From the NCBI GenBank assembly GCA_965243135.1, contig OZ251539.1, positions 2,304,001 to 2,368,000 on the forward strand: a DNA stretch of 64,000 nucleotides, given 5' to 3'. Below are positions 1 through 64,000 of the stretch, in pieces. Position 1 is the stretch's first letter, and each line of letters begins with the position of its first letter. The translations under genes and the position numbers were made by a program. The notes beneath the pieces were generated by a model, which saw only the letters and a list, made by a program, of their open reading frames with translations, had not been told where the DNA came from and did no database searches. This stretch comes from Alphaproteobacteria bacterium. Lineage in GTDB: Bacteria > Pseudomonadota > Alphaproteobacteria > MPNO01 > UBA830.

Positions 1-270
1 ATCTATTGCTGCAACGCGTTCCGGTAACCGTTCAATTAATGGTTATGGCGCTGACTTTCGCCTTTCTGTTGGCGTTGCCGTTGGGCGTGCTATGCGCTTT
101 TCGAAGCAACCGCGTCATTGATCGATGCATTTCGGCCGTCGCGTTTGGAATCGTGGCAACGCCGCCGTTCGTAATGGCGATCATGTTTGTCTGGGCGTTC
201 GCCGTCGTTCTGAAAATTTTACCGGCCGCCGGACATGCTCCTCTGTTCCTGGGCGTCTGGGAAAACGTGA

Positions 271-434
271 GTAAGCGTTCGGTCGTGGGGTGGCGACGTT
301 GAGGCCTGCCTCCAGGCAGGGGCTTCAACCAGACGTCCTTGACCGGGAGGGCGCGTTCGTTTCGGGTACTGCCGCGGCCTACGCCGCCCCTCTGGTTGGC
401 ACCCGGCAACAGGTTTCTCGCGAAGTCCCGGAGA
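271..434 (-). repeat. Degraded inverted copy of the element's right end, including the 3' end of the DUF4338 gene
   Basis: Minus strand reads ...RNERALPVKDVWLKPL... versus ...RKERALPVKDIWLKPL... at ~2957-3005. A second GTAAGCGTTCGGT starts at 435. Confidence 0.85.
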
Positions 435-521
435 GTAAGCGTTCGGTTGCGAAGCGGGCTGTCGAGCCAGGCGAATCGCCCAGGCCTGGACACTCTTCTT
501 TTGTTCTTGTATACGGCTGCC

Positions 522-2168
522 ATGGCGGTCGAATCTGCACGCACGCTTTCCGGGACCGAGCTGTCGGGCGACGGCCAAGCTCTGGCTGCGGCATGCCGAG
601 CGAATGCGGCTCTCTGCCAGGCGCTGGAAAGCGCACTCGATAAAGCGGAGAAGTTTCGCCGCGACGCCGAGAGGTGGCAGGGAGCTTTCCACCGGGCGAT
701 GGCGCTGATTAGAATCCTGAAAAAGAGACGCGAGGCGCCGCCCCGAGAGACGGCAGAGAACGAGAGTCTGAAGTCCCGCAGCCGCAGGTTTGCCCGGGAG
801 TTGTTCGGGCGCCGCAGCGAGCGGCAGCCTACGGCAACCGGTCGACGCCGGGGGCGCAGTCAGGGAACGCCGTCGCACGGCCGCACGCCGCACCCCGAGC
901 TGCCCGTTCGCGAGGAGGAGTCGCTTCCGGACGAGCGCACGTGTCCGGACTGCGGCAAGGCCTGGGTCTCGAACGGTTGGAAGGACACGGATCTCATCGA
1001 GACCAGGACCGTCACCTATGTCCGGAGGATTCGACGGAAGCGGCTGCGCCCGACCTGTACCTGCCGACCGGAAAAGGAGGCCGTCGGCCCGGCTCCGGCG
1101 CGGCTGTTTCCGAACACTCGGTACGGAGTTTCCGTCTGGGCGTACGTCCTGGCGGAGAGGTACGGCCTGCACCGTCCGTTGCGCTCGGTCTGCCGCGCGC
1201 TGGGTCAGCACGGGCTTGCCATTGCGCCCGGCACGTTGGCGGACGCTCAGCGGGGATTCCTGCGACTGTTCGAGCCGCTCGACGATGAGATCTCCCGGCG
1301 CCTGTCGGAGGCGCCGGTCGTTCACGGCGACGAAACAGGGTGGTGGATACGGGAGTTGGGCGAAGAAGACGGCGGCAACGCTCGCGCCTGGGCATGGATC
1401 GCCCGGTCGGCGGACGCGGTTCGCATCGTTATTCTGCCGTCGCGCAGCGCGGAAGCCGCCCTTGAACTGTTCAGGGGGCTCGGCTCGCCCGAACAGGCGG
1501 CTCACCTGGTCTGCGACCGCTACTCCGCCTACCGGAAGCTGGCGCGCGTCATGGAAGGGTGCATCGTCCTTTCATATTGTTGGGTCCATGCCAGACGGGA
1601 CTTCATCAACCTTGAGACCGGCTACCCGAACCTCGCGAAGTTCGCCCAAAAATGGCTTCGTCACATTGCGGCATTGTACCGACTCAACGCCAGGCGTCTG
1701 GCGTGTCCGGGCAACGCCGCCGCCCAGCGGCGGCTCGCGAGATTCGCCGGAGCGTTCTTCGCGGCGGCGAAAAAGGCACGGGACGCGCTTCCGGAGAGCG
1801 CGGCGCAACGCGGCCCTCTGGACTCCCTGCTACGCCACCGCGACGGCCTGACAGTGTTCGTCGACAACGCAGACGTTCCCATGGACAACAACCCCGCCGA
1901 ACGCGGCCTGCGCGGCCTCGCGATCGGCCGGAAGCTCTCGTTCGGGTCGCATAGCGTGGACGGAGCGCAGTTGGCGGGCATGCTCTATTCCATCTTCGGC
2001 ACGCTCGAGATGGCCGGCGTCTCGCCGTACCGCTGGCTACTCGGTTATCTCGATGCCTGCGCCCGGCATCGCGGTCCGCCGCCCGAAGGCCCTGCTGCCT
2101 GGCTGCCGTGGGGCGCAGGCGAGGAGCGTCTCCGCTCCTGGCGTCCCGCTCTCCCCCAAGGACCGTGA
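522..2168 (+). CDS. tnpC: IS66 DDE transposase (TnpC type)
   Basis: CPDCG...CTC zinc finger, VHGDETGW, LVCDRYSAY, CWVHARRDF, DNNPAERGLR..IGRKLSFGS. Start uncertain (ORF open from 339). Confidence 0.92.
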   Translation: MAVESARTLSGTELSGDGQALAAACRANAALCQALESALDKAEKFRRDAERWQGAFHRAMALIRILKKRREAPPRETAENESLKSRSRRFARELFGRRSERQPTATGRRRGRSQGTPSHGRTPHPELPVREEESLPDERTCPDCGKAWVSNGWKDTDLIETRTVTYVRRIRRKRLRPTCTCRPEKEAVGPAPARLFPNTRYGVSVWAYVLAERYGLHRPLRSVCRALGQHGLAIAPGTLADAQRGFLRLFEPLDDEISRRLSEAPVVHGDETGWWIRELGEEDGGNARAWAWIARSADAVRIVILPSRSAEAALELFRGLGSPEQAAHLVCDRYSAYRKLARVMEGCIVLSYCWVHARRDFINLETGYPNLAKFAQKWLRHIAALYRLNARRLACPGNAAAQRRLARFAGAFFAAAKKARDALPESAAQRGPLDSLLRHRDGLTVFVDNADVPMDNNPAERGLRGLAIGRKLSFGSHSVDGAQLAGMLYSIFGTLEMAGVSPYRWLLGYLDACARHRGPPPEGPAAWLPWGAGEERLRSWRPALPQGP

Positions 2169-3037
2169 GCGGCAGCCCCCGCCGCTACTGCGGGCGCGAC
2201 TTCTCCGAGGACGAGGTCGACATGATCCGCGGCCTGATCGCGAGGGGCGGCCTCCACCGCCGGGCGCTGTCGCGGGAGGTCTGCCGCCGCCTCGACTGGC
2301 GCAAGCCCGACGGCGGCCTAAAGGATATGAGCGCGCGCGTCGCCATGTTGCGCATGCATCGCGACGGCGTGATCGTCTTGCCGCCGCCAAGGCGCGCGCC
2401 GGTCGTCCGCCGTCCGCTCGTGCCCGGTCCCGCGACCGACAGGCCCCCGTTCCCGACCCCCGAGCGTCTCGCCGATATCCAACCCGTCGCCGTTGAGCCC
2501 GTCCGGAACGCGGGCGAAGGCCGCCTCTGGAACGAGTTCGTCGCTCGCTACCACTATCTCGGCTATTCGACGCTGCCCGGCGCGCAGATGCGATACTTCG
2601 TTCGGGCCGCCGGAGGCGAACCCCTCGCCGTCCTCGGCTTCGGCGCCGCGGCCTGGAAGATCGCGCCGCGGGACAAGCTTGTCGGGTGGGATCCCGAGAC
2701 CCGCCGCCGCAACCTGCCTCTCGTGGTCAACAATGCAAGGTTCCTGATCTTGCCGTGGGTCCGGATCAAAAACCTCGCGTCCTGCATCCTTGCCATGGTT
2801 GAATGTCGCCTGCCCGACGATTGGGAAGGCCGCTACGCGTTGCGCCCGGCCCTGATGGAGACCTTCTGCGAGAGCACGCGCTTCGAAGGAACCTGCTACC
2901 GGGCCGCCAACTGGACCAAGGTCGGCAAAACGCAGGGCCGCGGCAAGCTCGATACCCGGAAAGAACGCGCTCTCCCGGTCAAGGACATCTGGCTGAAACC
3001 CCTGCGCCGGGACTGGAGGCGGCTCCTCAATGAATAG
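2165..3037 (+). CDS. DUF4338 (DruA-like, Mom-like GNAT) domain protein with N-terminal HTH-like region
   Basis: LWNEFVARYHYLGY, NNARFLILPWV..NLASCIL, LMETF..RFEGTCYRAANW..VGKTQGRG. GTGA overlap with the tnpC stop. Confidence 0.85.
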   Translation: MSGSPRRYCGRDFSEDEVDMIRGLIARGGLHRRALSREVCRRLDWRKPDGGLKDMSARVAMLRMHRDGVIVLPPPRRAPVVRRPLVPGPATDRPPFPTPERLADIQPVAVEPVRNAGEGRLWNEFVARYHYLGYSTLPGAQMRYFVRAAGGEPLAVLGFGAAAWKIAPRDKLVGWDPETRRRNLPLVVNNARFLILPWVRIKNLASCILAMVECRLPDDWEGRYALRPALMETFCESTRFEGTCYRAANWTKVGKTQGRGKLDTRKERALPVKDIWLKPLRRDWRRLLNE

Positions 3038-3497
3038 GCCATCACCCCACGACCGAACGCTTACAAACGTGAAGCACTTCATTTTGCCGATGCTGGCTAT
3101 CGGATTAGGCGAAGTGCCCATATTCCTGCGCGTTCTGCGGGTCGACATGATTTCGACATTGCAGGAGGACTATATCGCGCTGGCCAAGGCCAAAGGCCTT
3201 TCCACGGGCCATATACTATTTCGACACGCATTGCGACCTTCCTCGTTTACGCTCGTTACCGTGCTCGGATTGCAAGTCGGCCGATTAATCAGTGGACTTG
3301 TGATTACCGAGAACATTTTTGCATTGCCCGGCATAGGAAAGCTGTTGATCGACTCAATAGATGCTCGCGACGTTCTAGTGGTTCAAGCCATAGTGACGTT
3401 CTCGGCCATAGCTTACGTCGCCATCAATCTGAGCGTCGATTTTCTCTACGCAGTTCTGGACCCTCGCGTGAACCGACGAACGAAAGGCGCTTGAAAT

Positions 3498-4391
3498 ATG
3501 GTCAGGCTCGTTCGGAGCAGGCCGCGCGCGACTCGCGACAAGCGCGCCGAAACGAAAATTCCGGATCCATGGTGGGTGCGCGTTGGCCCCATGTTTTGGC
3601 TCGGGCTCTGTTGGCTGGTCCTAATTTGCCTGAGCGCGGCGCTTGCGGATGTTCTGCCGATAGACGATCCGCTGAGCACCAACCTCGACAAGCAGTTTTT
3701 GCCTCCATACTCGGACGGGCATCTTCTTGGTACGGACCACGTCGGACGAGACATGCTGTCCCGCGTTATTCATGGCGCGCGCATTTCCCTGCAGTTGGCC
3801 TTCACATCGCCGTTCCTTAGCCTGGTTATTGGACTCGCTCTCGGACTGTCGGCAGGGTATTTTCGCGGTCGCGTCGATTCCGTCGTCAGCGTATTCACTG
3901 ATTCCATTTTGGCGTTTCCCAATATCGTCGGAGTTATGGTTGTCCTGTTCTTCTTCGGACCCAGCCTTACCGTCATGATATTGGCCTTGGCCTTTTTTGG
4001 CATTCCTGCGGAGGTAAGAGTCGCGCGAGCGAACACGATTCTGTTTTCCGAGCGCGAGTTCGTCATGGCGGCGCGCGCCCAAGGCGCTTCAGGCTTTCGG
4101 ATTATGGCCCGCGAACTGCTCCCGAACGTGATTTTGCCCATGCTTTCTTTAGTGTTATTCGGCATGTCCATCGTCATTATCATAGAAGGCGCGCTCGCTT
4201 TTCTCGGTGTCGGCTTTCCTCCGCCTACTCCCACATGGGGCAAAATGATCGCCGACGGCTTCGACGAAATCTCCAGAGCGCCCCACGTCACCTTCGTTCC
4301 GTCCGCATTTATGTTCCTGACGATCCTGTCGTTGAACATGGTCGGCGACAGCCTCCGGGCGCTCACCGACGTCAAGGCGAGCGCCGTCTGA
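3498..4391 (+). CDS. DppC/OppC-family ABC permease
   Basis: HLLGTDHVGRDMLSRVIHGARISL, EREFVMAARAQGAS, PPTPTWGKMI. Confidence 0.93.
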   Translation: MVRLVRSRPRATRDKRAETKIPDPWWVRVGPMFWLGLCWLVLICLSAALADVLPIDDPLSTNLDKQFLPPYSDGHLLGTDHVGRDMLSRVIHGARISLQLAFTSPFLSLVIGLALGLSAGYFRGRVDSVVSVFTDSILAFPNIVGVMVVLFFFGPSLTVMILALAFFGIPAEVRVARANTILFSEREFVMAARAQGASGFRIMARELLPNVILPMLSLVLFGMSIVIIIEGALAFLGVGFPPPTPTWGKMIADGFDEISRAPHVTFVPSAFMFLTILSLNMVGDSLRALTDVKASAV

Positions 4392-4427
4392 GCTAGGGTC
4401 GCCGGAATCGCGAAATTCCTGTCGGCG

Positions 4428-5996
4428 TCAATGAACGGTCGCGGCGTAATCCTTCTCGACGAGCGGTCCCGCGTTGTGCACGATCCGGCCTCCGACCACG
4501 GTCAAAATCGCTGTAATGCGCCGAATGTCCTCGTCTGGCACGGATTGTTCGTCAAAATAGTCATCGCTCAAAACTACCAAATCTCCATATTTTCCGACCG
4601 CGATTCCACCCATATTTTTCTCTTCCTTGCAAAACCAGCCTTGGGTCGTAGTCCAAATGCGGAGAATTTCCTCTCGACTGATCGTTTGCTCGGGATTGAT
4701 CAACTTGCCCGTATAGTTTCTGCCGGTCACGGCGTAGAACAACATCACCCACGGGTTCATCGTCGATATGCGCGCGCCGTCCGAACCGCCCCCCATGCGG
4801 ACGCCGCTGTTCATGATCATGCGAAACGGCGGATTGCCCGGCGGATTCGAATGGTCTCCCAGATAGGGCGAGGAGTGCGAACTGATGCCGACGCCCAATC
4901 CGATCGCGCGCTTCAGGGTTTCTTGATCCAGACCGTAGCAATGGTCCATCGACCAGTTCAGATCGGCCAGTTTTACCGTTCCGTTCACTTCTTCCCACAC
5001 TCGCAAGTGTTCTTTCTGCTCGGCCAGGCTGATGAGATGCTGCTTGTATATCCACCCTCGTTCGGCCACGGAGCGCACAGAATCCGTATAGAAATCCGGC
5101 AGCGGCTGCTTGCGCTGCAATTTGTTCGGAATGAGCCACTCGCCAATGCCCACGATCCGCACGACATCGTTGCCGAATTCATTGAAAGTATAGTCGAGCC
5201 GGGACATCAGATCCGGCAGCGCGGCGTCCGTGTCGAGCACCGGCAGAAAAATCCGGACCCGCATGGGTACGCGATCTTCCCGCATCAGCTCCATGAGGGG
5301 GTTGTATCCCTGCGCCGGATCCAGCCAACCGCCGGCAGGAATCGTACCGCCCATGTCGAACGCGTTGGTAAGCCCCATGGAAAGAGCGAAATTCATCTGA
5401 TCCGTCGTTTGGCGGAGCGTATCTTCATGACCGTGAAGCGCGCTCAATGCCTCCCACGCCGCCACGGTATCCTTGCCCTTCGCGACGACGCCGTCCTCTC
5501 CGACCGGCACGCCGCGCTCCCGAAGGAGGCGTCCGGCAAGAGTGTTGGTCGCTCCCGGACCCCAGTTGGAAATGGACAAATAGACGGGGTGATTGGGCGC
5601 GGCGTCATCCAGTTCAGCCAATGACGGGTAGCGGCCTTCGACAAACTGTCCGGGATGAATTCCGCCGAGAGCGCTCAGCAACTCTCCTTCGGGCGCCGCC
5701 CGGGCGCGCGCTTCGATCACGGATAGCGCGTCGCCGACCGAGAACGCGGTTTCCAGGAGCCGCATGTCATGGCCGGGCAGCAAGCCGGTACGCAAAAAAT
5801 GAATATGGTTATCGATCAAGCCGGGAATCACGGTCTTGCCTTGAAGGTCGACCGTTTTGGCGTCCGGCCCCCTGGGCTTGACGTCGTTGCCGACCGCGGC
5901 AAACCGGCCGCCCTCGATGGATACCGACGAAACAACGGTATTCTTGTCGTCCATAGTGTGGATCCTGCCGTTCGTCAGGATCAATTCATGGAGCAT
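4428..5996 (-). CDS. YtcJ-like amidohydrolase family 3 protein
   Basis: LILTNGRIHTMD, DLQGKTVIPGLIDNHIHF (HxH), GGGSDG, GKYGDLVVL..TVVGGRIV. Confidence 0.88.
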   Translation of the reverse strand: MLHELILTNGRIHTMDDKNTVVSSVSIEGGRFAAVGNDVKPRGPDAKTVDLQGKTVIPGLIDNHIHFLRTGLLPGHDMRLLETAFSVGDALSVIEARARAAPEGELLSALGGIHPGQFVEGRYPSLAELDDAAPNHPVYLSISNWGPGATNTLAGRLLRERGVPVGEDGVVAKGKDTVAAWEALSALHGHEDTLRQTTDQMNFALSMGLTNAFDMGGTIPAGGWLDPAQGYNPLMELMREDRVPMRVRIFLPVLDTDAALPDLMSRLDYTFNEFGNDVVRIVGIGEWLIPNKLQRKQPLPDFYTDSVRSVAERGWIYKQHLISLAEQKEHLRVWEEVNGTVKLADLNWSMDHCYGLDQETLKRAIGLGVGISSHSSPYLGDHSNPPGNPPFRMIMNSGVRMGGGSDGARISTMNPWVMLFYAVTGRNYTGKLINPEQTISREEILRIWTTTQGWFCKEEKNMGGIAVGKYGDLVVLSDDYFDEQSVPDEDIRRITAILTVVGGRIVHNAGPLVEKDYAATVH

Positions 5997-6050
5997 GTCG
6001 ATTTCCCGCTTGGCGCCGGGGCCCGGTCGCCCCGGCATCCATCTTCGAGG

Positions 6051-7618
6051 TTAGTCTTCCACCCAAAGGCGGTGCGCATCGAAAGTGTAGCCGAAAGGCT
6101 TCTTCACCCCCTTTACGCGGTTACGGTACGCTATGTGCATCAGGGGGTGGTCGTAGACGATCATCGCCGCTTCGTCCGCGAGAACCTGCTGATACTCGCA
6201 GCTCGCCTCGTAACGGCTGTCCCGGTCGGTCGTCGCCTGGAGTTTCTCCACCGCCGCGTCGATCCGCGGATTCTTGAGATGGAACTGTCGGCTCGACGGA
6301 TGCTTCGAATGAAAGCGCGTCGCAACGAGACTCGGGTCCGCGTTGGAAAAATTCTCGACGAAGGTGAAGATGTCGAATTTTCCGCCGAGCAGCGGCCGGA
6401 TGAAACCGGGCCCCCGCGGTCCGGCTTTCTGAGTCGCCGAAATACCTATTCTACGCCACATGTCGATCATCGCGGTGACCGTCTTTTCCGCCCACGCATC
6501 GGGAAAGTGATCGACGTTGAAGGTTACGGGCTTGCCCGTTTCCTTGACGTATTCTTCGATCAGCGCTTTGGCCTTGCCTGGATCGTACTCTGGCCATTTG
6601 ACCTCGGGACATGCCCACGGATGCCCGTCTCCGTACATGTCGTTTTCGGCGCGATCCCGGCAAATCCCGGTATGCGCGCAGGTGATCTTTTGCCGATCAA
6701 GAGCATGAATGAGCGCCTTCCGCACCCGAATGTCGTTGAAGGGCGGCTTCGAATGATTGAAGCCGATCGCCTGGCCCACGGACAGTCTCGGCCCCGAAAC
6801 CACCTTGATATCGGGGTCTTTCTCAAGATCCGGAATGAATCCCCTGGTGACGTACATGATGTCCAGGTCGCCCGCCTTCAGGGCGTTAACCCGATTGACT
6901 TCCGGCGGGATGAACAGAAAAGTCAATTCGTCGAGATGCTGCGCGTCCTTATTCCAGTAATGCGGGTTGCGAACCAACCGCACGTAAGCGCCGTCGCGCC
7001 ACTCCTTGAGCATGTACGGACCCGCTCCTACCGGCATTTGGTTGAATTCCGGCTTGGCCTGGTTTTCCATCAGATATTTCGGCGCGGTGATCCACCACGA
7101 CATATTCGGCTGCGCCGCCATGTCCTTGAAACCCGGATTGGGAATCTTGAACTTGAAGTCGACGGAATAAGCATCGACTTTTTCAACGCCAATCAAATGA
7201 GGCCCCATGAGACGACGATAACGTCCAGCGAACCGGCCATTCTTTCCGGTCAAAAGGCGCGTAAAATGCGTTACGTAGGCATCCGCGTTCAAATCCTCTC
7301 CGTTGGAAAATTTTATCCCTTTCGCCGATCGTCGCTTGGCGTCGCCGAAAGCGCCTGGACCGGCTTTATTTCATGCGTGTCGCCGTCCACCTCGAACATT
7401 CGTTCATAGATCGCCTGCAAAATGTATTGACGAAAATGAGCGAAGCTAAGAACCCGGAAATTGTCGAAACCGGCAACGTCTTGTTGCAGGCCTACGACAA
7501 GCTTGCCGCCGCGGTTGGGCGTTTCCGCAGCCGCGGTCTCTTTCGCCGCGATCAACCCGGCGATCATGGTCAAAGCGGCAGCCACGACGTAGTTATGAAG
7601 CTTTCGTCTCTTGATCAT
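6051..7618 (-). pseudogene. Family 5 ABC substrate-binding protein, frameshifted near 7315-7330
   Basis: ORF 7313-7618 has a signal peptide and GGKLVVG...IYERMF..SDD. The continuation KGIKFSNGEDLNAD..PVGAGPY..FNDIRVRKAL is in another frame, and the usual TWTFKLR-like segment is missing. Confidence 0.85.
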
Positions 7619-8003
7619 ATCGCGTTCCTCCGTTGAGTGCTTGCGGGCCGGCTCGTTTCTTCATTGTGCAGTTGCGCCGGATCCGCCTTCCAGAGTGCTT
7701 TCGAATGCTCGGAAAGTCTACAGCGTCGTCAGAATTCTCCATCATCGCTTCCCCGTAGGCGACAACTCTCCCCGTCTCGACAGCGCCTGTCAACCGCGGC
7801 AGGCAACCGGCGTCGGCCTGTCAGCTCCGCGCCCCCCCGAGAATTTTCGACGAACCCGTCCGGCGCCGGGACGCGCAAACGGCGTCTTGGAGATACGGTC
7901 CTTTCGGCGGTCGGCGCAATGCCCTATACCCACGCAAACAAGCCGAACGCCTTGGGGAACCTGCCGCGACGTTCGCCGCCGCGCAGCGGAAGCATGCATT
8001 GGG

Positions 8004-8759
8004 ATGATCGAGTTTCTGCCGCCCGGAATGGATGAGTGGACGTTCGGCGGCTTCACCGCCTTGGCCGCGTTCACGTCCGCCTTCGGCGTCGTTGCCGGGC
8101 TCGGCGGCGGCGTGCTGATGATCGGCGTGATGGCCCTGGTCCTGCCGCCGGCCGCGGTGATACCGGTCCACGGCGCCGTTCAGGCGGGAACCAACTTCAC
8201 CCGAATACTCATCATGCGCAGGTTGGTGATACGCCGGGCGCTCCTTCCGTTCGCCGCGGGCGCGACGATCGGCGGGTCGATAGGAGGCAGCGTCGTCGTT
8301 TCCCTTCCCATTGCCTGGATGCAGGCGATACTGGGCGGATTTTTGCTCTACGTCTGCTGGATGCCGGGCATCACGGCGAGCGTTCCGACAGGTCGGCGCT
8401 TCTTCGTTCTGGGAAGCGTCGGCGGCCTGATCTCGATGTTCGTCGGCGCGACAGGAACGATTCTCGCTCCATGGGTGCGCGGAGTGAGCGAAGACCGTCG
8501 CGTGTTCGTCGCGACGCATGCCGCCATCATGCTTTTCATTCACGGCCTCAAGGTGCTGGTCTTCGGCCTGCTCGGTTTCGCGTTCATCGAATATCTGCCC
8601 TTGATGACGGCGATGGCGGCGATGAGCTTCGTCGGCAACTGGGTTGGCGTAACGCTGCTGAACCGCATGCCCGAGGAGTTGTTCCGGCGCGTATTCCAGA
8701 TCGTCCTTACGCTGTTGGCGCTGCGGCTCCTATGGAGCGCTCTCGGCTCCGCGGGATAA
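8004..8759 (+). CDS. TSUP (TauE/SafE) family membrane protein
   Basis: GLGGGVLM..PAAVIPVHG, SMFVGATG, VATHAA; multiple TM segments. Confidence 0.85.
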   Translation: MIEFLPPGMDEWTFGGFTALAAFTSAFGVVAGLGGGVLMIGVMALVLPPAAVIPVHGAVQAGTNFTRILIMRRLVIRRALLPFAAGATIGGSIGGSVVVSLPIAWMQAILGGFLLYVCWMPGITASVPTGRRFFVLGSVGGLISMFVGATGTILAPWVRGVSEDRRVFVATHAAIMLFIHGLKVLVFGLLGFAFIEYLPLMTAMAAMSFVGNWVGVTLLNRMPEELFRRVFQIVLTLLALRLLWSALGSAG

Positions 8760-8874
8760 CGCGCGCGGACCTGCTTTCCTGCCGACCCGCGGCGGACGGC
8801 GAATCCGCTCCGGAACGCGCCCTCGTTTTCGGGAACCGGGCAGGCTCCGCGGCGCGAGGGCCGCAACTCCCGCT

Positions 8875-8904
8875 TTGTCATCCCGCCCGGTCGCGGCCTA
8901 TACT
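8875..8904 (+). promoter_or_regulatory. Putative sigma70 promoter upstream of hpnDE
   Basis: TTGTCA-N18-TATACT, ATG 6 nt downstream (8911). Confidence 0.5.
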
Positions 8905-9059
8905 CGCGCCATGGCGCTAACATCATTTTCGAGAGGCGCCGCCGCCTCGTCGTCCCGGAGTCCCGCGACTTCGGACGGCGCTTTCGCGAGCAGGAACTCG
9001 ACGAGGCGCGCGAGCTCTTTCCGTGGACGCAGGCTTGTCCGTCGCGGAGAGTTTGCCGG

Positions 9060-9920
9060 ATGAACGCGGCAGCGTCCGCAGCGGCCGTCGGCACGATCGT
9101 GCGCGCCGCCGAAACCTCGTTCTATTGGGCGATGCGGCTGCTGCCGCGCGCCAAGCGCGAAGCGATGTACGCGCTCTACGCCTTCTGCCGCGAAGTCGAC
9201 AACATCGCGGACGAACCCGCGCCGCAGTCCGAAAAACTGCTGGCGCTCGACAGGTGGCGTCGCGCGCTCGACGCGCTATACGGCGGACGTGCGATCGATC
9301 GTCCGGTCGCGGTCGCGCTGGGCAGCGCGATCGCGCGCTTCGACCTGCCGCGGGAACCGTTCGACGCAATTGTCTCGGGCATGGAAACCGACGCGCGAGG
9401 CCCCGTCGTCGCTCCGACCGCCGACGAACTCGACCTTTACTGCGCCCGGGTGGCGGGCGCTGTCGGGCTGCTTTCGGTGCGCATATTCGGCTGCCGCGAC
9501 CCGCGCGCCGACGACTACGCGCTTGCGACGGGCCGGGCGCTGCAGCTTACGAACATCCTTCGGGACATCGCCGAGGACGCCGCCGACGGCAGGCTTTACC
9601 TTCCGCGGGAAGCGCTCGAAGCGGCCGGCGTTCGCTCGCGGGATCCGGAAGCCCTGCTGAACGACCCGCGGCTTTCCGAAGCCTGCGCCGCGGTCGCCAT
9701 GACGGCGGAAGCGAGCTACGAGAAGGCTCGGAGCCTCCGGAACGCGATGACGCGGGAGGACGCCGCCTGCCTGGCGCCCGCCGCGATCATGACCGCGATC
9801 TACCGGCGCCTCCTCCTGCGAATCCAGGCCCGAGGCTGGAATCGCGTCTCCGAAAGCGTATCTCTGCCGCGCAGGGAGAAGTTTTCCGTCATCATGCGTT
9901 GCCTGCTCGCCGGCGGATGA
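9060..9920 (+). CDS. hpnD: Presqualene diphosphate synthase
   Basis: TSFYWAMRLLP, YAFCREVDNIAD, YCARVAGAVG, ALQLTNILRDIAEDA..GRLYLP; directly upstream of an hpnE-like gene. Confidence 0.88.
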   Translation: MNAAASAAAVGTIVRAAETSFYWAMRLLPRAKREAMYALYAFCREVDNIADEPAPQSEKLLALDRWRRALDALYGGRAIDRPVAVALGSAIARFDLPREPFDAIVSGMETDARGPVVAPTADELDLYCARVAGAVGLLSVRIFGCRDPRADDYALATGRALQLTNILRDIAEDAADGRLYLPREALEAAGVRSRDPEALLNDPRLSEACAAVAMTAEASYEKARSLRNAMTREDAACLAPAAIMTAIYRRLLLRIQARGWNRVSESVSLPRREKFSVIMRCLLAGG

Positions 9921-11161
9921 GCGGACGATGCTTCGTCGTGGGCGCCGGCCTCGCCGGCCTGTCCGCGGCGCTCGGACTCGCCCGCGCCGGCCGCGCCGTC
10001 ACCCTCCTCGAGGCGGCCGGTCGCGCGGGCGGCCGCTGCCGTTCCTTTTTCGACGCGACGCTCGAACGCCAAATCGACAACGGCAACCATCTCGTGATGG
10101 CGGGCAACAGGAAAACGTTCGCTTTTCTCGACGCGATCGGCGCGCGCGACCGTCTCGCGGCCGTCGGCGCGTTTCCGTTCCTCGACCTCGCCACGGGCGC
10201 CCGTTGGACCGTTCGCGCTCGCCGCGGACTCCCGCCCTTCCCCGTCTTCAGCGGTCCGCGCCGGATCCCGGACGCCGGGCCGTTCGACCTTCTGCGGGCG
10301 CTGCGCCTGGCGCGGGCGGGACCCGAAGATACGGTCGCGGCGCTGCTGGGCGCCCCCGAAGCCGCCTACCGCCGCCTGTGGATTCCCCTGGCGACCGCCG
10401 TCCTCAACGCCCGCCCCGAGGAAGGCTCCGCGCTGCTCCTGCGGTCGATCTTCTCCCGGACGTTCCTGCGAGGCGGTTGCCGGCCTTATGTCGCCGACCG
10501 CGGACTTGCGCATTGCTTCGTCGATCCGGCGGTCGCCGCGGTCCGCGCATCGGGAGGAGAATTCCGGTTCAACAGCCGCGTTCGCGCCCTGGAAACCCGA
10601 AACGACCGGATTGGCCGGATCGTCACGACGCGGGAAACGATCCTCGCCGACGCCGGCGATTCCGTCGTTCTGGCCGTGCCTCCGTCGGCCGCGAGCGCGC
10701 TGCGCCCGGAACTTCGCGTCCCGGCGGGCGACCGCGCCATCGTCAATGCGCACTACCGGCTCGACGGCCCGCCGGCGCTGCCCGGAGGAGAACGCATCCT
10801 CGGCCTGGTCGGCGGCACGGCGCAATGGATCTTCGCGCGCGGCGACGTCGCTTCGGTCACCGTCAGCGCGGCCGACGCGCTCGCCTCGCGGCCCAATTCC
10901 GAAATCGCCCGCATCCTCTGGAACGACGTGGCGGCGGCGCTCGACCTCGACGCCGGCCGGCCGCCGCCGGCGCGGATCGTCAACGAACGCCGCGCGACCT
11001 TCGCGCAAACCCCCTCGGGAGCGCGGTCGCGACCCGGAACCCGCACGCGGATCGGGAACATGTTCTTGGCCGGCGACTGGACGGATACCGGCTTGCCCGC
11101 AACCATCGAAGGGGCCATTCTCTCCGGACGGCGCGCGGCGGCGGCCGTCATGCGAGCGTGA
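9917..11161 (+). CDS. hpnE: Hydroxysqualene dehydroxylase (FAD-dependent)
   Basis: VVGAGLAGLSAA, GGRCRSFFD..IDNGNHL, ERRATF, LAGDWTDTGLPATIEGAILSG; ATGA overlap with hpnD. Confidence 0.9.
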   Translation: MSGRCFVVGAGLAGLSAALGLARAGRAVTLLEAAGRAGGRCRSFFDATLERQIDNGNHLVMAGNRKTFAFLDAIGARDRLAAVGAFPFLDLATGARWTVRARRGLPPFPVFSGPRRIPDAGPFDLLRALRLARAGPEDTVAALLGAPEAAYRRLWIPLATAVLNARPEEGSALLLRSIFSRTFLRGGCRPYVADRGLAHCFVDPAVAAVRASGGEFRFNSRVRALETRNDRIGRIVTTRETILADAGDSVVLAVPPSAASALRPELRVPAGDRAIVNAHYRLDGPPALPGGERILGLVGGTAQWIFARGDVASVTVSAADALASRPNSEIARILWNDVAAALDLDAGRPPPARIVNERRATFAQTPSGARSRPGTRTRIGNMFLAGDWTDTGLPATIEGAILSGRRAAAAVMRA

Positions 11162-11341
11162 CCGCGCCGGCGGCCGAGACGAACCCGCAAGCCGGCGATC
11201 CCGCTTTCGGCGCCAAGGTCCGGACCTTTGCGGCGTTCGCGCCTGCGATTTCCCTGTGAAAACCGCGCCGCCGGCCGCGGGGAAAGGCCCGCTTGCGCCC
11301 TCCGCCCCCGTCCGCCCGCCTTTCGTTCGAGGCGTCCACGG

Positions 11342-11370
11342 TTTGAAAGCTCATCTCGCCGAACCTATAT
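11342..11370 (+). promoter_or_regulatory. Possible RpoH (sigma32)-type promoter upstream of the RND operon
   Basis: TTTGAA-N16-CCTATAT resembles the alphaproteobacterial RpoH consensus CTTGAA-N15/16-CCTATAT. Confidence 0.4.
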
Positions 11371-11719
11371 GTAATTTGATGGCATCGTCTGCGGAAACGA
11401 TTTTTTGCATGAACGCGCGCCCATTCCAGCGCTGCGCCGGGCGGCGATCGCCGCCCGCCCGAACGCGAATCCCGGCCGTCCGCCGCCGCGCCGGCGGCGG
11501 CGTCTCGTTCGCCGCGCCCGTCTCCGGCTTTTCGCGGAAGCGCCGGGCCGCCCGTCCCGCGAACAAATCCTTCCGGCCCGCCGGGCCGGCGCGGATGCCG
11601 CCGGCCGCCGGACAGGTCTCCGAGACCGCGCCCGGAACGCCTGAACCTCCCTGCCCCGCGCGGCGTCGCCGCGCGCGCTCTTCCGCTCGCGGAACGGCGC
11701 GCCGACCGGGCGATCGAAC

Positions 11720-12811
11720 ATGAAGGGTTCGATCGCCATCGCGGCCGCGCTTGCCGTCGGCGCGGCGGCGTGGATCGCGTCCGGCCAATTGGGCGAAGAC
11801 GGAAGACAGGCGGCCGCGGAAGAAGGAGGACGGGCGACCGCCGAGCCGGCGCAGACTCCCCTGGTCTCCGTCAGGGTTCGGGAGACCGTCGCCCGGCCGA
11901 GAAAGCGCGAAATCGTCATTAACGGCCGCACCGAAGAGTCGCGCCGGGTCACGCTTCGGGCGCAGACGACCGGGCCCGTCGCCGCCGTCCCCGCCAAGGA
12001 AGGGCAAGCGATCGAGCTCGGCGACGTCGTCGCCCGCCAGGACGTGGAAAACCGGAAGGCGCTGCTCAAGGAAGCGGAAGCCCTGGTTCGCCAGCGGCGC
12101 ATCGAGCACACCGCCGCGGCGCGCCTCGCCAAGAAGGGGTTCCGGGCGAACACGCAGCTGGCGGAGGCCCGCGCCCGGCTCGACGCGGCGCTGGCCAGAA
12201 CGGAAGCCGCGCGAATTGATATGGAGAGAACGACGCTTCGCGCTCCCTTCGCCGGAGTGCTCGAGTCCCGAACCGTCGAGGTCGGCGCGTACGCCAGATC
12301 GGGCGACGGGATCGCGACGGTCGTCGATCTCGATCCGATACTCGCCATCGGATACGCGTCCGAACGCGACGTGGCCGGGATCCGGGTCGGCGCGCAGGGT
12401 TCGGTTCGCCTGATCGACGGCCGGACGGTCCGCGGCAGGGTGCGCTACGTCGCGAGCATCGGGGAATCCGAAACGCGCTCCTTCCGAATCGAACTGGAGA
12501 TTTCCAATCCCGACCTGACCATCCGCGCCGGACTGACGTGCAAACTGCGCCTGCCGCTCCCCGCAGCCAGCGCCCATCTGATATCGCCCGCCGTGCTCAC
12601 CCTTGCGGACGACGGGCGCGTCGGCGTGCGCATCGTCGATGCGGGGGACGTCGCGCGGTTCGTGCCCGTCGAGATCCTGGCCGATTCCCAGGAAGGCGTC
12701 TGGGTATCCGGACTCGAGGACGGCGACCGGCTGATCACGGTGGGGCACGAATTCGTCAAGGACGGCCAGAAGGTGCGGCCCGTGGCGGAGTCGGCGGAGA
12801 CCGCCTCGTGA
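11720..12811 (+). CDS. RND efflux periplasmic adaptor (MFP)
   Basis: N-terminal anchor, lipoyl-like/coiled-coil hairpin, LRAPFAGV, GVWVSGLEDGDRLITVG. Confidence 0.9.
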   Translation: MKGSIAIAAALAVGAAAWIASGQLGEDGRQAAAEEGGRATAEPAQTPLVSVRVRETVARPRKREIVINGRTEESRRVTLRAQTTGPVAAVPAKEGQAIELGDVVARQDVENRKALLKEAEALVRQRRIEHTAAARLAKKGFRANTQLAEARARLDAALARTEAARIDMERTTLRAPFAGVLESRTVEVGAYARSGDGIATVVDLDPILAIGYASERDVAGIRVGAQGSVRLIDGRTVRGRVRYVASIGESETRSFRIELEISNPDLTIRAGLTCKLRLPLPAASAHLISPAVLTLADDGRVGVRIVDAGDVARFVPVEILADSQEGVWVSGLEDGDRLITVGHEFVKDGQKVRPVAESAETAS

Positions 12812-15800
12812 CGCCGATCGACGCCGCGCTGTCGCGGTCGCGGTCGGTCATCGCGATTCTCGTCCTGCTGCTGCTGACCGGAACGTCGGCCTACCTCGGC
12901 ATCCCGAAGGAGGCGCGCCCCGACATCGATTTCCCCGTCATCTACGTGTCCATGACCCTGTCGGGCGTCTCGCCGGAAGACGCCGACCGCCTTCTGGTCC
13001 GTCCCATGGAAGCGGAGGTCAAATCCGTCGAGGGCGTCAAGGAAATCAGATCGAACGCCTTCCAGGGCGGCGCCAGCGTCCTGCTCGAGTTCGAGGCGGG
13101 GTTCGACGCCGACAAGGCGCTGCAGGACGTGCGCGACAAGGTCGACATCGCCAAGGCCGACTTGCCCGACGAAACGGACGAGCCGCGGGTGAACGAAGTC
13201 AATCTCAGCCTGCTCCCGATACTCGTCATCACGCTGGGCGGCGACGTTCCCGAACGCGCGTTGCTCAAGCTGAGCCGCGATCTGCAGGATCGCATCGAAG
13301 GCATATCCAGCGTTCTCGAAGCGCGAATCGGCGGCGACCGCAACGAGCGGGTGGAGATCGTCATCGACCCGCTGCTGCTGGATTCCTACGGCCTCGATCC
13401 GCGCCAGGTGATCGAAATGGTAACCCGTTTCAACCGGCTGATAACGGCCGGCGCGCTCGAATCCGGACGAGGACGCTTCGCGATCAAGGTGCCCGGACTG
13501 TTCGAATCCGCCGGCGACATTCTCGACATGCCGCTGAAGACCAGCGGCGACTCCGTCATCTCCGTAAGGGACGTTTCGTCCGTGCGCCGCACGTTCGAGG
13601 ATCGCCGAACTTACGCCCGCCTGAACGGCAAGCCCGCGATCGCGCTGCAAATCTCGAAACGGTCCGGGGAAAACATCATCGATACGGTGAACGCGATCAG
13701 AGACCTCGTGGAAGAGGAACGACGGCACTGGCCGTCCGGAATCGAGGTCGTCTTCTCCAACGACGAATCGCGCACCATCCGCACGATGCTTCGGGATCTC
13801 CAGAACAACGTCCTGTCCGCAGTCCTTCTGGTGATGATCGTCATCGTCGGCGCGCTCGGCCTCAGAACCGGATTCCTCGTCGGCATCGCGATTCCGGGGT
13901 CGTTCCTCACCGGCATACTCGTGCTCGCCGCGGCCGGCCTCACGGTCAACGTGGTGGTCCTGTTTTCGCTCATCCTGTCCGTCGGCCTTCTGGTCGACGG
14001 CGCGATCGTGGTGACCGAGTACGCCGACCGCAAGATGACCGAAGGCGCTCCGCGGGCCGCTGCCTACGCCGAGGCCGCCAAGCGGATGGGCTGGCCCATT
14101 ATCGCTTCGACGGCCACCACCCTCGCGGCGTTCCTGCCGCTGCTGTTCTGGCCCGGGATGATCGGCGAGTTCATGAAGTATCTGCCGATCACCCTGATCG
14201 CGACATTGTCCGCGTCGCTCCTCATGGCCCTGATCTTCGTGCCCACGGTCGGCGCGCAGATCGGCAAGCCCGGCATGGCCGGCGCCGCGGCGATCGCCCA
14301 GATGAAGGCCGTGGAAAGCGGAGACATCGAGGATATCCGGGGGTTCACCGGCGGGTACGTCCGCCTGCTCAAGGGCGCCCTCCGACACCCCGGCAAGGTG
14401 GCCGCAGCCGCCGTTCTCGCGCTCGTCGCCGCGTGGGCGCTTTACGCGAATTTCGGGCGCGGCTTCGAGTTCTTTCCCGAGGTCGAGCCCGACCGCGCGG
14501 TGATGAAGGTGTTCGCCCGCGGCAACCTCTCGGTCGACCAGAAGCAGCGCCTGGTCGGACAGGTGGAGCGGGAAATTCTCGATCTTCAGCGCGAACGCGG
14601 CGAAATGCGGGCGGTCTACATCCTTTCCGGCGAGCAGCAGCGGCGCGACGACACGCCGGCCGACCTCGTCGGCAACATCAGCATCGAGTTCGAGGACTGG
14701 CGAGACCGCCGCCCGGCCGACGCGATCCTCGCGGACATCGCCGCGCGCTCGAGAAAACTTGCCGGCATCCGGGTCGAAACCGCCAAGGAAGAAGCCGGGC
14801 CGCCGGTCGGCAAGCCGATCCACCTTCTGGTGACCTCGCGAGATCCCGCCCTCATCGCTCCCGCCGTCGCCAAAATCAGGACGCGGCTGGAGTCGACGAA
14901 CGGGCTCAAGGACATCGAAGACGGCCGACCGGTCCCGGGCATAGAATGGGAGCTTCGCGTCGACCGGGAGCAGGCCGCGAAGTTCGGCGCGGACGTCGCC
15001 GTGATCGGGAACATCGTCCGCCTCGTCACCAACGGCCTGAAGATCGGCGGCTACCGGCCCGACGACGCCGACGACGAAATCGACATCGTGGTTCGGTTTC
15101 CGGCCGAATACCGCAGTCTCGAACAACTCGATTCGATTCGCGTGCAAACGCGGAACGGCCTCGTTCCGATCAGCAACTTCGTGACGCGGTTGCCGCGCCA
15201 GCAGACCGGAACGCTCCAGCGAACCGACGCGAAGCGTTCCATGACGGTCAAGGCGGACGTGCTTCCCGGCGTGCTGCCGGACGACAAGGTCACCGAGATC
15301 AGGACCTGGCTCGATACCGAAGCGTCTCTCGATCCCCGGGTCGACGTGACGTTCAAGGGCGAGGACCGGGAGCAGAAGGAAGCGAGCGCTTTCCTCGGGC
15401 AGGCGTTCGCGGTCGCCCTGTTCCTGATGGCGGTCATTCTCGTCACCCAGTTCAACCGTTTTTACTCGGCCTTCCTCATTCTCTCGGCCGTCGTCATGTC
15501 GACGGTCGGCGTGATGCTGGGCCTGCTCATCATCGCGCAGCCCTTCGGCATCGTGATGAGCGGCATCGGAGTCATCGCCCTCGCCGGCATCGTGGTGAAC
15601 AACAACATCGTGCTGATCGACACCTACGACCGTCTGGCGAAGACCGCCGCGACGCCCATGGAAGCGATTCTGCGGACCGGCGCGCAGCGTCTTCGTCCGG
15701 TTCTGTTGACGACCGCCACCACGATCCTCGGACTCCTGCCCATGGTGACGCGGATCAATATCGATTTCGTCACGCGGGAGATCGACGTCGGCGCGCCTTC

Positions 15801-15987
15801 GACCCAGTGGTGGCAGCAACTCGCCACGGCGATCGCGTTCGGCCTCGCGTTCGCGACGGTGCTGACCCTGATCGTCACTCCCGCGCTGCTGATGATCCGC
15901 GCGAACCTCGCGGCCTGGCGCCTCGGGCGACGCGAGAAGCGCCTGGCGCGCAAGCGGCTGCCGCGTCCGGAGGCGGCCGGCGCTTGA
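12808..15987 (+). CDS. RND efflux permease (AcrB/AcrD/AcrF family)
   Basis: PKEARPDIDFP, GLLVDGAIVVTE, IASTATTLAAFLPL, GIVVNNNIVLID, QRLRPVLLT; GTG start overlaps the MFP stop. Confidence 0.93.
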   Translation: MTPIDAALSRSRSVIAILVLLLLTGTSAYLGIPKEARPDIDFPVIYVSMTLSGVSPEDADRLLVRPMEAEVKSVEGVKEIRSNAFQGGASVLLEFEAGFDADKALQDVRDKVDIAKADLPDETDEPRVNEVNLSLLPILVITLGGDVPERALLKLSRDLQDRIEGISSVLEARIGGDRNERVEIVIDPLLLDSYGLDPRQVIEMVTRFNRLITAGALESGRGRFAIKVPGLFESAGDILDMPLKTSGDSVISVRDVSSVRRTFEDRRTYARLNGKPAIALQISKRSGENIIDTVNAIRDLVEEERRHWPSGIEVVFSNDESRTIRTMLRDLQNNVLSAVLLVMIVIVGALGLRTGFLVGIAIPGSFLTGILVLAAAGLTVNVVVLFSLILSVGLLVDGAIVVTEYADRKMTEGAPRAAAYAEAAKRMGWPIIASTATTLAAFLPLLFWPGMIGEFMKYLPITLIATLSASLLMALIFVPTVGAQIGKPGMAGAAAIAQMKAVESGDIEDIRGFTGGYVRLLKGALRHPGKVAAAAVLALVAAWALYANFGRGFEFFPEVEPDRAVMKVFARGNLSVDQKQRLVGQVEREILDLQRERGEMRAVYILSGEQQRRDDTPADLVGNISIEFEDWRDRRPADAILADIAARSRKLAGIRVETAKEEAGPPVGKPIHLLVTSRDPALIAPAVAKIRTRLESTNGLKDIEDGRPVPGIEWELRVDREQAAKFGADVAVIGNIVRLVTNGLKIGGYRPDDADDEIDIVVRFPAEYRSLEQLDSIRVQTRNGLVPISNFVTRLPRQQTGTLQRTDAKRSMTVKADVLPGVLPDDKVTEIRTWLDTEASLDPRVDVTFKGEDREQKEASAFLGQAFAVALFLMAVILVTQFNRFYSAFLILSAVVMSTVGVMLGLLIIAQPFGIVMSGIGVIALAGIVVNNNIVLIDTYDRLAKTAATPMEAILRTGAQRLRPVLLTTATTILGLLPMVTRINIDFVTREIDVGAPSTQWWQQLATAIAFGLAFATVLTLIVTPALLMIRANLAAWRLGRREKRLARKRLPRPEAAGA

Positions 15988-16041
15988 CCAGCCCGCCCGT
16001 TCGGGCGATGCTGGAAACGGCATCGAGCAGGAACGAGCGGC

Positions 16042-17232
16042 ATGGCATACATTCCCTATGGCGGTTACTGGTCGACTCCGTTCGCCAAATGGCAGGGTTC
16101 GCTCAGCCATCTGAACTCCGTGGAGTTCGCGGCGCGCGTGGCCGCGGACGAGCTGGCGCGGAGGGAGATTCCCGCCGACGAATTCGACATGGCCGTTCTC
16201 GGCCTCACCGTTCCGCAGCACCAGTCATTCTTCGGCGCGCCGTGGATGACGGCGATGATGGGAGCGGACCGGGTTCCCGGGCCGACCGTTACGCAGGCCT
16301 GCGCGACCTCGGCCCGCTGCCTGCAAACCGCAAGCAGGGAAATCGCCGACGAGGGAGATTCGGTGCTGGTGGTGACCACTGACCGCACCTCGAACGGTCC
16401 CAACCTCTACTATCCGGAACCGACCGCGCCCGGCGGAACCGGCAAGAGCGAAAACTGGGTGCTGGACAATTTCGGACGCGACCCGTACGCGCGCCTGGCG
16501 ATGGTGGAAACGGCGGAAAACGTCGCCCGCAAATGGCAGATCACCACCGCCGAGCAACACGACGTGGTGGCGCGGCGCTACGAGCAATATCGCGACGCGA
16601 CCGCCGACGGCAACGCCTTTCAGAAGCGGTACATGCGGCTGCCTCTCGACGTGCCGGACGGAAAGTTCCGCAGGACCGTCGCGACCATGAACGGCGACGA
16701 GGGCGTCCACGAGACCACCCGCGAGGGACTCGCGTCGCTTAAGCCGGTCCGGGAAGACGGCACGGTGACCTACGCCGGACAGACGCATCCCGCGGACGGC
16801 ACCGCCGGCATGGTCGTGACCACGCGCGAAAAAGCGCGCGAGATGTCGTCCGATCCGCGGATCGGCATCCGCCTGGCCGGGTTCGGCCAGGCTCGCACCG
16901 AAAAGGGATACATGCCGCACGCCCCGGTGCCGGCGTCGCAGCGGGCGCTGGACGACGCCGGACTGTCGCTCGACGACATCGCGGCGGTCAAGACCCACAA
17001 TCCGTTCGCCGTCAACGACGTCGTGTTCTGCCGCGAAACCGGTTTCGATATCGACAGGATGAACAATTTCGGCTGCTCGCTCATCTGGGGGCATCCGCAG
17101 GGACCGACGGGGCTGCGCGCGATCTGCGAACTGATCGAGGAACTCGTCATGCGCGGCGGCGGCTACGGGCTGTTCAACGGCTGCGCCGCGGGCGACAGCG
17201 CGATGGCCGTGGCGATCGAAGTCGGCGAATAG
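16042..17232 (+). CDS. Thiolase family protein
   Basis: QACATS (catalytic Cys), TYAGQTHPADG, KTHNPFAVND, GCSLIWGHPQGPTG, GCAAGD. Confidence 0.88.
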   Translation: MAYIPYGGYWSTPFAKWQGSLSHLNSVEFAARVAADELARREIPADEFDMAVLGLTVPQHQSFFGAPWMTAMMGADRVPGPTVTQACATSARCLQTASREIADEGDSVLVVTTDRTSNGPNLYYPEPTAPGGTGKSENWVLDNFGRDPYARLAMVETAENVARKWQITTAEQHDVVARRYEQYRDATADGNAFQKRYMRLPLDVPDGKFRRTVATMNGDEGVHETTREGLASLKPVREDGTVTYAGQTHPADGTAGMVVTTREKAREMSSDPRIGIRLAGFGQARTEKGYMPHAPVPASQRALDDAGLSLDDIAAVKTHNPFAVNDVVFCRETGFDIDRMNNFGCSLIWGHPQGPTGLRAICELIEELVMRGGGYGLFNGCAAGDSAMAVAIEVGE

Positions 17233-17526
17233 CGGGCGGCGTCTCCACCGCGACGGCCGCAGCCGAAAGCGGTTCCGGTTCGCGGCGCGACTTTCGGGAA
17301 CGCTCCGATGCCCGGTCCCTTGGGGCAGCCCCTCCTGGAAGCGCGAACCGCCGCTTCGCTGCGGAGCAAATCTACAGCCATGTCGACAACGCTTACGGAG
17401 AAGCAATATGTCCGCGACCTGCGGGCGCCTGCGGCTCGGGCTCGCGACGGTGGGGCGCTCGTGCGCCTGCGGGCGGAACGTCGGGGCGGTCGCTGGTCGC
17501 TCCGGTCGGACTGCGCGACCTCATCC

Positions 17527-17555
17527 TTGACGGCTCCGGCTCTGCTGCCTACTCT
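17527..17555 (+). promoter_or_regulatory. Putative sigma70 promoter, leaderless geometry, of AAA/PD-(D/E)XK copy 1
   Basis: TTGACG-N17-TACTCT-N6-ATG; same layout at copy 2. Confidence 0.6.
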
Positions 17556-17561
17556 CTTCGA

Positions 17562-19079
17562 ATGACGAAGCGCATGCTGCCGATCGGCATGACGTCCCTC
17601 TGGAAAATCCGGACGAGGGACTGCTACGTCGACAAGACGGAGCATGTGCGCCGTCTCGTCGAAGGGGGCGATTACTATTTCCTGTCGCGTCCGCGCCGGT
17701 TCGGCAAGACCCTGCTGGTGGACACGCTGCAGAAGCTGTTCGAGGGAAGCGAGGAGCCGTTCCGGGGCCTTGCCGTGCACGACGAGTGGGACTGGTCGGC
17801 GCGCCGTCGTGCGGCTCAGCTTCGGCAGGGGCAATTTCGTCGTCCCCGACGGGGTTCGGGTAACCGTGGAAAGGCAACTGGCGGCGGCGGAGAGGCGCGC
17901 CGGCCTCGAACCGGGTCCCGCCGAGGCCTCGAACCGTTTCGGGGAATTGGTCCTGCACGAGCGCACCGGACAGCAGGCGGTCGTGTTGGTCGACGAGTAC
18001 GACAAGCCGGTCGCGCTCGGCGACCGGGAACTGGCGCGTGCCAACCGGGACTTCCTGCGCAGCCTGTACGGGGCGATCAAGGATTGCGACGAGCATCTCC
18101 GTTTCGTTTTCCTGACGGGGGTAAGCAAGTTCTCGCAGGCGGGCCTGTTCCCGGGCCTGAACAACTTGCGCGACATCACGCTGGAGCCGGAGTTCTCGGA
18201 CATTTGCGGCTACACGGACGCGGAGCTGGACGCTGTCTTCGCCCCGGAACTCGAGGGCCTGGACCGGGACGAGATCCGGCGCTGGTACAACGGCTACAAC
18301 TGGCGCGGCGCGGACAAGGTCTATAACCCGTTCGACATCCTCCTTCTTTTCAAAACGCGCGAGTTCAAGGCGCACTGGTTCCAGAGCGGCACGCCGACCT
18401 TTCTCGTCGACCTCCTGTCGCGGCACCAGGTCGAGACGCCCGCCCTGGAGCGCATGGTCGCGGACGACGACCTGCTGTCGACCTTCGACGTCGACGACAT
18501 CTCGACCGAAGCGCTTTTGTTTCAGACCGGCTACCTGACCATCGTCGGCGAGGAGGCCACCGACAGCGGGGGCCTCTACCGGCTACCCGAACTACGAGGT
18601 GAAGCTCAGCCTGAACAAGAGGCTGTTGCGCGCCATGGCGCCGGCAACGGGACGGGATGCGACGCGGCAGGCGGAGCTGGCCAGGCTGACGGCGGAGGAC
18701 GATCCGGAGAAAGTGAAGGCGCTGTTCGAGGCGTTCTTCGCGAGCGTTCCTCACGACTGGCACCGGAAGAACGACCTCGCGCATTACGAGGGCTATTGGG
18801 CGGCCCTCGTTTACTCGCACTTCGCGGCGGCGGGTCTGGACGTACGGGTCGAGGAAGCGACCGCCCGCGGACGCCTGGACATGGCTGTGCTAAGTCCGGG
18901 ATGCGTGCATCTGTACGAGTTCAAGGTCGTGGACGGGGGACCGGAAGGCCGGGCGCTTGCGCAGATGCGGGAGCGCGGCTACGCGGACAAGTACCGGCAT
19001 CTGGGGGTGCCGGCTGATCGGCATGGAGTTCGGCCGGGAAGAGCGCAACATCGTCGGCTTCGAGTTCGAGACTGCCTGA
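17562..19079 (+). pseudogene. AAA-ATPase-like + PD-(D/E)XK nuclease (PDDEXK_9) gene, multiply frameshifted (copy 1)
   Basis: YVDKT, FLSRPRRFGKT, VLVDEYDKP, FVFLTGVSKF, WYNGY, YNPFDIL, GRLDM..LYEFK..ALAQMRERGYADKY spread over at least 3 frames; homologous to 34914-36458. Confidence 0.9.
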
Positions 19080-19642
19080 AGCCGGGAGCCGCAGGCGGAC
19101 GAGTTCGACGCCCCGTCCGGACATTTCGGCAGACGGGCACGCGAAAAGCCGACGTTCGCGTCGCAGTGCGCCTCGTCGAAGCACCCGCCGTTTCCCCGGG
19201 ACACTTTCGCTGTCTTCCGTTTTCGCGTCGGCGTCTTCCTGCGGACGCTCTGGCGCCGTTTCCGGCGTCCTGAAACGCCGACGGCGTTCAAAAGCGGAGA
19301 GTCGCCCCGCTTCGGGCCCGGAAACCCGCGGATTTTCCGGCCGGGACAGCGTTTTCCCCGGATGCTGGCCCAAAGCCAGCCCTCCGCCCGGACGCCGCCC
19401 CTGCGGCAAACGGCTGGGCCGGGCAAAAACCCGGTCGCCGCCATGACCGCCGGGATGCATCGGTTTCGAAACGGCGGCATGGTCCGTTCCGTCAGGCGGC
19501 CGGCGGTCAAGTCGACGCCGAACGATGCCTGTTTCCCAAGCATCCTCGTCCGGACTTCGGCAACGCGGATCTCGCGCCGTCGCAGGCGACCGGCCGAGCA
19601 GCAGGTCGCCATGAATCGACGCAGCGCAAACGTCTCCGAAAC

Positions 19643-19827
19643 CAAAGATTCCCGCTAAGGATCCTTGGGAAATATGGGATTCGAGAAAAATTTTTCGTAG
19701 ACTTTTCCGGGTAATTCGGCGCGACTTGCCGAGGGGATTTTCTCATGTCGCGGCGGCTTGTCCACTGGTAACCTCGCCTTCTCGGCGTACCTTCCGGAAA
19801 TGCGGCCGCCTTAGCAGAAACCGCTTG
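19643..19827 (+). mobile_element. MITE / internally deleted relic of the ISNCY-like element at 32793-34441
   Basis: Starts CAAAGATTCCCGCTAAGG (cf. CAGCAATTCCCGCTAAGG) with ~100 bp similar to that IS end, then ~80 bp similar to the other end (GTCGCGGCGGCT..GGTAAC..GCGGCCGCCTTAGC). No TSD seen. Confidence 0.75.
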
Positions 19828-19853
19828 ACTTACCTAAATTACTTAGCTATCAT
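19825..19853 (+). promoter_or_regulatory. sigma70 promoter of marR-hpaB with possible MarR operator
   Basis: TTGACT-N17-TATCAT; the AT-rich spacer holds the inverted repeat CTAA-N5-TTAG. Confidence 0.65.
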
Positions 19854-19883
19854 ATCGTCGAAGAGGTTATCGAGAGAGCGAAC

Positions 19884-20465
19884 ATGAGCGCGCAACCGAA
19901 CGCCCAGACATGGAGCCTTCCGCCGAGCACGTCGCGCCCGGCGTTGCTGGACGCCGGCGGAAACGACGCCGTTTTCCGGCGGCTGGTCTACGATATCCTG
20001 ACGATGGCGGGGAATTTCGACAGAATACGCGAGCGCATGGCCGCGACGCTCGGGCTCACCGGAATCCAGTACCATATCCTGATGGCCGTCGCGGAGGTCG
20101 GGGAAGGAAAGCCGGTGACCGTTTCCGCGATCGCCGACCATCTCCACATAACCGGCTCCTACGTCACCATGGAGAGCCGCAAGCTGGCGCGCATGGGCCT
20201 TCTCGACAAGCTCCGCAATCCCGAAGACAGGAGAAGCGTCCTCCTGTCGCTGACCGACGAAAGCCGGAAGAAGCTAGGGGATTTCGCGCCCCAACTCCGC
20301 GAAATCAACGACGCTCTGTTCTGCGACATAGGGCCGAAGACCTTCCGGCAATTTTGCTACATCGTCGATCACATGCGCCGGACCAGCGCCCGCACCGCCG
20401 ACCTCGCCGAACATCTGGCGCAGTGGGGAACCCCGAAAGAAACGATAACCGCCGTTCGGCGCTGA
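19884..20465 (+). CDS. MarR family transcriptional regulator
   Basis: GLTGIQYHIL..TVSAIADHL...RNPEDRRSVLLSLT. Confidence 0.9.
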   Translation: MSAQPNAQTWSLPPSTSRPALLDAGGNDAVFRRLVYDILTMAGNFDRIRERMAATLGLTGIQYHILMAVAEVGEGKPVTVSAIADHLHITGSYVTMESRKLARMGLLDKLRNPEDRRSVLLSLTDESRKKLGDFAPQLREINDALFCDIGPKTFRQFCYIVDHMRRTSARTADLAEHLAQWGTPKETITAVRR

Positions 20466-20483
20466 CTGCAAGGAGGAAATCGA

Positions 20484-21968
20484 ATGCTCAAGACCGGAGA
20501 ACAGCATCTCGCTTCGCTGCGCGACGGGCGCAGGGTCTATATCGGCGACGAACTCGTCGACGACGTGACCGCCCACCCGGCGTTCCGCAACGCGGCGCGC
20601 TCGTTCGCGATGATCTACGACCGAAAGCGCGCCCCCGAGAATGTCGACGTCACGGCGTACGAGGCCGAGGACGGCGAGATTTCCTCGACATGGTTCCTGA
20701 AACCGAAGACCAGGGACGACCTGCGCAAGCGCCGCGAGACCCACCGCCGCGTCGCCGAGTGGACCTACGGCATGCTGGGGCGGTCTCCCGATCACGTGGC
20801 GAGCTTCGTCACCGGCCTGACCTTCGGACCGGAACTGTTCGAAGGCAACCGCGAGGGCTTCGGCGCCAATCTCGAAAACTATTACGACGAGATGCGCCGC
20901 AAGGACATCTTCGCCTGCTACACGGTGCTGCCGCCGCAGGGCGCGCGCCAGCCGGAACTCTATCAGCGCGAGGGCCTGAAGGTGCCGACGCTGCAGGTTG
21001 TCGACGAGGACGCCGAAGGCGTAACCCTGAACGGCATGAAGATGCTGGGAACCTCGGCCGTCTTTTCCAACGAGACATGGGTCGGCAACCTGCTGCCGCT
21101 CGGGAAGGACCAGGCGGCGGAGAGCGTGACCTGCGCGGTGCCGCTGAACGCGCCGGGCGTCGCGATCTGGACCCGCAAGCCCTACGAGCGCTTCGCCATA
21201 TCCGAGTTCGACGCGCCGTTCGCGTGGCGGTTCGACGAAACGGATTCGATGGTGATCTTCGAAGAGGTGAAGGTGCCGTGGGAACGCGTGTTCACCCACA
21301 ACGACGCGCCGCTGTCGCGCGACATCTACTTCAAGACGCCGAGCCACGTCATGGGCAACCACCAGTCCAACGTGCGGTTTCACGAAAAGCTGAAGCTCAT
21401 CCTCGGGATCGCCCGCAAATCCGCGGAGCTCAACAACGTGATACACGTGCCGGGCGTTCAGGACACGCTGGGTCGCCTCGCCGCGGCCGAAGCCGGGCTC
21501 GGCGGCATGATCGCGGGCCAGATCGAGGAAGCCGAAGAAACGGATTGCGGCCATCTGTTCGCCAACCGCCGCCACATGTACGCGGCCCTCCACTGGTGCA
21601 CGCAGAACTACGCAACGATCTGCGAGACCGTGCGCGACCTGATGGGCGGCGGTCCGTTCCAGATGCCGGCGGACGTATCCGTGATCAACGACCCGGCCCT
21701 CAGAGAACAGTTCGACACCTACTGGTCCGTGCCGGGACAGTCCGCGATCGAGCGCATGAAGTTCCTGAAAATGGGATGGGACCTGCTCGGCAGCGACTTC
21801 GCGGGCCGGCACCAGCAATACGAACGGTTCTACGCGGGGCCGGCGTTCATCAACACGCTCTACAACTTCTTCAATTGTCCGTGGGACGAACTGGCCGGCG
21901 TCGCGGACCGCGTGCTTGCGGGCTACGACGTCCCGGAGACGGTGCGCCGACCCGTCGCCGCGGAGTAG
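20484..21968 (+). CDS. HpaB-family (group D) flavin-dependent monooxygenase, oxygenase component
   Basis: SLRDGRRVYI..VTAHPAFRN, GRSPDH, GMKMLGT, RFDETDS..FEEVKVPWERVF, GRHQQYERFYAG. Confidence 0.9.
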   Translation: MLKTGEQHLASLRDGRRVYIGDELVDDVTAHPAFRNAARSFAMIYDRKRAPENVDVTAYEAEDGEISSTWFLKPKTRDDLRKRRETHRRVAEWTYGMLGRSPDHVASFVTGLTFGPELFEGNREGFGANLENYYDEMRRKDIFACYTVLPPQGARQPELYQREGLKVPTLQVVDEDAEGVTLNGMKMLGTSAVFSNETWVGNLLPLGKDQAAESVTCAVPLNAPGVAIWTRKPYERFAISEFDAPFAWRFDETDSMVIFEEVKVPWERVFTHNDAPLSRDIYFKTPSHVMGNHQSNVRFHEKLKLILGIARKSAELNNVIHVPGVQDTLGRLAAAEAGLGGMIAGQIEEAEETDCGHLFANRRHMYAALHWCTQNYATICETVRDLMGGGPFQMPADVSVINDPALREQFDTYWSVPGQSAIERMKFLKMGWDLLGSDFAGRHQQYERFYAGPAFINTLYNFFNCPWDELAGVADRVLAGYDVPETVRRPVAAE

Positions 21969-21970
21969 CG

Positions 21971-21989
21971 GGCCGGGGAACTCCCGGCC
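21971..21989. terminator. GC hairpin between convergent genes
   Basis: GGCCGGG-GAACT-CCCGGCC. Confidence 0.45.
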
Positions 21990-21993
21990 GCCG

Positions 21994-22536
21994 TCAGACC
22001 CGGTGACGCGCGAGGAACATTATCTGCGCCATCAGGAAGGCGAACGTCATGCCCGCGATGCCGAACACCTTGAACGTCACCCAGAAATCGGTCGACTGGG
22101 TTCGCCAGACGAGCTCGTTGAGCGCCGCCATGGCGAGGAAGAAGCCGGCGCAGTTTCGCGTCAGTTTGCGCCAGCCGGCGTCGTCCATGGCGACGGCAGC
22201 GCCGATGACGGGCTTGAGAAGAGGCTTGCCGAACAGCAATCCGCCGTAAAGGACGGCCGCGATCAGGCCCTGGGCGACGGTCGGCTTCATCTTGATGAAG
22301 GTCTCGTCGTCGAAAGCCAGCGTCAGTCCCCCGAATACGGCGACCAGGCCCGCCGTGACGAGGGGCATGACGGGAACGCGCCGGTTAACGGCCAGCGACA
22401 ACCCCAGAGCGGCGAGGGTGGCGGCCAGCAACGCGGCGGTCGCCGTAAGCAGATCCCAGCCGAAATAGACGGCGAAGAACGCGGCCAGCGGCAAATAGTC
22501 CGTGACCGGCTTCACCCAAGGTTTTTCGTCCCGCAT
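21994..22536 (-). CDS. yciB: Septation protein A / YciB
   Basis: DYLPLAAFF, FGGLTLAFDDETFIKMKPT, NELVWR..DFWVTFKVFG. Confidence 0.9.
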   Translation of the reverse strand: MRDEKPWVKPVTDYLPLAAFFAVYFGWDLLTATAALLAATLAALGLSLAVNRRVPVMPLVTAGLVAVFGGLTLAFDDETFIKMKPTVAQGLIAAVLYGGLLFGKPLLKPVIGAAVAMDDAGWRKLTRNCAGFFLAMAALNELVWRTQSTDFWVTFKVFGIAGMTFAFLMAQIMFLARHRV

Positions 22537-22702
22537 GCCCCCTCCTAACACGCCGCCGCGCCGCTTGCCATGCGGGCCGGCGCCGCAGGTTCCTTCCCGA
22601 CGGCGCGCGGCCGCGCGAATCCCCGCGCAACGGGGAGGCGACTTCCGCGAGGCGGACCCGCCCTTCGGCGTCCGCCGATTCGCGCGGCCGGCAGCCGCAG
22701 CC

Positions 22703-23134
22703 TCACTCCGCGAGGCGTTCGCGCACCGCCGCCGGCAGATCGACGGCGCGAATTCCCCGAGGCGACTGCGGATCCTTTTTCACCATGACCCGGCGTTCGA
22801 AGCCTTCCAGCATCTCTGCGCCCTCCTCGCTCTCGATCCGGTGCCTGACGACGAACGTCTTGCCGGAAATCCCGTCCATCCAGCTCGTCATCCGAACCCG
22901 CGCGCCGAGCCTGCAGGGGTTCTTGTATTTCGCTCCCGTTTCGAGAAGCGGCATGCCGGAAATGCCGAATTCTTCCGCCAGTTCGCCGTAGGAGAGGCCC
23001 ACCGAGGCGAACAGGCGCTCCGTGCCCTGATCGAACCACGCGTAATAGTGGGGATAGAAAACGATGCCCGCGGCGTCGCAATGGGCCCACTCGATTCCGA
23101 ACGCGTCGACGTGCTTCTTCACGAATGCCTCCAA
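22703..23134 (-). CDS. Acyl-CoA thioesterase (4HBT/hotdog family)
   Basis: IEWAHCDAAGIVFYPHYYAWFD. Confidence 0.88.
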   Translation of the reverse strand: MEAFVKKHVDAFGIEWAHCDAAGIVFYPHYYAWFDQGTERLFASVGLSYGELAEEFGISGMPLLETGAKYKNPCRLGARVRMTSWMDGISGKTFVVRHRIESEEGAEMLEGFERRVMVKKDPQSPRGIRAVDLPAAVRERLAE

Positions 23135-23169
23135 CCTGTCCTCGCCGCGCGAACCTGCCGGCGACGGCT

Positions 23170-23198
23170 TTGCCTTTCCCGCGGAATGGCCCTATCTT
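23170..23198 (+). promoter_or_regulatory. Putative sigma70 promoter of the nfu gene
   Basis: TTGCCT-N17-TATCTT. Confidence 0.45.
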
Positions 23199-23232
23199 GC
23201 CGTTTGGCGTCATCATTGGGCGGATCTCGACC

Positions 23233-24048
23233 ATGTTCATCCAGACAGAAGAGACGGCAAATCCCGAAATGGTTCGCTTCCTGCCGGGCCGCGACGTGCT
23301 GCCCGGCCGAACCCTCGACTTCGCGTCGGCCGCGGAGGCGGCGGACGCGCCGCTGGCGCGGCGGTTGTTCGCGCTCGACTCCGTGGCGCGCGTCGCGCTC
23401 GGAGCGAAGGACATCCGGGTGACCAAGGCGCCGGATGCCGAATGGCACGTGCTGCGTCCGCAGGTTCTCGCCGCGATCATGGATCATTTCATGTCGGGCG
23501 AGCCGGTCGTCGAGGAACGCCTCGTCTCCGACGGCGGAGAGGAGGAACTTTCCGGCCCGGCGGCCGAAATCAGGGAAATCGTCGACACGCGAATCCGCCC
23601 GGCCGCCAGGGACGGCGGCGGCGACGTCGCGTTCGGAGCGTTCCGGGACAGCATCGCTTATCTGCGGTTCGAGGGTTCCGCCTACGGACTCATGCAACCG
23701 ATCCGGAACATGCTTCAGCATTACGTTCCCGAAGTGACGGACGTGCGCGACGCCATCGAACTCGAGGACCGGCCCGGCCTGGGCACGGAAGAGGGCAAGG
23801 CGATTCTTGCGCTGCTCGACGAGCGCATCAATCCGCAGGTCGCGGCGCATGGCGGCCACATCTCGCTGATCGACGTCCGCGACCGCACGGCCTTCGTCCG
23901 CCTCGAAGGCGGTTGCCAGGGATGCGCGGCCTCTTCCGCGACGCTCCGCCAAGGCGTGGAAATCGAAATCAAGAAGCTGATTCCTTCCATCGCGCACGTG
24001 GTCGACGTAACGGATCATTCGGCGGGAACCAATCCGTATTACTCGTAG
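23233..24048 (+). CDS. NifU/Nfu-family Fe-S carrier with two NifU-C domains
   Basis: MFIQTEETANP..FLPG (Nfu N domain); RIRPAARDGGGDV (no CxxC); RINPQVAAHGG..GGCQGC..TLRQGVE..DHSAGTNPYY. Confidence 0.85.
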   Translation: MFIQTEETANPEMVRFLPGRDVLPGRTLDFASAAEAADAPLARRLFALDSVARVALGAKDIRVTKAPDAEWHVLRPQVLAAIMDHFMSGEPVVEERLVSDGGEEELSGPAAEIREIVDTRIRPAARDGGGDVAFGAFRDSIAYLRFEGSAYGLMQPIRNMLQHYVPEVTDVRDAIELEDRPGLGTEEGKAILALLDERINPQVAAHGGHISLIDVRDRTAFVRLEGGCQGCAASSATLRQGVEIEIKKLIPSIAHVVDVTDHSAGTNPYYS

Positions 24049-26381
24049 GCGCGGCGTTTCGCGGCGTCGCGAAGCATGTCCACGATCATGTCCGGCGTCG
24101 CGGGCGCGGCGGCGAGTTTCACCTTCCACGGCGACAAGGCGTCTTCGATCGCCGCCAGAACGGCGGCGGCGGCGGGTATCGTCCCCCCCTCGCCCGCGCC
24201 CTTGACCCCGAGCGGATTGATCGGCGTCGGCGATTCCACGTGCACGACCTCGACGGAGGGAGTCCCGGGAGCCGACGGCAGCAGATACTCGGCCAGATTC
24301 GTCGAGACCGGGTTGGCGTTTTCGTCGTAGACCATCCGCTCGAGAAGCGCGTTCCCCAAGCCGTGGGCGACGGCGCCTCGAACCTGGCCGTCGACGACGA
24401 AAGGATTGATCAGCGTGCCCGAATCGTGCGCCATGACGTAGTTCAGGATCGCGACGTTCCCGGTCGCGGGATCGACCTCCACCTCGGCGACCGCGACGCC
24501 GTTGCAATAGGAGGATTGCGACGGGGAAAAGTAACGCGTCGCCTCGAGTCCCGGCTCGACGCCGCCAGGCAGAGAGAAACCCGGCATGCCCTGAACCGCG
24601 CGCGCGATCTCGGCGAGGCCGACCGACAGGTCGGAACCCGCGACCGCCACGCGGCCGTTTTCGATCTCGAGGTCTTCTTCCGCCGCCTCCAGCATGTGCG
24701 CGGCGACCCTGATCGCCTTCTCGCGAACCTCGGTCGCCGCGAGATGCACGGACGAGCCGGCGTTCACGGCGATGCGGCTGGCGAACGTGCCGACCCCGGC
24801 CGCGATCTTGCCGGTGTCCCCTTTCTGGACGTCGACGTCTTCTATCCCGACGCCGAACTTGTCCGCGCAGACCTGCGCGAGGGTCGTCCAGTGGCCCTGT
24901 CCCGAGTCGCCGCCTCCGGTGTAGACGCAGATCCGCCCCGACGGCTGGATGCGAACGGTCGCTCCCTCGAACGGTCCCAGGCCCGTCCCTTCGACGTAGT
25001 TGGCGACGCCGATCCCGACATGGCGTCCTTCCGCGCGAGCGGCTTCCCGGCGCGCCGCGAAGCCGTCGTAATCGGCGAGGCGCAGCGCTTCGGCCTGGCA
25101 TTTGGGGTAGTCGCCGGAATCGTAGCTCATCGGCTTGCCGTCGCGGAAGACGAGCCCGATCGAGTAGGGCATCCTGTCCGGCGGAATGAAGTTGCGGCGA
25201 CGGATTTCGGCGCGGTCGAGTCCGAGCCCGGCGGCGGCGCGGTCGAGCAGGCGCTCCATGACGAACACGGCTTGCGGACGTCCCGCCCCCCGCACCGGCG
25301 TGACCGCCACCTTGTTGGTCAGGGCGACGCGGACGTCGAGCCGGTAAGCCGGCAGGACATAGGGGCCGGGAAGCGTGGTCGCCGAAATATAGGGAGAAAT
25401 GATCCCCCAGGGCATGTACGCGCCCGTGTCGTGAATCATGCCGCCGCGGACGGCCAGCAGCCTGCCGTCGACGTCGACCGCGACCTCCATGTCCCAGTAC
25501 TGGTCGCGCTCCATGTTCGTGGCCAGAAAATTCTCGCGCCGGTCTTCGACCCACTTGACCGGCCTGCCGAGCTCCTTCGCGACCAGCGGGATCAGCGCCT
25601 CTTCCGGGTAATAGATCGTCTTGGGCCCGAAACCGCCGCCGACGTCCGGCGCGATCACCCGCACGCGGTCCGCTTCCCAGCCCAGCATGTCGACCACGTT
25701 TTGCTTGACCAGAAAGGGCGACTGGGTGGCGGACCAGATGGTGGTCATGTCCTGCAATTCGTCGTGCTCGGCGACGACGGCCCGGTTCTCGATCGCGAAG
25801 CCGCCGCCGCGATGAATTCGGAATTCCTCGCGCCAGACGAAATGCGCCCCGGCGAAGGCCGCCTCCACGTCGCCGTAGCCGACGGCGAACCGGGCGGCCT
25901 CGTTGCCGTCCGACGCGCCATGCGCGGCGGGGGCGCCGTCGGCAAGCGCCTCCTTGCAGTCGGACGCGCCCGGCAGAACGTCGTAATCGACAGCCACCAG
26001 GGCAGCCGCATCTTCCGCGGCATAGCGCGTCGCGGCGACGACGAGCGCGACCGGCTCTCCCGCGAAACAAACCTCGCGATCCTCGAGCAAGCGCTGCTGA
26101 AACGGTTGCGAGATCGCCGGATTGGGGACCTGGAAAGGGATCGTCGCCCGGCGCAGGCGATCCGGAAGGTCGGCCGCGGCGTAGACCGCGGCCACGTCCG
26201 GCGCGGCGAGCGCCGCAGTCTTGTCGACGGAATTTATCCTGGCGTGGCTATGCGGGGACCGGACAAAGGCGGCTTCCAGCATGCCGGGCAGATGGATATC
26301 GTCCGTGTAGCGGCCCCGCCCCGCCAACAGGCAAGGATCTTCGAGGCGCGCCACGCGCGCGCCGAACATCCGGGCGCCCAT
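24039..26381 (-). CDS. Xanthine dehydrogenase/CoxL-family molybdopterin-binding subunit
   Basis: RLEDPCLLAGRGRYTDD, VGGGFGPK, PVRGAGRPQ, GQGH, NPLGVKGAGEGG. Confidence 0.92.
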   Translation of the reverse strand: MGARMFGARVARLEDPCLLAGRGRYTDDIHLPGMLEAAFVRSPHSHARINSVDKTAALAAPDVAAVYAAADLPDRLRRATIPFQVPNPAISQPFQQRLLEDREVCFAGEPVALVVAATRYAAEDAAALVAVDYDVLPGASDCKEALADGAPAAHGASDGNEAARFAVGYGDVEAAFAGAHFVWREEFRIHRGGGFAIENRAVVAEHDELQDMTTIWSATQSPFLVKQNVVDMLGWEADRVRVIAPDVGGGFGPKTIYYPEEALIPLVAKELGRPVKWVEDRRENFLATNMERDQYWDMEVAVDVDGRLLAVRGGMIHDTGAYMPWGIISPYISATTLPGPYVLPAYRLDVRVALTNKVAVTPVRGAGRPQAVFVMERLLDRAAAGLGLDRAEIRRRNFIPPDRMPYSIGLVFRDGKPMSYDSGDYPKCQAEALRLADYDGFAARREAARAEGRHVGIGVANYVEGTGLGPFEGATVRIQPSGRICVYTGGGDSGQGHWTTLAQVCADKFGVGIEDVDVQKGDTGKIAAGVGTFASRIAVNAGSSVHLAATEVREKAIRVAAHMLEAAEEDLEIENGRVAVAGSDLSVGLAEIARAVQGMPGFSLPGGVEPGLEATRYFSPSQSSYCNGVAVAEVEVDPATGNVAILNYVMAHDSGTLINPFVVDGQVRGAVAHGLGNALLERMVYDENANPVSTNLAEYLLPSAPGTPSVEVVHVESPTPINPLGVKGAGEGGTIPAAAAVLAAIEDALSPWKVKLAAAPATPDMIVDMLRDAAKRRAYE

Positions 26382-26461
26382 TCACCTTTCTCCCGGTAGA
26401 GGCGCGACCGCCAGCCCGCGCCGCCGCTTCCGGCATGGCGGCCTCCCCGCAGGGAAGGCCA

Positions 26462-26944
26462 TCAGCCGGCTCGGAGACGCTGCGCCGCATCAAGCGCCGC
26501 GTCGACGATCCCTTGATATCCGGTGCACCGGCACAGATTGCCGCTGATCGCCTCGCGCACTTCCCGCTCCGTAGGATCGGGGTTGTCCCGGAGGAACTCG
26601 AGCAGGGTCGTCAGCATTCCCGGCGTGCAGAAACCGCATTGAAGGCCGTGATTGTCCTGAAACGCCTGCTGCAGGGGATGCAGTTCCTCTTCATTGGGCG
26701 CAATGCCCTCGACGGTCATGATCTCGCGGCCGTTCGCCTGCACCGCCAGCATGAGGCAGGAACGCGCGGTCCTGCCTTCGAGCAGAATCGTGCAGGCACC
26801 GCAGACCCCGTGTTCGCAGCCGACGTGAGTGCCGGTCAGCAGCGCCTCGTGCCGGATGAAATCGGCCAGGGTCAACCGGGTCTCGATCTCGCGCTCGTAG
26901 ATCTCGCCGTTGATGGTAACGGCGATCGTTCTGCGGTCGCTCAT
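26462..26944 (-). CDS. CoxS-like (2Fe-2S) subunit
   Basis: GCEHGVCGAC, QCGFCTPG, NLCRCTGY. Confidence 0.93.
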   Translation of the reverse strand: MSDRRTIAVTINGEIYEREIETRLTLADFIRHEALLTGTHVGCEHGVCGACTILLEGRTARSCLMLAVQANGREIMTVEGIAPNEEELHPLQQAFQDNHGLQCGFCTPGMLTTLLEFLRDNPDPTEREVREAISGNLCRCTGYQGIVDAALDAAQRLRAG

Positions 26945-27825
26945 CTGAGGGTCATCTCCGTTCCGTTTTCGGCCCTGGAAAACGCCCGGGCCAACGCGCG
27001 GCGCGTAAGCACGACGGCGAGATGCTGCCGATACCATGCGGGCGCGTACACGTCCTCCATGGCGTCGATTTCCCGGCACGTCTCCGCGATCTCCGCGAAC
27101 AGCTCGGCCGTCCCGACCTGCCCTGCGAGTCCCTCTTCGACCGCCGCCGCGCGCAGGGGCGCGGGGCCGACTCCGCCGACGGCGACGCTGGCGCGCCCGA
27201 TTCGCCCGCCGGCCCCGACGTCGAGCAGCACGGCCGACGAGGCGATCGCGAAATCGCCGTGCCGCCTCGCGAACTCCTCGAACGCGTAGCCGTGACCTTC
27301 GGGCCATGTCGGGACGCGTACGCCCGTCACCATCTCTTCCGGTTCGATCGACGGGGTCATGTAGCCCAGCGGAAAGTCCCGCATCGAAACGTCCCGTTCG
27401 CCGCCCTTCTTCCTTACGGCGACGACGGCGTCATGCGCCATGCACACGCTCGGCAACTCGGCGCTCGGATCGAGATGCGCCAGCGAACCGCCGAACGTGC
27501 CGCGATTGCGGGTCTGGCGGTGGCCGACGTTGAGGATCGCCTCCTTCATCAGCGGGCAACGGCGGGCGACCAATTCCGAATACTCGATATCGCGCTGACG
27601 GGTCATGCCCCCGAACAGCAAGGCGTCGGCTTCTTCGCGGATATAGGACAGGTCGTCGATCAGGTTGAGATCGATGACGTGATCGGGCAGCACGAAGCGC
27701 ATGTTCAGCATCGGCATCAACGATTGTCCGCCGGCCAGCAACTTGGCGTTGTCTTTTTCGGACAGCAGCGAGAGAGCCTCCTCGACGCTGCGGGGATCGT
27801 GATAGGCGAACGGCGGCGGTTTCAT
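26941..27825 (-). CDS. CoxM-like FAD-binding subunit
   Basis: MKPPPFAY, LAGGQSL, QTRNRGTFGGSLAHLDP, ARRHGDFAI. Confidence 0.93.
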   Translation of the reverse strand: MKPPPFAYHDPRSVEEALSLLSEKDNAKLLAGGQSLMPMLNMRFVLPDHVIDLNLIDDLSYIREEADALLFGGMTRQRDIEYSELVARRCPLMKEAILNVGHRQTRNRGTFGGSLAHLDPSAELPSVCMAHDAVVAVRKKGGERDVSMRDFPLGYMTPSIEPEEMVTGVRVPTWPEGHGYAFEEFARRHGDFAIASSAVLLDVGAGGRIGRASVAVGGVGPAPLRAAAVEEGLAGQVGTAELFAEIAETCREIDAMEDVYAPAWYRQHLAVVLTRRALARAFSRAENGTEMTLR

Positions 27826-28100
27826 GTCACGCCCAGAACGCGGAACGGGCGGCGGGGCCGGAAACGCCGGCGGCGCAGCGGAACGGGCGCAATGCCGACG
27901 ACGAAAGACAAGCGCGGGCGGGCCGAAGGTTCAGGTTCCGGCGCGCGTCCGAACGCGCGTTCGCGGCAAACCTCCGCCGACGGGAACGCCCCGCCGGCGC
28001 GGTCGATCGTTCTCCCAAGGCATGGCGCGCGCAGTGCGTCGCCTGCAAGGAAAGCATGGTGTTCAGCCTGCGACATATCCTCTCCGCAAACGGGCTTGTA

Positions 28101-29123
28101 TCAACCAGCGGCCTCGGCGGCAAGCCGCTCGGCCACCATCCGCCGGGCCTGCAGCCCCGGCGCGTCGCTGTTGATGTCGATGAAACCGGCCCCGCCCCGC
28201 TGGAGCATCTCTTGCTGACGAGCGATGACTTCGACGTCCTCTTCGAAGGTGGCGCGCGCGCCCTTTTCCAGAAGCGACGTGAGTTCGCCGTCGTCGGATC
28301 TGAAGTTCCTGGCGTACGCCCAGAAATAATGGGTCGAGCGGTCGGTCTCGGGAGTGATGCCGTGGAGCGAACGGATCTCGATGCCCTGCGAGCGGTCGCC
28401 TTCCCAGGCGCCGCTGCCGACGCGCGCGCATCCGATGTCGATGGCGATGCTCGACGGCGCGGTATACCGGCAGTTCATCCAGCGGTCGACGTTTCCGCCG
28501 AAACCGCCGTAAGCCGTATCGAAGAGCGGCGGCGGCGGCGAATCGGGAATGCGGCGACTTACCGTCAGGCCGTCGTCGAGTTTCTCCACCTCCGACGGCG
28601 CGGCGGCGATTGCGTCCGTCCCGATGGTGCGGCCGTGCACGAACTGCAGGTGGGAAAAATCGAGCAGATTGTCGACCAGCAACTGATAATGAGCCTCGAG
28701 GTGAAACTGTCCGGTCGGCGCGACCCAGCCGGGCGCGTCCAGCCAGTGGAAATCCGGCATGGACGCTTCGTTCGCGAGGTCGGGATCTCCCATCCAGACC
28801 CAGATCCACCGATATCGTTCGACGGCCGGGTAGGAACGAACCTGCGCTCCCTCGGGAATTCCGGCCTGACCGGGAATCCGGACGCAATTTCCCGCCGCGT
28901 CAAACTCCAGTCCATGATAGCCGCACTGCAGGGTCTCTCCGATCACGCGACCGAGAGACAGAGGCAGGCCGCGATGACAGCAGCGGTCCTCAAGAGCGAC
29001 GGGCTGTCCGTCCGGCCGTCGCCAGAGGACGACAGGGGTTCCGAGAAGGGTGCGAGCGAGAGGCGCTTCGTCCGGGAGTTCGTCGGCCCAGGCGGCGATA
29101 TACCAAGAGTTCCTGACGAACAT
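28101..29123 (-). CDS. Rieske non-heme iron oxygenase, VanA/TsaM-like
   Basis: MFVRNSWYIAAW, DRCCHR..CGYHG, DNLLDFSHLQFVH, ITPETDRSTHYFW, FEED. Confidence 0.9.
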   Translation of the reverse strand: MFVRNSWYIAAWADELPDEAPLARTLLGTPVVLWRRPDGQPVALEDRCCHRGLPLSLGRVIGETLQCGYHGLEFDAAGNCVRIPGQAGIPEGAQVRSYPAVERYRWIWVWMGDPDLANEASMPDFHWLDAPGWVAPTGQFHLEAHYQLLVDNLLDFSHLQFVHGRTIGTDAIAAAPSEVEKLDDGLTVSRRIPDSPPPPLFDTAYGGFGGNVDRWMNCRYTAPSSIAIDIGCARVGSGAWEGDRSQGIEIRSLHGITPETDRSTHYFWAYARNFRSDDGELTSLLEKGARATFEEDVEVIARQQEMLQRGGAGFIDINSDAPGLQARRMVAERLAAEAAG

Positions 29124-29812
29124 CGAGGTCACCTCGCCGTCGTTCGCCGGCGGCGCGCGCCTTTCCGCCGACCGGGCCGTCTCCTGACAAGGCGGGAAAA
29201 GCGTCGATCGGCTTCTCCGGAATCGACGATCGCTTCGCGACGCGATCGGCCGGGTCGTCGATGCAAGTCCGCCGGCCCGTTCGCATCTTCGCGATTCCCG
29301 ACGCGACCGCCGCTGCGGCCTGGACGCCATCGCCCGTCGCAGCGCACGGCCCGCTTCCGCAAGCGCGAGAACAGCGCGACAGGCAGGGGAGGCCCGACTG
29401 CGCCCGCCAGCGAGGCAGCTCGGAGAAAGACGGGAGCGATTTCGCGGCCGAAAAACTCGAAAACGGCTCTCCCCCTGCGGCCGGGCCTGCCGACGGAGCC
29501 GCGAGTTCGGCGGCATTCACGGCCTACGCGCATCGCCAAATTCCGGCAAACATCCGCCCCCCTCACTCTCATCGCGAAATCGCCCGCGTCATCGCCGAAT
29601 CGTCGATCTCCCTTGGGCTGCGCCGACAACCGGACGCAAAGCCGCTCGGGCCTTCGTCGCTTGCCGACGGCAAGGCGACGTAAGGTATTGCCCGCGAGCG
29701 GCGCTGTAAAGCGACCGCCTGTCGAGGGGTGTACGTCAATTTCTTGAGATTTGCATTGACGCCAAGGAGGGCCTACATTTTCTGTATGTGCTAATAACAT
29801 ACAGGATGCGCC

Positions 29813-30200
29813 ATGTCCACGTCCCAAGACTTGGAAACCCTTCTGCAACATCGCGCCGACGTTCTCCGTCAGTTGTCCGAAATCGGAGATCTTCGCCAAG
29901 GATCCCTCACCACCCAATACCGCAAGCAAACCCGGTTGCCATTGCGCAAAGGGACCGGGGCATGGGCCGTACCTTCAACTGACTCGAAAGGTGAATGGCA
30001 AGACGCGATGCAGGTCCATTCCGGCCGCTGGGGAAGATCAGACCCGCGTGCAGATCGAGGAGTACAAGCGGCTCCGTAAACTGGTCCAGCAATTGGTAAG
30101 CGACCAGATATGTGACGCGCGATTGGACCGTTCTCGCGGCGACGAAGTAAAAAAAAAGCCTTCGAGGCTGTCGTCGCGGCGGAAGCATCGTCCGAGATAA
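29813..30200 (+). pseudogene. Small IS accessory ORF (DUF6788-like), frameshifted
   Basis: IGDLRQGSLTTQYRK...GHGP...GKTRCRSIP...QIEEYKRLRKLVQQL in shifting frames; TTGCAT-N17-TACATT upstream (29751-29779). Confidence 0.6.
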
Positions 30201-31389
30201 ACCGCCTGGTCGGGGACGGTGTGACGGACGACATGGAGGCTGTCGAAACCGCGGCGAAGCAGGCGGAGATCGGCGCCCGTGCCGTTGCCAAGCGGTTCAA
30301 CCGTTCCGACCACGTTGGACCTTCAATCGCATGCGCGTCGTGTGGAGGAGAGGCCCACTACATGGGCCGGCGACCGAAAACCTTCACAACGGCGTTGGGC
30401 GAAGTTCGACCGGGCTTACTACCGCTGCAACGCTTACAACACCGGGATCTGCCCGCGGGACCGGGCGCTCGGGATGAACAAAACCTCGCTTTCCCCCGCT
30501 GCCACGCGCATGGTCGGGTTCGCGGCCTCGCAGCTTCACAATGGCCAGTGGCATAATGAAGGAGTTGGCAGGGCTGAAGATCGACCCCAAGATGGTCGAA
30601 CGTGCCGCCGAGGCTCTCGGCACCGAGATTGCAGAGGATGAACGCCAGAGGGTCGAGGTCGAACCGCCGTCCGGACCGACCATGTATGTCGGCAAGGACG
30701 GTACCGGGGTGCCGGCTCGCCCGCGAGAAGGCCGTCCAGGCAAGCAACCGGACGGTTCTTCCAAGACCCGCGAGGCCAAACTCGTCACCGTGTGGACGGC
30801 CGAAAAACAAAGCGAAGGGACGCCCGCGCAGGGTTCGGCTCCGTCGGCATCGAGAGCGCCGCAACCACCGACAAGGAACTGTCGCCTTTCGCTCAACGGG
30901 TCGAGCGCGAAGCGCGCCGTCGCGGCTTCTACGACGCCGAGCGACGCGTGGTCCTGGGAGATGGAGCGCTCTGGGAACATCGCCGACGAACTGTTCCCCG
31001 ACGCCACCCAGATCATTGACCTGTTCCATGCGAAACAACATCTGTGGAGCAGGGCGAAGGAAATCTACGGTGACGGAGATCTTGCGAAGGCATGGGCGAA
31101 AAAGCAGTGCGACGCCCTTGAAGACGGTCAGGTCGACAAGGTCATCGCGGCTCTCCGCCAGCACGGCGCTGCAAGCTACCTGGAACGGAACCGCACGCGC
31201 ATGCAGTATGCAAAGTTCCGTGCGCAGGGTTTGTGCGTATCCTCCGGCGTCGTCGAGGCCGGTTGCAAAAGAACGGTCGGCAACCGTCTGAAACGGGGGC
31301 GGTGGACCGTTCGGGGCGCGGACGCCGCACTCCGGTGCTGCATGCTCAGCGGGCGCTTCGAGGATTTCTGGGAACGGCGGGCGGCATAA
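30160..31389 (+). pseudogene. ISKra4-family transposase, multiply frameshifted
   Basis: DGTGVP, GKQPDGSSKTREAKL, VLGDGA.W, QIIDLFHAKQHLW, SGVVEAGCK..RLKR..WTVRGA. Confidence 0.82.
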
Positions 31390-31592
31390 CAAATTTGACG
31401 TACACCCCCTGTCGAGCGTTCGCGCCATGCCGTCCTTGTCGGCTTGCCGCCCGCTCGGAATTCCACGGTTCGTTACGCCCGCCTGCCGGACGGTCCGCAA
31501 GGCTACCGAACGCCCTCGCCGAGACCGAGGCAAGCAGAAACGCCGTCTGGCCCCGCGAGCTGAGCGGCAGCAACCGACGGCAGGGCCGATGG

Positions 31593-32031
31593 TCACCGTG
31601 AACCCAGCGCCAAATCCGCAACCCAAAATTCTCCGCAACGATGGACAGCCCGCGACCGAAAGGACCGCCGTCTCGCCTCGTCGCGCCGTACATCGCCGAA
31701 GACAACCCGGTCAGAGACGCGGTCCAAGCACTTCTCGGCAGACTCCAGGCACACATGGTGCATCCTGCGGCCGGCAAGCTGCGCTGCGAGACGGATCACG
31801 GACCCACCAGCGAGAGTGCTTTCCACCACCACGTTCTCGCCCCCGGCGGCGCGACGCTCACGAATCGCCGCGCGACCTGCCCGGCGAGCGGCCGCGCCTG
31901 GATTACCGGGCGAAACGCGCTGTCTCGTTCGGGTCAACGACGCGCAAGCCGCTGAAACGGCCGGACCGCGATAATGAAGATTTGCCGGAACCGTTCGGAC
32001 CGGCTACGATGTAAAGCGTCGGTTCCGTCAA
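31593..32031 (-). pseudogene. Zeta-toxin-like / predicted P-loop ATPase remnant
   Basis: From TTG 32031: LTEPTLYIVAGPNGSGKSS..VVDPNE (Walker A); a second frame gives VVESTLAG...CLESAEKCLDRVSDRV. Confidence 0.7.
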
Positions 32032-32792
32032 GGCATGTCGGACTTGGGAGGTTCAATTCTCCGGCTTTAGTCCGGGCAACGTAAGCGCCGTCCTTGCGAC
32101 GCCCCTAAAGCGTTCCCCCCACCTCGATCTGCGCTGCGAGATCGGCCCGTTCGCGCCATGCCTCCGAGTGGGCGACGGTATTTTCCTTTGCGTCAGCGCA
32201 TTTTACCAGCCTCCGGAAGATACGACGATAACGGTGCGGTTTTACAAACGGTCATAATTCGGAGCCCGCTCGCCCCGTATCATGTAACTTTGGGGGTGGT
32301 TCTCCCGGCCTCGCGCCGCTCGCCGACATAACCGTTTCGCGTTCGGGCGTCGCGGCGCGAAGACAGGGCTGTACGGGGCAGCCCTCAGCGTCGCGCTCCT
32401 CTCGAACGGCAAGCGCCGCCGCGAAAAAATCTCGCGGAACGGTTTCGTGTGGCCGGTAGATCGGGGTTAGTTACACAACAACAAGGACAAGCCTCGACAG
32501 GGGCACCCTTTCAACGCCGCGCACGCACGGGGGCGACGGCTTGGGCACCGTCAGACGGGCCGCCACAGTCGGCCGTCCGCGCGAGGTTGCCGCAGGGGCG
32601 GAACGCCCGGCCGCTCAACCCGCTCCCGAAAACGGCGAGAAACCGTCCGACAGAGCGGCATCCCCGAAGCCCCCGCCGATCTTCTCCAACCCGATGATTT
32701 CGAGAACGTTGCGATCGGGATCGTGAAAATAACACTGCTTTCCATGGAACACGCCTTCGCGGCGTTCCTCTTCGAAGATGATCTCGATGCCG

Positions 32793-34441
32793 CAGAAATT
32801 CCCGCTAAGGTGGCCGCCCTTTGCGAAAGGCGCGTCGAGATAGCGTCGTTACCGAGGGACCAGCCGCCGCGACGCACCTTCCCCGCTTCGGCTTGGTGCC
32901 GACTTAGCCTTGACCATCCTGTTTCCCCTGAAAAACTTGCTTTAGCACATTCGGTCACGGTGCCAGGTCAGGAGGTGTCGTAGGGAATTCCCTCTGCTTT
33001 CCGGTATCCAAACGCGATCATTCGGTAGAGTGTTTCCCAGTCCTTCAAGAAGTATTCGAGAAACAATCCCCGCGCCTTTTCCCAGAAGTAAATGGGCCGC
33101 TTGGCCTTCGTTTGCGCCTGTTGGAACAGTTTGCAACATCGCTGTTGAATCTGGTCAATCAGGAACGCCAGCATCATCAGGAACGCAAAGACCGTCGACA
33201 GATTCTTGTTACCGTGACCGAAGTTGTGCTCAAAGCAGTAGCCTTGGTTCTTCAGGGTGTTGAAAGTTTCGTTCTCGATCTTCCAGCGCGCCCGCCCGGT
33301 GCGCATCAACTCCATCAGGTTCCCTTCGTCAATTGGCAGATCCGTGACCCAGGAGAAACGTTGTTTCTTGCCGTTTGGGAGCTTCTCCCAGTATTCGAGA
33401 AAGTTCACTTTGAGGTCGAAGTGCGTATCGTTCAGAGGCACTCCGTTAAGATACCGGAATTCGTGCCGTATGTTGTCACCGTCCGTGAACTCCCGGCGCT
33501 CCACGGACGGCGCGTTGTTGACCCACTCGAACAGGAACTTGTGGTCGCCGGGCTTCGCCCCCAGTATGAAACGCATGTCTAACTCCTTGAGAAGATTGGC
33601 ATGCGGTCCGTTCGAGGCCAGCCCATCTTCCAACACAACCAGCTTCAGGTGCGGGTGTTCGCGACGCACATCTTTCAGAAGCCGTTTCGCTGCGTTGCGT
33701 TCGCAATCGTTCTTTTTTGCGCCGTCTTCCTTCAGGATCGGTTCCGGTGCAAACGGAAAAACCTCCTTTTGTTCCGGATGCACCAGAACGGCTCCCAACA
33801 TCTGGTGGTAGTAGGTAATCGTACCGTCGCGGTGGTGTTTCTCGCAGCAATTTTTACAGTGCACCTTGTCCGACGAGAAGTATCCCGTTCCATCGATCGA
33901 AAGAGCGTAATGCCCGTTCAGACAAGTGTATTCTTCCAATCCCTTGCCTCGTTGCAAAACCTGGAACATCTTCGTGAAACAACGCCGCAATTGCCGCGGA
34001 CAGACTTCGTCAAGCCGTTCGCGCATCGCAGTGTCCGACGGCACGCGCTTGACGCCGTATAAGGTCGCGAGGTTGTGCCGAACCACTTCGTCGGCGTGCG
34101 CGGCCTCGTCGAATTGCAGAAGCGACGCATACTTCATACCGAACACCGCTAGACCCGACATCAGACAGTCCGTCTGGTTCAGCCCCCTGCTCGCGATCGG
34201 ATCTTCGATACGGTCGAAACAAGCTCGCACTTCCTTCAGCAATCCCGGAGCGCTGAGCGTCTTGCGCATGCCTGGCATTCTGGCCATTTTGGTTACAATC
34301 CCGCCTCGCCTTCGGACCACTTTCCAGAGAAAAATGCTCCGCTCGAAGGCAAATAGCCCCGAATCACCTCGAAAAGTCCACGAAAGACTTTTTTCCGGCC
34401 CCATATTTTTCAAGGGTTTCGAGCCTTAGCGGGAATTGCTG
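32793..34441 (-). mobile_element. IS element (ISNCY/IS4-clan DDE)
   Basis: 18-bp TIR, 17/18 match (CAGAAATTCCCGCTAAGG / CCTTAGCGGGAATTGCTG); 9-bp TSD TCGATGCCG at 32784-32792 and 34442-34450. Confidence 0.93.
32968..34287 (-). CDS. DDE transposase
   Basis: LSIDGTG, EDGLASN, GRARWKIENETFNTLKNQGY..EHNFGHG; lower GC than the flanks. Confidence 0.88.
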   Translation of the reverse strand: MARMPGMRKTLSAPGLLKEVRACFDRIEDPIASRGLNQTDCLMSGLAVFGMKYASLLQFDEAAHADEVVRHNLATLYGVKRVPSDTAMRERLDEVCPRQLRRCFTKMFQVLQRGKGLEEYTCLNGHYALSIDGTGYFSSDKVHCKNCCEKHHRDGTITYYHQMLGAVLVHPEQKEVFPFAPEPILKEDGAKKNDCERNAAKRLLKDVRREHPHLKLVVLEDGLASNGPHANLLKELDMRFILGAKPGDHKFLFEWVNNAPSVERREFTDGDNIRHEFRYLNGVPLNDTHFDLKVNFLEYWEKLPNGKKQRFSWVTDLPIDEGNLMELMRTGRARWKIENETFNTLKNQGYCFEHNFGHGNKNLSTVFAFLMMLAFLIDQIQQRCCKLFQQAQTKAKRPIYFWEKARGLFLEYFLKDWETLYRMIAFGYRKAEGIPYDTS

Positions 34442-34913
34442 TCGATGCCGCCTGCGAGCAAATGCCGCTTCGCGTCCTCGTACGCGTCGACGTCGACCCG
34501 AAAGGCGTGATGCACGCGGAACTCCTCGCCGGGGTTCGGATCGATCAGCGTCTTGCTTCTGGTGAGAATTACGAAATCGTCGCCGGCCCGCATGAAGACC
34601 ATGCCGACCGACGGCACCTTTTCCACGGTCTCCAGGCCGAGAACGTCGCGATAGAACGCTTCGCTCTTGTCGATATCGGTCACGGAAATGGTGAAATGGA
34701 CAACGCCTCTCGTTTCAATCATCCGCTTGCTCCGCACGTTCCGCCAACATGCCCGAAACTCGAACCGCGCATTGCAAATGCCGCTGTCGGCCCAACTCCG
34801 AGGCCCATGCGCTGCGCCGTTTTCGTGTCGACCGACCGCCCGGCCGACAGCCTTTCGCGGAGGCGACCCCGCTTGCCGAAACGCGCGGACGGGACCTCGT
34901 CCGGCTCCCGGCT

Positions 34914-36458
34914 TCAGACGGTCTCGAACTCGAACCCGACGATGTTGCGCTCCTCCCGGCCGAACTCGATCCCGATCAGGTGAACCGGCACGTCCGGACG
35001 CCGGTGCTTGTCCGCGTAGCCGCGCTCCCGAATCTGCGCCAGAGCCCGGCCTTCCGGCTTCCCGTCCACGATCTTGAACTCGAACAGATAGACATTGCCG
35101 TTGTACAGAACCACCAGGTCCGAGCGGCCGCGCGCCGTGCTCTCCTCCGCGCGGACGTCCATCCCCGCCGCCACGAAGTGCGAGTAGAGCACGCTCGCGT
35201 AGTGCGCCTCGTAGCCCGCCAGGCCCGTGTTCGCGTACCACTCGTTCGGAATGCTCGCCAGCAACGCCCGGAACTGCCGCTCAAGGCCCGCGAAGTCGTT
35301 CGCCCGCATCAGGCGGCGCAACTCCTGGCTCTCCGCCGCGACCGCGACGTCCGGCGCCATCGTCTGCAGCAGAAGCTCGTTCAGGCTGCGCCTCACCTCC
35401 TGGTTCGGGTAGTCCAGCCGGTAGAGGAGCGCGTCGTCGTCCCGCTTCTCGTCGACGATGGTCAGATAACCGGTCTGGAACAAAAGCGTCTCGACGGGAA
35501 TGCGGTCGACGTCGAGGGCCGATAGCAGCGTGGCGTTCGCGATCGCACCCTCCAAGGCCGGCGCCGAGACCCGGCGACGCGCCAGAAGGTCGGCGAGGAA
35601 GGTCGGCGTGCCGGTCTGGAACCAGTGCTCCTCGAACTCGCGCGTTTCGAAGAGCAGGAGAATGTCGAACGGGTTGTAGACCCTCTCCGGACCGCGCCAG
35701 TTGTAGCCGTTGTACCAGCGGCGGATCTTGTCCCGGTCCAGGCCCTCGATCTCCGGGGCGAAGACCGCGTCCAGCTCGTCGTCCGTGTAGCCGCAGATGG
35801 CGCCGAAACGCGGATCGAGGGTGATGTCGCGCAGGTTGTTCAGGCCCGAGAAAATGCCCGCCCGCGAGAATCTGCTCACCCCCGTCAGGAAAACGAAACG
35901 GAGCTGCCTGTCGCAGTCCTTGATCATCGCGTAGAAGCCGCGCAGGAAGTTCCGGTTGGCCAGCGCCAGTTCCCGGTCGCCGAGCGCGTCCAGCATCGGC
36001 TTGTCGTATTCGTCCACCAGAACGACCGCCCGCCGCCCGGTGCGCTCGTGCAGCGTTCTTATCAGGCGCCGGAAACGGACCGACGCCTCGGCGGCACCCG
36101 GTTCGAGGCCGGCCAGCCGCTCCGCCTCCTCCAGCTGGTCTTCCACGTTTCTCCGAACGAAGTCCGGGGTGTCGAAATTGCCGCCGCCGAAGCTGATCCG
36201 CACGACCGGACAACGCGTCGACCAGTCCCACTTGCCGTGTATGGCGAGGCCCCGGAACAGCTCCTCGCTTCCCTCGAACAACTCCTGCAGCGTGTCCACC
36301 AGCAGGGTCTTGCCGAACCGCCGCGGACGCGACAGGAAATAGTACCTGCCTCTCTCGACGAGGCGGCGCACATGGTCCGTCTTGTCGACGTAGTAGCAGT
36401 CCAGCTCCCGGATCGTCCGGAGGGAGGACATGCCGGTCGGAAGCATGCGTCTCGTCAT
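34914..36458 (-). CDS. AAA-ATPase-like + PD-(D/E)XK nuclease (PDDEXK_9) protein, intact (copy 2)
   Basis: YYVDKT, FLSRPRRFGKT, VLVDEYDKP, FLTGVSRF, LLFQTGYLTI, YPNQEV, GRSDL..LFEFK..ALAQIRERGYA. Confidence 0.92.
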   Translation of the reverse strand: MTRRMLPTGMSSLRTIRELDCYYVDKTDHVRRLVERGRYYFLSRPRRFGKTLLVDTLQELFEGSEELFRGLAIHGKWDWSTRCPVVRISFGGGNFDTPDFVRRNVEDQLEEAERLAGLEPGAAEASVRFRRLIRTLHERTGRRAVVLVDEYDKPMLDALGDRELALANRNFLRGFYAMIKDCDRQLRFVFLTGVSRFSRAGIFSGLNNLRDITLDPRFGAICGYTDDELDAVFAPEIEGLDRDKIRRWYNGYNWRGPERVYNPFDILLLFETREFEEHWFQTGTPTFLADLLARRRVSAPALEGAIANATLLSALDVDRIPVETLLFQTGYLTIVDEKRDDDALLYRLDYPNQEVRRSLNELLLQTMAPDVAVAAESQELRRLMRANDFAGLERQFRALLASIPNEWYANTGLAGYEAHYASVLYSHFVAAGMDVRAEESTARGRSDLVVLYNGNVYLFEFKIVDGKPEGRALAQIRERGYADKHRRPDVPVHLIGIEFGREERNIVGFEFETV

Positions 36459-36464
36459 CCGAAG

Positions 36465-36493
36465 ACGGTAGGCCGCCATGCCGGAGCCGTCAA
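36465..36493 (-). promoter_or_regulatory. Putative leaderless sigma70 promoter of copy 2
   Basis: TTGACG-N17-TACCGT-N6-ATG. Confidence 0.6.
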
Positions 36494-36646
36494 GGAGAAG
36501 GCTCTTCGAGGCGTTTGCGCCGTTCCGCTTTGTCGGCTGCCATCCGTTCGGCGCCCCGCGGATCGCCGGCCGCCCACGAAATCCGGCGGCGAACGCAGCA
36601 CAAGCGTTCACCCGTCGCGGCGCTTCAGAAGCTCGCTATTCCGAGC

Positions 36647-37375
36647 CTACCATCGCTCGACCGACGGGCGAAGATCCAGTTCGAAACTCCATGCATCGCG
36701 AGGCTGGATATGGAGCGCCCAGTAGGCTTCGGCGATGTGGTCCGCCTTCAGCATGCCGCCCGGCGGAAGCGCAGCCGCCCGTTCCGGCATTCGGGCGCGC
36801 ACCGCCTTCGAATCGATCATTCCGTCCACGACGACATGGGCCACGTGCACCCCTCGCGGTCCGAGTTCTCGCGCCATGGACTGGGCGAGCGCCCTGAGCG
36901 CATGCTTGGCCCCGGCAAAGGAAGCGAAGCCCGCGCCCCCGCGAACGCTTGCCGTCGCGCCCGTGAACAGGATCGTCCCCCTGCCCCGCGAAACCATGCG
37001 GCGCGCCGCTTCGCGTCCCGTCAGAAACCCTGCGAACGCCGCGCTTTCCCAGACCTGACGATAGATGCGGGCCGTCATGTCGAGGATTCCGCAGCGATGC
37101 TGCGCGCCGGCGTTGAACACGCAAACTTCGACCGGGCCGATCTCCTCTTCGACGCAAGCGAACAGGCTTGCGACCGCCTCTTCGTCACGCGCGTCGCAGG
37201 GGATTCCCTTTGCGCGGCCCCCTTCGGCCTCAATCGCCATCACCAGATCGTCAAGCGGTTCGGTCTTTCGCCGCGACGGCACCGCCACCATGCCCGCCCG
37301 CGCGAAGCGACGCGCGATCGCGCCTCCCAGCGCGTCCCCGGCTCCGACGACAACCGCGGCACCTTCGGCCATCAA
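36647..37375 (-). CDS. Short-chain dehydrogenase/reductase
   Basis: VVGAGDALG, FNAG, FTGATAS, FAGAK, HVAHVVVDG. Confidence 0.9.
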   Translation of the reverse strand: MMAEGAAVVVGAGDALGGAIARRFARAGMVAVPSRRKTEPLDDLVMAIEAEGGRAKGIPCDARDEEAVASLFACVEEEIGPVEVCVFNAGAQHRCGILDMTARIYRQVWESAAFAGFLTGREAARRMVSRGRGTILFTGATASVRGGAGFASFAGAKHALRALAQSMARELGPRGVHVAHVVVDGMIDSKAVRARMPERAAALPPGGMLKADHIAEAYWALHIQPRDAWSFELDLRPSVERW

Positions 37376-37849
37376 TTAGAAAGGGATGACGATGGGCCCC
37401 ATGGGCGCATCGCAGTTGAGCAAATCGACCCGCTTGCGGACGATCTCGAACCCGTCGTCCACCGACCTCAGATCGTGAACGTATTCGCCGGCGAATACCC
37501 GTTGGGTATCGTCCCTGAACTCGACCAGCGTAAAGTTGGACCGAACCGTTACAAGATCCGCACTTTCGGCCATCATGTTTCCGATTACGCGCCGCGTCCG
37601 CGCCGGCGGCTGATCCGAATAATTGGCGGGGTGACGCAGCCGGCGGACGCGCACCTCAAGAAGCTGCCGACCTTCGTAGGCGATCGACGCCTCGCCGACG
37701 GGGTCGGTCTGACCCGGCGCCGCCGCGATCCAGTAAATTCCGTCCTCGGCGAACAACGCCAGCCATTCCTCGAAACGCCTTTCGTCGAGCATGCGGGCCT
37801 CCCGGTACAGAAACTCCTCGACGGTTCGAAGAAACTGGAGGCGCATCAA
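37376..37849 (-). CDS. Aromatic ring-hydroxylating dioxygenase beta-subunit family protein
   Basis: EEFLYREARMLDERRFEEWLALF..YWI, RTRRVIGN, RKRVDLLNCD. Confidence 0.88.
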   Translation of the reverse strand: MMRLQFLRTVEEFLYREARMLDERRFEEWLALFAEDGIYWIAAAPGQTDPVGEASIAYEGRQLLEVRVRRLRHPANYSDQPPARTRRVIGNMMAESADLVTVRSNFTLVEFRDDTQRVFAGEYVHDLRSVDDGFEIVRKRVDLLNCDAPMGPIVIPF

Positions 37850-38532
37850 CCGTTCCGGAGCGCCGCCAAGGCCTCGTCGGCGGTCATGACATCGCCGAAT
37901 TGCTGGATCACGTTCTCAAGCGCGGAGCGATGCTCCTCGTCGGAAAGCGCCGCGGCGCAATCCTCGACCAGCACGACCGCATAGTCGAGCATCATGGCGT
38001 CGCGGCAAGTGCTTTCGCAACAGATGTTGGTCTTGGTGCCGCCGACCATGACGTTTTCGATGCGGTGGCTCGAGAGCACGCTCTGAAGCACGGAAGATCC
38101 CGGGGTAAGCGGCGAGTAGCGATTCTTCCGGACGCGCAGGTCGCCGTCGCCGACAAAAAGCTCCGGCCAAATTCGTTCGCCGTGCCCGTCCGGCGTCAGC
38201 GCTTCCAGAGTCCGGTCCCTCATGTCCGCGGCCACGAAATTGCGGATGAAGGTTTCCCAGTCGCTTTTCCCGTTCGCGCGGGCGATCGCACTGGTGATCC
38301 ATACGATCAGTCCGCCGAGTTCGCGCAGCGTCGACGCCAGTCGATTCACGTTGGAACAGATCCCCCGCGCCGCCGGCACCTCGGCAGGAGCGCCCGGCTC
38401 GCAAAACATATTCTGCATGTCCACGACGACGAACGCGGTCCGAGCCGGATCGAGGGATTCGAACAGGCGGCGGCGCCCGCGCCGCGCCAGCACCCGGTCG
38501 ACGATTTCGCTGCGCACCGTCGCCTGATGCAC
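37846..38532 (-). CDS. Isochorismatase-family cysteine hydrolase
   Basis: TAFVVVDMQN, KNRYS, GTKTNICCESTCRDA. Confidence 0.9.
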   Translation of the reverse strand: MHQATVRSEIVDRVLARRGRRRLFESLDPARTAFVVVDMQNMFCEPGAPAEVPAARGICSNVNRLASTLRELGGLIVWITSAIARANGKSDWETFIRNFVAADMRDRTLEALTPDGHGERIWPELFVGDGDLRVRKNRYSPLTPGSSVLQSVLSSHRIENVMVGGTKTNICCESTCRDAMMLDYAVVLVEDCAAALSDEEHRSALENVIQQFGDVMTADEALAALRNG

Positions 38533-38539
38533 GGCGCGT

Positions 38540-39445
38540 CTACTCCGCAGCCTGCGCCACCTGCGCAGCCGGATGGAGCACGATATCGTAGTCGATTTCG
38601 TTGAAAGGGGCCGTAATTCCCAGTTCTTCGGCTTCCTTTCCGGAATCGTTCAGACGCCAGTCGAGCACCAACGAATCCTTGACGCCGAACACGGCGTCGT
38701 TGTCGAGGTAGCGATCGTTCTCGACGAAGAACTCGGTCGTGAGAGTTTGATATCCCGGAGCCGTCACGCGAACGTGCAGATGGGCGGGACGCCATACATT
38801 GCGTTTCGCGCGCTCCATCATCGCCGCGGCGGGACCGTCGAGCGGTATCGTGTAAGGAAGCGGTTTGGTCGTGGTGAAGGAGAACCGGCCGTCTTCTCCC
38901 GTGACCATCCGGCACCGCAGATTGTATCCCCTTTCGGGTTCCTGCACGTCGTAGAGCCCGTTGGGGCCGTTCTGCCAGAAATCGAGCACTGCGCCGGCGA
39001 CCGGAGCGCCTCCCGACCGTCTGACGACGCCGTGGACATATGCGGGATCGCCGTCCTTGTTGCGTTCGCCGATCAGATCTCCGCCAACTTCCACCTGAGG
39101 CACCTCGCCAAGCTCCCCCGCCCGTTCGATGTAGAACGGGCCAAGCACGGAGTTCTCGGTAGCGCCTTCCGGCCGCCGGTTGTTGATCGTGTCGACCAGC
39201 GAGGAGACGCCGAGCACGTCGGAGGTCAGGACGAATTCGCTGCGCTCGGGCGACGAGATTTCGGCGCATTCGTGAAGATACGCGATTCCGGCCTCCCACT
39301 CCTTTTGCGTGAGTTGCACCTCGCGGACGAACGCATGGAGATGCCGAATCATGGAGCTCATTATTTCCTTGAAACGCGGGTCAGGATTCTCCGACCATGC
39401 GTCGAGAACGACATCGGTCGTGTTTTCTTCGGTCAGGTTGCGCAT
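38540..39445 (-). CDS. Intradiol dioxygenase, hydroxyquinol 1,2-dioxygenase-like
   Basis: RHLHAFVREV, SDVLGVS, TENSVLGPFY, GLYDVQ, YTIPLDGP, WRPAHLH, DAVFGVK. Confidence 0.9.
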   Translation of the reverse strand: MRNLTEENTTDVVLDAWSENPDPRFKEIMSSMIRHLHAFVREVQLTQKEWEAGIAYLHECAEISSPERSEFVLTSDVLGVSSLVDTINNRRPEGATENSVLGPFYIERAGELGEVPQVEVGGDLIGERNKDGDPAYVHGVVRRSGGAPVAGAVLDFWQNGPNGLYDVQEPERGYNLRCRMVTGEDGRFSFTTTKPLPYTIPLDGPAAAMMERAKRNVWRPAHLHVRVTAPGYQTLTTEFFVENDRYLDNDAVFGVKDSLVLDWRLNDSGKEAEELGITAPFNEIDYDIVLHPAAQVAQAAE

Positions 39446-40131
39446 GGGTGCCTCCGAATTTGGCCATTCGCAAAGGATAAGCCCGCGCTTCGCCCATGGC
39501 AACGCCTGGACGTGGCGCTGCTGCTGGTGCCGGAGGCGGCGCGCTACGGGTTCCAAGTTGGCCTCGGCGTTTCTGCGCCTCTCCGCCGGACTCTTGAACC
39601 AGGAAAAAGTCGGCCGTCGGGCAAGCTCGGCCGAGCGATGGCCCCCGACAGTTTCCGGGGCGCGTGGACATCGGCGGCGGCGACGACGGAACGCAAGCGC
39701 GAGCCTGAAATTCTTGCGACTCGACCGCCCCAGCCGGTCGCCGCGAAAGCAGCCCGGCGAAGCCGGAGCGAGCAGGCAGCCCCCTCGCCGTCCCGAAGAC
39801 GCCACCGAACGCGAAAATCCGTCCCGAAAACCGCTGCTTGAAGACGGGGAAAGCTCTCGTGGGTTCAAGAACCACGGGCGCTCGCGACGCCGACCAGCAT
39901 CTCAAGCGCCGAACCGACCCACAGGTTTCCGCATCTTCCGCGCCGAGATTTTGTCCGCAGCGCAGGCGGCCACGCCGGCGACATGCGTCGAAAGCGCCGT
40001 CCACCACTGGCCGCGCGGCTGGCGACCTCTCTCTCGCGCAAAGGCGCCGTCGCGGACGAGGTCTCCGCGCAACGACCGAAGCGGTCGGTCGCATTTCCCG
40101 CGCCCGAAAGCGCCAGCCGCGCGGCGCTCCG

Positions 40132-40599
40132 TCATGAGGACTTCGAGAAACTCCAGTTCTCGTTGATCACCGTGCCGGATCCGCGAATGACTTTGGCGAT
40201 CGGGCAAAACTTCTGCAGGTCCGCTTTGACCTTGTCGAACTCGGCCTCGTCATGGGGCGTGGCGACGGCGATGTTCAGAACGATCTCCGGAAACGGAACG
40301 CCCACCTCCTCCTTCATCATGACGCCTCGGCGGTCGAAACGGGCCGCGGCGTCGATCTCCATCGAATCGATATGGATGCCGTAACCCTCCGAAATGCGGT
40401 TCGTAATGACGTTGGTGCAGCCGATCAGCGCCGCAACCAGCGTCTCGGTGGGCGTGAAACCGAGATTGCTGCCGCCGCGGTCTACCGGCTCGTCAATGAC
40501 GCCTTCGAGGTCGCGAACGCTGATGTCGCTGCGCGCATGGGTCGGACAGGTCGCCGACATCTTCATCGTAACCTCGTTCTTCTGCATTGCTTGGGTCAT
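40132..40599 (-). CDS. OsmC family protein
   Basis: DEPVDRGGSNLGFTPTE..LIGC...FCPIA. Confidence 0.85.
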   Translation of the reverse strand: MTQAMQKNEVTMKMSATCPTHARSDISVRDLEGVIDEPVDRGGSNLGFTPTETLVAALIGCTNVITNRISEGYGIHIDSMEIDAAARFDRRGVMMKEEVGVPFPEIVLNIAVATPHDEAEFDKVKADLQKFCPIAKVIRGSGTVINENWSFSKSS

Positions 40600-41669
40600 C
40601 GTCTCTCCTTTCGATCTCGCCGCCTCCCATGGAAGGCGTCTTCGAGAAGTCTCCGGACGCTGCTTCGGTCGACCGGTCTCGGGTTTATATAAGGCGTCTC
40701 GGTCGCAATGCCAGCCGCCAGATCGATCCCTTCCCGCTCCAGGCCAAGTTCGGCGAGGCTTGTCGGCGCCCCGACTCGGGCCGCCAGATCGTGCAGTCCT
40801 TCGACGGCATCCGCCGCCCCCAGCGCGCGGCTTGCCGACGCCATGGCGGCCGGGGCGGCGTCCCGATTGAAATCCGCCGCGTAAGGGAGCAGCACGGCGT
40901 GCGTTTCCGCGTGCGGCAGGCCGAACGAACCGCCCAGAACGTGACAGAGCTTGTGATGTATTCCCATAGCCGCCTTGGCGAGCGCAAGGCCGCACAAAAA
41001 AGCGCCGTACAGCGCCTCTCCTCGCGCCTCGTCGTCGGCCGCCCCGCTGCAAACCGTCGGCAATCCGGACGCCATCCTGGCGATGCCTTCCTCGGCGATC
41101 ATGGCCAGCACGGGATTGACGTTATGGGCGTACAGCGCTTCCACGGAATGAGCGACGGCGTTCAGGCCGCTCGGTCCCGCAATGCCGGTAGGCAGATCCG
41201 CCGTGAGATCCGCATCGTAGATCACGGTCGCGGGAACGACCCGCGAGTCGCGGCCGGTGGTCTTGCCGCCGCTCTCCGAAATTCCCCAAATGTCGGTCAT
41301 CTCGGAGCCGGCATAGGTCGACGGAACGGCCACGATGGCCGCCTCCCTCCGGAGGGCGACCGCCTTGGCGAGACCGATCGCGGAACCGCCGCCGATCGCG
41401 ACGATGCAATCCGCCTTGTGCCGATCCGCCATCGCTGCCGCGGCGTCCGCGTTCTCGCGCGGCACGTGCATGGCCGTTCCCGCGACGGCGGCGGCAAACC
41501 GGCTGCCCAGCGTTGCCGCTGCGGCGTCCGCCCTCGCGCGCTGGGACGCGGAGGACACGATAAGTACGGAAGTCGCGCCGAGCCGCTTTACCTCGGCCGG
41601 GATCTCGGCGATTCGCCCCGGACCGAAAAGCGCGCGGGCGGCAAAGGCCTCGTAGATGAACTCTTGCAT
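40596..41669 (-). CDS. Maleylacetate reductase
   Basis: AMHVP, IGGGSAIGLAKA, PSTYAGSEMT, NAVAHSVEALY, MGIHHKLCHVLGG..LPHAETH, NPRP. Confidence 0.92.
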   Translation of the reverse strand: MQEFIYEAFAARALFGPGRIAEIPAEVKRLGATSVLIVSSASQRARADAAAATLGSRFAAAVAGTAMHVPRENADAAAAMADRHKADCIVAIGGGSAIGLAKAVALRREAAIVAVPSTYAGSEMTDIWGISESGGKTTGRDSRVVPATVIYDADLTADLPTGIAGPSGLNAVAHSVEALYAHNVNPVLAMIAEEGIARMASGLPTVCSGAADDEARGEALYGAFLCGLALAKAAMGIHHKLCHVLGGSFGLPHAETHAVLLPYAADFNRDAAPAAMASASRALGAADAVEGLHDLAARVGAPTSLAELGLEREGIDLAAGIATETPYINPRPVDRSSVRRLLEDAFHGRRRDRKERR

Positions 41670-41945
41670 GCAACCACCTCTACCGGCGCGCCGAACGGAA
41701 GACAAGCCAGAGAGCCTCTTTGGCGCGAGCGAAAAGGACGGCGCGCCGGCGAGTTTCGCAGCGTTGCCCTTCGCGTTCTTTCGGCAACGAGCGGGACGAG
41801 CCGACGCGCAAGGCCCTGCGTCGCGCCGACGCTGCGAACCGGGTTCGCCTTTACGCGGCTTCCGGACGAAAGCCGCCGAACGAACGACGGACAGGCCGAC
41901 GGAAGCGCGGAAATCGGCGCCGGAACCGCGCCGGGCCGGCGCCGC

Positions 41946-43265
41946 TTATAGCAATGCCAGGCTCAATTCGGGCCAGGCAATGATGGCGATCAGGACGGCC
42001 AGCATGATGACGGCGAACGGAAACGCGCCCGCGAAGATGTCGATCAGGCGGATCGAAGGATCGTTCAGCGTGGACCTGATGACGAAGCACGATATCCCGA
42101 GCGGCGGCGTCAGCAGGCCGATTTCCGCTCCGATCACCGTGACGATCCCGAACCAGATCAGGTCGAGCTCCAGCGACTCGACGACCGGCAGAAACAACGG
42201 CGCCACGATCAGGATCATCGACGCCGTATCGATGATCGTGCCGAGAAGCAGCAGCATCGGCACGTAGATCAGCATCAGACCCCAAACGCCCAGGCCCTGC
42301 GCCTCCAGCCAGTTGCCGAACAGCGTCGGCAGGCCGGCGACGCCGAGCATGCGGCTGTACATGGAGGCCGCGACGATCAGAAACAGGATCGAAGCGGTGA
42401 TGTGGCCGGTCTCTACGAGGCACTCCCAGAAATCGGCCCAACTGAGCGAACGCCGGAGCAAAGCGATGACGAGGGCGACCAGCGAACCCGCAGCGCCCGC
42501 CTCGACCGGCGTGACGATGCCGCCGTAGATTCCGCCGAGCACCACCAGAACCAGAAAAACCACCGGGAACATCATGCGGCAGACGTCGATCCACGTCAGA
42601 GTCCGCCATTCCGCTCCGGCGTTCTCCGCGATTCCGTGACCGCCGACGAAACCCGGAAAGATGCGCGCCATAAAGACGATCGCAACTGCGTATGCGGCGG
42701 CGAGCAGAAGGCCCGGCAGAATGCCGGCAATGAACAACTGCCCGATCGACTGGTCGGCGGTGATGGCGTATATGATCAGCATGGCGCTCGGCGGGATTAT
42801 CATGCCAAGCACCGAGGATCCGCCGACGACGCCGACGGAAAAACGCGTCGTGTATCCGAACGCCCGCATCTCGGGCACCGAAATCTTCGCGAACACCGAT
42901 GCGGAGGCGATCGAAGAACCGGTGATGGATGCGAACACGGCGTTCGCAGCGACCGTCGCTATGCCGAGGCCGCCCTTGACGCGGTAGAAGACGAAGTTGG
43001 CCACGCGATAGACATCGTTTCCGAGGCCCGCCCTCGAGACGAGCAAACCCATCAGCGCGAAAAGCGGCACCGTCGCGAAGACCTGATGCGAGACGGTATC
43101 TGCGGCCGCCAGCGCCAGCAGGTTGATTGGCAGCTGTATGTCGCCGCGCATGATCCATACGCCGAGGAAGGAAACCAGCCCGAGCGCGACGGTGATGTAA
43201 AGGCCCGCATAGATCAGAAGAACGATGAGGAAGACGGAGGCGAGACCGATTTCGACGGGGCTCAT
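41946..43265 (-). CDS. dctM: TRAP transporter large permease
   Basis: VPLFALMG, FASITGSSIAS, LGMIIPPS, TPVEAG, IGLLTPPLG. Confidence 0.92.
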   Translation of the reverse strand: MSPVEIGLASVFLIVLLIYAGLYITVALGLVSFLGVWIMRGDIQLPINLLALAAADTVSHQVFATVPLFALMGLLVSRAGLGNDVYRVANFVFYRVKGGLGIATVAANAVFASITGSSIASASVFAKISVPEMRAFGYTTRFSVGVVGGSSVLGMIIPPSAMLIIYAITADQSIGQLFIAGILPGLLLAAAYAVAIVFMARIFPGFVGGHGIAENAGAEWRTLTWIDVCRMMFPVVFLVLVVLGGIYGGIVTPVEAGAAGSLVALVIALLRRSLSWADFWECLVETGHITASILFLIVAASMYSRMLGVAGLPTLFGNWLEAQGLGVWGLMLIYVPMLLLLGTIIDTASMILIVAPLFLPVVESLELDLIWFGIVTVIGAEIGLLTPPLGISCFVIRSTLNDPSIRLIDIFAGAFPFAVIMLAVLIAIIAWPELSLALL

Positions 43266-43807
43266 GCGCCGGACCTCCGCGCCGCGCGTACATGACGCAG
43301 CACGAACCCGGCGAACAACAACATCGTCACCGCGCAACCGATCACCAGAATCAGCTTCACCGGCCATGTCGGAGCGGTAAACACCCCCTTGTTGCCGACG
43401 TAATGATCGCCCTTCCACGCTTCGACGAAGAGCGGCCACGAACCGTAGAGAATGAAGAACATGAAAAGCGCCCCGAGAAAGTCGAACGCGGCGCCCAGCG
43501 AGTGGCCGAGCCGCGGGGCGCGCCGGAGCGCGGTTTCGTAGAGCCCGTCGGATCTGGTGAGGCGACCGATCCGGGTGGCGTCGCCCAACTGCAGAAAAAC
43601 GATCGCGACCATCGACATCTCGATCATCTCGATGACGCCGTCGATCGGCGCGGTCAGCAGGTTGCGCCCCAGAACGTCCGCATTGACGAGAATCAGCAGA
43701 GCCAGAATCCAGAGCGTGCCTACGCCGTTGAGCCCGCGCACCACTCGGTCGAAGGAAGAACCGGTTCCATTGGCGCGCAACTCCGGCGGAACCGGGTTCT
43801 CGCTCAC
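43262..43807 (-). CDS. dctQ: TRAP transporter small permease
   Basis: 4 TM segments, NADVLGRN..PIDGVIE, PTWPVK. Confidence 0.88.
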   Translation of the reverse strand: MSENPVPPELRANGTGSSFDRVVRGLNGVGTLWILALLILVNADVLGRNLLTAPIDGVIEMIEMSMVAIVFLQLGDATRIGRLTRSDGLYETALRRAPRLGHSLGAAFDFLGALFMFFILYGSWPLFVEAWKGDHYVGNKGVFTAPTWPVKLILVIGCAVTMLLFAGFVLRHVRAARRSGA

Positions 43808-44460
43808 TTCAGGCAGTTACTCGCGGTCCCAGTGCCGCATGATGGGTTGCTTCGCCGCCCGCATGCGGTCCATGTAGGCAGCCAGGATCTTGCCGCCCGG
43901 AGTGCCCTTTTTCTCGAGATCGTCGGCCCATTCCCGGGCGATGTTCGGCATGCCCTTCGACCACGCCTCGCGGCCTTCCTTCGACAGCGCCGTTACCGTG
44001 CCGCCCTTCTTGCGGAATGCGTCGAGAGAACCCTTGCCCTTGGCCAATGCCTGGGAAGACATCTGGTCTCGATAGCCGATGGCTTGAGAGGCAAGCGCTT
44101 TCCGCACCTCCGCGGGAAGGTTCTTCCAGCTTTTCGCGTTGACGTTGATCGCCTTGGAACAGGCGGCGCCCAGATCGGCCTTGAGCATGTAGGGCGCGAC
44201 TTCAACGATCTTGAAACGAACGACGGCCTCCGGCCACAGCATTGCGCCGGAAACCACTCCCGTCTTCAACTTGTTGTAGAAGGACACAAGGCTTCCGGCG
44301 ACCCCGGCGGCGCCGAGACCTTGCAGGTAGCGGAGATTCACGCCCGCGCCGGCGACCTTCATTCCTCTGAATGCATCCAGACCTGTCACCTTTTCGCGAG
44401 TGAACATCTGGTAGGAATCGAGAACGCAACCATTGGTGAGATAGACCTGCCCGTAAGGTC

Positions 44461-44493
44461 TCTCGCCAAAATAAATTGTTTATTTTGGCGAGA
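44461..44493. repeat. Perfect 15-bp-arm palindrome made of the TIR and an internal TIR copy
   Basis: TCTCGCCAAAATAAA-TTG-TTTATTTTGGCGAGA. Confidence 0.85.
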
Positions 44494-45679
44494 AGCGATA
44501 ATTCCATTCCCCGTGAAAATTGTCTCTCTCGAGAGACAGGGAAGCCATCTGTTTATCCGTCACCGGCTGCCCGGTCGGGTAGCTGTTTTCGTCCAACTCG
44601 GACCGGAGCGTCAGGCCGCTTTTCGTCGTCGTATGGCCGATGAGGTTCACGACCACCTCGTGGCTTGTCAGCGGGCGACCGCGCCAATTCTGGGTGATGT
44701 GGCAAAACATTCGGTGCTCAATCTTGTTCCACTTGCTTGTGCCGGGCGGAAAGTGGCAAACGCAAACCTGAAGCTTGGTGTCGTCAGCGAGCTTTTGCAA
44801 CTCCCATTTCCACAAGCGGTTGCGGCTGCCGTTCGAACCGCCACCATCGGCCGTAATCAGCAAGCGGCGCGCTCCAGGATAGACCTGGCTGCCCATCTTG
44901 CGCCACCATCGGCGCAACGTCTCGACCGCGAATGTCGCCGTATCGTGATCGACGCCGACGCTCACCCACCCCGTATCGTTCGTCAAATCGTAGATGCCAT
45001 AGGGGATTGCCTTCCCGAGATCCTTGTCCGGAAAATCATGAACGTTGACGGCTTCGGGCCGCCCCTTGCGCTTCCACTCCTTGCCATTATTCTTATATTT
45101 TCCAACGAGTTCCTTCTTTTTCGCGTCAACCGATACGACCGGCTGACCCAACTTTTGAAAAGCCTTCACACGCCGGTTGATGTACTTGAATTGCGTATCC
45201 CGGTCAGGATGCTGGTTGCCTTCCAGCGTTTTCCGGTTGGCCTGCAGGCTGTAGCCCGCGTGGTGAAGCATCCGGTTCACTGTCCGCTCGCTGACCGGAT
45301 GCCCGGCCGCCCGAAGCTCCTCCGCCAATCGAGAGGCGCTGCTGCACGTCCAGCGCAACGGCTCCGACGGGTCGCCGCGAGTCGCCGGGTCCACCATCTT
45401 CTCAAGAGCAACCAGAAGGTCCGGGTCATGCTCGACGAGCGGCTTCCGGCCTCCGCCCGGACCACGTATCCGTCCGCCTTCCATCGGCTGGTCGAGTTCC
45501 TCGATCCCGGCCTTGATGGTCGTTCTCGACATTCCCGTCGCTTCGGCGACACGCGCGATGCCGCCGCGACCGATCGCGCGCGCCTCCGTCGCCGCCCAAC
45601 GCCGCCGCGTTCGCTCGTCGAATAGAGGCTTCAACGCGACGAACTTGGCCCGAACCATTTGTGCCACGGGGTTCTCCAT
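44480..45679 (-). CDS. ISAzo13 transposase
   Basis: DERTRRRWAA, RGDP..PLRWT, SVDAKKKE, ITADGGGSN, PPGTSKWNKIEHRMF, FHGEWNY; extended -10 TGCTATAAT 7 nt before the ATG. Confidence 0.95.
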   Translation of the reverse strand: MENPVAQMVRAKFVALKPLFDERTRRRWAATEARAIGRGGIARVAEATGMSRTTIKAGIEELDQPMEGGRIRGPGGGRKPLVEHDPDLLVALEKMVDPATRGDPSEPLRWTCSSASRLAEELRAAGHPVSERTVNRMLHHAGYSLQANRKTLEGNQHPDRDTQFKYINRRVKAFQKLGQPVVSVDAKKKELVGKYKNNGKEWKRKGRPEAVNVHDFPDKDLGKAIPYGIYDLTNDTGWVSVGVDHDTATFAVETLRRWWRKMGSQVYPGARRLLITADGGGSNGSRNRLWKWELQKLADDTKLQVCVCHFPPGTSKWNKIEHRMFCHITQNWRGRPLTSHEVVVNLIGHTTTKSGLTLRSELDENSYPTGQPVTDKQMASLSLERDNFHGEWNYRFSPK

Positions 45680-46508
45680 GACACAAATTATAGCATAAAA
45701 TAAATCAACCTGAATAAATATCTTATTTTGGCGAGAGCCCTAAGGCTCCCACGCTTCCCTGAATTGCGGGAATTCGTCGGCCATCTCGTCCATCAGGCGC
45801 GAGGTCAGCACCGGATCCGCCGACACGAACGGCGTCACGAAGGCGAGGTTCTGCAGCGGCACCTTGTCCGCGTGAAACACCGTCGTCACAATCCCGATGT
45901 CGCCGAGGCCCCTCTGCAAGCCTTCCAGAACATGCCGCGTCTTGACGATCTGCCCGGACCAAGCTTGATTCCATCTGATCTTGTATTGGCCGGTTTTCGC
46001 GAGCTCGCGATCTACCGCCGGAATGTAGAAGTTGATGAACTCTCGAACCCAGGATGCCTTGGGCGGATATCCGTCGATCGCAGTGACATCTACGGTCTTC
46101 TGCGCAGCGGCCGGTAAAACGAACGATGCTGCGGCAGCGGCGAGAATGATTTTCCAGAGATTGCGCATTTGACGATCCTTCCATTTGCCGATGCCGCTTC
46201 TCGCATATCCGACACGGCGTGTCCAAGCGAACGTCGGCGCTCCGTCAACGCCGCCCGTTGCTTCGCCGACCGTCGACAGCCGTTTTCCGCATTTCAATGG
46301 CGCCGTCGGAAAAAGAATTTCCCGGCGCGCGAGCGTCTGAAGGGAGACGCCAGCCCCGAGTTCCCGGCGGCCTCCGGGGCGTCCCGTCAAGCCGCAAGCG
46401 CGCGAGGCGACGAACCGGCTGCCGCCGCAGGCCGGATCCGCGTTGCGGACAGCGGCCATGCGTGGGCCGCTGTCCGAACGGAACGTCGAACTCGTCCGGC
46501 TTCAGGCT

Positions 46509-46810
46509 TCAGGCGGCCTCGCAGCCGACGACGTTGCGCTCTTCGCGGCTGAACTCCACCAGGTGGACCGAACGTCCGAGGTGGAGGTACTTGTCCGCGT
46601 AGCCCTTCTCCCGCAGCTGCGCGAGCGCGACCCCCTCCCGCCCGCGCTCCACCACCTTGAACTCGAACAGGTAGACGCGGTCGCCGGCGCGGATCGCCAT
46701 GTCGGCGCGCCGACCAGTCCCGCTTGCCGTGCACGGCAAGGCCCTGGAACAACTCCTCGCTTCCCTCGAACAACTCCTGCAGCGTGTCCACCAGAAGGGT
46801 CTTGCCGAGG
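46509..46810 (-). pseudogene. AAA/PD-(D/E)XK remnant with a large internal deletion (copy 3)
   Basis: GKTLLVDTLQELFEGSEELFQGLAVHGKRDWS joined directly to ADMAIRAGDRVYLFEFKVV..ALAQLREKGYADKY..REERNVVG. Confidence 0.85.
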
Positions 46811-46874
46811 TTCGACGACAACTCATTCCACCTCTCCACATCCGGGTCGCGGCGGATAGGCCGTGGAGCGTGGC

Positions 46875-47226
46875 GCAGGTGACGCGAGGGACCGCTGGAA
46901 CGTCCGCATGCGGCGAAATTTGTCTGCAACCGGCCGATCTTGCCTGCGGCGGCCTGTTAATTCTGATATAATGGATAAATCGAAATAATTGAACGCAGTA
47001 TTGCGGTAGGCGTAATAAGGGACCTTCTCCCATGAACCGGAAGCCGCGGAACAGGTGCAGGTGACGCGAGGGACCGCTGGAACGTCCGCATGCGGCGAAA
47101 TTTGTCTGCAACCGGCCGATCTTGCCTGCGGCGGCCTGTTAATTCTGATATAATGGATAAATCGAAATAATTGAACGCAGTATTGCGGTAGGCGTAATAA
47201 GGGACCTTCTCCCATGAACCGGAAGC
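46875..47226 (+). repeat. Tandem direct repeat, 2 x 170 bp (period 182), covering the fic promoter and first codons
   Basis: 46875-47044 and 47057-47226 identical by eye; each contains TGATATAAT and ATGAACCGGAAG. Confidence 0.92.
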
Positions 47227-48374
47227 GGAGCGGCCGCTACGAAACGACGACCGTGGGCGGCGAAACGGTGCGCGCCTTCGTGCCGATGCGCCTCCCGCCC
47301 GAACCTGCGCTGGATCTCGCGGTGTTGCACCCCCGGCTGGAGAGCGCATCGCTTGCGCTCGGCCGTTTGGACAGCCTCTCCGCGCTGCTGCCCGACATTC
47401 GCCTCTTTCTGTACGCATACGTTCGCAAGGAAGCGGTCCTTTCCTCCCAGATCGAGGGTACGCAGTCTTCGTTGTCCGACCTTATGCTGTTCGAACTGGA
47501 TCGGACGCCCGGCGTCCCCCTCGACGACGTCGTCGAGGTCTCGAGCTACGTGGCGGCCCTGGAGCACGGGTTGGGCCGACTGCGCGAGGACTTTCCGCTT
47601 TCCAACCGGCTCATCCGGGAAATGCACGAGGTGTTGCTCCGCCGCGGCAGAGGGCGCAATAAAGCGCCGGGAGAGTTTCGGCGCTCCCAGAACTGGATCG
47701 GCGGCCGCCGCCCCGGATTCGCGCGCTTCGTTCCGCCGCCGGCTCCCGCGGTCGTTGACTGCATGTCGGACCTCGAACGCTTTATCCATAGCCGTACCGC
47801 CGGGTTGTCTTCTCTTTTGCGGGCAGGCCTCGTCCACGTTCAGTTCGAAACCATTCACCCCTTTCTCGACGGCAACGGCCGGGTCGGCCGTCTGTTGATC
47901 GCCCTGATGCTCTGTCAGGAAGGCGTGTTGCGTGAACCGCTTCTCTATTTGAGCCTCTATTTCAAACAACATCGAGACGACTATTACGCGCTTCTCGACA
48001 AAGTGCGGCAACGCGGCGATTGGGAAGCATGGCTCGCGTTCTTTCTCGACGGCGTGACGGAAACGGCGAAGGGCGCCGTTTCGACCGCGCAGCGGTTGTT
48101 GACGCTGTTCCGCGAAGATCAGGCGCGAATACGATTGGGCGGACGAGCCGCGGGGTCGGCGCTGCGCGTCCACCGGATGTTGCAGGAAAGCCCGATTTCG
48201 TCGCTTCAGGATCTGGCAAGTCGCACGGGCCTCTCGTTCTCCGCGACATCCGCCGGAATGACGATTCTCGAAGAACTGAACGTGGCGCGCGAGTTGACGG
48301 GCAGGAAACGGGGGCGCCTGTTCGGCTATGACCGTTACCTCGCTATCCTCGGCGAGGGAACCGAACCGCTATAG
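47214..48374 (+). CDS. Fic family AMPylase (class II, SoFic-like) with C-terminal wHTH
   Basis: EAVLSSQIEG (inhibitory helix), GEFRRSQNWIG, HPFLDGNGRVGR. Confidence 0.93.
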   Translation: MNRKRSGRYETTTVGGETVRAFVPMRLPPEPALDLAVLHPRLESASLALGRLDSLSALLPDIRLFLYAYVRKEAVLSSQIEGTQSSLSDLMLFELDRTPGVPLDDVVEVSSYVAALEHGLGRLREDFPLSNRLIREMHEVLLRRGRGRNKAPGEFRRSQNWIGGRRPGFARFVPPPAPAVVDCMSDLERFIHSRTAGLSSLLRAGLVHVQFETIHPFLDGNGRVGRLLIALMLCQEGVLREPLLYLSLYFKQHRDDYYALLDKVRQRGDWEAWLAFFLDGVTETAKGAVSTAQRLLTLFREDQARIRLGGRAAGSALRVHRMLQESPISSLQDLASRTGLSFSATSAGMTILEELNVARELTGRKRGRLFGYDRYLAILGEGTEPL

Positions 48375-48838
48375 GAGCCGTTTGCGCTGTGCCATTTTTT
48401 GTCGGCCTGTCGCCCGGCCGGCACCCCGCGAACCGCTCCGGCCGCCCGTCGGCAGCACGCAAGGGCCTCGCGGGTGCTCAGTCTTCAGAACAAAAGGCGA
48501 GTATCCGGTTGCCGCGCCGCAAACTCGGTGCAAGCCGGACCGTGGCCTGAACGCAGGCGGCCAATCGGGGGACGGCGTCCGGCTGGCCTTGGGGTGGAAT
48601 CCGCGAAAATCGCGACCTCGGCGCGGGGAATTCGCAGTTTTCCGTACCCGAATCGGGGTAAGAAAAATTCCGCACCCCGGAAAGCTGTCCGCATTTCAAG
48701 GCGTTACGAACAGCGCACGCGGCTCTATAGCCTCGCGTCGAAGGCGGCTCGGCCCGTCGCGGTCGGTTTCGAAAGACGGCGCGGCGTCCCGCGTCCGGGA
48801 GAGACCTTCGTCGGCCTGTCGCGCGCGACGGCGCCGAC

Positions 48839-49720
48839 TCACGGATCGCCCAGACCTGACTGGCGCTCCGTTCGCAATACGGTGGCGAAGAAGTCCCTGT
48901 GAAGATCCTCCGAATTCAGCATCTCGTGGAATATCTCCGACAGGACGGGAGCGATGTCGAGCTTCACGCCGCAGGCTTCGGCCGCATCGACGAAAAGATC
49001 CTGATCCTTCGCTGCCGTCGCGACGAACGACGCCGGCGAGAAATCCCGATCCTTCAACGCCTCCGCCTTGTATTGCACGAGCGGCGAGCCGACGGCGCTC
49101 GCCGCCATCACTTCCAGCATCTTCCCCCATTCCACCCCGCCCCTGCGGCCGACCGCCAAGGCTTCGGCCATCGCCGCAGCGGTCGCGTGAACCATGTTGT
49201 TGACGGCGAGCTTCAGATAACGCGCCTGTTCTCCTCCCCCCACGTGATAGACTTTCGACCCGAGAAGTTTCAGAAGCGGAAGGCACGCCTCGAAAGCGGG
49301 TTCGGGTCCCGACGCGATAACGGTCAGCGACGCGCTTTCCGCAAGGACGACGCTGCCCGAGACCGGCGCACGCAAATAGAGCGTTCCGCGCCGCTCCGCG
49401 GCGTCGGCGACCTCGCGGGACGCATGGGGCGAGACGGTGCTCATGTCCACGTACGCCGCCCCTTCGCCGGCCGACGCCAGGACGCCTTGCTCGCCGAGCG
49501 CGACCCGCCGGAGCGCGGAATCGTCCGGAATCGACGAAAACACGACGGCCGCCCCGCGGCAGGCGTCCGCGACGGAAGCCGCGGCCGCCGCGCCGCATTC
49601 CTTCAGGCGCGAAAGCCGTTCCGGCTTCGCGTCGAACGCCGCGACCTCGTGCCCGCCCGCAAGAACGTTGCGCGCCATGGGAAAACCCATGTTGCCGACT
49701 CCGATCCAGCCCGTCTTCAT
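48839..49720 (-). CDS. NAD(P)-dependent oxidoreductase, 3-hydroxyisobutyrate DH family
   Basis: GWIGVGNMG, DMSTVSP, APVSGS, LKLAVN. Confidence 0.9.
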   Translation of the reverse strand: MKTGWIGVGNMGFPMARNVLAGGHEVAAFDAKPERLSRLKECGAAAAASVADACRGAAVVFSSIPDDSALRRVALGEQGVLASAGEGAAYVDMSTVSPHASREVADAAERRGTLYLRAPVSGSVVLAESASLTVIASGPEPAFEACLPLLKLLGSKVYHVGGGEQARYLKLAVNNMVHATAAAMAEALAVGRRGGVEWGKMLEVMAASAVGSPLVQYKAEALKDRDFSPASFVATAAKDQDLFVDAAEACGVKLDIAPVLSEIFHEMLNSEDLHRDFFATVLRTERQSGLGDP

Positions 49721-50802
49721 CGCCGATCCAGGAAAGGATAATCCGTGTAGCCCTCCGCCCCGCCGCCGTAGAAGGTCGCGCGGTCGGCCTCGGCGAGCGC
49801 GGCGTCGGCGAGCAGCCTTTCCGGCAGGTCGGGATTGGCGATGAACGCCGAAGCGAAAGCCACCATGTCGGCGAGCCCGCCGGAGACCGCCGCGTCGGCC
49901 CTCCTCCTGTCGTATCCGCCGTTGACGATCAGGGTGTTGGGCCAGATCCGGCGGAGGCGGCCGAACAGGGGATGGCGCGGGAACGCCCCCTCCCCGTCCG
50001 GCGCGCCCGTCTCCACCACGTGCAGATACAGCAGATCCCGCGCGGCAAGCTCGCCGGCGAACCAGGAAAAGGTCGCCTCGGGGTCGCTGTCCGTCATGTC
50101 GTTGAAAGTCTGGAACGGAGAAATGCGGTAGCCGACCCGGTCCGGTCCCCAGACGCCGGCCACCGCGTCGGCGACCTCGAGAGGCAGGCGGCATCTGTTC
50201 TCGATCGAACCGCCGTAATCGTCGTCCCTCGTGTTGGTCCCGTCGCGCGTGAACTGATCGAGGAGATAACCGTTGGCGCCGTGGATTTCGACGCCGTCGA
50301 AACCCGCCTCTTCGGCGTTCCGCGCCGCCTCCCGGTATTGCGCGACAACGCCCGGCAATTCGTCGCCGTCCAGGGCGCGCGGCGTTTCGAACGGCTTCAT
50401 GCCGGCAAGGGTCATCGCTTCGCCGGCAGGGCGAACCGCCGACGGGGCAACCGGCCTTTCGCCGCCGGGCTGCAGATCCGGATGCGAGATTCGTCCCACG
50501 TGCCAGAGCTGGAGGAAGATCGTCCCGCCCGCCTCGTGCACCGCGTCGGTGACCTCGAGCCAGCCGTCGACCTGCTCGCCGGAATGAATGCCCGGCGTTC
50601 CCGGATAGCCCACGCCCTCGGGACAAATCTGCGTCGCCTCGGTGACGATCAGCGCGGCGTCGGACCTCTGCCGGTAATAGACGGCGTTGAGCGCGCTCGG
50701 GACGTTGCCCGGCCCCGCCCTGTTGCGCGTCATCGGCGCCATCGCAACCCGATGCGGAAAATCGAACGGTCCGGCGGTCAGAGGCGAAAAAAGATCGGGC
50801 AT
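49717..50802 (-). CDS. Old yellow enzyme alkene reductase (NemA-like)
   Basis: MAPMTRNRA, QLWHVGR, EIHGANGYLLDQF, YGGSIENR, TFYGGGAEGYTDYP. Confidence 0.93.
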   Translation of the reverse strand: MPDLFSPLTAGPFDFPHRVAMAPMTRNRAGPGNVPSALNAVYYRQRSDAALIVTEATQICPEGVGYPGTPGIHSGEQVDGWLEVTDAVHEAGGTIFLQLWHVGRISHPDLQPGGERPVAPSAVRPAGEAMTLAGMKPFETPRALDGDELPGVVAQYREAARNAEEAGFDGVEIHGANGYLLDQFTRDGTNTRDDDYGGSIENRCRLPLEVADAVAGVWGPDRVGYRISPFQTFNDMTDSDPEATFSWFAGELAARDLLYLHVVETGAPDGEGAFPRHPLFGRLRRIWPNTLIVNGGYDRRRADAAVSGGLADMVAFASAFIANPDLPERLLADAALAEADRATFYGGGAEGYTDYPFLDRR

Positions 50803-51681
50803 CTACCGCTTCGCCCGCGCCTGATCCTCGAGCACGGCGCAGACCGCAGCGGTATCCTTCTCCGCCAACCCCTGCTCCAGCGTCGCGCGATAGGGCTGCA
50901 CGGCGGCGGCGAACAGGTTGACCGGGCACCGGACGTCGGCCGCGAAGGACGAGATCACGTCGAGATCCTTCTGGTAGAGCCGGTTCGACATGCCGACGTC
51001 GTCGTAATCGGCCGCCGCCATCATCGCCCCGCGCACCTCGAACATGCGCGACGTGGCGGCGCTCGTCGAAATCACGTCGTAGATCAGCTGCGGATCGAGG
51101 CCCGACTTCATGCCCATGACCATCGCCTCGGCCGCGGCGACGTTGTGGACCGTGATCAGGTGATTGGCGACGAACTTCATGCGGCTGCCGTTCCCGAACG
51201 CGCCGCAATGCTTGTGCTCGCGCGCGAAGGCCTCGATCGCCGGAACGCATTTCGCGACCGCCTCCTCGTCGCCGCTGGTGAACACGGCGAGATCGCCGGT
51301 CCGCGCCTGTTGTCCGGTGCCCGAAAGCGGACAATCGAGCAGCGTATGGCCCGCGGCCGCGAGAACGTCGCGGGCGCTTTCCTTGTCGGCGATCCGGAAC
51401 GTGCCGGTCTCCATGATCGTGCGGTCCTCGGCCGCCGACCGCGAGATTTCCGCCGCCACCGCCGCGAGGGCGGCGGGCGACGGCAAGGACAGAACGACGA
51501 CGGAAGCGCCTTCCGCCACGGCCGCGGCCGACCCCATGGTCTGCGCGCCGAAATCCGCGGCGCGCGCCAACGCCTCCGCCGAAACGTCGTAGCCCAGCGT
51601 CCGGAAGCCGGCTTCCGCGAGGCGGCGCGCCATGGCGCCGCCCATGATTCCGAGTCCGACGACGCCGACCGTGTCGCTCAT
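50803..51681 (-). CDS. NAD(P)-dependent oxidoreductase, 3-hydroxyisobutyrate DH family
   Basis: GVVGLGIMG, DCPLSGT, MKFVANH, KDLDVI. Confidence 0.88.
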   Translation of the reverse strand: MSDTVGVVGLGIMGGAMARRLAEAGFRTLGYDVSAEALARAADFGAQTMGSAAAVAEGASVVVLSLPSPAALAAVAAEISRSAAEDRTIMETGTFRIADKESARDVLAAAGHTLLDCPLSGTGQQARTGDLAVFTSGDEEAVAKCVPAIEAFAREHKHCGAFGNGSRMKFVANHLITVHNVAAAEAMVMGMKSGLDPQLIYDVISTSAATSRMFEVRGAMMAAADYDDVGMSNRLYQKDLDVISSFAADVRCPVNLFAAAVQPYRATLEQGLAEKDTAAVCAVLEDQARAKR

Positions 51682-51698
51682 CCCGCGCTCCTTCTTGG

Positions 51699-52490
51699 TT
51701 ACCGGGAATGCCGGCCGAGAAACTCTCGTGCCGCCGCCGTGAAAGCGTCCGCTTTCTCGATGTTGGAGATGTGCGCGGCGTCGAGCTCGACGTATTCCGA
51801 GCCTCGGATGCGCTCGTGCATCAGCCTCATGCCGGCCGGCGGCGTGCCGGCGTCGTGGGCGCCCGCAACGAGAAGCACGGGGTGATCCAGCGTTTCGAGC
51901 CGGTCGAGATAGGCCAGCTCCTGGATGGCCCGCGCGCAGCCGCAATACCCCGCGGCCGAGGTGCCGAGAATCATTCGGCGCACGTCCTCCAGACGCGGCG
52001 CGCCGGTCGCCCGATACCCTTCCGTGAACCAGCGCTCCATGGTCGGCTGCAGCACCGCGTCCATGCCCTTGCCGGAAACCGCCGCGATGCGATCTTCCCA
52101 CGCCGCGACGAATTCTTGCCGGCACAACGCCATCGTGTTCGCCATGACGGTCGCGGCCACCCTGTCGGCGTGCTTCAACAACAATCCCTGCGCGGTCATT
52201 CCGCCGATGGACAGCCCGACGAAGAAGGAGCGTTCGATGCCCAGACGGTCCCATAACCCGACGACGTCCCCGATCAGGTCGTCGAAGGAATACGGTCCCT
52301 CCGCCGGCTGAGAACCGCCGTGGCCGCGCTTGTCGTAGCGCAGGATGCGGAACTCCCCCGCCAGCGCTTCCGCCTGCTCGTCCCACATGCCGAGATTCGT
52401 AGCCAGCGAATTGGAGAAGGTCAGCCACGGCATGCCTTCCGTGCCCGAAATTTCGTAGTTGATGCCTACGCCGCCGATGTCCGCCAGCAT
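51699..52490 (-). CDS. pcaD: 3-oxoadipate enol-lactonase-like alpha/beta hydrolase
   Basis: FSNSLAT..MWDEQ, RYDKRGHG, GLSIGG, RWFT, GYCGC, AAHISNIE. Confidence 0.85.
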   Translation of the reverse strand: MLADIGGVGINYEISGTEGMPWLTFSNSLATNLGMWDEQAEALAGEFRILRYDKRGHGGSQPAEGPYSFDDLIGDVVGLWDRLGIERSFFVGLSIGGMTAQGLLLKHADRVAATVMANTMALCRQEFVAAWEDRIAAVSGKGMDAVLQPTMERWFTEGYRATGAPRLEDVRRMILGTSAAGYCGCARAIQELAYLDRLETLDHPVLLVAGAHDAGTPPAGMRLMHERIRGSEYVELDAAHISNIEKADAFTAAAREFLGRHSR

Positions 52491-52523
52491 TGCGCCTCCA
52501 GATGTGGGTTTGGGTTTCCTGCG

Positions 52524-53468
52524 TCAGGGACACGCATGAACGATGAACCGCTCCGGCACGGCTTCGCCCCACTGGGAAAGAAAGCCTTCTTCGGCGGGAA
52601 CGAGGTTGGACGGACTGCGGTCGTTCAGGCGGTCGCTGTCCGTCCAGTGCTCGTGCACGCGACCCCAGGGATCGCACCAGTAATCGAACACCTGGCTGCC
52701 GAGAACGTGCCGTCCCGTGCCCCACATATGGTCGTACTTTTTCGTGGCGAGAAGATGCGCATGGCCCATGAACACGTCGTCGATGTCCTGAACCTCGAAC
52801 GCCATGTGGTTGATGCCGGTCTTGTCGCCCGCAATGCACAGGAACGTGTGATGATCGACGTACTCCGCGCCGGCGTCGATGCGGTTGAACGTGGCGACGA
52901 CCTTGTTCTTGTCGCCTTCGACGTAGACCTCGTCCGAGGAGACGAGGCCGAGGCGCTCGCGATACCAGTTGGTGCCGCGCCGCAAATCGGTGGTCATGAT
53001 CACCGCGTGACCGAGCCGCTTCACGTGCGACGGACCGGCGGCGATGCGCGTCAGTTCGCCGGCGCGCGCCAGCCGGTCCTGCACGGTGTTGACAGCGAAG
53101 CGCGGGACGTCGATTTCCGCCGCGGCCTCCCTGCCCCAGACGACCTCCACCTGGTAGCCGTGAGGATCGGCGAGCCTTACGCGCCGCCCGCCGCCCGGCT
53201 CGTCGATGTCCTCGACGCCCGAGGCGCCCTCGGCTCCGGCGATGGCCTCGAGATCCTCCTCCCGCGCCGCCCGGAAACCAAGGCCGATGAACCTCGGCTC
53301 GCCGAGATGCGTGACGTGAATGAACGGCTCGGAGCCCGTGCCCCGCATGTAAAGCCTGTCCGCCGTGCGCTCGGCGCGGATCATCCCGAAATCCGCGAGA
53401 AATTCCTCCGCCAGATCGAGATCCGGCGATTGAAGCCGCCCGAAGGCGATGTCCGCCACCTTGATCAT
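52524..53468 (-). CDS. VOC-family extradiol-type dioxygenase (DntD/trihydroxytoluene oxygenase-like)
   Basis: [71 protein letters not shown]. Confidence 0.8.
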   Translation of the reverse strand: MIKVADIAFGRLQSPDLDLAEEFLADFGMIRAERTADRLYMRGTGSEPFIHVTHLGEPRFIGLGFRAAREEDLEAIAGAEGASGVEDIDEPGGGRRVRLADPHGYQVEVVWGREAAAEIDVPRFAVNTVQDRLARAGELTRIAAGPSHVKRLGHAVIMTTDLRRGTNWYRERLGLVSSDEVYVEGDKNKVVATFNRIDAGAEYVDHHTFLCIAGDKTGINHMAFEVQDIDDVFMGHAHLLATKKYDHMWGTGRHVLGSQVFDYWCDPWGRVHEHWTDSDRLNDRSPSNLVPAEEGFLSQWGEAVPERFIVHACP

Positions 53469-55357
53469 GCTTCCCTCCCCTCTTTCGTTCGCGCAACCTG
53501 ATCGACGATAACGATATCGTCCCCTTCGCCGGAATAAAGACGCTCGACGAGTTCCGCGCGCCGGGCCAGGACGGAGCGCTGATTGATGTAGCCCTTGTCC
53601 GTAATCTCGCCCGCGTCGATCTGCGGCGGCTCGGCCATTACGAGAACGCGGCCGATCCGCGTCGAACTGCCCGAGTTCCGCGCGTTATGGTCCGCGAGGC
53701 CGCTGCGGATCGCCTCGTGCACGCGCGGGTCGCGGACCGCGTCCGGCAACGAGGCTTCGCCGCCGAGCAGCGCGCTGCAGCCGGTCGGACTGGGAAAAAC
53801 CAGCAAACCCACCTCGCTTCGCTCCTCGCCGGTCACCACGGCGTCCTGGATCGCCGGCGCGGCGGCGGCGATCGCTTTGAGGCGAAGCTGTCCCGCGTGC
53901 ACCCAGGTTCCGGTCGTCAGCTTGAAGTTCTCCGCGACGCGGCCGTCGAACACCACGCCTTCCGCCGGATCGTCCTCGTCCTCGAAACGGCCCGCGTCGC
54001 CGATGCGGAAGAATCCTTCGTCGTCGAACGCCGCCTCGCTGAGCGCCGGCTCCTTGTGGTAGCCAGGCGTGATGTTGGGACCGCGCATGCGGATTTCGAG
54101 CTTATCGCCGTTGGGGACGAGCTTGACCTCGTTGCCCGGCAGCGGCACGCCGATATTGCCGGTCGATTTCGGAAACCAGTTCATGTACGTCGTCGCCGGC
54201 GCGGTTTCCGTGGAGCCCAGCGAGGTGATGATCGGCACCCGCTCGCCGCGCGCCGCGACGGCGACCCGGTCGAGGCGTCGCCAGACGCTGGCCGGCAATG
54301 CGGCGCCCGCGAAAAACAGGGCCTTGAGGTTGCGGAACAGGCCGTCGCGCGCCGCGACGTCGGTTTCCAGCAGGGGCAAAAGAAGGTCGAAGCCGCGCGG
54401 CACGTTCAGGTACAGCATGGGCGAAATTTCCCGAAGGTTGGCCGCCGTGGCCTCGATGCGGCCCGGCGCCGGGCGGCCCTCGTCTATATAGAGCGTACCC
54501 CCGCTGTACAACGACATATTCATCGTGTGGTTGCCGCCGGCGGTATGATTCCACGGCAACCAGTCGAGAAAGATCGGCGGTTCGTCCAGCAAGAAACGGT
54601 AGACCTGCGCGACGGCCACCTGATTCGACACCATCATGAGGTGCGTATTGAGCACGCCCTTGGGAATTCCGGTGGAGCCGGAGGTGAGCAGGATCTTCCC
54701 GACGGTCGCGGGGCCGACCTTGGCGAGCGCATCCTCGACCGCGCCCGTGGGACGAGTGGACAACCAATCCCCGAGCGGTTCGGCGCCGGGCGCGGCGGCG
54801 TGCGCCCGGCCCGCGACGAGCCTCCGCCGGGAAAAGTCCAGAGCCGCGAGCGCGGCCGCGAAAGGTTCGGGATCCTGCACGAACACGACGCCCGGATCGT
54901 TGCGCGCGATGACCGATTTAAGCTTTTCGTGATCCCGGCTCATCAGCGAATAGGCCGGGGAGACCGGCATCGCCGGGATCCCCGCGGTCATCGCGCCCAG
55001 AGTGACGAAAGCCTGATCGACGGAGTTGTCGGACAGTATGGCGACCGGGCGGTCCGGTCCGCAGCCCCTGTCGATCAGCGCCTGGGCGATCGAATCGGCG
55101 GCCCGGCGCGTTTCCGCGTAGGTGGCTCGCCGCCAACCGCCCGAACCGTCGCGCTCGCAAAACAGGTCGCGGTCCGGGTGCGCGTCCGCATGATCGCGCA
55201 ACAAGGAAATCAGATGATCGGGCAGTTCGCCCAGCGGCTCGGGGCAGCGCAGCAACGAAACGCCGCCGTCCCTTCGTTCGACGGTCACGCCGAACCGCTT
55301 CATGTTGATCCGGGCGAGCAGCTTCGCGTCTGCGGACATCGTTTCCACAGCGCCCAT
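53465..55357 (-). CDS. fcs: Feruloyl-CoA synthase family acyl-CoA ligase
   Basis: [55 protein letters not shown]. Confidence 0.88.
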
Positions 55358-55358
55358 C

Positions 55359-56117
55359 CTAACCCAGCCTGAGAGCTCCGTCGAGGCGGATCACCTCGCC
55401 ATTAAGCATCGTGTTTCCGAGTATGGACATGACGAGGGACGCGTATTCGTCCGGCGAGCCGAGCCGCGACGGAAACGGCGTCGCTTTCTCGAGCGCTTCC
55501 TGCGCCGGCTGCGGCAATCCGCGCAGCATCGGCGTTTCGAACACGCCGGGCGCGACAGCGACGACGCGGATCCCGAACCGGGCGAGCTCGCGGGCGGCGG
55601 GCAGCGTCAACGCCGCGATCGCGCCTTTCGACGAGGAATAGGCCGCCTGTCCCACTTGGCCGTCGTAGGCGGCCACCGAAGACGTGTTGACGATCACCCC
55701 CCGTTCGCCGTCCTCGCCCATCGGATCGAGCAGCGACATGCGGTGCGCGGCCAGCCGCAACATGTTGAAGGATCCGATCACGTTGATCTCGATGCAGCGG
55801 GCGTAATTTTCCAGTTTCTGCGGACCCTCGCGGCCGACGATCCGCTCGGCCGGACCGACGCCTGCGCAATTTACCAGCGTCCGCGGCGGACCGCAGGATT
55901 CGATGGCCGCGTCGATCGCCGCCTCCGCTCCCCCGGCGTTGGTCACGTCGCATTCGACGGCGACGCCGCGAACCTCCGCCGCCGTACGCTCCGCCGCTTC
56001 CTTGTCGATGTCCAGAACGGCGACCTTCGCGCCGGCCGCCGCGAGCGCCCGCGCCGTGGCGGCGCCGAGACCGGAGGCCCCGCCCGCGACGATCGCGGCC
56101 TGTCCGCTGACGTTCAT
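55359..56117 (-). CDS. SDR, 3-hydroxyacyl-CoA dehydrogenase type II-like
   Basis: GGASGLG, GERGVIVNTSSVAAYDGQVGQAAYSSSK, LNGEVIRLDGALR. Confidence 0.92.
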   Translation of the reverse strand: MNVSGQAAIVAGGASGLGAATARALAAAGAKVAVLDIDKEAAERTAAEVRGVAVECDVTNAGGAEAAIDAAIESCGPPRTLVNCAGVGPAERIVGREGPQKLENYARCIEINVIGSFNMLRLAAHRMSLLDPMGEDGERGVIVNTSSVAAYDGQVGQAAYSSSKGAIAALTLPAARELARFGIRVVAVAPGVFETPMLRGLPQPAQEALEKATPFPSRLGSPDEYASLVMSILGNTMLNGEVIRLDGALRLG

Positions 56118-56208
56118 TCCTCGCCTCCCGTTTCGCCGGAGTTTACACTCCGCAGCCGCCCTCTTATAGAGGGCGTGCCCGGCCTGTCCAGCATCGGGGA
56201 ATCGTTCC

Positions 56209-56985
56209 ATGGCGAGCGCCGATCTTCTTGCCTTCGAAATGCGCGACCGCATCGCGGTGCTGACGCTCGACCGGCCGGAAAAGCGCAACGCGGTGAACGA
56301 CGCGCTGGTTCGCGATCTGAACCGCTTCTTCTCGGCGCCGCCCGAAAACGCCCTTGCCGTCGTTCTCCGCGCCAGCGGCGATCATTTCTGCGCGGGCCTG
56401 GACCTCTCGGAACACCGCGAACGCGACGTCGAGGAGGCGTTCGAACATTCGCGCTACTGGCACCGAACCTTCGACCTCATGCAGTACGGCGGCCTGCCGC
56501 TGATCGCGGCGATGCACGGCGCGGTGATGGGGGGCGGGCTGGAACTGGCGGCGGCGGCGCATGTCCGGGTCGCCGAGCCGACCGTCGTCTACCAGCTTCC
56601 CGAAGGACGGCGCGGGATCTACGTCGGCGGCGGAGCCAGCGTCCGCGTCGCGCGAATCGTCGGTCCGGGACGCATGACGGAGATGATGCTGACGGGACGG
56701 CGGATCGACGCCGAGGAAGGCCAGCGAATGGGCCTGTCGCATTACCTGGTGCCGGACGGAGAAGCGTTCGACAGGGCGATGGAACTGGCGCGAACCGTCG
56801 CGGGCAACGCGCCGCTCGCGAACAAGATGATGCTGCACGCCATTCAGCGCATAGACCGCATGGGGGAAAGCGAGGGGTACTTCGTGGAATCCCTGGCGTC
56901 CGCCCTCACCCAGACCTCCGACGACGCGCGGGAAGGCATGCGGGCGTTTCTCGAAAAGCGGGACATCCGGTTCGACGGATCGTGA
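56209..56985 (+). CDS. Crotonase/enoyl-CoA hydratase family protein
   Basis: RPEKRNA, FCAGLDL, GGGLELA, LPEGRRGIYVGGG, AFLEKR. Confidence 0.92.
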   Translation: MASADLLAFEMRDRIAVLTLDRPEKRNAVNDALVRDLNRFFSAPPENALAVVLRASGDHFCAGLDLSEHRERDVEEAFEHSRYWHRTFDLMQYGGLPLIAAMHGAVMGGGLELAAAAHVRVAEPTVVYQLPEGRRGIYVGGGASVRVARIVGPGRMTEMMLTGRRIDAEEGQRMGLSHYLVPDGEAFDRAMELARTVAGNAPLANKMMLHAIQRIDRMGESEGYFVESLASALTQTSDDAREGMRAFLEKRDIRFDGS

Positions 56986-56986
56986 G

Positions 56987-57007
56987 ACCCGCCCGGCGGG
57001 GTTTTTC
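56987..57007 (+). terminator. Possible intrinsic terminator
   Basis: Short stem CCCGC-CCG-GCGGG followed by GTTTTTC immediately after the stop. Confidence 0.4.
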
Positions 57008-57374
57008 TCCTTGTAAGCGTTCGGTCGCGGGGCGACTTGCCCGTTCCGTCTTCAGTCCCGCAGGCCCACGCTGATTTTGCGTTGCATTTCCGGGTTTCCT
57101 CAGGCTCTCGCGAGCCGCCCATGGCCGAACCCTGGAGGTTCGACGGCGGAAGTCCGCCTCGCTCGACCGGACGACGCTTTCGTTCGACGGAACCGCAGCC
57201 TGGAGTTCGGGCGTTTCGCCGCTTGCGGCGCATGTGCGCGCCGCCCCTGCTGCCGCCTCAAGGACAGAGCCTGGCAATGAACGCCGCCGCCCCGTTCTCG
57301 CCTTGACGCGCAAACGTCTCTCCCTCTTAACGATCTCATCGGCGCAGCGGATACTGTCTCTGGAAAGGACGCTC

Positions 57375-57570
57375 ATGACCGTCTTCGCGAATCTCGCCGT
57401 CGCTTCCGTCAACGCGGCCGCGGCCGTCCTCGCGGCCGTCAGCGTATGGCTGCGATGGTCCGCGCCAGCGACGAACGCGGGCAACAACAGCGTGCGGCCA
57501 CGCAGCAGCAACGCGAAGCCGAAGAACGCCGCCACGAGGAGAACATGACGGCGCTCAAGGCGCTGCCAGA
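57375..57570 (+). pseudogene. Small single-TM plus coiled-coil protein, apparently frameshifted
   Basis: GGAAAGGA RBS, MTVFANLAVASVNAAAAVLAAVSVW, then in another frame MVRASDER..EAEERRHEENMTALKAL. Confidence 0.4.
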
Positions 57571-57952
57571 CCGCCGCGCCGGAAACCGTCGCCGAACGAA
57601 CCACGCCGGCGGACGGGGCGCGAACGAAGGGCGCCTGACGTCGTTCCCCGCCGGCGAGACCTCGAAGTCGAGCGACTGTCGCGGTCGCGCGGAGCCGCGC
57701 ACGTCGGTGCGATGGAGCCTTGCGCGGTGCGTAGCGCCCCCGCGTCCTCCCCTGCAACTGGCCGCCTGCGCGCGGCCCGGCTCGCCCCGGGTTTGCGGCG
57801 TGGCGGCGCAGCAATCCTATCTTCGCTTTTTGTTCTGGAGACAAAACGCCCGTGCGGCCCTTGCGGGTCCGTCGGTAGGCGGGCGGAGCGATCCGCGGGG
57901 TGCCGGCCGGGCGGCGGACCGACAAAAAATAGTACGGCGCAAACGGCTCTCC

Positions 57953-57980
57953 TTGCCAACGCGGCGCGGCGCGGTAAGAT
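57953..57980 (+). promoter_or_regulatory. Putative promoter of the liv-like operon
   Basis: TTGCCA-N16-TAAGAT. Confidence 0.4.
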
Positions 57981-58026
57981 CGGAAAGAATGGCGCTGCGC
58001 CGTTCGTCGAAAGGGGGGAAACGACG

Positions 58027-59235
58027 ATGAACAGCTTGGTGAAACTGACGGCGACCAGCGCGCTCGCCGCAACGATTTTCGCGCTGCCGGCGGAGGCGAA
58101 GCTGGGATCCTGCGAGGATCCCGTAACGCTGGGAACGACGATTTCGTCGACGGGACGCTACTCGACCCTGGCGGAGCGCTGGCGGGAGATGACTCTGATC
58201 TTCGCCGAGGAGTTCAACAAGGACGGCGGCGTGTTCGTCAAGGCGTGCGGGAAGAAGCTCCCCATCGAATTCGTGATTTACGACGACCAGAGCGTGCCGT
58301 CCCTGGCGGTCACGCTCTACGAGAAGCTCGCCACCGTCGACAAGGTGGATTTCTTCGTCGGACCGGACTGGTCGGCCATGGGCTTCCCGGTGCCGCCGGT
58401 CGCGGAGAAGCACAAAATACCCATGGTGATGGCCAACGTCGCCGCGCCGCCCATCTTCAAGCGCGGCCTCAAGTACATGTGGGGCACGCCCATGCCGACC
58501 GTGCCCAACTGGTCGGTGCGCTATTTCGATCTTCTCGCGGCGCAGAAGCCGGCGCCGAAGACGATCTACTTCGTCACCCAGGACAATCCGATCACGAAGG
58601 CGATTTCCGGTTTCTGGGTGAAGGAAGCGCAGAACCGCGGGCTCGAGCTCCTCGGCCACGAGCTGTTCTCCCAGGAACTCAAGGACTTCACGTCCCTGGT
58701 GCTCAAGCTGAGGATCGCGAAACCGGACATCGTCTACATCTCGTCCTTCGACGTTCCGTCCGTTCCGCTGATCCAGCAGATGCGGCGCCTGAGGATCAAG
58801 GCGAAGGACGTGCACCACACCATCCTGACGGGCGCGCTTCAGGCCCAGCTGGGAAAGGACATCGAAGGTATGACCGGCGAGATCCCGTGGTATCCGGGCG
58901 TCAAGGGACCCTACAGCGAATTCGCGGAACGCGTGCTCGACCGCGCCAAGATCGACATGTTCTACTACTGGTCGACGATGTCCCGCTTCGCCTCGTATCT
59001 GATCATGGTCCAGGCGATCGAGAAGGCCGGCGCCGTCGACCGCGAGGCGGTCAAGAAGGCGCTTTACAAGGGCACCTTCAAGACGCCGATCGGCGACGTC
59101 GTTTTCGACGAGACGGGCTACGCCTACAAGAACGGCGCGATGACGAGCCAGGTCCAGAACGGCAAGGTCGTCGTCGTGGCGCCGGCCAACCTGGCGACCG
59201 GCGAATTCCAGTACCCGGCCCCGTCCTGGCAGTAG
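58027..59235 (+). CDS. Branched-chain amino acid-type ABC substrate-binding protein
   Basis: Signal peptide, YDDQS..YEKL..DKVDFFVGP, QAIEKAG, TPIGDVVFDETG; strong RBS. Confidence 0.9.
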   Translation: MNSLVKLTATSALAATIFALPAEAKLGSCEDPVTLGTTISSTGRYSTLAERWREMTLIFAEEFNKDGGVFVKACGKKLPIEFVIYDDQSVPSLAVTLYEKLATVDKVDFFVGPDWSAMGFPVPPVAEKHKIPMVMANVAAPPIFKRGLKYMWGTPMPTVPNWSVRYFDLLAAQKPAPKTIYFVTQDNPITKAISGFWVKEAQNRGLELLGHELFSQELKDFTSLVLKLRIAKPDIVYISSFDVPSVPLIQQMRRLRIKAKDVHHTILTGALQAQLGKDIEGMTGEIPWYPGVKGPYSEFAERVLDRAKIDMFYYWSTMSRFASYLIMVQAIEKAGAVDREAVKKALYKGTFKTPIGDVVFDETGYAYKNGAMTSQVQNGKVVVVAPANLATGEFQYPAPSWQ

Positions 59236-59274
59236 GAAAGGCGCTCGCGAACTTCCTTCGCGCAGCGTAGCTCC

Positions 59275-60153
59275 GTGACCGTCGACATATTCCTGCAGAT
59301 CCTCGTCGGCGGGCTGCTGCTGGGCGGGTTGTACGCTCTGGTCGCATTCGGACTCTCGCTGATCTACGGCGTCGCCCAGATACTGAACTTCGCCCATGGA
59401 ACCCTGCTGGCGGTCGGAGGCGTGGCGGCGGCGGCCATCTTCGCCGCCACGTCCTGGCATCCCCTCGTCCTGATCGTCCTCCTCGTTCCGGCGTTCTTCG
59501 CGTTCGGCTTCTACTTCTACGGCGCGATGCTGCGGCCGCTCATGGGACGAAATTTCTTCGAGTACATGGTCGGGTCGGTGCTGGTCACCGTCGGGACGCT
59601 TTTGATCCTATCGGACATCGCGGCATGGCTGGCGGGACCGTCGCCGAAGAACATCCCGGTGGAATTCGAGGTCATCGAGCTCGGCGAAGTGCTGATCACG
59701 ACGACCCAGGCCTACATCCTGATCGGCATTGTCGCCCTGACCGCGGCCCTGCATCTGTTCATCAAGAGGTCGTGGTTCGGACGCGCCATGCGGGCCGTCA
59801 CGCAGGATCATGTCGGCGCCGCCATCTGCGGCGTGCGGTCCAGCCGGGTCCATGCCGGAACCTTCGCGTTCGGGTCGGCGATCGTCGCGATCGCCGCCGT
59901 GCTCTACACGATGCTGTTTCCGGTCGACCCGTACATCGGCCTGTCGCTGACCGTCAAGGCGTTCACGATCATCATCCTCGGCGGCATCGGCAACTTGGTG
60001 GGCGCGCTGATCGCCGGAATTTTCCTCGGCGTCGCCGAAAGCCTGACGTCGTTCTTCTGGGCCACGCAATGGGCGCCGGCCATCAGCATCATTCTTCTGC
60101 TCGTGATTCTCGTGCTGTTTCCGCAGGGCCTGCTCACGAGGAAGCGGTCGTGA
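59275..60153 (+). CDS. LivH-like ABC permease
   Basis: GGLYALVAFGLSLIYGV..LNFAHG, GRAMRAVTQD, ILGGIG. Confidence 0.92.
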   Translation: MTVDIFLQILVGGLLLGGLYALVAFGLSLIYGVAQILNFAHGTLLAVGGVAAAAIFAATSWHPLVLIVLLVPAFFAFGFYFYGAMLRPLMGRNFFEYMVGSVLVTVGTLLILSDIAAWLAGPSPKNIPVEFEVIELGEVLITTTQAYILIGIVALTAALHLFIKRSWFGRAMRAVTQDHVGAAICGVRSSRVHAGTFAFGSAIVAIAAVLYTMLFPVDPYIGLSLTVKAFTIIILGGIGNLVGALIAGIFLGVAESLTSFFWATQWAPAISIILLLVILVLFPQGLLTRKRS

Positions 60154-61889
60154 AAGCTCCCCGGGCGCTGGTCGCGGTCGCCATGGCGACGCTGGCGGTC
60201 GTCCCGACCTTCGGCAGCGCCTATATCACCGACTTTCTCTTCACCCTCATGATCGCGTTCGTTCTGGCGCAAAGCTGGGATTGGATCGGCGGCGAAGCGG
60301 GCTACATCAACCTCGCTCACTACACGTTTTTCGGGATCGGAGCCTACGCCTTCTGCCTGTCTCTGGTCGGCGGCGTCCCGATACCGTGGTGCTTCGCGAT
60401 CGCTTTCGCGGTCACGACGCTCATCGCGGCGATTCTGAGCTTTCCGCTCTTCCGGCTTCGCGGCGACTACTTCGCGTTCGCGACGCTGGCTATGCTGCCG
60501 CTGTCCGAACTGCTCGCGCATAATTTCGAATTCACCGGCGGCGCGGACGGCGTGATCCTGCCCCCGGAATACGTGCTTTTCGAAGCCTATTACATCGCGA
60601 TCGCCCTCGCCGCCGCCGCTGTCGGAATCACTGTCTGGCTCAACCGAATCCGGTTCGGATACGCCCTCAAGGGAATCCGCAACGACGAGGAAGCCGCCGA
60701 GGTGTGCGGCATCCGCGTCTTTCCCGCCAAGGCCGGCGTGCTGGCGCTGAGCGCGGGTCTCGCGTCCCTCGCCGGAGCGGTGTCGGGATGGAAGCTGAGC
60801 TTCATCGATCCTCCGACCGTGTTCGGCCTGGACGTCGCCCTGATTCCGCTGGCGATGGCGCTTCTCGGCGGATCGGGACTGCTGTGGGGACCGGTGGCCG
60901 GCGTGATCGTCCTCGGCACGCTGAATCATCTGCTCGTCGTCAACCTGCCGTTCCTCCAGATCGCGATCTTCGGGCTGGTGCTGCTTCTGATCGGACGCTT
61001 CATGCCGGGCGGGCTGCTGCGGTCGGGGCTTGTGCGGAATTCGCGCGTCTTCGGGTTTCTCGGGCGCGAGCATTACGAGCGGGTTTCCGTCGGCGAGATC
61101 GACGCCGCCGACCGCCTCGCGCTGCCGGAAGGGAAAGCCGATTCCTCGCGCGTCATTCTCGATTGCCGCGGCGTCACCATGGCCTTCGGCGGAAACGTCG
61201 CCGTCGACGACGTCCATCTGACGGTCAGGCAGGGGGAAATCATCGGGCTGGTCGGCGCCAACGGCTCCGGCAAGACCACCCTGTTCAACTGCGTCTCGAA
61301 AGTTCTGGAACCCGGGGCCGGCGACATCGTGTTCGATGGCGAAAGCCTGATCGGCCGCCGCCGCGACGCCGTATCGAAAATGGGACTCGGCCGAACCTAT
61401 CAGATCCCGCGACCGTTCTCCGACCTGACGGTGCGGGAGAACATCGCAATCCCCATCATGTTCCGCGAAGGCGGACGGGTCGGCTTGCCGGAAGCGTTGA
61501 CGCGCGCCGCGGAGTTCGCGGCCTACGCCGGCCTGGAGCCGCATCTCGCGACGCGGGCGGACGGCCTCAACCTGCAGCAAAAGAAGGCGCTCGAGTTCGC
61601 GCGGGCGCTCGCCTGCCGGCCCAAGCTGCTGCTGGTGGACGAGGTCGCGTCGGGACTCACGCCGGCCGAGGTGCGCGCTTTCGTCGAGCGCATCCGCGAA
61701 ATGCGGGATCGCTACGGCATGACCGTCATCTGGGTCGAACACATCTTTTCCGCGCTTTCCCAGGTCGTCGACCGGGTGGTGGTGATGGAACAGGGCCGCA
61801 TCATCGCAGACGGCGCGCTGGACGAAGTCGTGAAGGACGAGCGCGTCCTCAAGGCGTATCTGGGTTCGGCGGCACGGGAGGCCGAGTGA
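60150..61889 (+). CDS. Fused LivM permease / LivG ATPase
   Basis: RLRGDYFAFATL, IRNDEEAA; then GANGSGKT, RTYQIPRPF, LLLVDE, VEH, AYLG. Confidence 0.9.
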   Translation: MKAPRALVAVAMATLAVVPTFGSAYITDFLFTLMIAFVLAQSWDWIGGEAGYINLAHYTFFGIGAYAFCLSLVGGVPIPWCFAIAFAVTTLIAAILSFPLFRLRGDYFAFATLAMLPLSELLAHNFEFTGGADGVILPPEYVLFEAYYIAIALAAAAVGITVWLNRIRFGYALKGIRNDEEAAEVCGIRVFPAKAGVLALSAGLASLAGAVSGWKLSFIDPPTVFGLDVALIPLAMALLGGSGLLWGPVAGVIVLGTLNHLLVVNLPFLQIAIFGLVLLLIGRFMPGGLLRSGLVRNSRVFGFLGREHYERVSVGEIDAADRLALPEGKADSSRVILDCRGVTMAFGGNVAVDDVHLTVRQGEIIGLVGANGSGKTTLFNCVSKVLEPGAGDIVFDGESLIGRRRDAVSKMGLGRTYQIPRPFSDLTVRENIAIPIMFREGGRVGLPEALTRAAEFAAYAGLEPHLATRADGLNLQQKKALEFARALACRPKLLLVDEVASGLTPAEVRAFVERIREMRDRYGMTVIWVEHIFSALSQVVDRVVVMEQGRIIADGALDEVVKDERVLKAYLGSAAREAE

Positions 61890-61891
61890 CG

Positions 61892-62599
61892 ATGCTGGAG
61901 GTTTCCGGCCTGGCGGTCGACCACGGCAAGCTCCGGGCGCTCTGGAACGTCGGTTTCCGCGTCCGGGAAGGCGCGCGCGTCGGGCTTCTGGGAGCGAACG
62001 GCGCCGGGAAATCGACCACGCTCGGCGCGATCATCGGCCTTTACCCGATCGCGGCCGGGACGGCGACCTACAAAGGGCGCTCGCTGGTCGGGGCCGCCAC
62101 GCCGCGGAACGTCGACGAGGGAATCGCGCTCGTGCCCGAGGGCCGCCGGCTCTTCGCCGGCATGACGGTGCGCGAAAATCTCGAAATGGGCGCCTACGCG
62201 CCCGGCGCCCGCAAGCAGGTGGAGAACGGGTTTTCGCGGGTTCTCGACTTGTTTCCCGTCCTCGGCCAGAAATTCGCCGACCGCGCCGGAACCTTGTCCG
62301 GCGGGCAGCAGCAGATGCTCGCCATCGGCCGTGCGTTGATGTCGAACCCTCAGTTGATGCTGCTCGACGAGCCCTTCCTGGGCGTGGCGCCGATTCTGGT
62401 GGAAGAGGTCATGGCCGCCCTCGACCGCCTTTCCGGCGAGGGCGTCACGTTGCTTCTGGTCGAGCAGAACATCCACCGGGCGCTCGACTTCGTGCAGCAC
62501 GCCTACGTCATCGAAAACGGCCGAACGGTGCTCGACGGCACGAAAGACGACCTCTTGGGCGATCCGGATTTCAGCAACAAGTTCCTCGGCCTGGACTGA
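61892..62599 (+). CDS. LivF-like ABC ATPase
   Basis: GANGAGKS, VPEGRRLF, LSGGQQQMLAIGRALM, LLVEQN. Confidence 0.93.
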   Translation: MLEVSGLAVDHGKLRALWNVGFRVREGARVGLLGANGAGKSTTLGAIIGLYPIAAGTATYKGRSLVGAATPRNVDEGIALVPEGRRLFAGMTVRENLEMGAYAPGARKQVENGFSRVLDLFPVLGQKFADRAGTLSGGQQQMLAIGRALMSNPQLMLLDEPFLGVAPILVEEVMAALDRLSGEGVTLLLVEQNIHRALDFVQHAYVIENGRTVLDGTKDDLLGDPDFSNKFLGLD

Positions 62600-62753
62600 A
62601 AGGCGGCTCCGGCGGTTCGGGCGGGCGGGGCTCGCTGCGCAAGGTCTCCCAGAGCGGCGACGCCCCCGGCCGGCGGGTCCCGGAAAAAATCGCTCAAGTC
62701 GGCGACAACGGCTCCGAAGGCGCGGCGACGTCCTGGAAACGCCGCGCCGGCGC

Positions 62754-64000
62754 TCACGCGCCGACCGCCGAACCTCGGGCCTGCATGGCCCTCCACACGC
62801 GTTCGGGGGTGGCGGGCAAGTCGATATGGGTCACGCCGTACTCCGAGAGCGCATCGACGATCGCGTTGGCGACGGCCGCAGGGGCGACGGCCGCGCCGCC
62901 TTCGCTGCCGGGCTTGACGCCCAGGGGATTCGACGGGCTCGGCACCTCCATCAGCACCGTCCTGAACGGAGGCGAATCCTCCGCCCGCGGCATGGCGTAG
63001 TCCATGAGCGTCGCGGCGGCCATCTGCCCGGTTTCCTTGTCGTAGGCGCAACTCTCCATCAACGCCTGACCTACGCCCTGCATGACGCCCCCATGAGTCT
63101 GACCGTCGAGGGTCATGGGGTTTATGGCCCTCCCAACGTCGTCGACGGCCGTCCAGTCGACCACCGAAACCGCCCCCGTTTCCGGATCGATCTCGACCTC
63201 GGCGACGTGGCAACCCGAACCGATCACCGCCCGCGGCAGATGAACGTCCGCCTCCTCGCGCAACGGTCCTTCCGCATCTTCGGCGGCCTTTTTCGCGATT
63301 TCGAACAAGCCGACCGTCCTGTCTGTTCCGGCGACGGCGAACGTCCCGCGCGAATATTCGATATCCGTCTCCGCCGCCTCAAGAACGACAGCCGCGATCC
63401 GCCTGCCGCGCTCGACGATCCTGGCGCCGGCGTCGGAGAGCACGATCGCCCCCATGCGCATGCTGCGCCCCGAATGGCTGCCGCCGCCGTCCTTCAGGCG
63501 GTCGGTATCGCCATAGTTCACGTTGACCGCTTCGTAAGGAACCTGCAGAAGCTCCGCCAGCATCTGACTGAAGGACGTTCGGTGCCCCTGCCCGGTCGCC
63601 ATGGTGCCGATCTGAACGTCGATTTCGCCGTCGGGGCGGACGTGGATTTCCGCCCATTCGCGCGGATATCCCGTGGACAGGTCGGCGTAGTTGGAAATTC
63701 CGATCCCGCGCAGCATGCCGCGGCGGCGCGCTTCTTGCCGCCGGTTCTCGAAGCCGCGCCAGTTCGACGCCTCGGCGGCTTTCGCCATCGCCGCCGGATA
63801 ATCGCCGGAATCGTAGGTCATGCAGAAACCGTTGTCGTAAGGCATCGCATCCGGCGGGATCAGGTTGCGGCGGCGTATCTCCAGCCGGTCGAGGCCGGTC
63901 GCCGATGCCGCCATATCGATCATGCGCTCCATCGCGTACATGACCTCGGGGCGGCCGGCGCTGCGATAGGGATAGGTCGGCGGCGTATTGGTTTGCACGG
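62754..64000 (-). CDS. Xanthine dehydrogenase/CoxL-family large subunit (C-terminal part; runs off the window)
   Basis: PYRSAGRPE, YDSGDY, GQGHRT, NPLGVKPGSEGG. Confidence 0.9.
   Translation of the reverse strand, partial: VQTNTPPTYPYRSAGRPEVMYAMERMIDMAASATGLDRLEIRRRNLIPPDAMPYDNGFCMTYDSGDYPAAMAKAAEASNWRGFENRRQEARRRGMLRGIGISNYADLSTGYPREWAEIHVRPDGEIDVQIGTMATGQGHRTSFSQMLAELLQVPYEAVNVNYGDTDRLKDGGGSHSGRSMRMGAIVLSDAGARIVERGRRIAAVVLEAAETDIEYSRGTFAVAGTDRTVGLFEIAKKAAEDAEGPLREEADVHLPRAVIGSGCHVAEVEIDPETGAVSVVDWTAVDDVGRAINPMTLDGQTHGGVMQGVGQALMESCAYDKETGQMAAATLMDYAMPRAEDSPPFRTVLMEVPSPSNPLGVKPGSEGGAAVAPAAVANAIVDALSEYGVTHIDLPATPERVWRAMQARGSAVGA

Follow-up and report, generated by a model that had tools for sequence, protein, structure and literature searches.

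Insertion sequences are generally regarded as encoding no more than cut-and-paste movement requires. Canonical IS66 elements (IS66, IS679, ISRm14) are organized as tnpA-tnpB-tnpC, and the ISBst12 group, as defined in ISfinder, comprises IS66-type elements whose sole gene is tnpC. Hallmarks of the IS66 family are an 8-bp target duplication and inverted repeats starting 5′-GTAA (ISfinder). Mom of phage Mu is, as far as we know, the sole known DNA-aminoacylating enzyme. It is a Gly-tRNA(Gly)-dependent modifier of dsDNA (PMC13219725), in which adenine receives at N6 a glycine donated by Gly-tRNA. The Pfam family PF14236 (DUF4338) is named after DruA of the Druantia systems, and DUF4338 has been termed a GNAT (PMC10853773). 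Full-text literature searches returned no paper linking DUF4338 or DruA to transposons and no biochemical or modification data for any DUF4338 protein.

Here we describe an IS66-family insertion sequence without tnpA and tnpB which carries a DruA-like gene. It was found in a stretch of alphaproteobacterial DNA of 64,000 nucleotides, referred to below as the window.

Ends, target site and copies of the element

The element occupies positions 271-3064 of the window (2,794 bp) and splits an ABC-permease gene. The features of the locus are listed below in order of position.

3..270, + strand: 5′ part of the interrupted ABC-transporter permease gene (BPD_transp_1), PF00528 profile positions 1-55
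263..270, no strand: left target-site duplication, 8 bp, AAACGTGA, identical 8-mer beyond both element ends
271..378, + strand: left inverted repeat (IRL), ~100 bp, with terminal 22-mer 271-292 and subterminal arm 316-368
435..449, + strand: internal direct copy of the terminal 15-mer, GTAAGCGTTCGGTTG, with 1 mismatch, upstream of tnpC
522..2168, + strand: tnpC, IS66-family DDE transposase, 548 aa, PF03050 and NF033517, ATG start at 522 putative
2165..3037, + strand: DruA-like gene (DUF4338, PF14236), 290 aa, E 3.7e-43
2945..3064, - strand: right inverted repeat (IRR), with subterminal arm 2953-3005 and terminal 22-mer 3043-3064
3065..3072, no strand: right target-site duplication, AAACGTGA, same 8-mer as 263-270
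3065..3494, + strand: 3′ part of the same permease gene, PF00528 profile positions 47-183, E 1.7e-30

The initial annotation had delimited the element as 522..3037. Both genes are indeed present in this interval, and the whole element is really 271-3064. All the sequence features it had reported were recovered. What it had overlooked were the actual ends of the element and the duplication of the target site. Its terminal inverted repeats likewise stood, and their extent of ~100 bp, including the 3′ end of the DUF4338 gene, had escaped notice.

The terminal inverted repeats, which start with GTAAGCG, consist of GTAAGCGTTCGGTCGTGGGGTG on the left (271-292) and of its complement on the right (3043-3064). 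A repeat search returned inverted pairs of 28 nt (93%) and 53 nt (89%), and three indels are needed to align the two element ends globally. The subterminal arm of the IRL (316-368) repeats, in inverted orientation, the coding sequence at the 3′ end of the DruA-like gene, and that of the IRR (2953-3005) lies inside the DruA-like coding region itself. When up to 2 mismatches are allowed, the 15-mer end motif occurs four times in the window, where 0.22 occurrences are expected and none of 100 shuffles reached four, and its copy at 435-449 may be a candidate transposase-binding site. A promoter and terminator scan inside the element gave nothing convincing.

The genome contains eight full copies, 100% identical, flanked by eight different 8-bp duplications. 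Eight identical copies with a separate duplication each show that this IS66-family insertion sequence is live and transposes with 8-bp duplications. The family hallmarks are present, with the 8-bp duplication in 8/8 copies and ends GTAAGCGTTCGG... at the termini. Contigs from sequencing runs X1, X2 and X6 start at position 271, and loose contig ends were observed at 3064. The contigs of four sequencing runs agreed with these ends and with a depth of several copies, and no joined empty site was found among them.

Several diverged copies are also found in the genome, in which the DruA-like frame is intact and tnpC is in out-of-frame pieces. Intact DruA-like frames beside broken tnpC are also compatible with a transposase-independent function.

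A transposase gene without tnpA and tnpB

TnpC matched PF03050 (E 1.9e-50, 172 bits for a cut-off of 23.1) and NF033517 (E 5.4e-79, 266 bits for a cut-off of 180), and Cys141/144/179/181 as well as the DDE-region residues are invariant among 25 relatives. As first proposed, tnpC and the DUF4338 gene are the only two genes between the inverted repeats, none of the five further long ORFs having a Pfam match. The reported absence of tnpA and tnpB also holds, since only ~250 bp separate the left end from tnpC, which leaves no room for them. A genome-wide search (98.8% complete genome) gave no match to IS66 TnpB (PF05717), which was matched in 3 of 14 control genomes.

The DruA-like gene is part of the transposon

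The DruA-like protein matched PF14236 with 148 bits (cut-off 27). Its GTG start (2165-2167) is backed by the N-termini of 33 homologues and is preceded by AAGGA at 2158-2162. It overlaps the TGA of tnpC (2166-2168) as GTGA, which supports the translational coupling suggested by the initial annotation. Start and stop spacing is narrowly distributed among 84 full-length copies (75 related loci), with a 4-nt overlap in 67, a 4-nt gap in 15 and a 76-nt overlap in 2. A survey of the proposed linkage placed tnpC or its remnant directly upstream of the DUF4338 gene in 75/75 related loci from 26 assemblies, and in 63 of these 75 loci the tnpC match was unbroken.

As judged by identity to relatives (57-69% for the DruA-like protein versus 41-54% for TnpC), the DruA-like protein is more strongly conserved than the transposase. 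The dN/dS of its gene was 0.15-0.34 in all seven paralogue comparisons. Because its 3′ end lies in the right inverted repeat, the DUF4338 gene belongs to the element, as had been claimed. A complex prediction for TnpC and the DruA-like protein gave a score of 0.00, uninformative either way.

The initial annotation had also excluded a Druantia operon, and this was confirmed. The element ends 27 bp downstream of the gene and none of the 10 large ORFs of the window matched Druantia models. Among the three MZB/DUF1998 matches of the genome, none adjoins a DUF4338 gene. The DruA-like gene is an integral transposon module, neither cargo nor Druantia defence.

DUF4338 domains are fused to several transposase families

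Fusion of the DUF4338 domain to several other transposase families had been overlooked at first. Among 29 long proteins scanned, it is found in one polypeptide with IS66 TnpC in 4 and with a Tn5-type Tnp_DNA_bind domain in 10, three of which also carry a Tn5 dimerisation domain. It is joined to DDE_Tnp_1 alone in 2, to ISAzo13 in 1 and to IS630/DDE_3 in 1. In multi-copy elements of the same genome, it is fused to, or located just upstream of, IS4/Tn5-like transposases. The module comprises 8,832 clusters at 50% identity and was present in 17 of the 301 Pseudomonadota genomes sampled. In a plasmid collection, relatives were found in only two records: a solitary DUF4338 gene on a Thiodictyon plasmid, within a mosaic of mobile genes, and a relative under an ISAs1 transposase annotation.

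A GNAT fold closest to that of Mom

The DruA-like protein is composed of a winged-helix-like domain (residues 1-75), a Pro-rich linker (~76-102) and a Mom-like GNAT domain (103-290), and its AlphaFold2 model has a pLDDT of 86.8. The N-terminal domain folded alone gave matches which lean to winged-helix proteins and are not significant (best Z 5.6, best Foldseek E 0.6). PaaX was matched by 5 of 34 relatives (best E 0.01).

The C-terminal domain has a GNAT fold, with Mom as its nearest solved structure. Phage Mu Mom (8bv8) ranked first in Foldseek (E 1.1e-5), and 8bv8_B ranked first in VIA-align (Z 15.4, rmsd 3.4, 168 residues), ahead of a next match at Z 12.8 over 142 residues. The initial guess of a Mom-type GNAT thus received better support than expected, Mom being the top solved structure in both. 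VIA-align recovered 192 chains at Z >= 8, and among the matches listed nearly all are acetyltransferases. Because GNAT folds act on many substrates, the shared fold is no proof of function. With language-model features, the three named Atlas clusters that lie closest, PF14236 itself apart, are clusters of Mom (0.89, 0.87, 0.87), scores which below 0.9 serve as leads only.

At the sequence level the likeness to Mom is weak. The protein of the window gave no match to the Pfam Mom model (PF25680), for which sub-threshold matches occurred in 2 of 34 relatives (best E 0.0056). A PDB sequence search with the family profile returned a chance-level match only (E 1.2) and no Mom. With hhalign, 148 columns were aligned to a Mom alignment at a probability of 6.7%, and 18 columns to a single Mom sequence.

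The residues important for Mom activity (PMC13219725) are H58, Y59, R111, S124, D149, R151 and Y159. In the hhalign alignment (probability 6.7%), H130/Y131 are paired with H58/Y59, S206 with S124, E236 with D149 and Y245 with Y159, in agreement with the motifs YHYLG, NLAS and GTCYRAANW noted initially, which align with Mom H58/Y59, S124 and Y159, respectively. At this same low probability, five of the seven important Mom residues are opposite invariant or near-invariant ones, and the pairing with Mom extends to the GRG motif and to the basic tail at the C-terminus. The two essential arginines of Mom are out of register: R111 and R151 are not opposite R192 and R239, and the correspondences R192/R111 and R239/R151 were drawn by eye only.

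Across 154 diverse family members, H130 is conserved in 149/149, R192 in 143/148 and S206 in 139/148, while an acidic residue is found at position 236 in 119/145 and Y245 in 118/145. The HTH-like insertion of Mom, located between its last strands, corresponds to a gap of ~28 residues in hhalign, where a short invariant T-x-G-R-G loop is left (pLDDT 54). Deletion of this insertion abolishes Mom activity (PMC13219725).

A possible role in marking nucleic acid and alternative readings

Our preferred reading, with a probability of about 0.45, is that the DruA-like protein is a transposon accessory protein, a Mom-like GNAT which would mark nucleic acid alongside the transposase. TnpC and the two-domain winged-helix-like/GNAT protein would be made together, and the latter would act as an accessory enzyme with the transposase, on or near the element DNA. 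The N-terminal domain would bring the protein to DNA, and the GNAT domain would transfer an acyl or aminoacyl group to nucleic acid, as Mom does with glycine. The resulting mark would license, limit or protect transposition.

GNATs carry a glycine-rich CoA-binding loop. Because the DUF4338 family and Mom have N-x-x-S at the position of this loop, the acyl donor of the DruA-like protein may be other than acetyl-CoA.

This signature also bears on whether the protein is instead a protein acyltransferase, which would acetylate the transposase, a nucleoid protein or a host factor to tune transposition and involve no nucleic-acid chemistry. Of the characterised GNATs among the fold matches, the majority are indeed protein or small-molecule N-acetyltransferases (Z 11-12.8), and tight coupling together with transposase fusions suits a regulator that works in cis on the adjacent protein. 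We nevertheless consider this unlikely, since N-x-x-S at the CoA-loop position speaks against protein acetylation, Mom ranked above all protein acetyltransferases in Foldseek and VIA-align, and protein acylation would need no DNA-binding-like N-terminal domain.

Alternatively, the gene could serve the host or the carrier replicon as a stand-alone defence or anti-restriction function, such as Mom-like protection of DNA on a global scale or a DruA-like sensor, riding on insertion sequences. The location of its 3′ end within the inverted repeat and the conserved start/stop overlap argue against such a passenger, and fusion into transposase polypeptides of several unrelated families is uncharacteristic of cargo. 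The naming of PF14236 after Druantia DruA points the other way, as do the DruA-like frames open where tnpC looks broken, the solitary gene annotated on the Thiodictyon plasmid and the description of Mom itself as an anti-restriction enzyme (PMC13219725). Against the Druantia connection, the match to the PADLOC DruA model (PDLC00001) is weak and partial (E 2.3e-4, 52 residues, 133-184, aligned to positions 212-266 of 675) and no Druantia partner is present in the window. On balance this reading seems improbable.

The residues matched to the Mom catalytic set are nearly invariant in 154 diverse members, an enzyme-like pattern. This makes it very unlikely that the protein is a non-catalytic adaptor, whose GNAT fold would be a mere scaffold for oligomerisation or for the binding of DNA or tRNA and would replace TnpA/TnpB in transpososome assembly, even though the element transposes without these proteins and the N-terminal domain is weakly winged-helix-like, with the PaaX matches of its relatives. 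A GNAT toxin or addiction module acetylating aminoacyl-tRNA was rejected in view of the lack of an antitoxin-like partner, the dozens of gene copies and the transposase fusions.

The preferred reading of a Mom-like accessory enzyme concerns a widespread module with conserved enzyme-like residues, joined to several unrelated transposase families, whose nearest characterised relative is Mom. If active, the DruA-like protein would bring to transposons a chemical activity so far undescribed in them and would suggest a concrete function for the unexplained DruA of Druantia. By analogy with Mom, these results hint at a chemical marking of nucleic acids by some transposons. A broader proposal, which we regard as doubtful, is that the DUF4338 proteins carried by transposons transfer acyl or aminoacyl groups to nucleic acid, marking DNA (ends, donor or target) covalently by means of a charged tRNA or another non-CoA donor. 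They would then provide a shared chemical layer of control or protection for at least five DDE transposase families, and type I Druantia would rely on this chemistry, through DruA, for its modification or self-marking step.

Comparison with known systems

DruA of type I Druantia belongs to the same Pfam family, PF14236. In contrast to type I Druantia, the element has no DruB-E neighbours (including the DruE helicase), and its DruA-like gene lies between tnpC and the end of the insertion sequence.

With Mu Mom (PF25680, 8bv8), hhalign aligns, at its low probability, the H-Y pair, N-x-x-S, the acidic residue, G-x-x-Y-x-A-x-N-[FW], G-R-G and the basic tail. The two proteins have an identity of only ~14-15%, and they differ by the extra N-terminal domain of the DruA-like protein and by the apparent absence from it of most of the HTH-like insertion essential in Mom. 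Moreover, Mom is phage-encoded whereas the DruA-like protein, whose activity is only predicted, is encoded by an insertion sequence.

Canonical IS66 elements have the transposase family, the end sequence and the duplication length in common with the element. Unlike them, it is devoid of tnpA and tnpB and carries downstream of tnpC an accessory gene unrelated to TnpA/TnpB. The ISBst12 group shares with the element an IS66-type DDE transposase, GTAA... repeats, an 8-bp duplication and the lack of tnpA and tnpB. Unlike the single-ORF ISBst12 elements, the element described here has a second, coupled DruA-like gene, the 3′ end of which lies within its ~100-bp inverted repeats.

Organization and gene content of the element

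The DruA-like gene belongs integrally to a mobile IS66-type element, where it is under selection and co-translated; the features of the element are as follows (window positions, forward strand).

271-3064: IS66-type element, 2,794 bp, with sharp boundaries and both genes within
271-292: left terminal tip, GTAAGCGTTCGGTCGTGGGGTG; 3043-3064: right tip, its reverse complement
263-270 and 3065-3072: 8-bp direct repeat AAACGTGA, abutting both tips
435-449: the left terminal 15-mer repeated in direct orientation (1 mismatch), 164 bp into the element, upstream of tnpC
522-2168: tnpC, IS66-family transposase (PF03050, E 1.9e-50; NF033517, 266 bits, cut-off 180)
2165-3037: DruA-like gene, 290 aa (PF14236 'DruA', formerly DUF4338, E 3.7e-43)

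The insertion interrupts an ABC-transporter permease gene, with PF00528 positions 1-55 in the 5′ piece and 47-183 in the 3′ piece. Each element end spans about 100 bp, because a subterminal inverted arm (316-368 versus 2953-3005; 53 nt, 89%) carries on the terminal arm after indels. The right subterminal arm falls within the DruA-like coding region and the left end therefore contains the gene's last codons as an inverted copy. The internal copy at 435-449 may be an extra transposase-binding site. With up to 2 mismatches, the terminal 15-mer occurs 4 times in the window against 0.22 expected, a number reached in 0 of 100 shuffles. An exact copy of this 15-mer, GTAAGCGTTCGGTCG, lies at 57013-57027 and precedes a similar GC-rich stretch. 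No opposite end that would pair with it is present in the neighbourhood, and the copy could represent a solo end or what remains of a related IS66-type element.

The GTG start of the DruA-like gene shares GTGA with the tnpC TGA, as described in the initial annotation. It is preceded by AAGGA three bases upstream and is consistent with the N-termini of 33 homologues. None of 5 further long ORFs in the element matched Pfam. The lack of tnpA and tnpB, also part of that annotation, was borne out: no space is left for them within the element, and PF05717 (IS66 TnpB) gave 0 matches across the whole host genome, the same model being positive in 3 of 14 control genomes. The element therefore moves without canonical IS66 helpers, its mobility coming from TnpC, possibly with the DruA-like partner.

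Copies and activity

The host genome (G000; one contig, C1, of 6.10 Mb, 98.8% complete) contains the element in 8 copies, 100% identical across the full 2,794 bp. At every copy the flanking 8-bp duplication is different, which makes 8 distinct 8-mers. Among Logan contigs of other runs, we observed starts exactly at 271, loose ends from 3064 and an element depth several-fold above that of the flanks; no empty-site contig was seen among them. This is an active insertion sequence. The host genome also contains numerous relatives, either diverged (81-91%) or fragmentary, with diverged subfamilies at C1 5954246-5956660, 3599882-3602494, 4531680-4534195 and others, several having tnpC matches in out-of-frame pieces.

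Conservation of the tnpC/DruA-like pair

A one-genome-per-species scan gave 440 stretches encoding a relative, of which the best 80 correspond to 75 loci in 26 assemblies, many with several copies per genome; the assembly labels are Alpha- and Gammaproteobacteria, Bryobacterales, Binatia or unclassified. All 75 loci carry a TnpC homologue, or what is left of one, immediately upstream and in the same orientation. The match is continuous in 63 (including L017, which has an internal stop) and truncated, interrupted or split in 12. Among 84 full-length copies, the two genes overlap by 4 nt (ATGA/GTGA) in 67, are spaced by 4 nt in 15 and overlap by 76 nt in 2. Tips GTAAGCGTTCGG are kept exactly in 10 of 23 loci examined, and long inverted repeats are also retained in relatives; those of L021, which encodes a far longer TnpC (885 aa) and lacks tnpA/tnpB, have 146-bp arms (98%).

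Identity to the window proteins is 57-69% for the DruA-like protein versus 41-54% for TnpC, so that the partner is more conserved than the transposase. Its frame is open in 7 of 7 diverged paralogues of the host genome (dN/dS 0.15-0.34 versus the window copy), and the partner gene may be retained after transposase decay. Intact DruA-like frames beside out-of-frame pieces of tnpC in several diverged elements may lean towards a transposase-independent function. Such a function would suit a less probable reading in which the gene is cargo serving defence or anti-restriction; the position of its 3′ end within the inverted repeat, the conserved overlap with tnpC and the fusions to transposases speak against it.

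Predicted fold and conserved residues

The AlphaFold2 model, which is confident (mean pLDDT 86.8), predicts a GNAT fold over residues 103-290, with the phage Mu protein Mom as closest characterised relative. The Mom-type resemblance initially proposed from motifs was upheld on structure: Mom (8bv8) ranked first among solved structures in two independent searches, Foldseek (E 1.1e-5, generic GNATs starting at 8e-5) and VIA-align (Z 15.4, rmsd 3.4, 168 residues; runner-up chain Z 12.8, 142 residues). In ESM-Atlas (residues 100-290, PF14236 clusters left out), the three closest named clusters were Mom, with scores of 0.89, 0.87 and 0.87 which, being below 0.9, are leads only. Sub-threshold Pfam Mom matches in 2 of 34 relatives (best E 0.0056) agree with this. 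PMC10853773, an independent paper, describes DUF4338 as a GNAT domain found as an N-terminal fusion of DndF.

Judged from sequence, kinship to Mom is at the limit of detection. A PDB search with the family profile found nothing, and hhalign against a 32-sequence Mom alignment reached only 6.7% probability over 148 columns. Residues H58, Y59, R111, S124, D149, R151 and Y159 are important in Mom according to PMC13219725 (numbering 10 ahead of the AF083977 protein, consistently at all eight residues checked).

Mom residues and DruA-like counterparts in the hhalign pairing (6.7% probability)
H58/Y59: H130/Y131
S124: S206
D149: E236
Y159: Y245

G-R-G and the basic C-terminal tail were aligned as well in this pairing. 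Mom R111 and R151 were not placed opposite R192 and R239, a correspondence made by eye only. Among 154 diverse members (150 representatives and 4 transposase-fused paralogues), H130 is kept in 149/149, R192 in 143/148, S206 in 139/148, an acidic residue at 236 in 119/145 and Y245 in 118/145. The product is predicted to conserve Mom-like active-site residues. Less probably, the protein could be a non-catalytic adaptor standing in for TnpA/TnpB, whose genes are missing; these conserved positions speak against that reading. A GNAT domain acting as a protein acetyltransferase that tunes transposition is a further, less probable reading, and the ranking of Mom before generic GNATs speaks against it.

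Residues 1-75, folded alone (pLDDT 88.4), weakly resemble winged-helix DNA-binding domains (best Z 5.6, best Foldseek E 0.6), and 5 of 34 relatives had matches to PaaX, a family of winged-helix proteins (E 0.01 at best).

Association with other transposases and relation to Druantia

The PF14236-type family comprises 8,832 clusters at 50% identity (E <= 0.001); for lengths of 159-508 aa, clustering at 90% identity gives more than 7,216. We scanned 29 long representatives for domains sharing a polypeptide with DruA.

Domains found with the DruA domain (of 29 long representatives)
IS66 TnpC: 4
Tn5-type Tnp_DNA_bind: 10, 3 of these also with the Tn5 dimerisation domain
DDE_Tnp_1 alone: 2
ISAzo13 DDE: 1
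IS630-type DDE_3: 1
DUF6788: 1
Nucleotide cyclase: 1
No second family: 9

PF14236 matches number 70 in the host genome versus 0 in 14 control genomes; matches at E <= 1e-20 occur in 17 of 301 sampled genomes of its phylum, itself included. Other multi-copy elements of this genome (2.3-2.4 kb, own inverted repeats) carry DruA/DUF4338 fused to or just upstream of an IS4/Tn5-like transposase with Tnp_DNA_bind, DDE_Tnp_1 and Dimer_Tnp_Tn5 (L089-L095, around C1 4203525, 4018330, 1217026, 694963, 973340, 2134973 and 3771360). The DruA-like protein is a general transposase partner.

On Thiodictyon plasmids, a lone DUF4338 gene (L088, NZ_CP020372.1 282572-283450) lies within an interrupted DUF2235 gene near integrase, IS91 and IS4, and a DUF4338-like stretch lies beneath an ISAs1 transposase annotation (NZ_CP020371.1 261768-262283).

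The gene is not a Druantia component. The PADLOC DruA model matched the window protein over 52 residues only (E 2.3e-4), Druantia models matched 0 of 10 large window ORFs, and the IS ends 27 bp past the DruA-like stop, in line with the earlier view that this is not a defence operon. Elsewhere in the host genome, an MZB/DUF1998 match (C1 2939704-2939940) within a 1,826-aa open frame, which probably encodes a defence-system helicase resembling YprA, has no adjoining DUF4338 gene.

Comparison with known systems

The IS66 family, including a branch devoid of tnpA/tnpB, is already known. Neither an IS66 branch in which a Mom-like accessory gene is conserved nor the wider DUF4338-transposase link was found in the searchable literature. 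In the most probable reading the DruA-like protein would be an enzyme that acts on nucleic acid alongside the transposase, perhaps using a donor other than CoA, as Mom does. Most of an HTH-like insertion that is essential in Mom appears to be absent from it.
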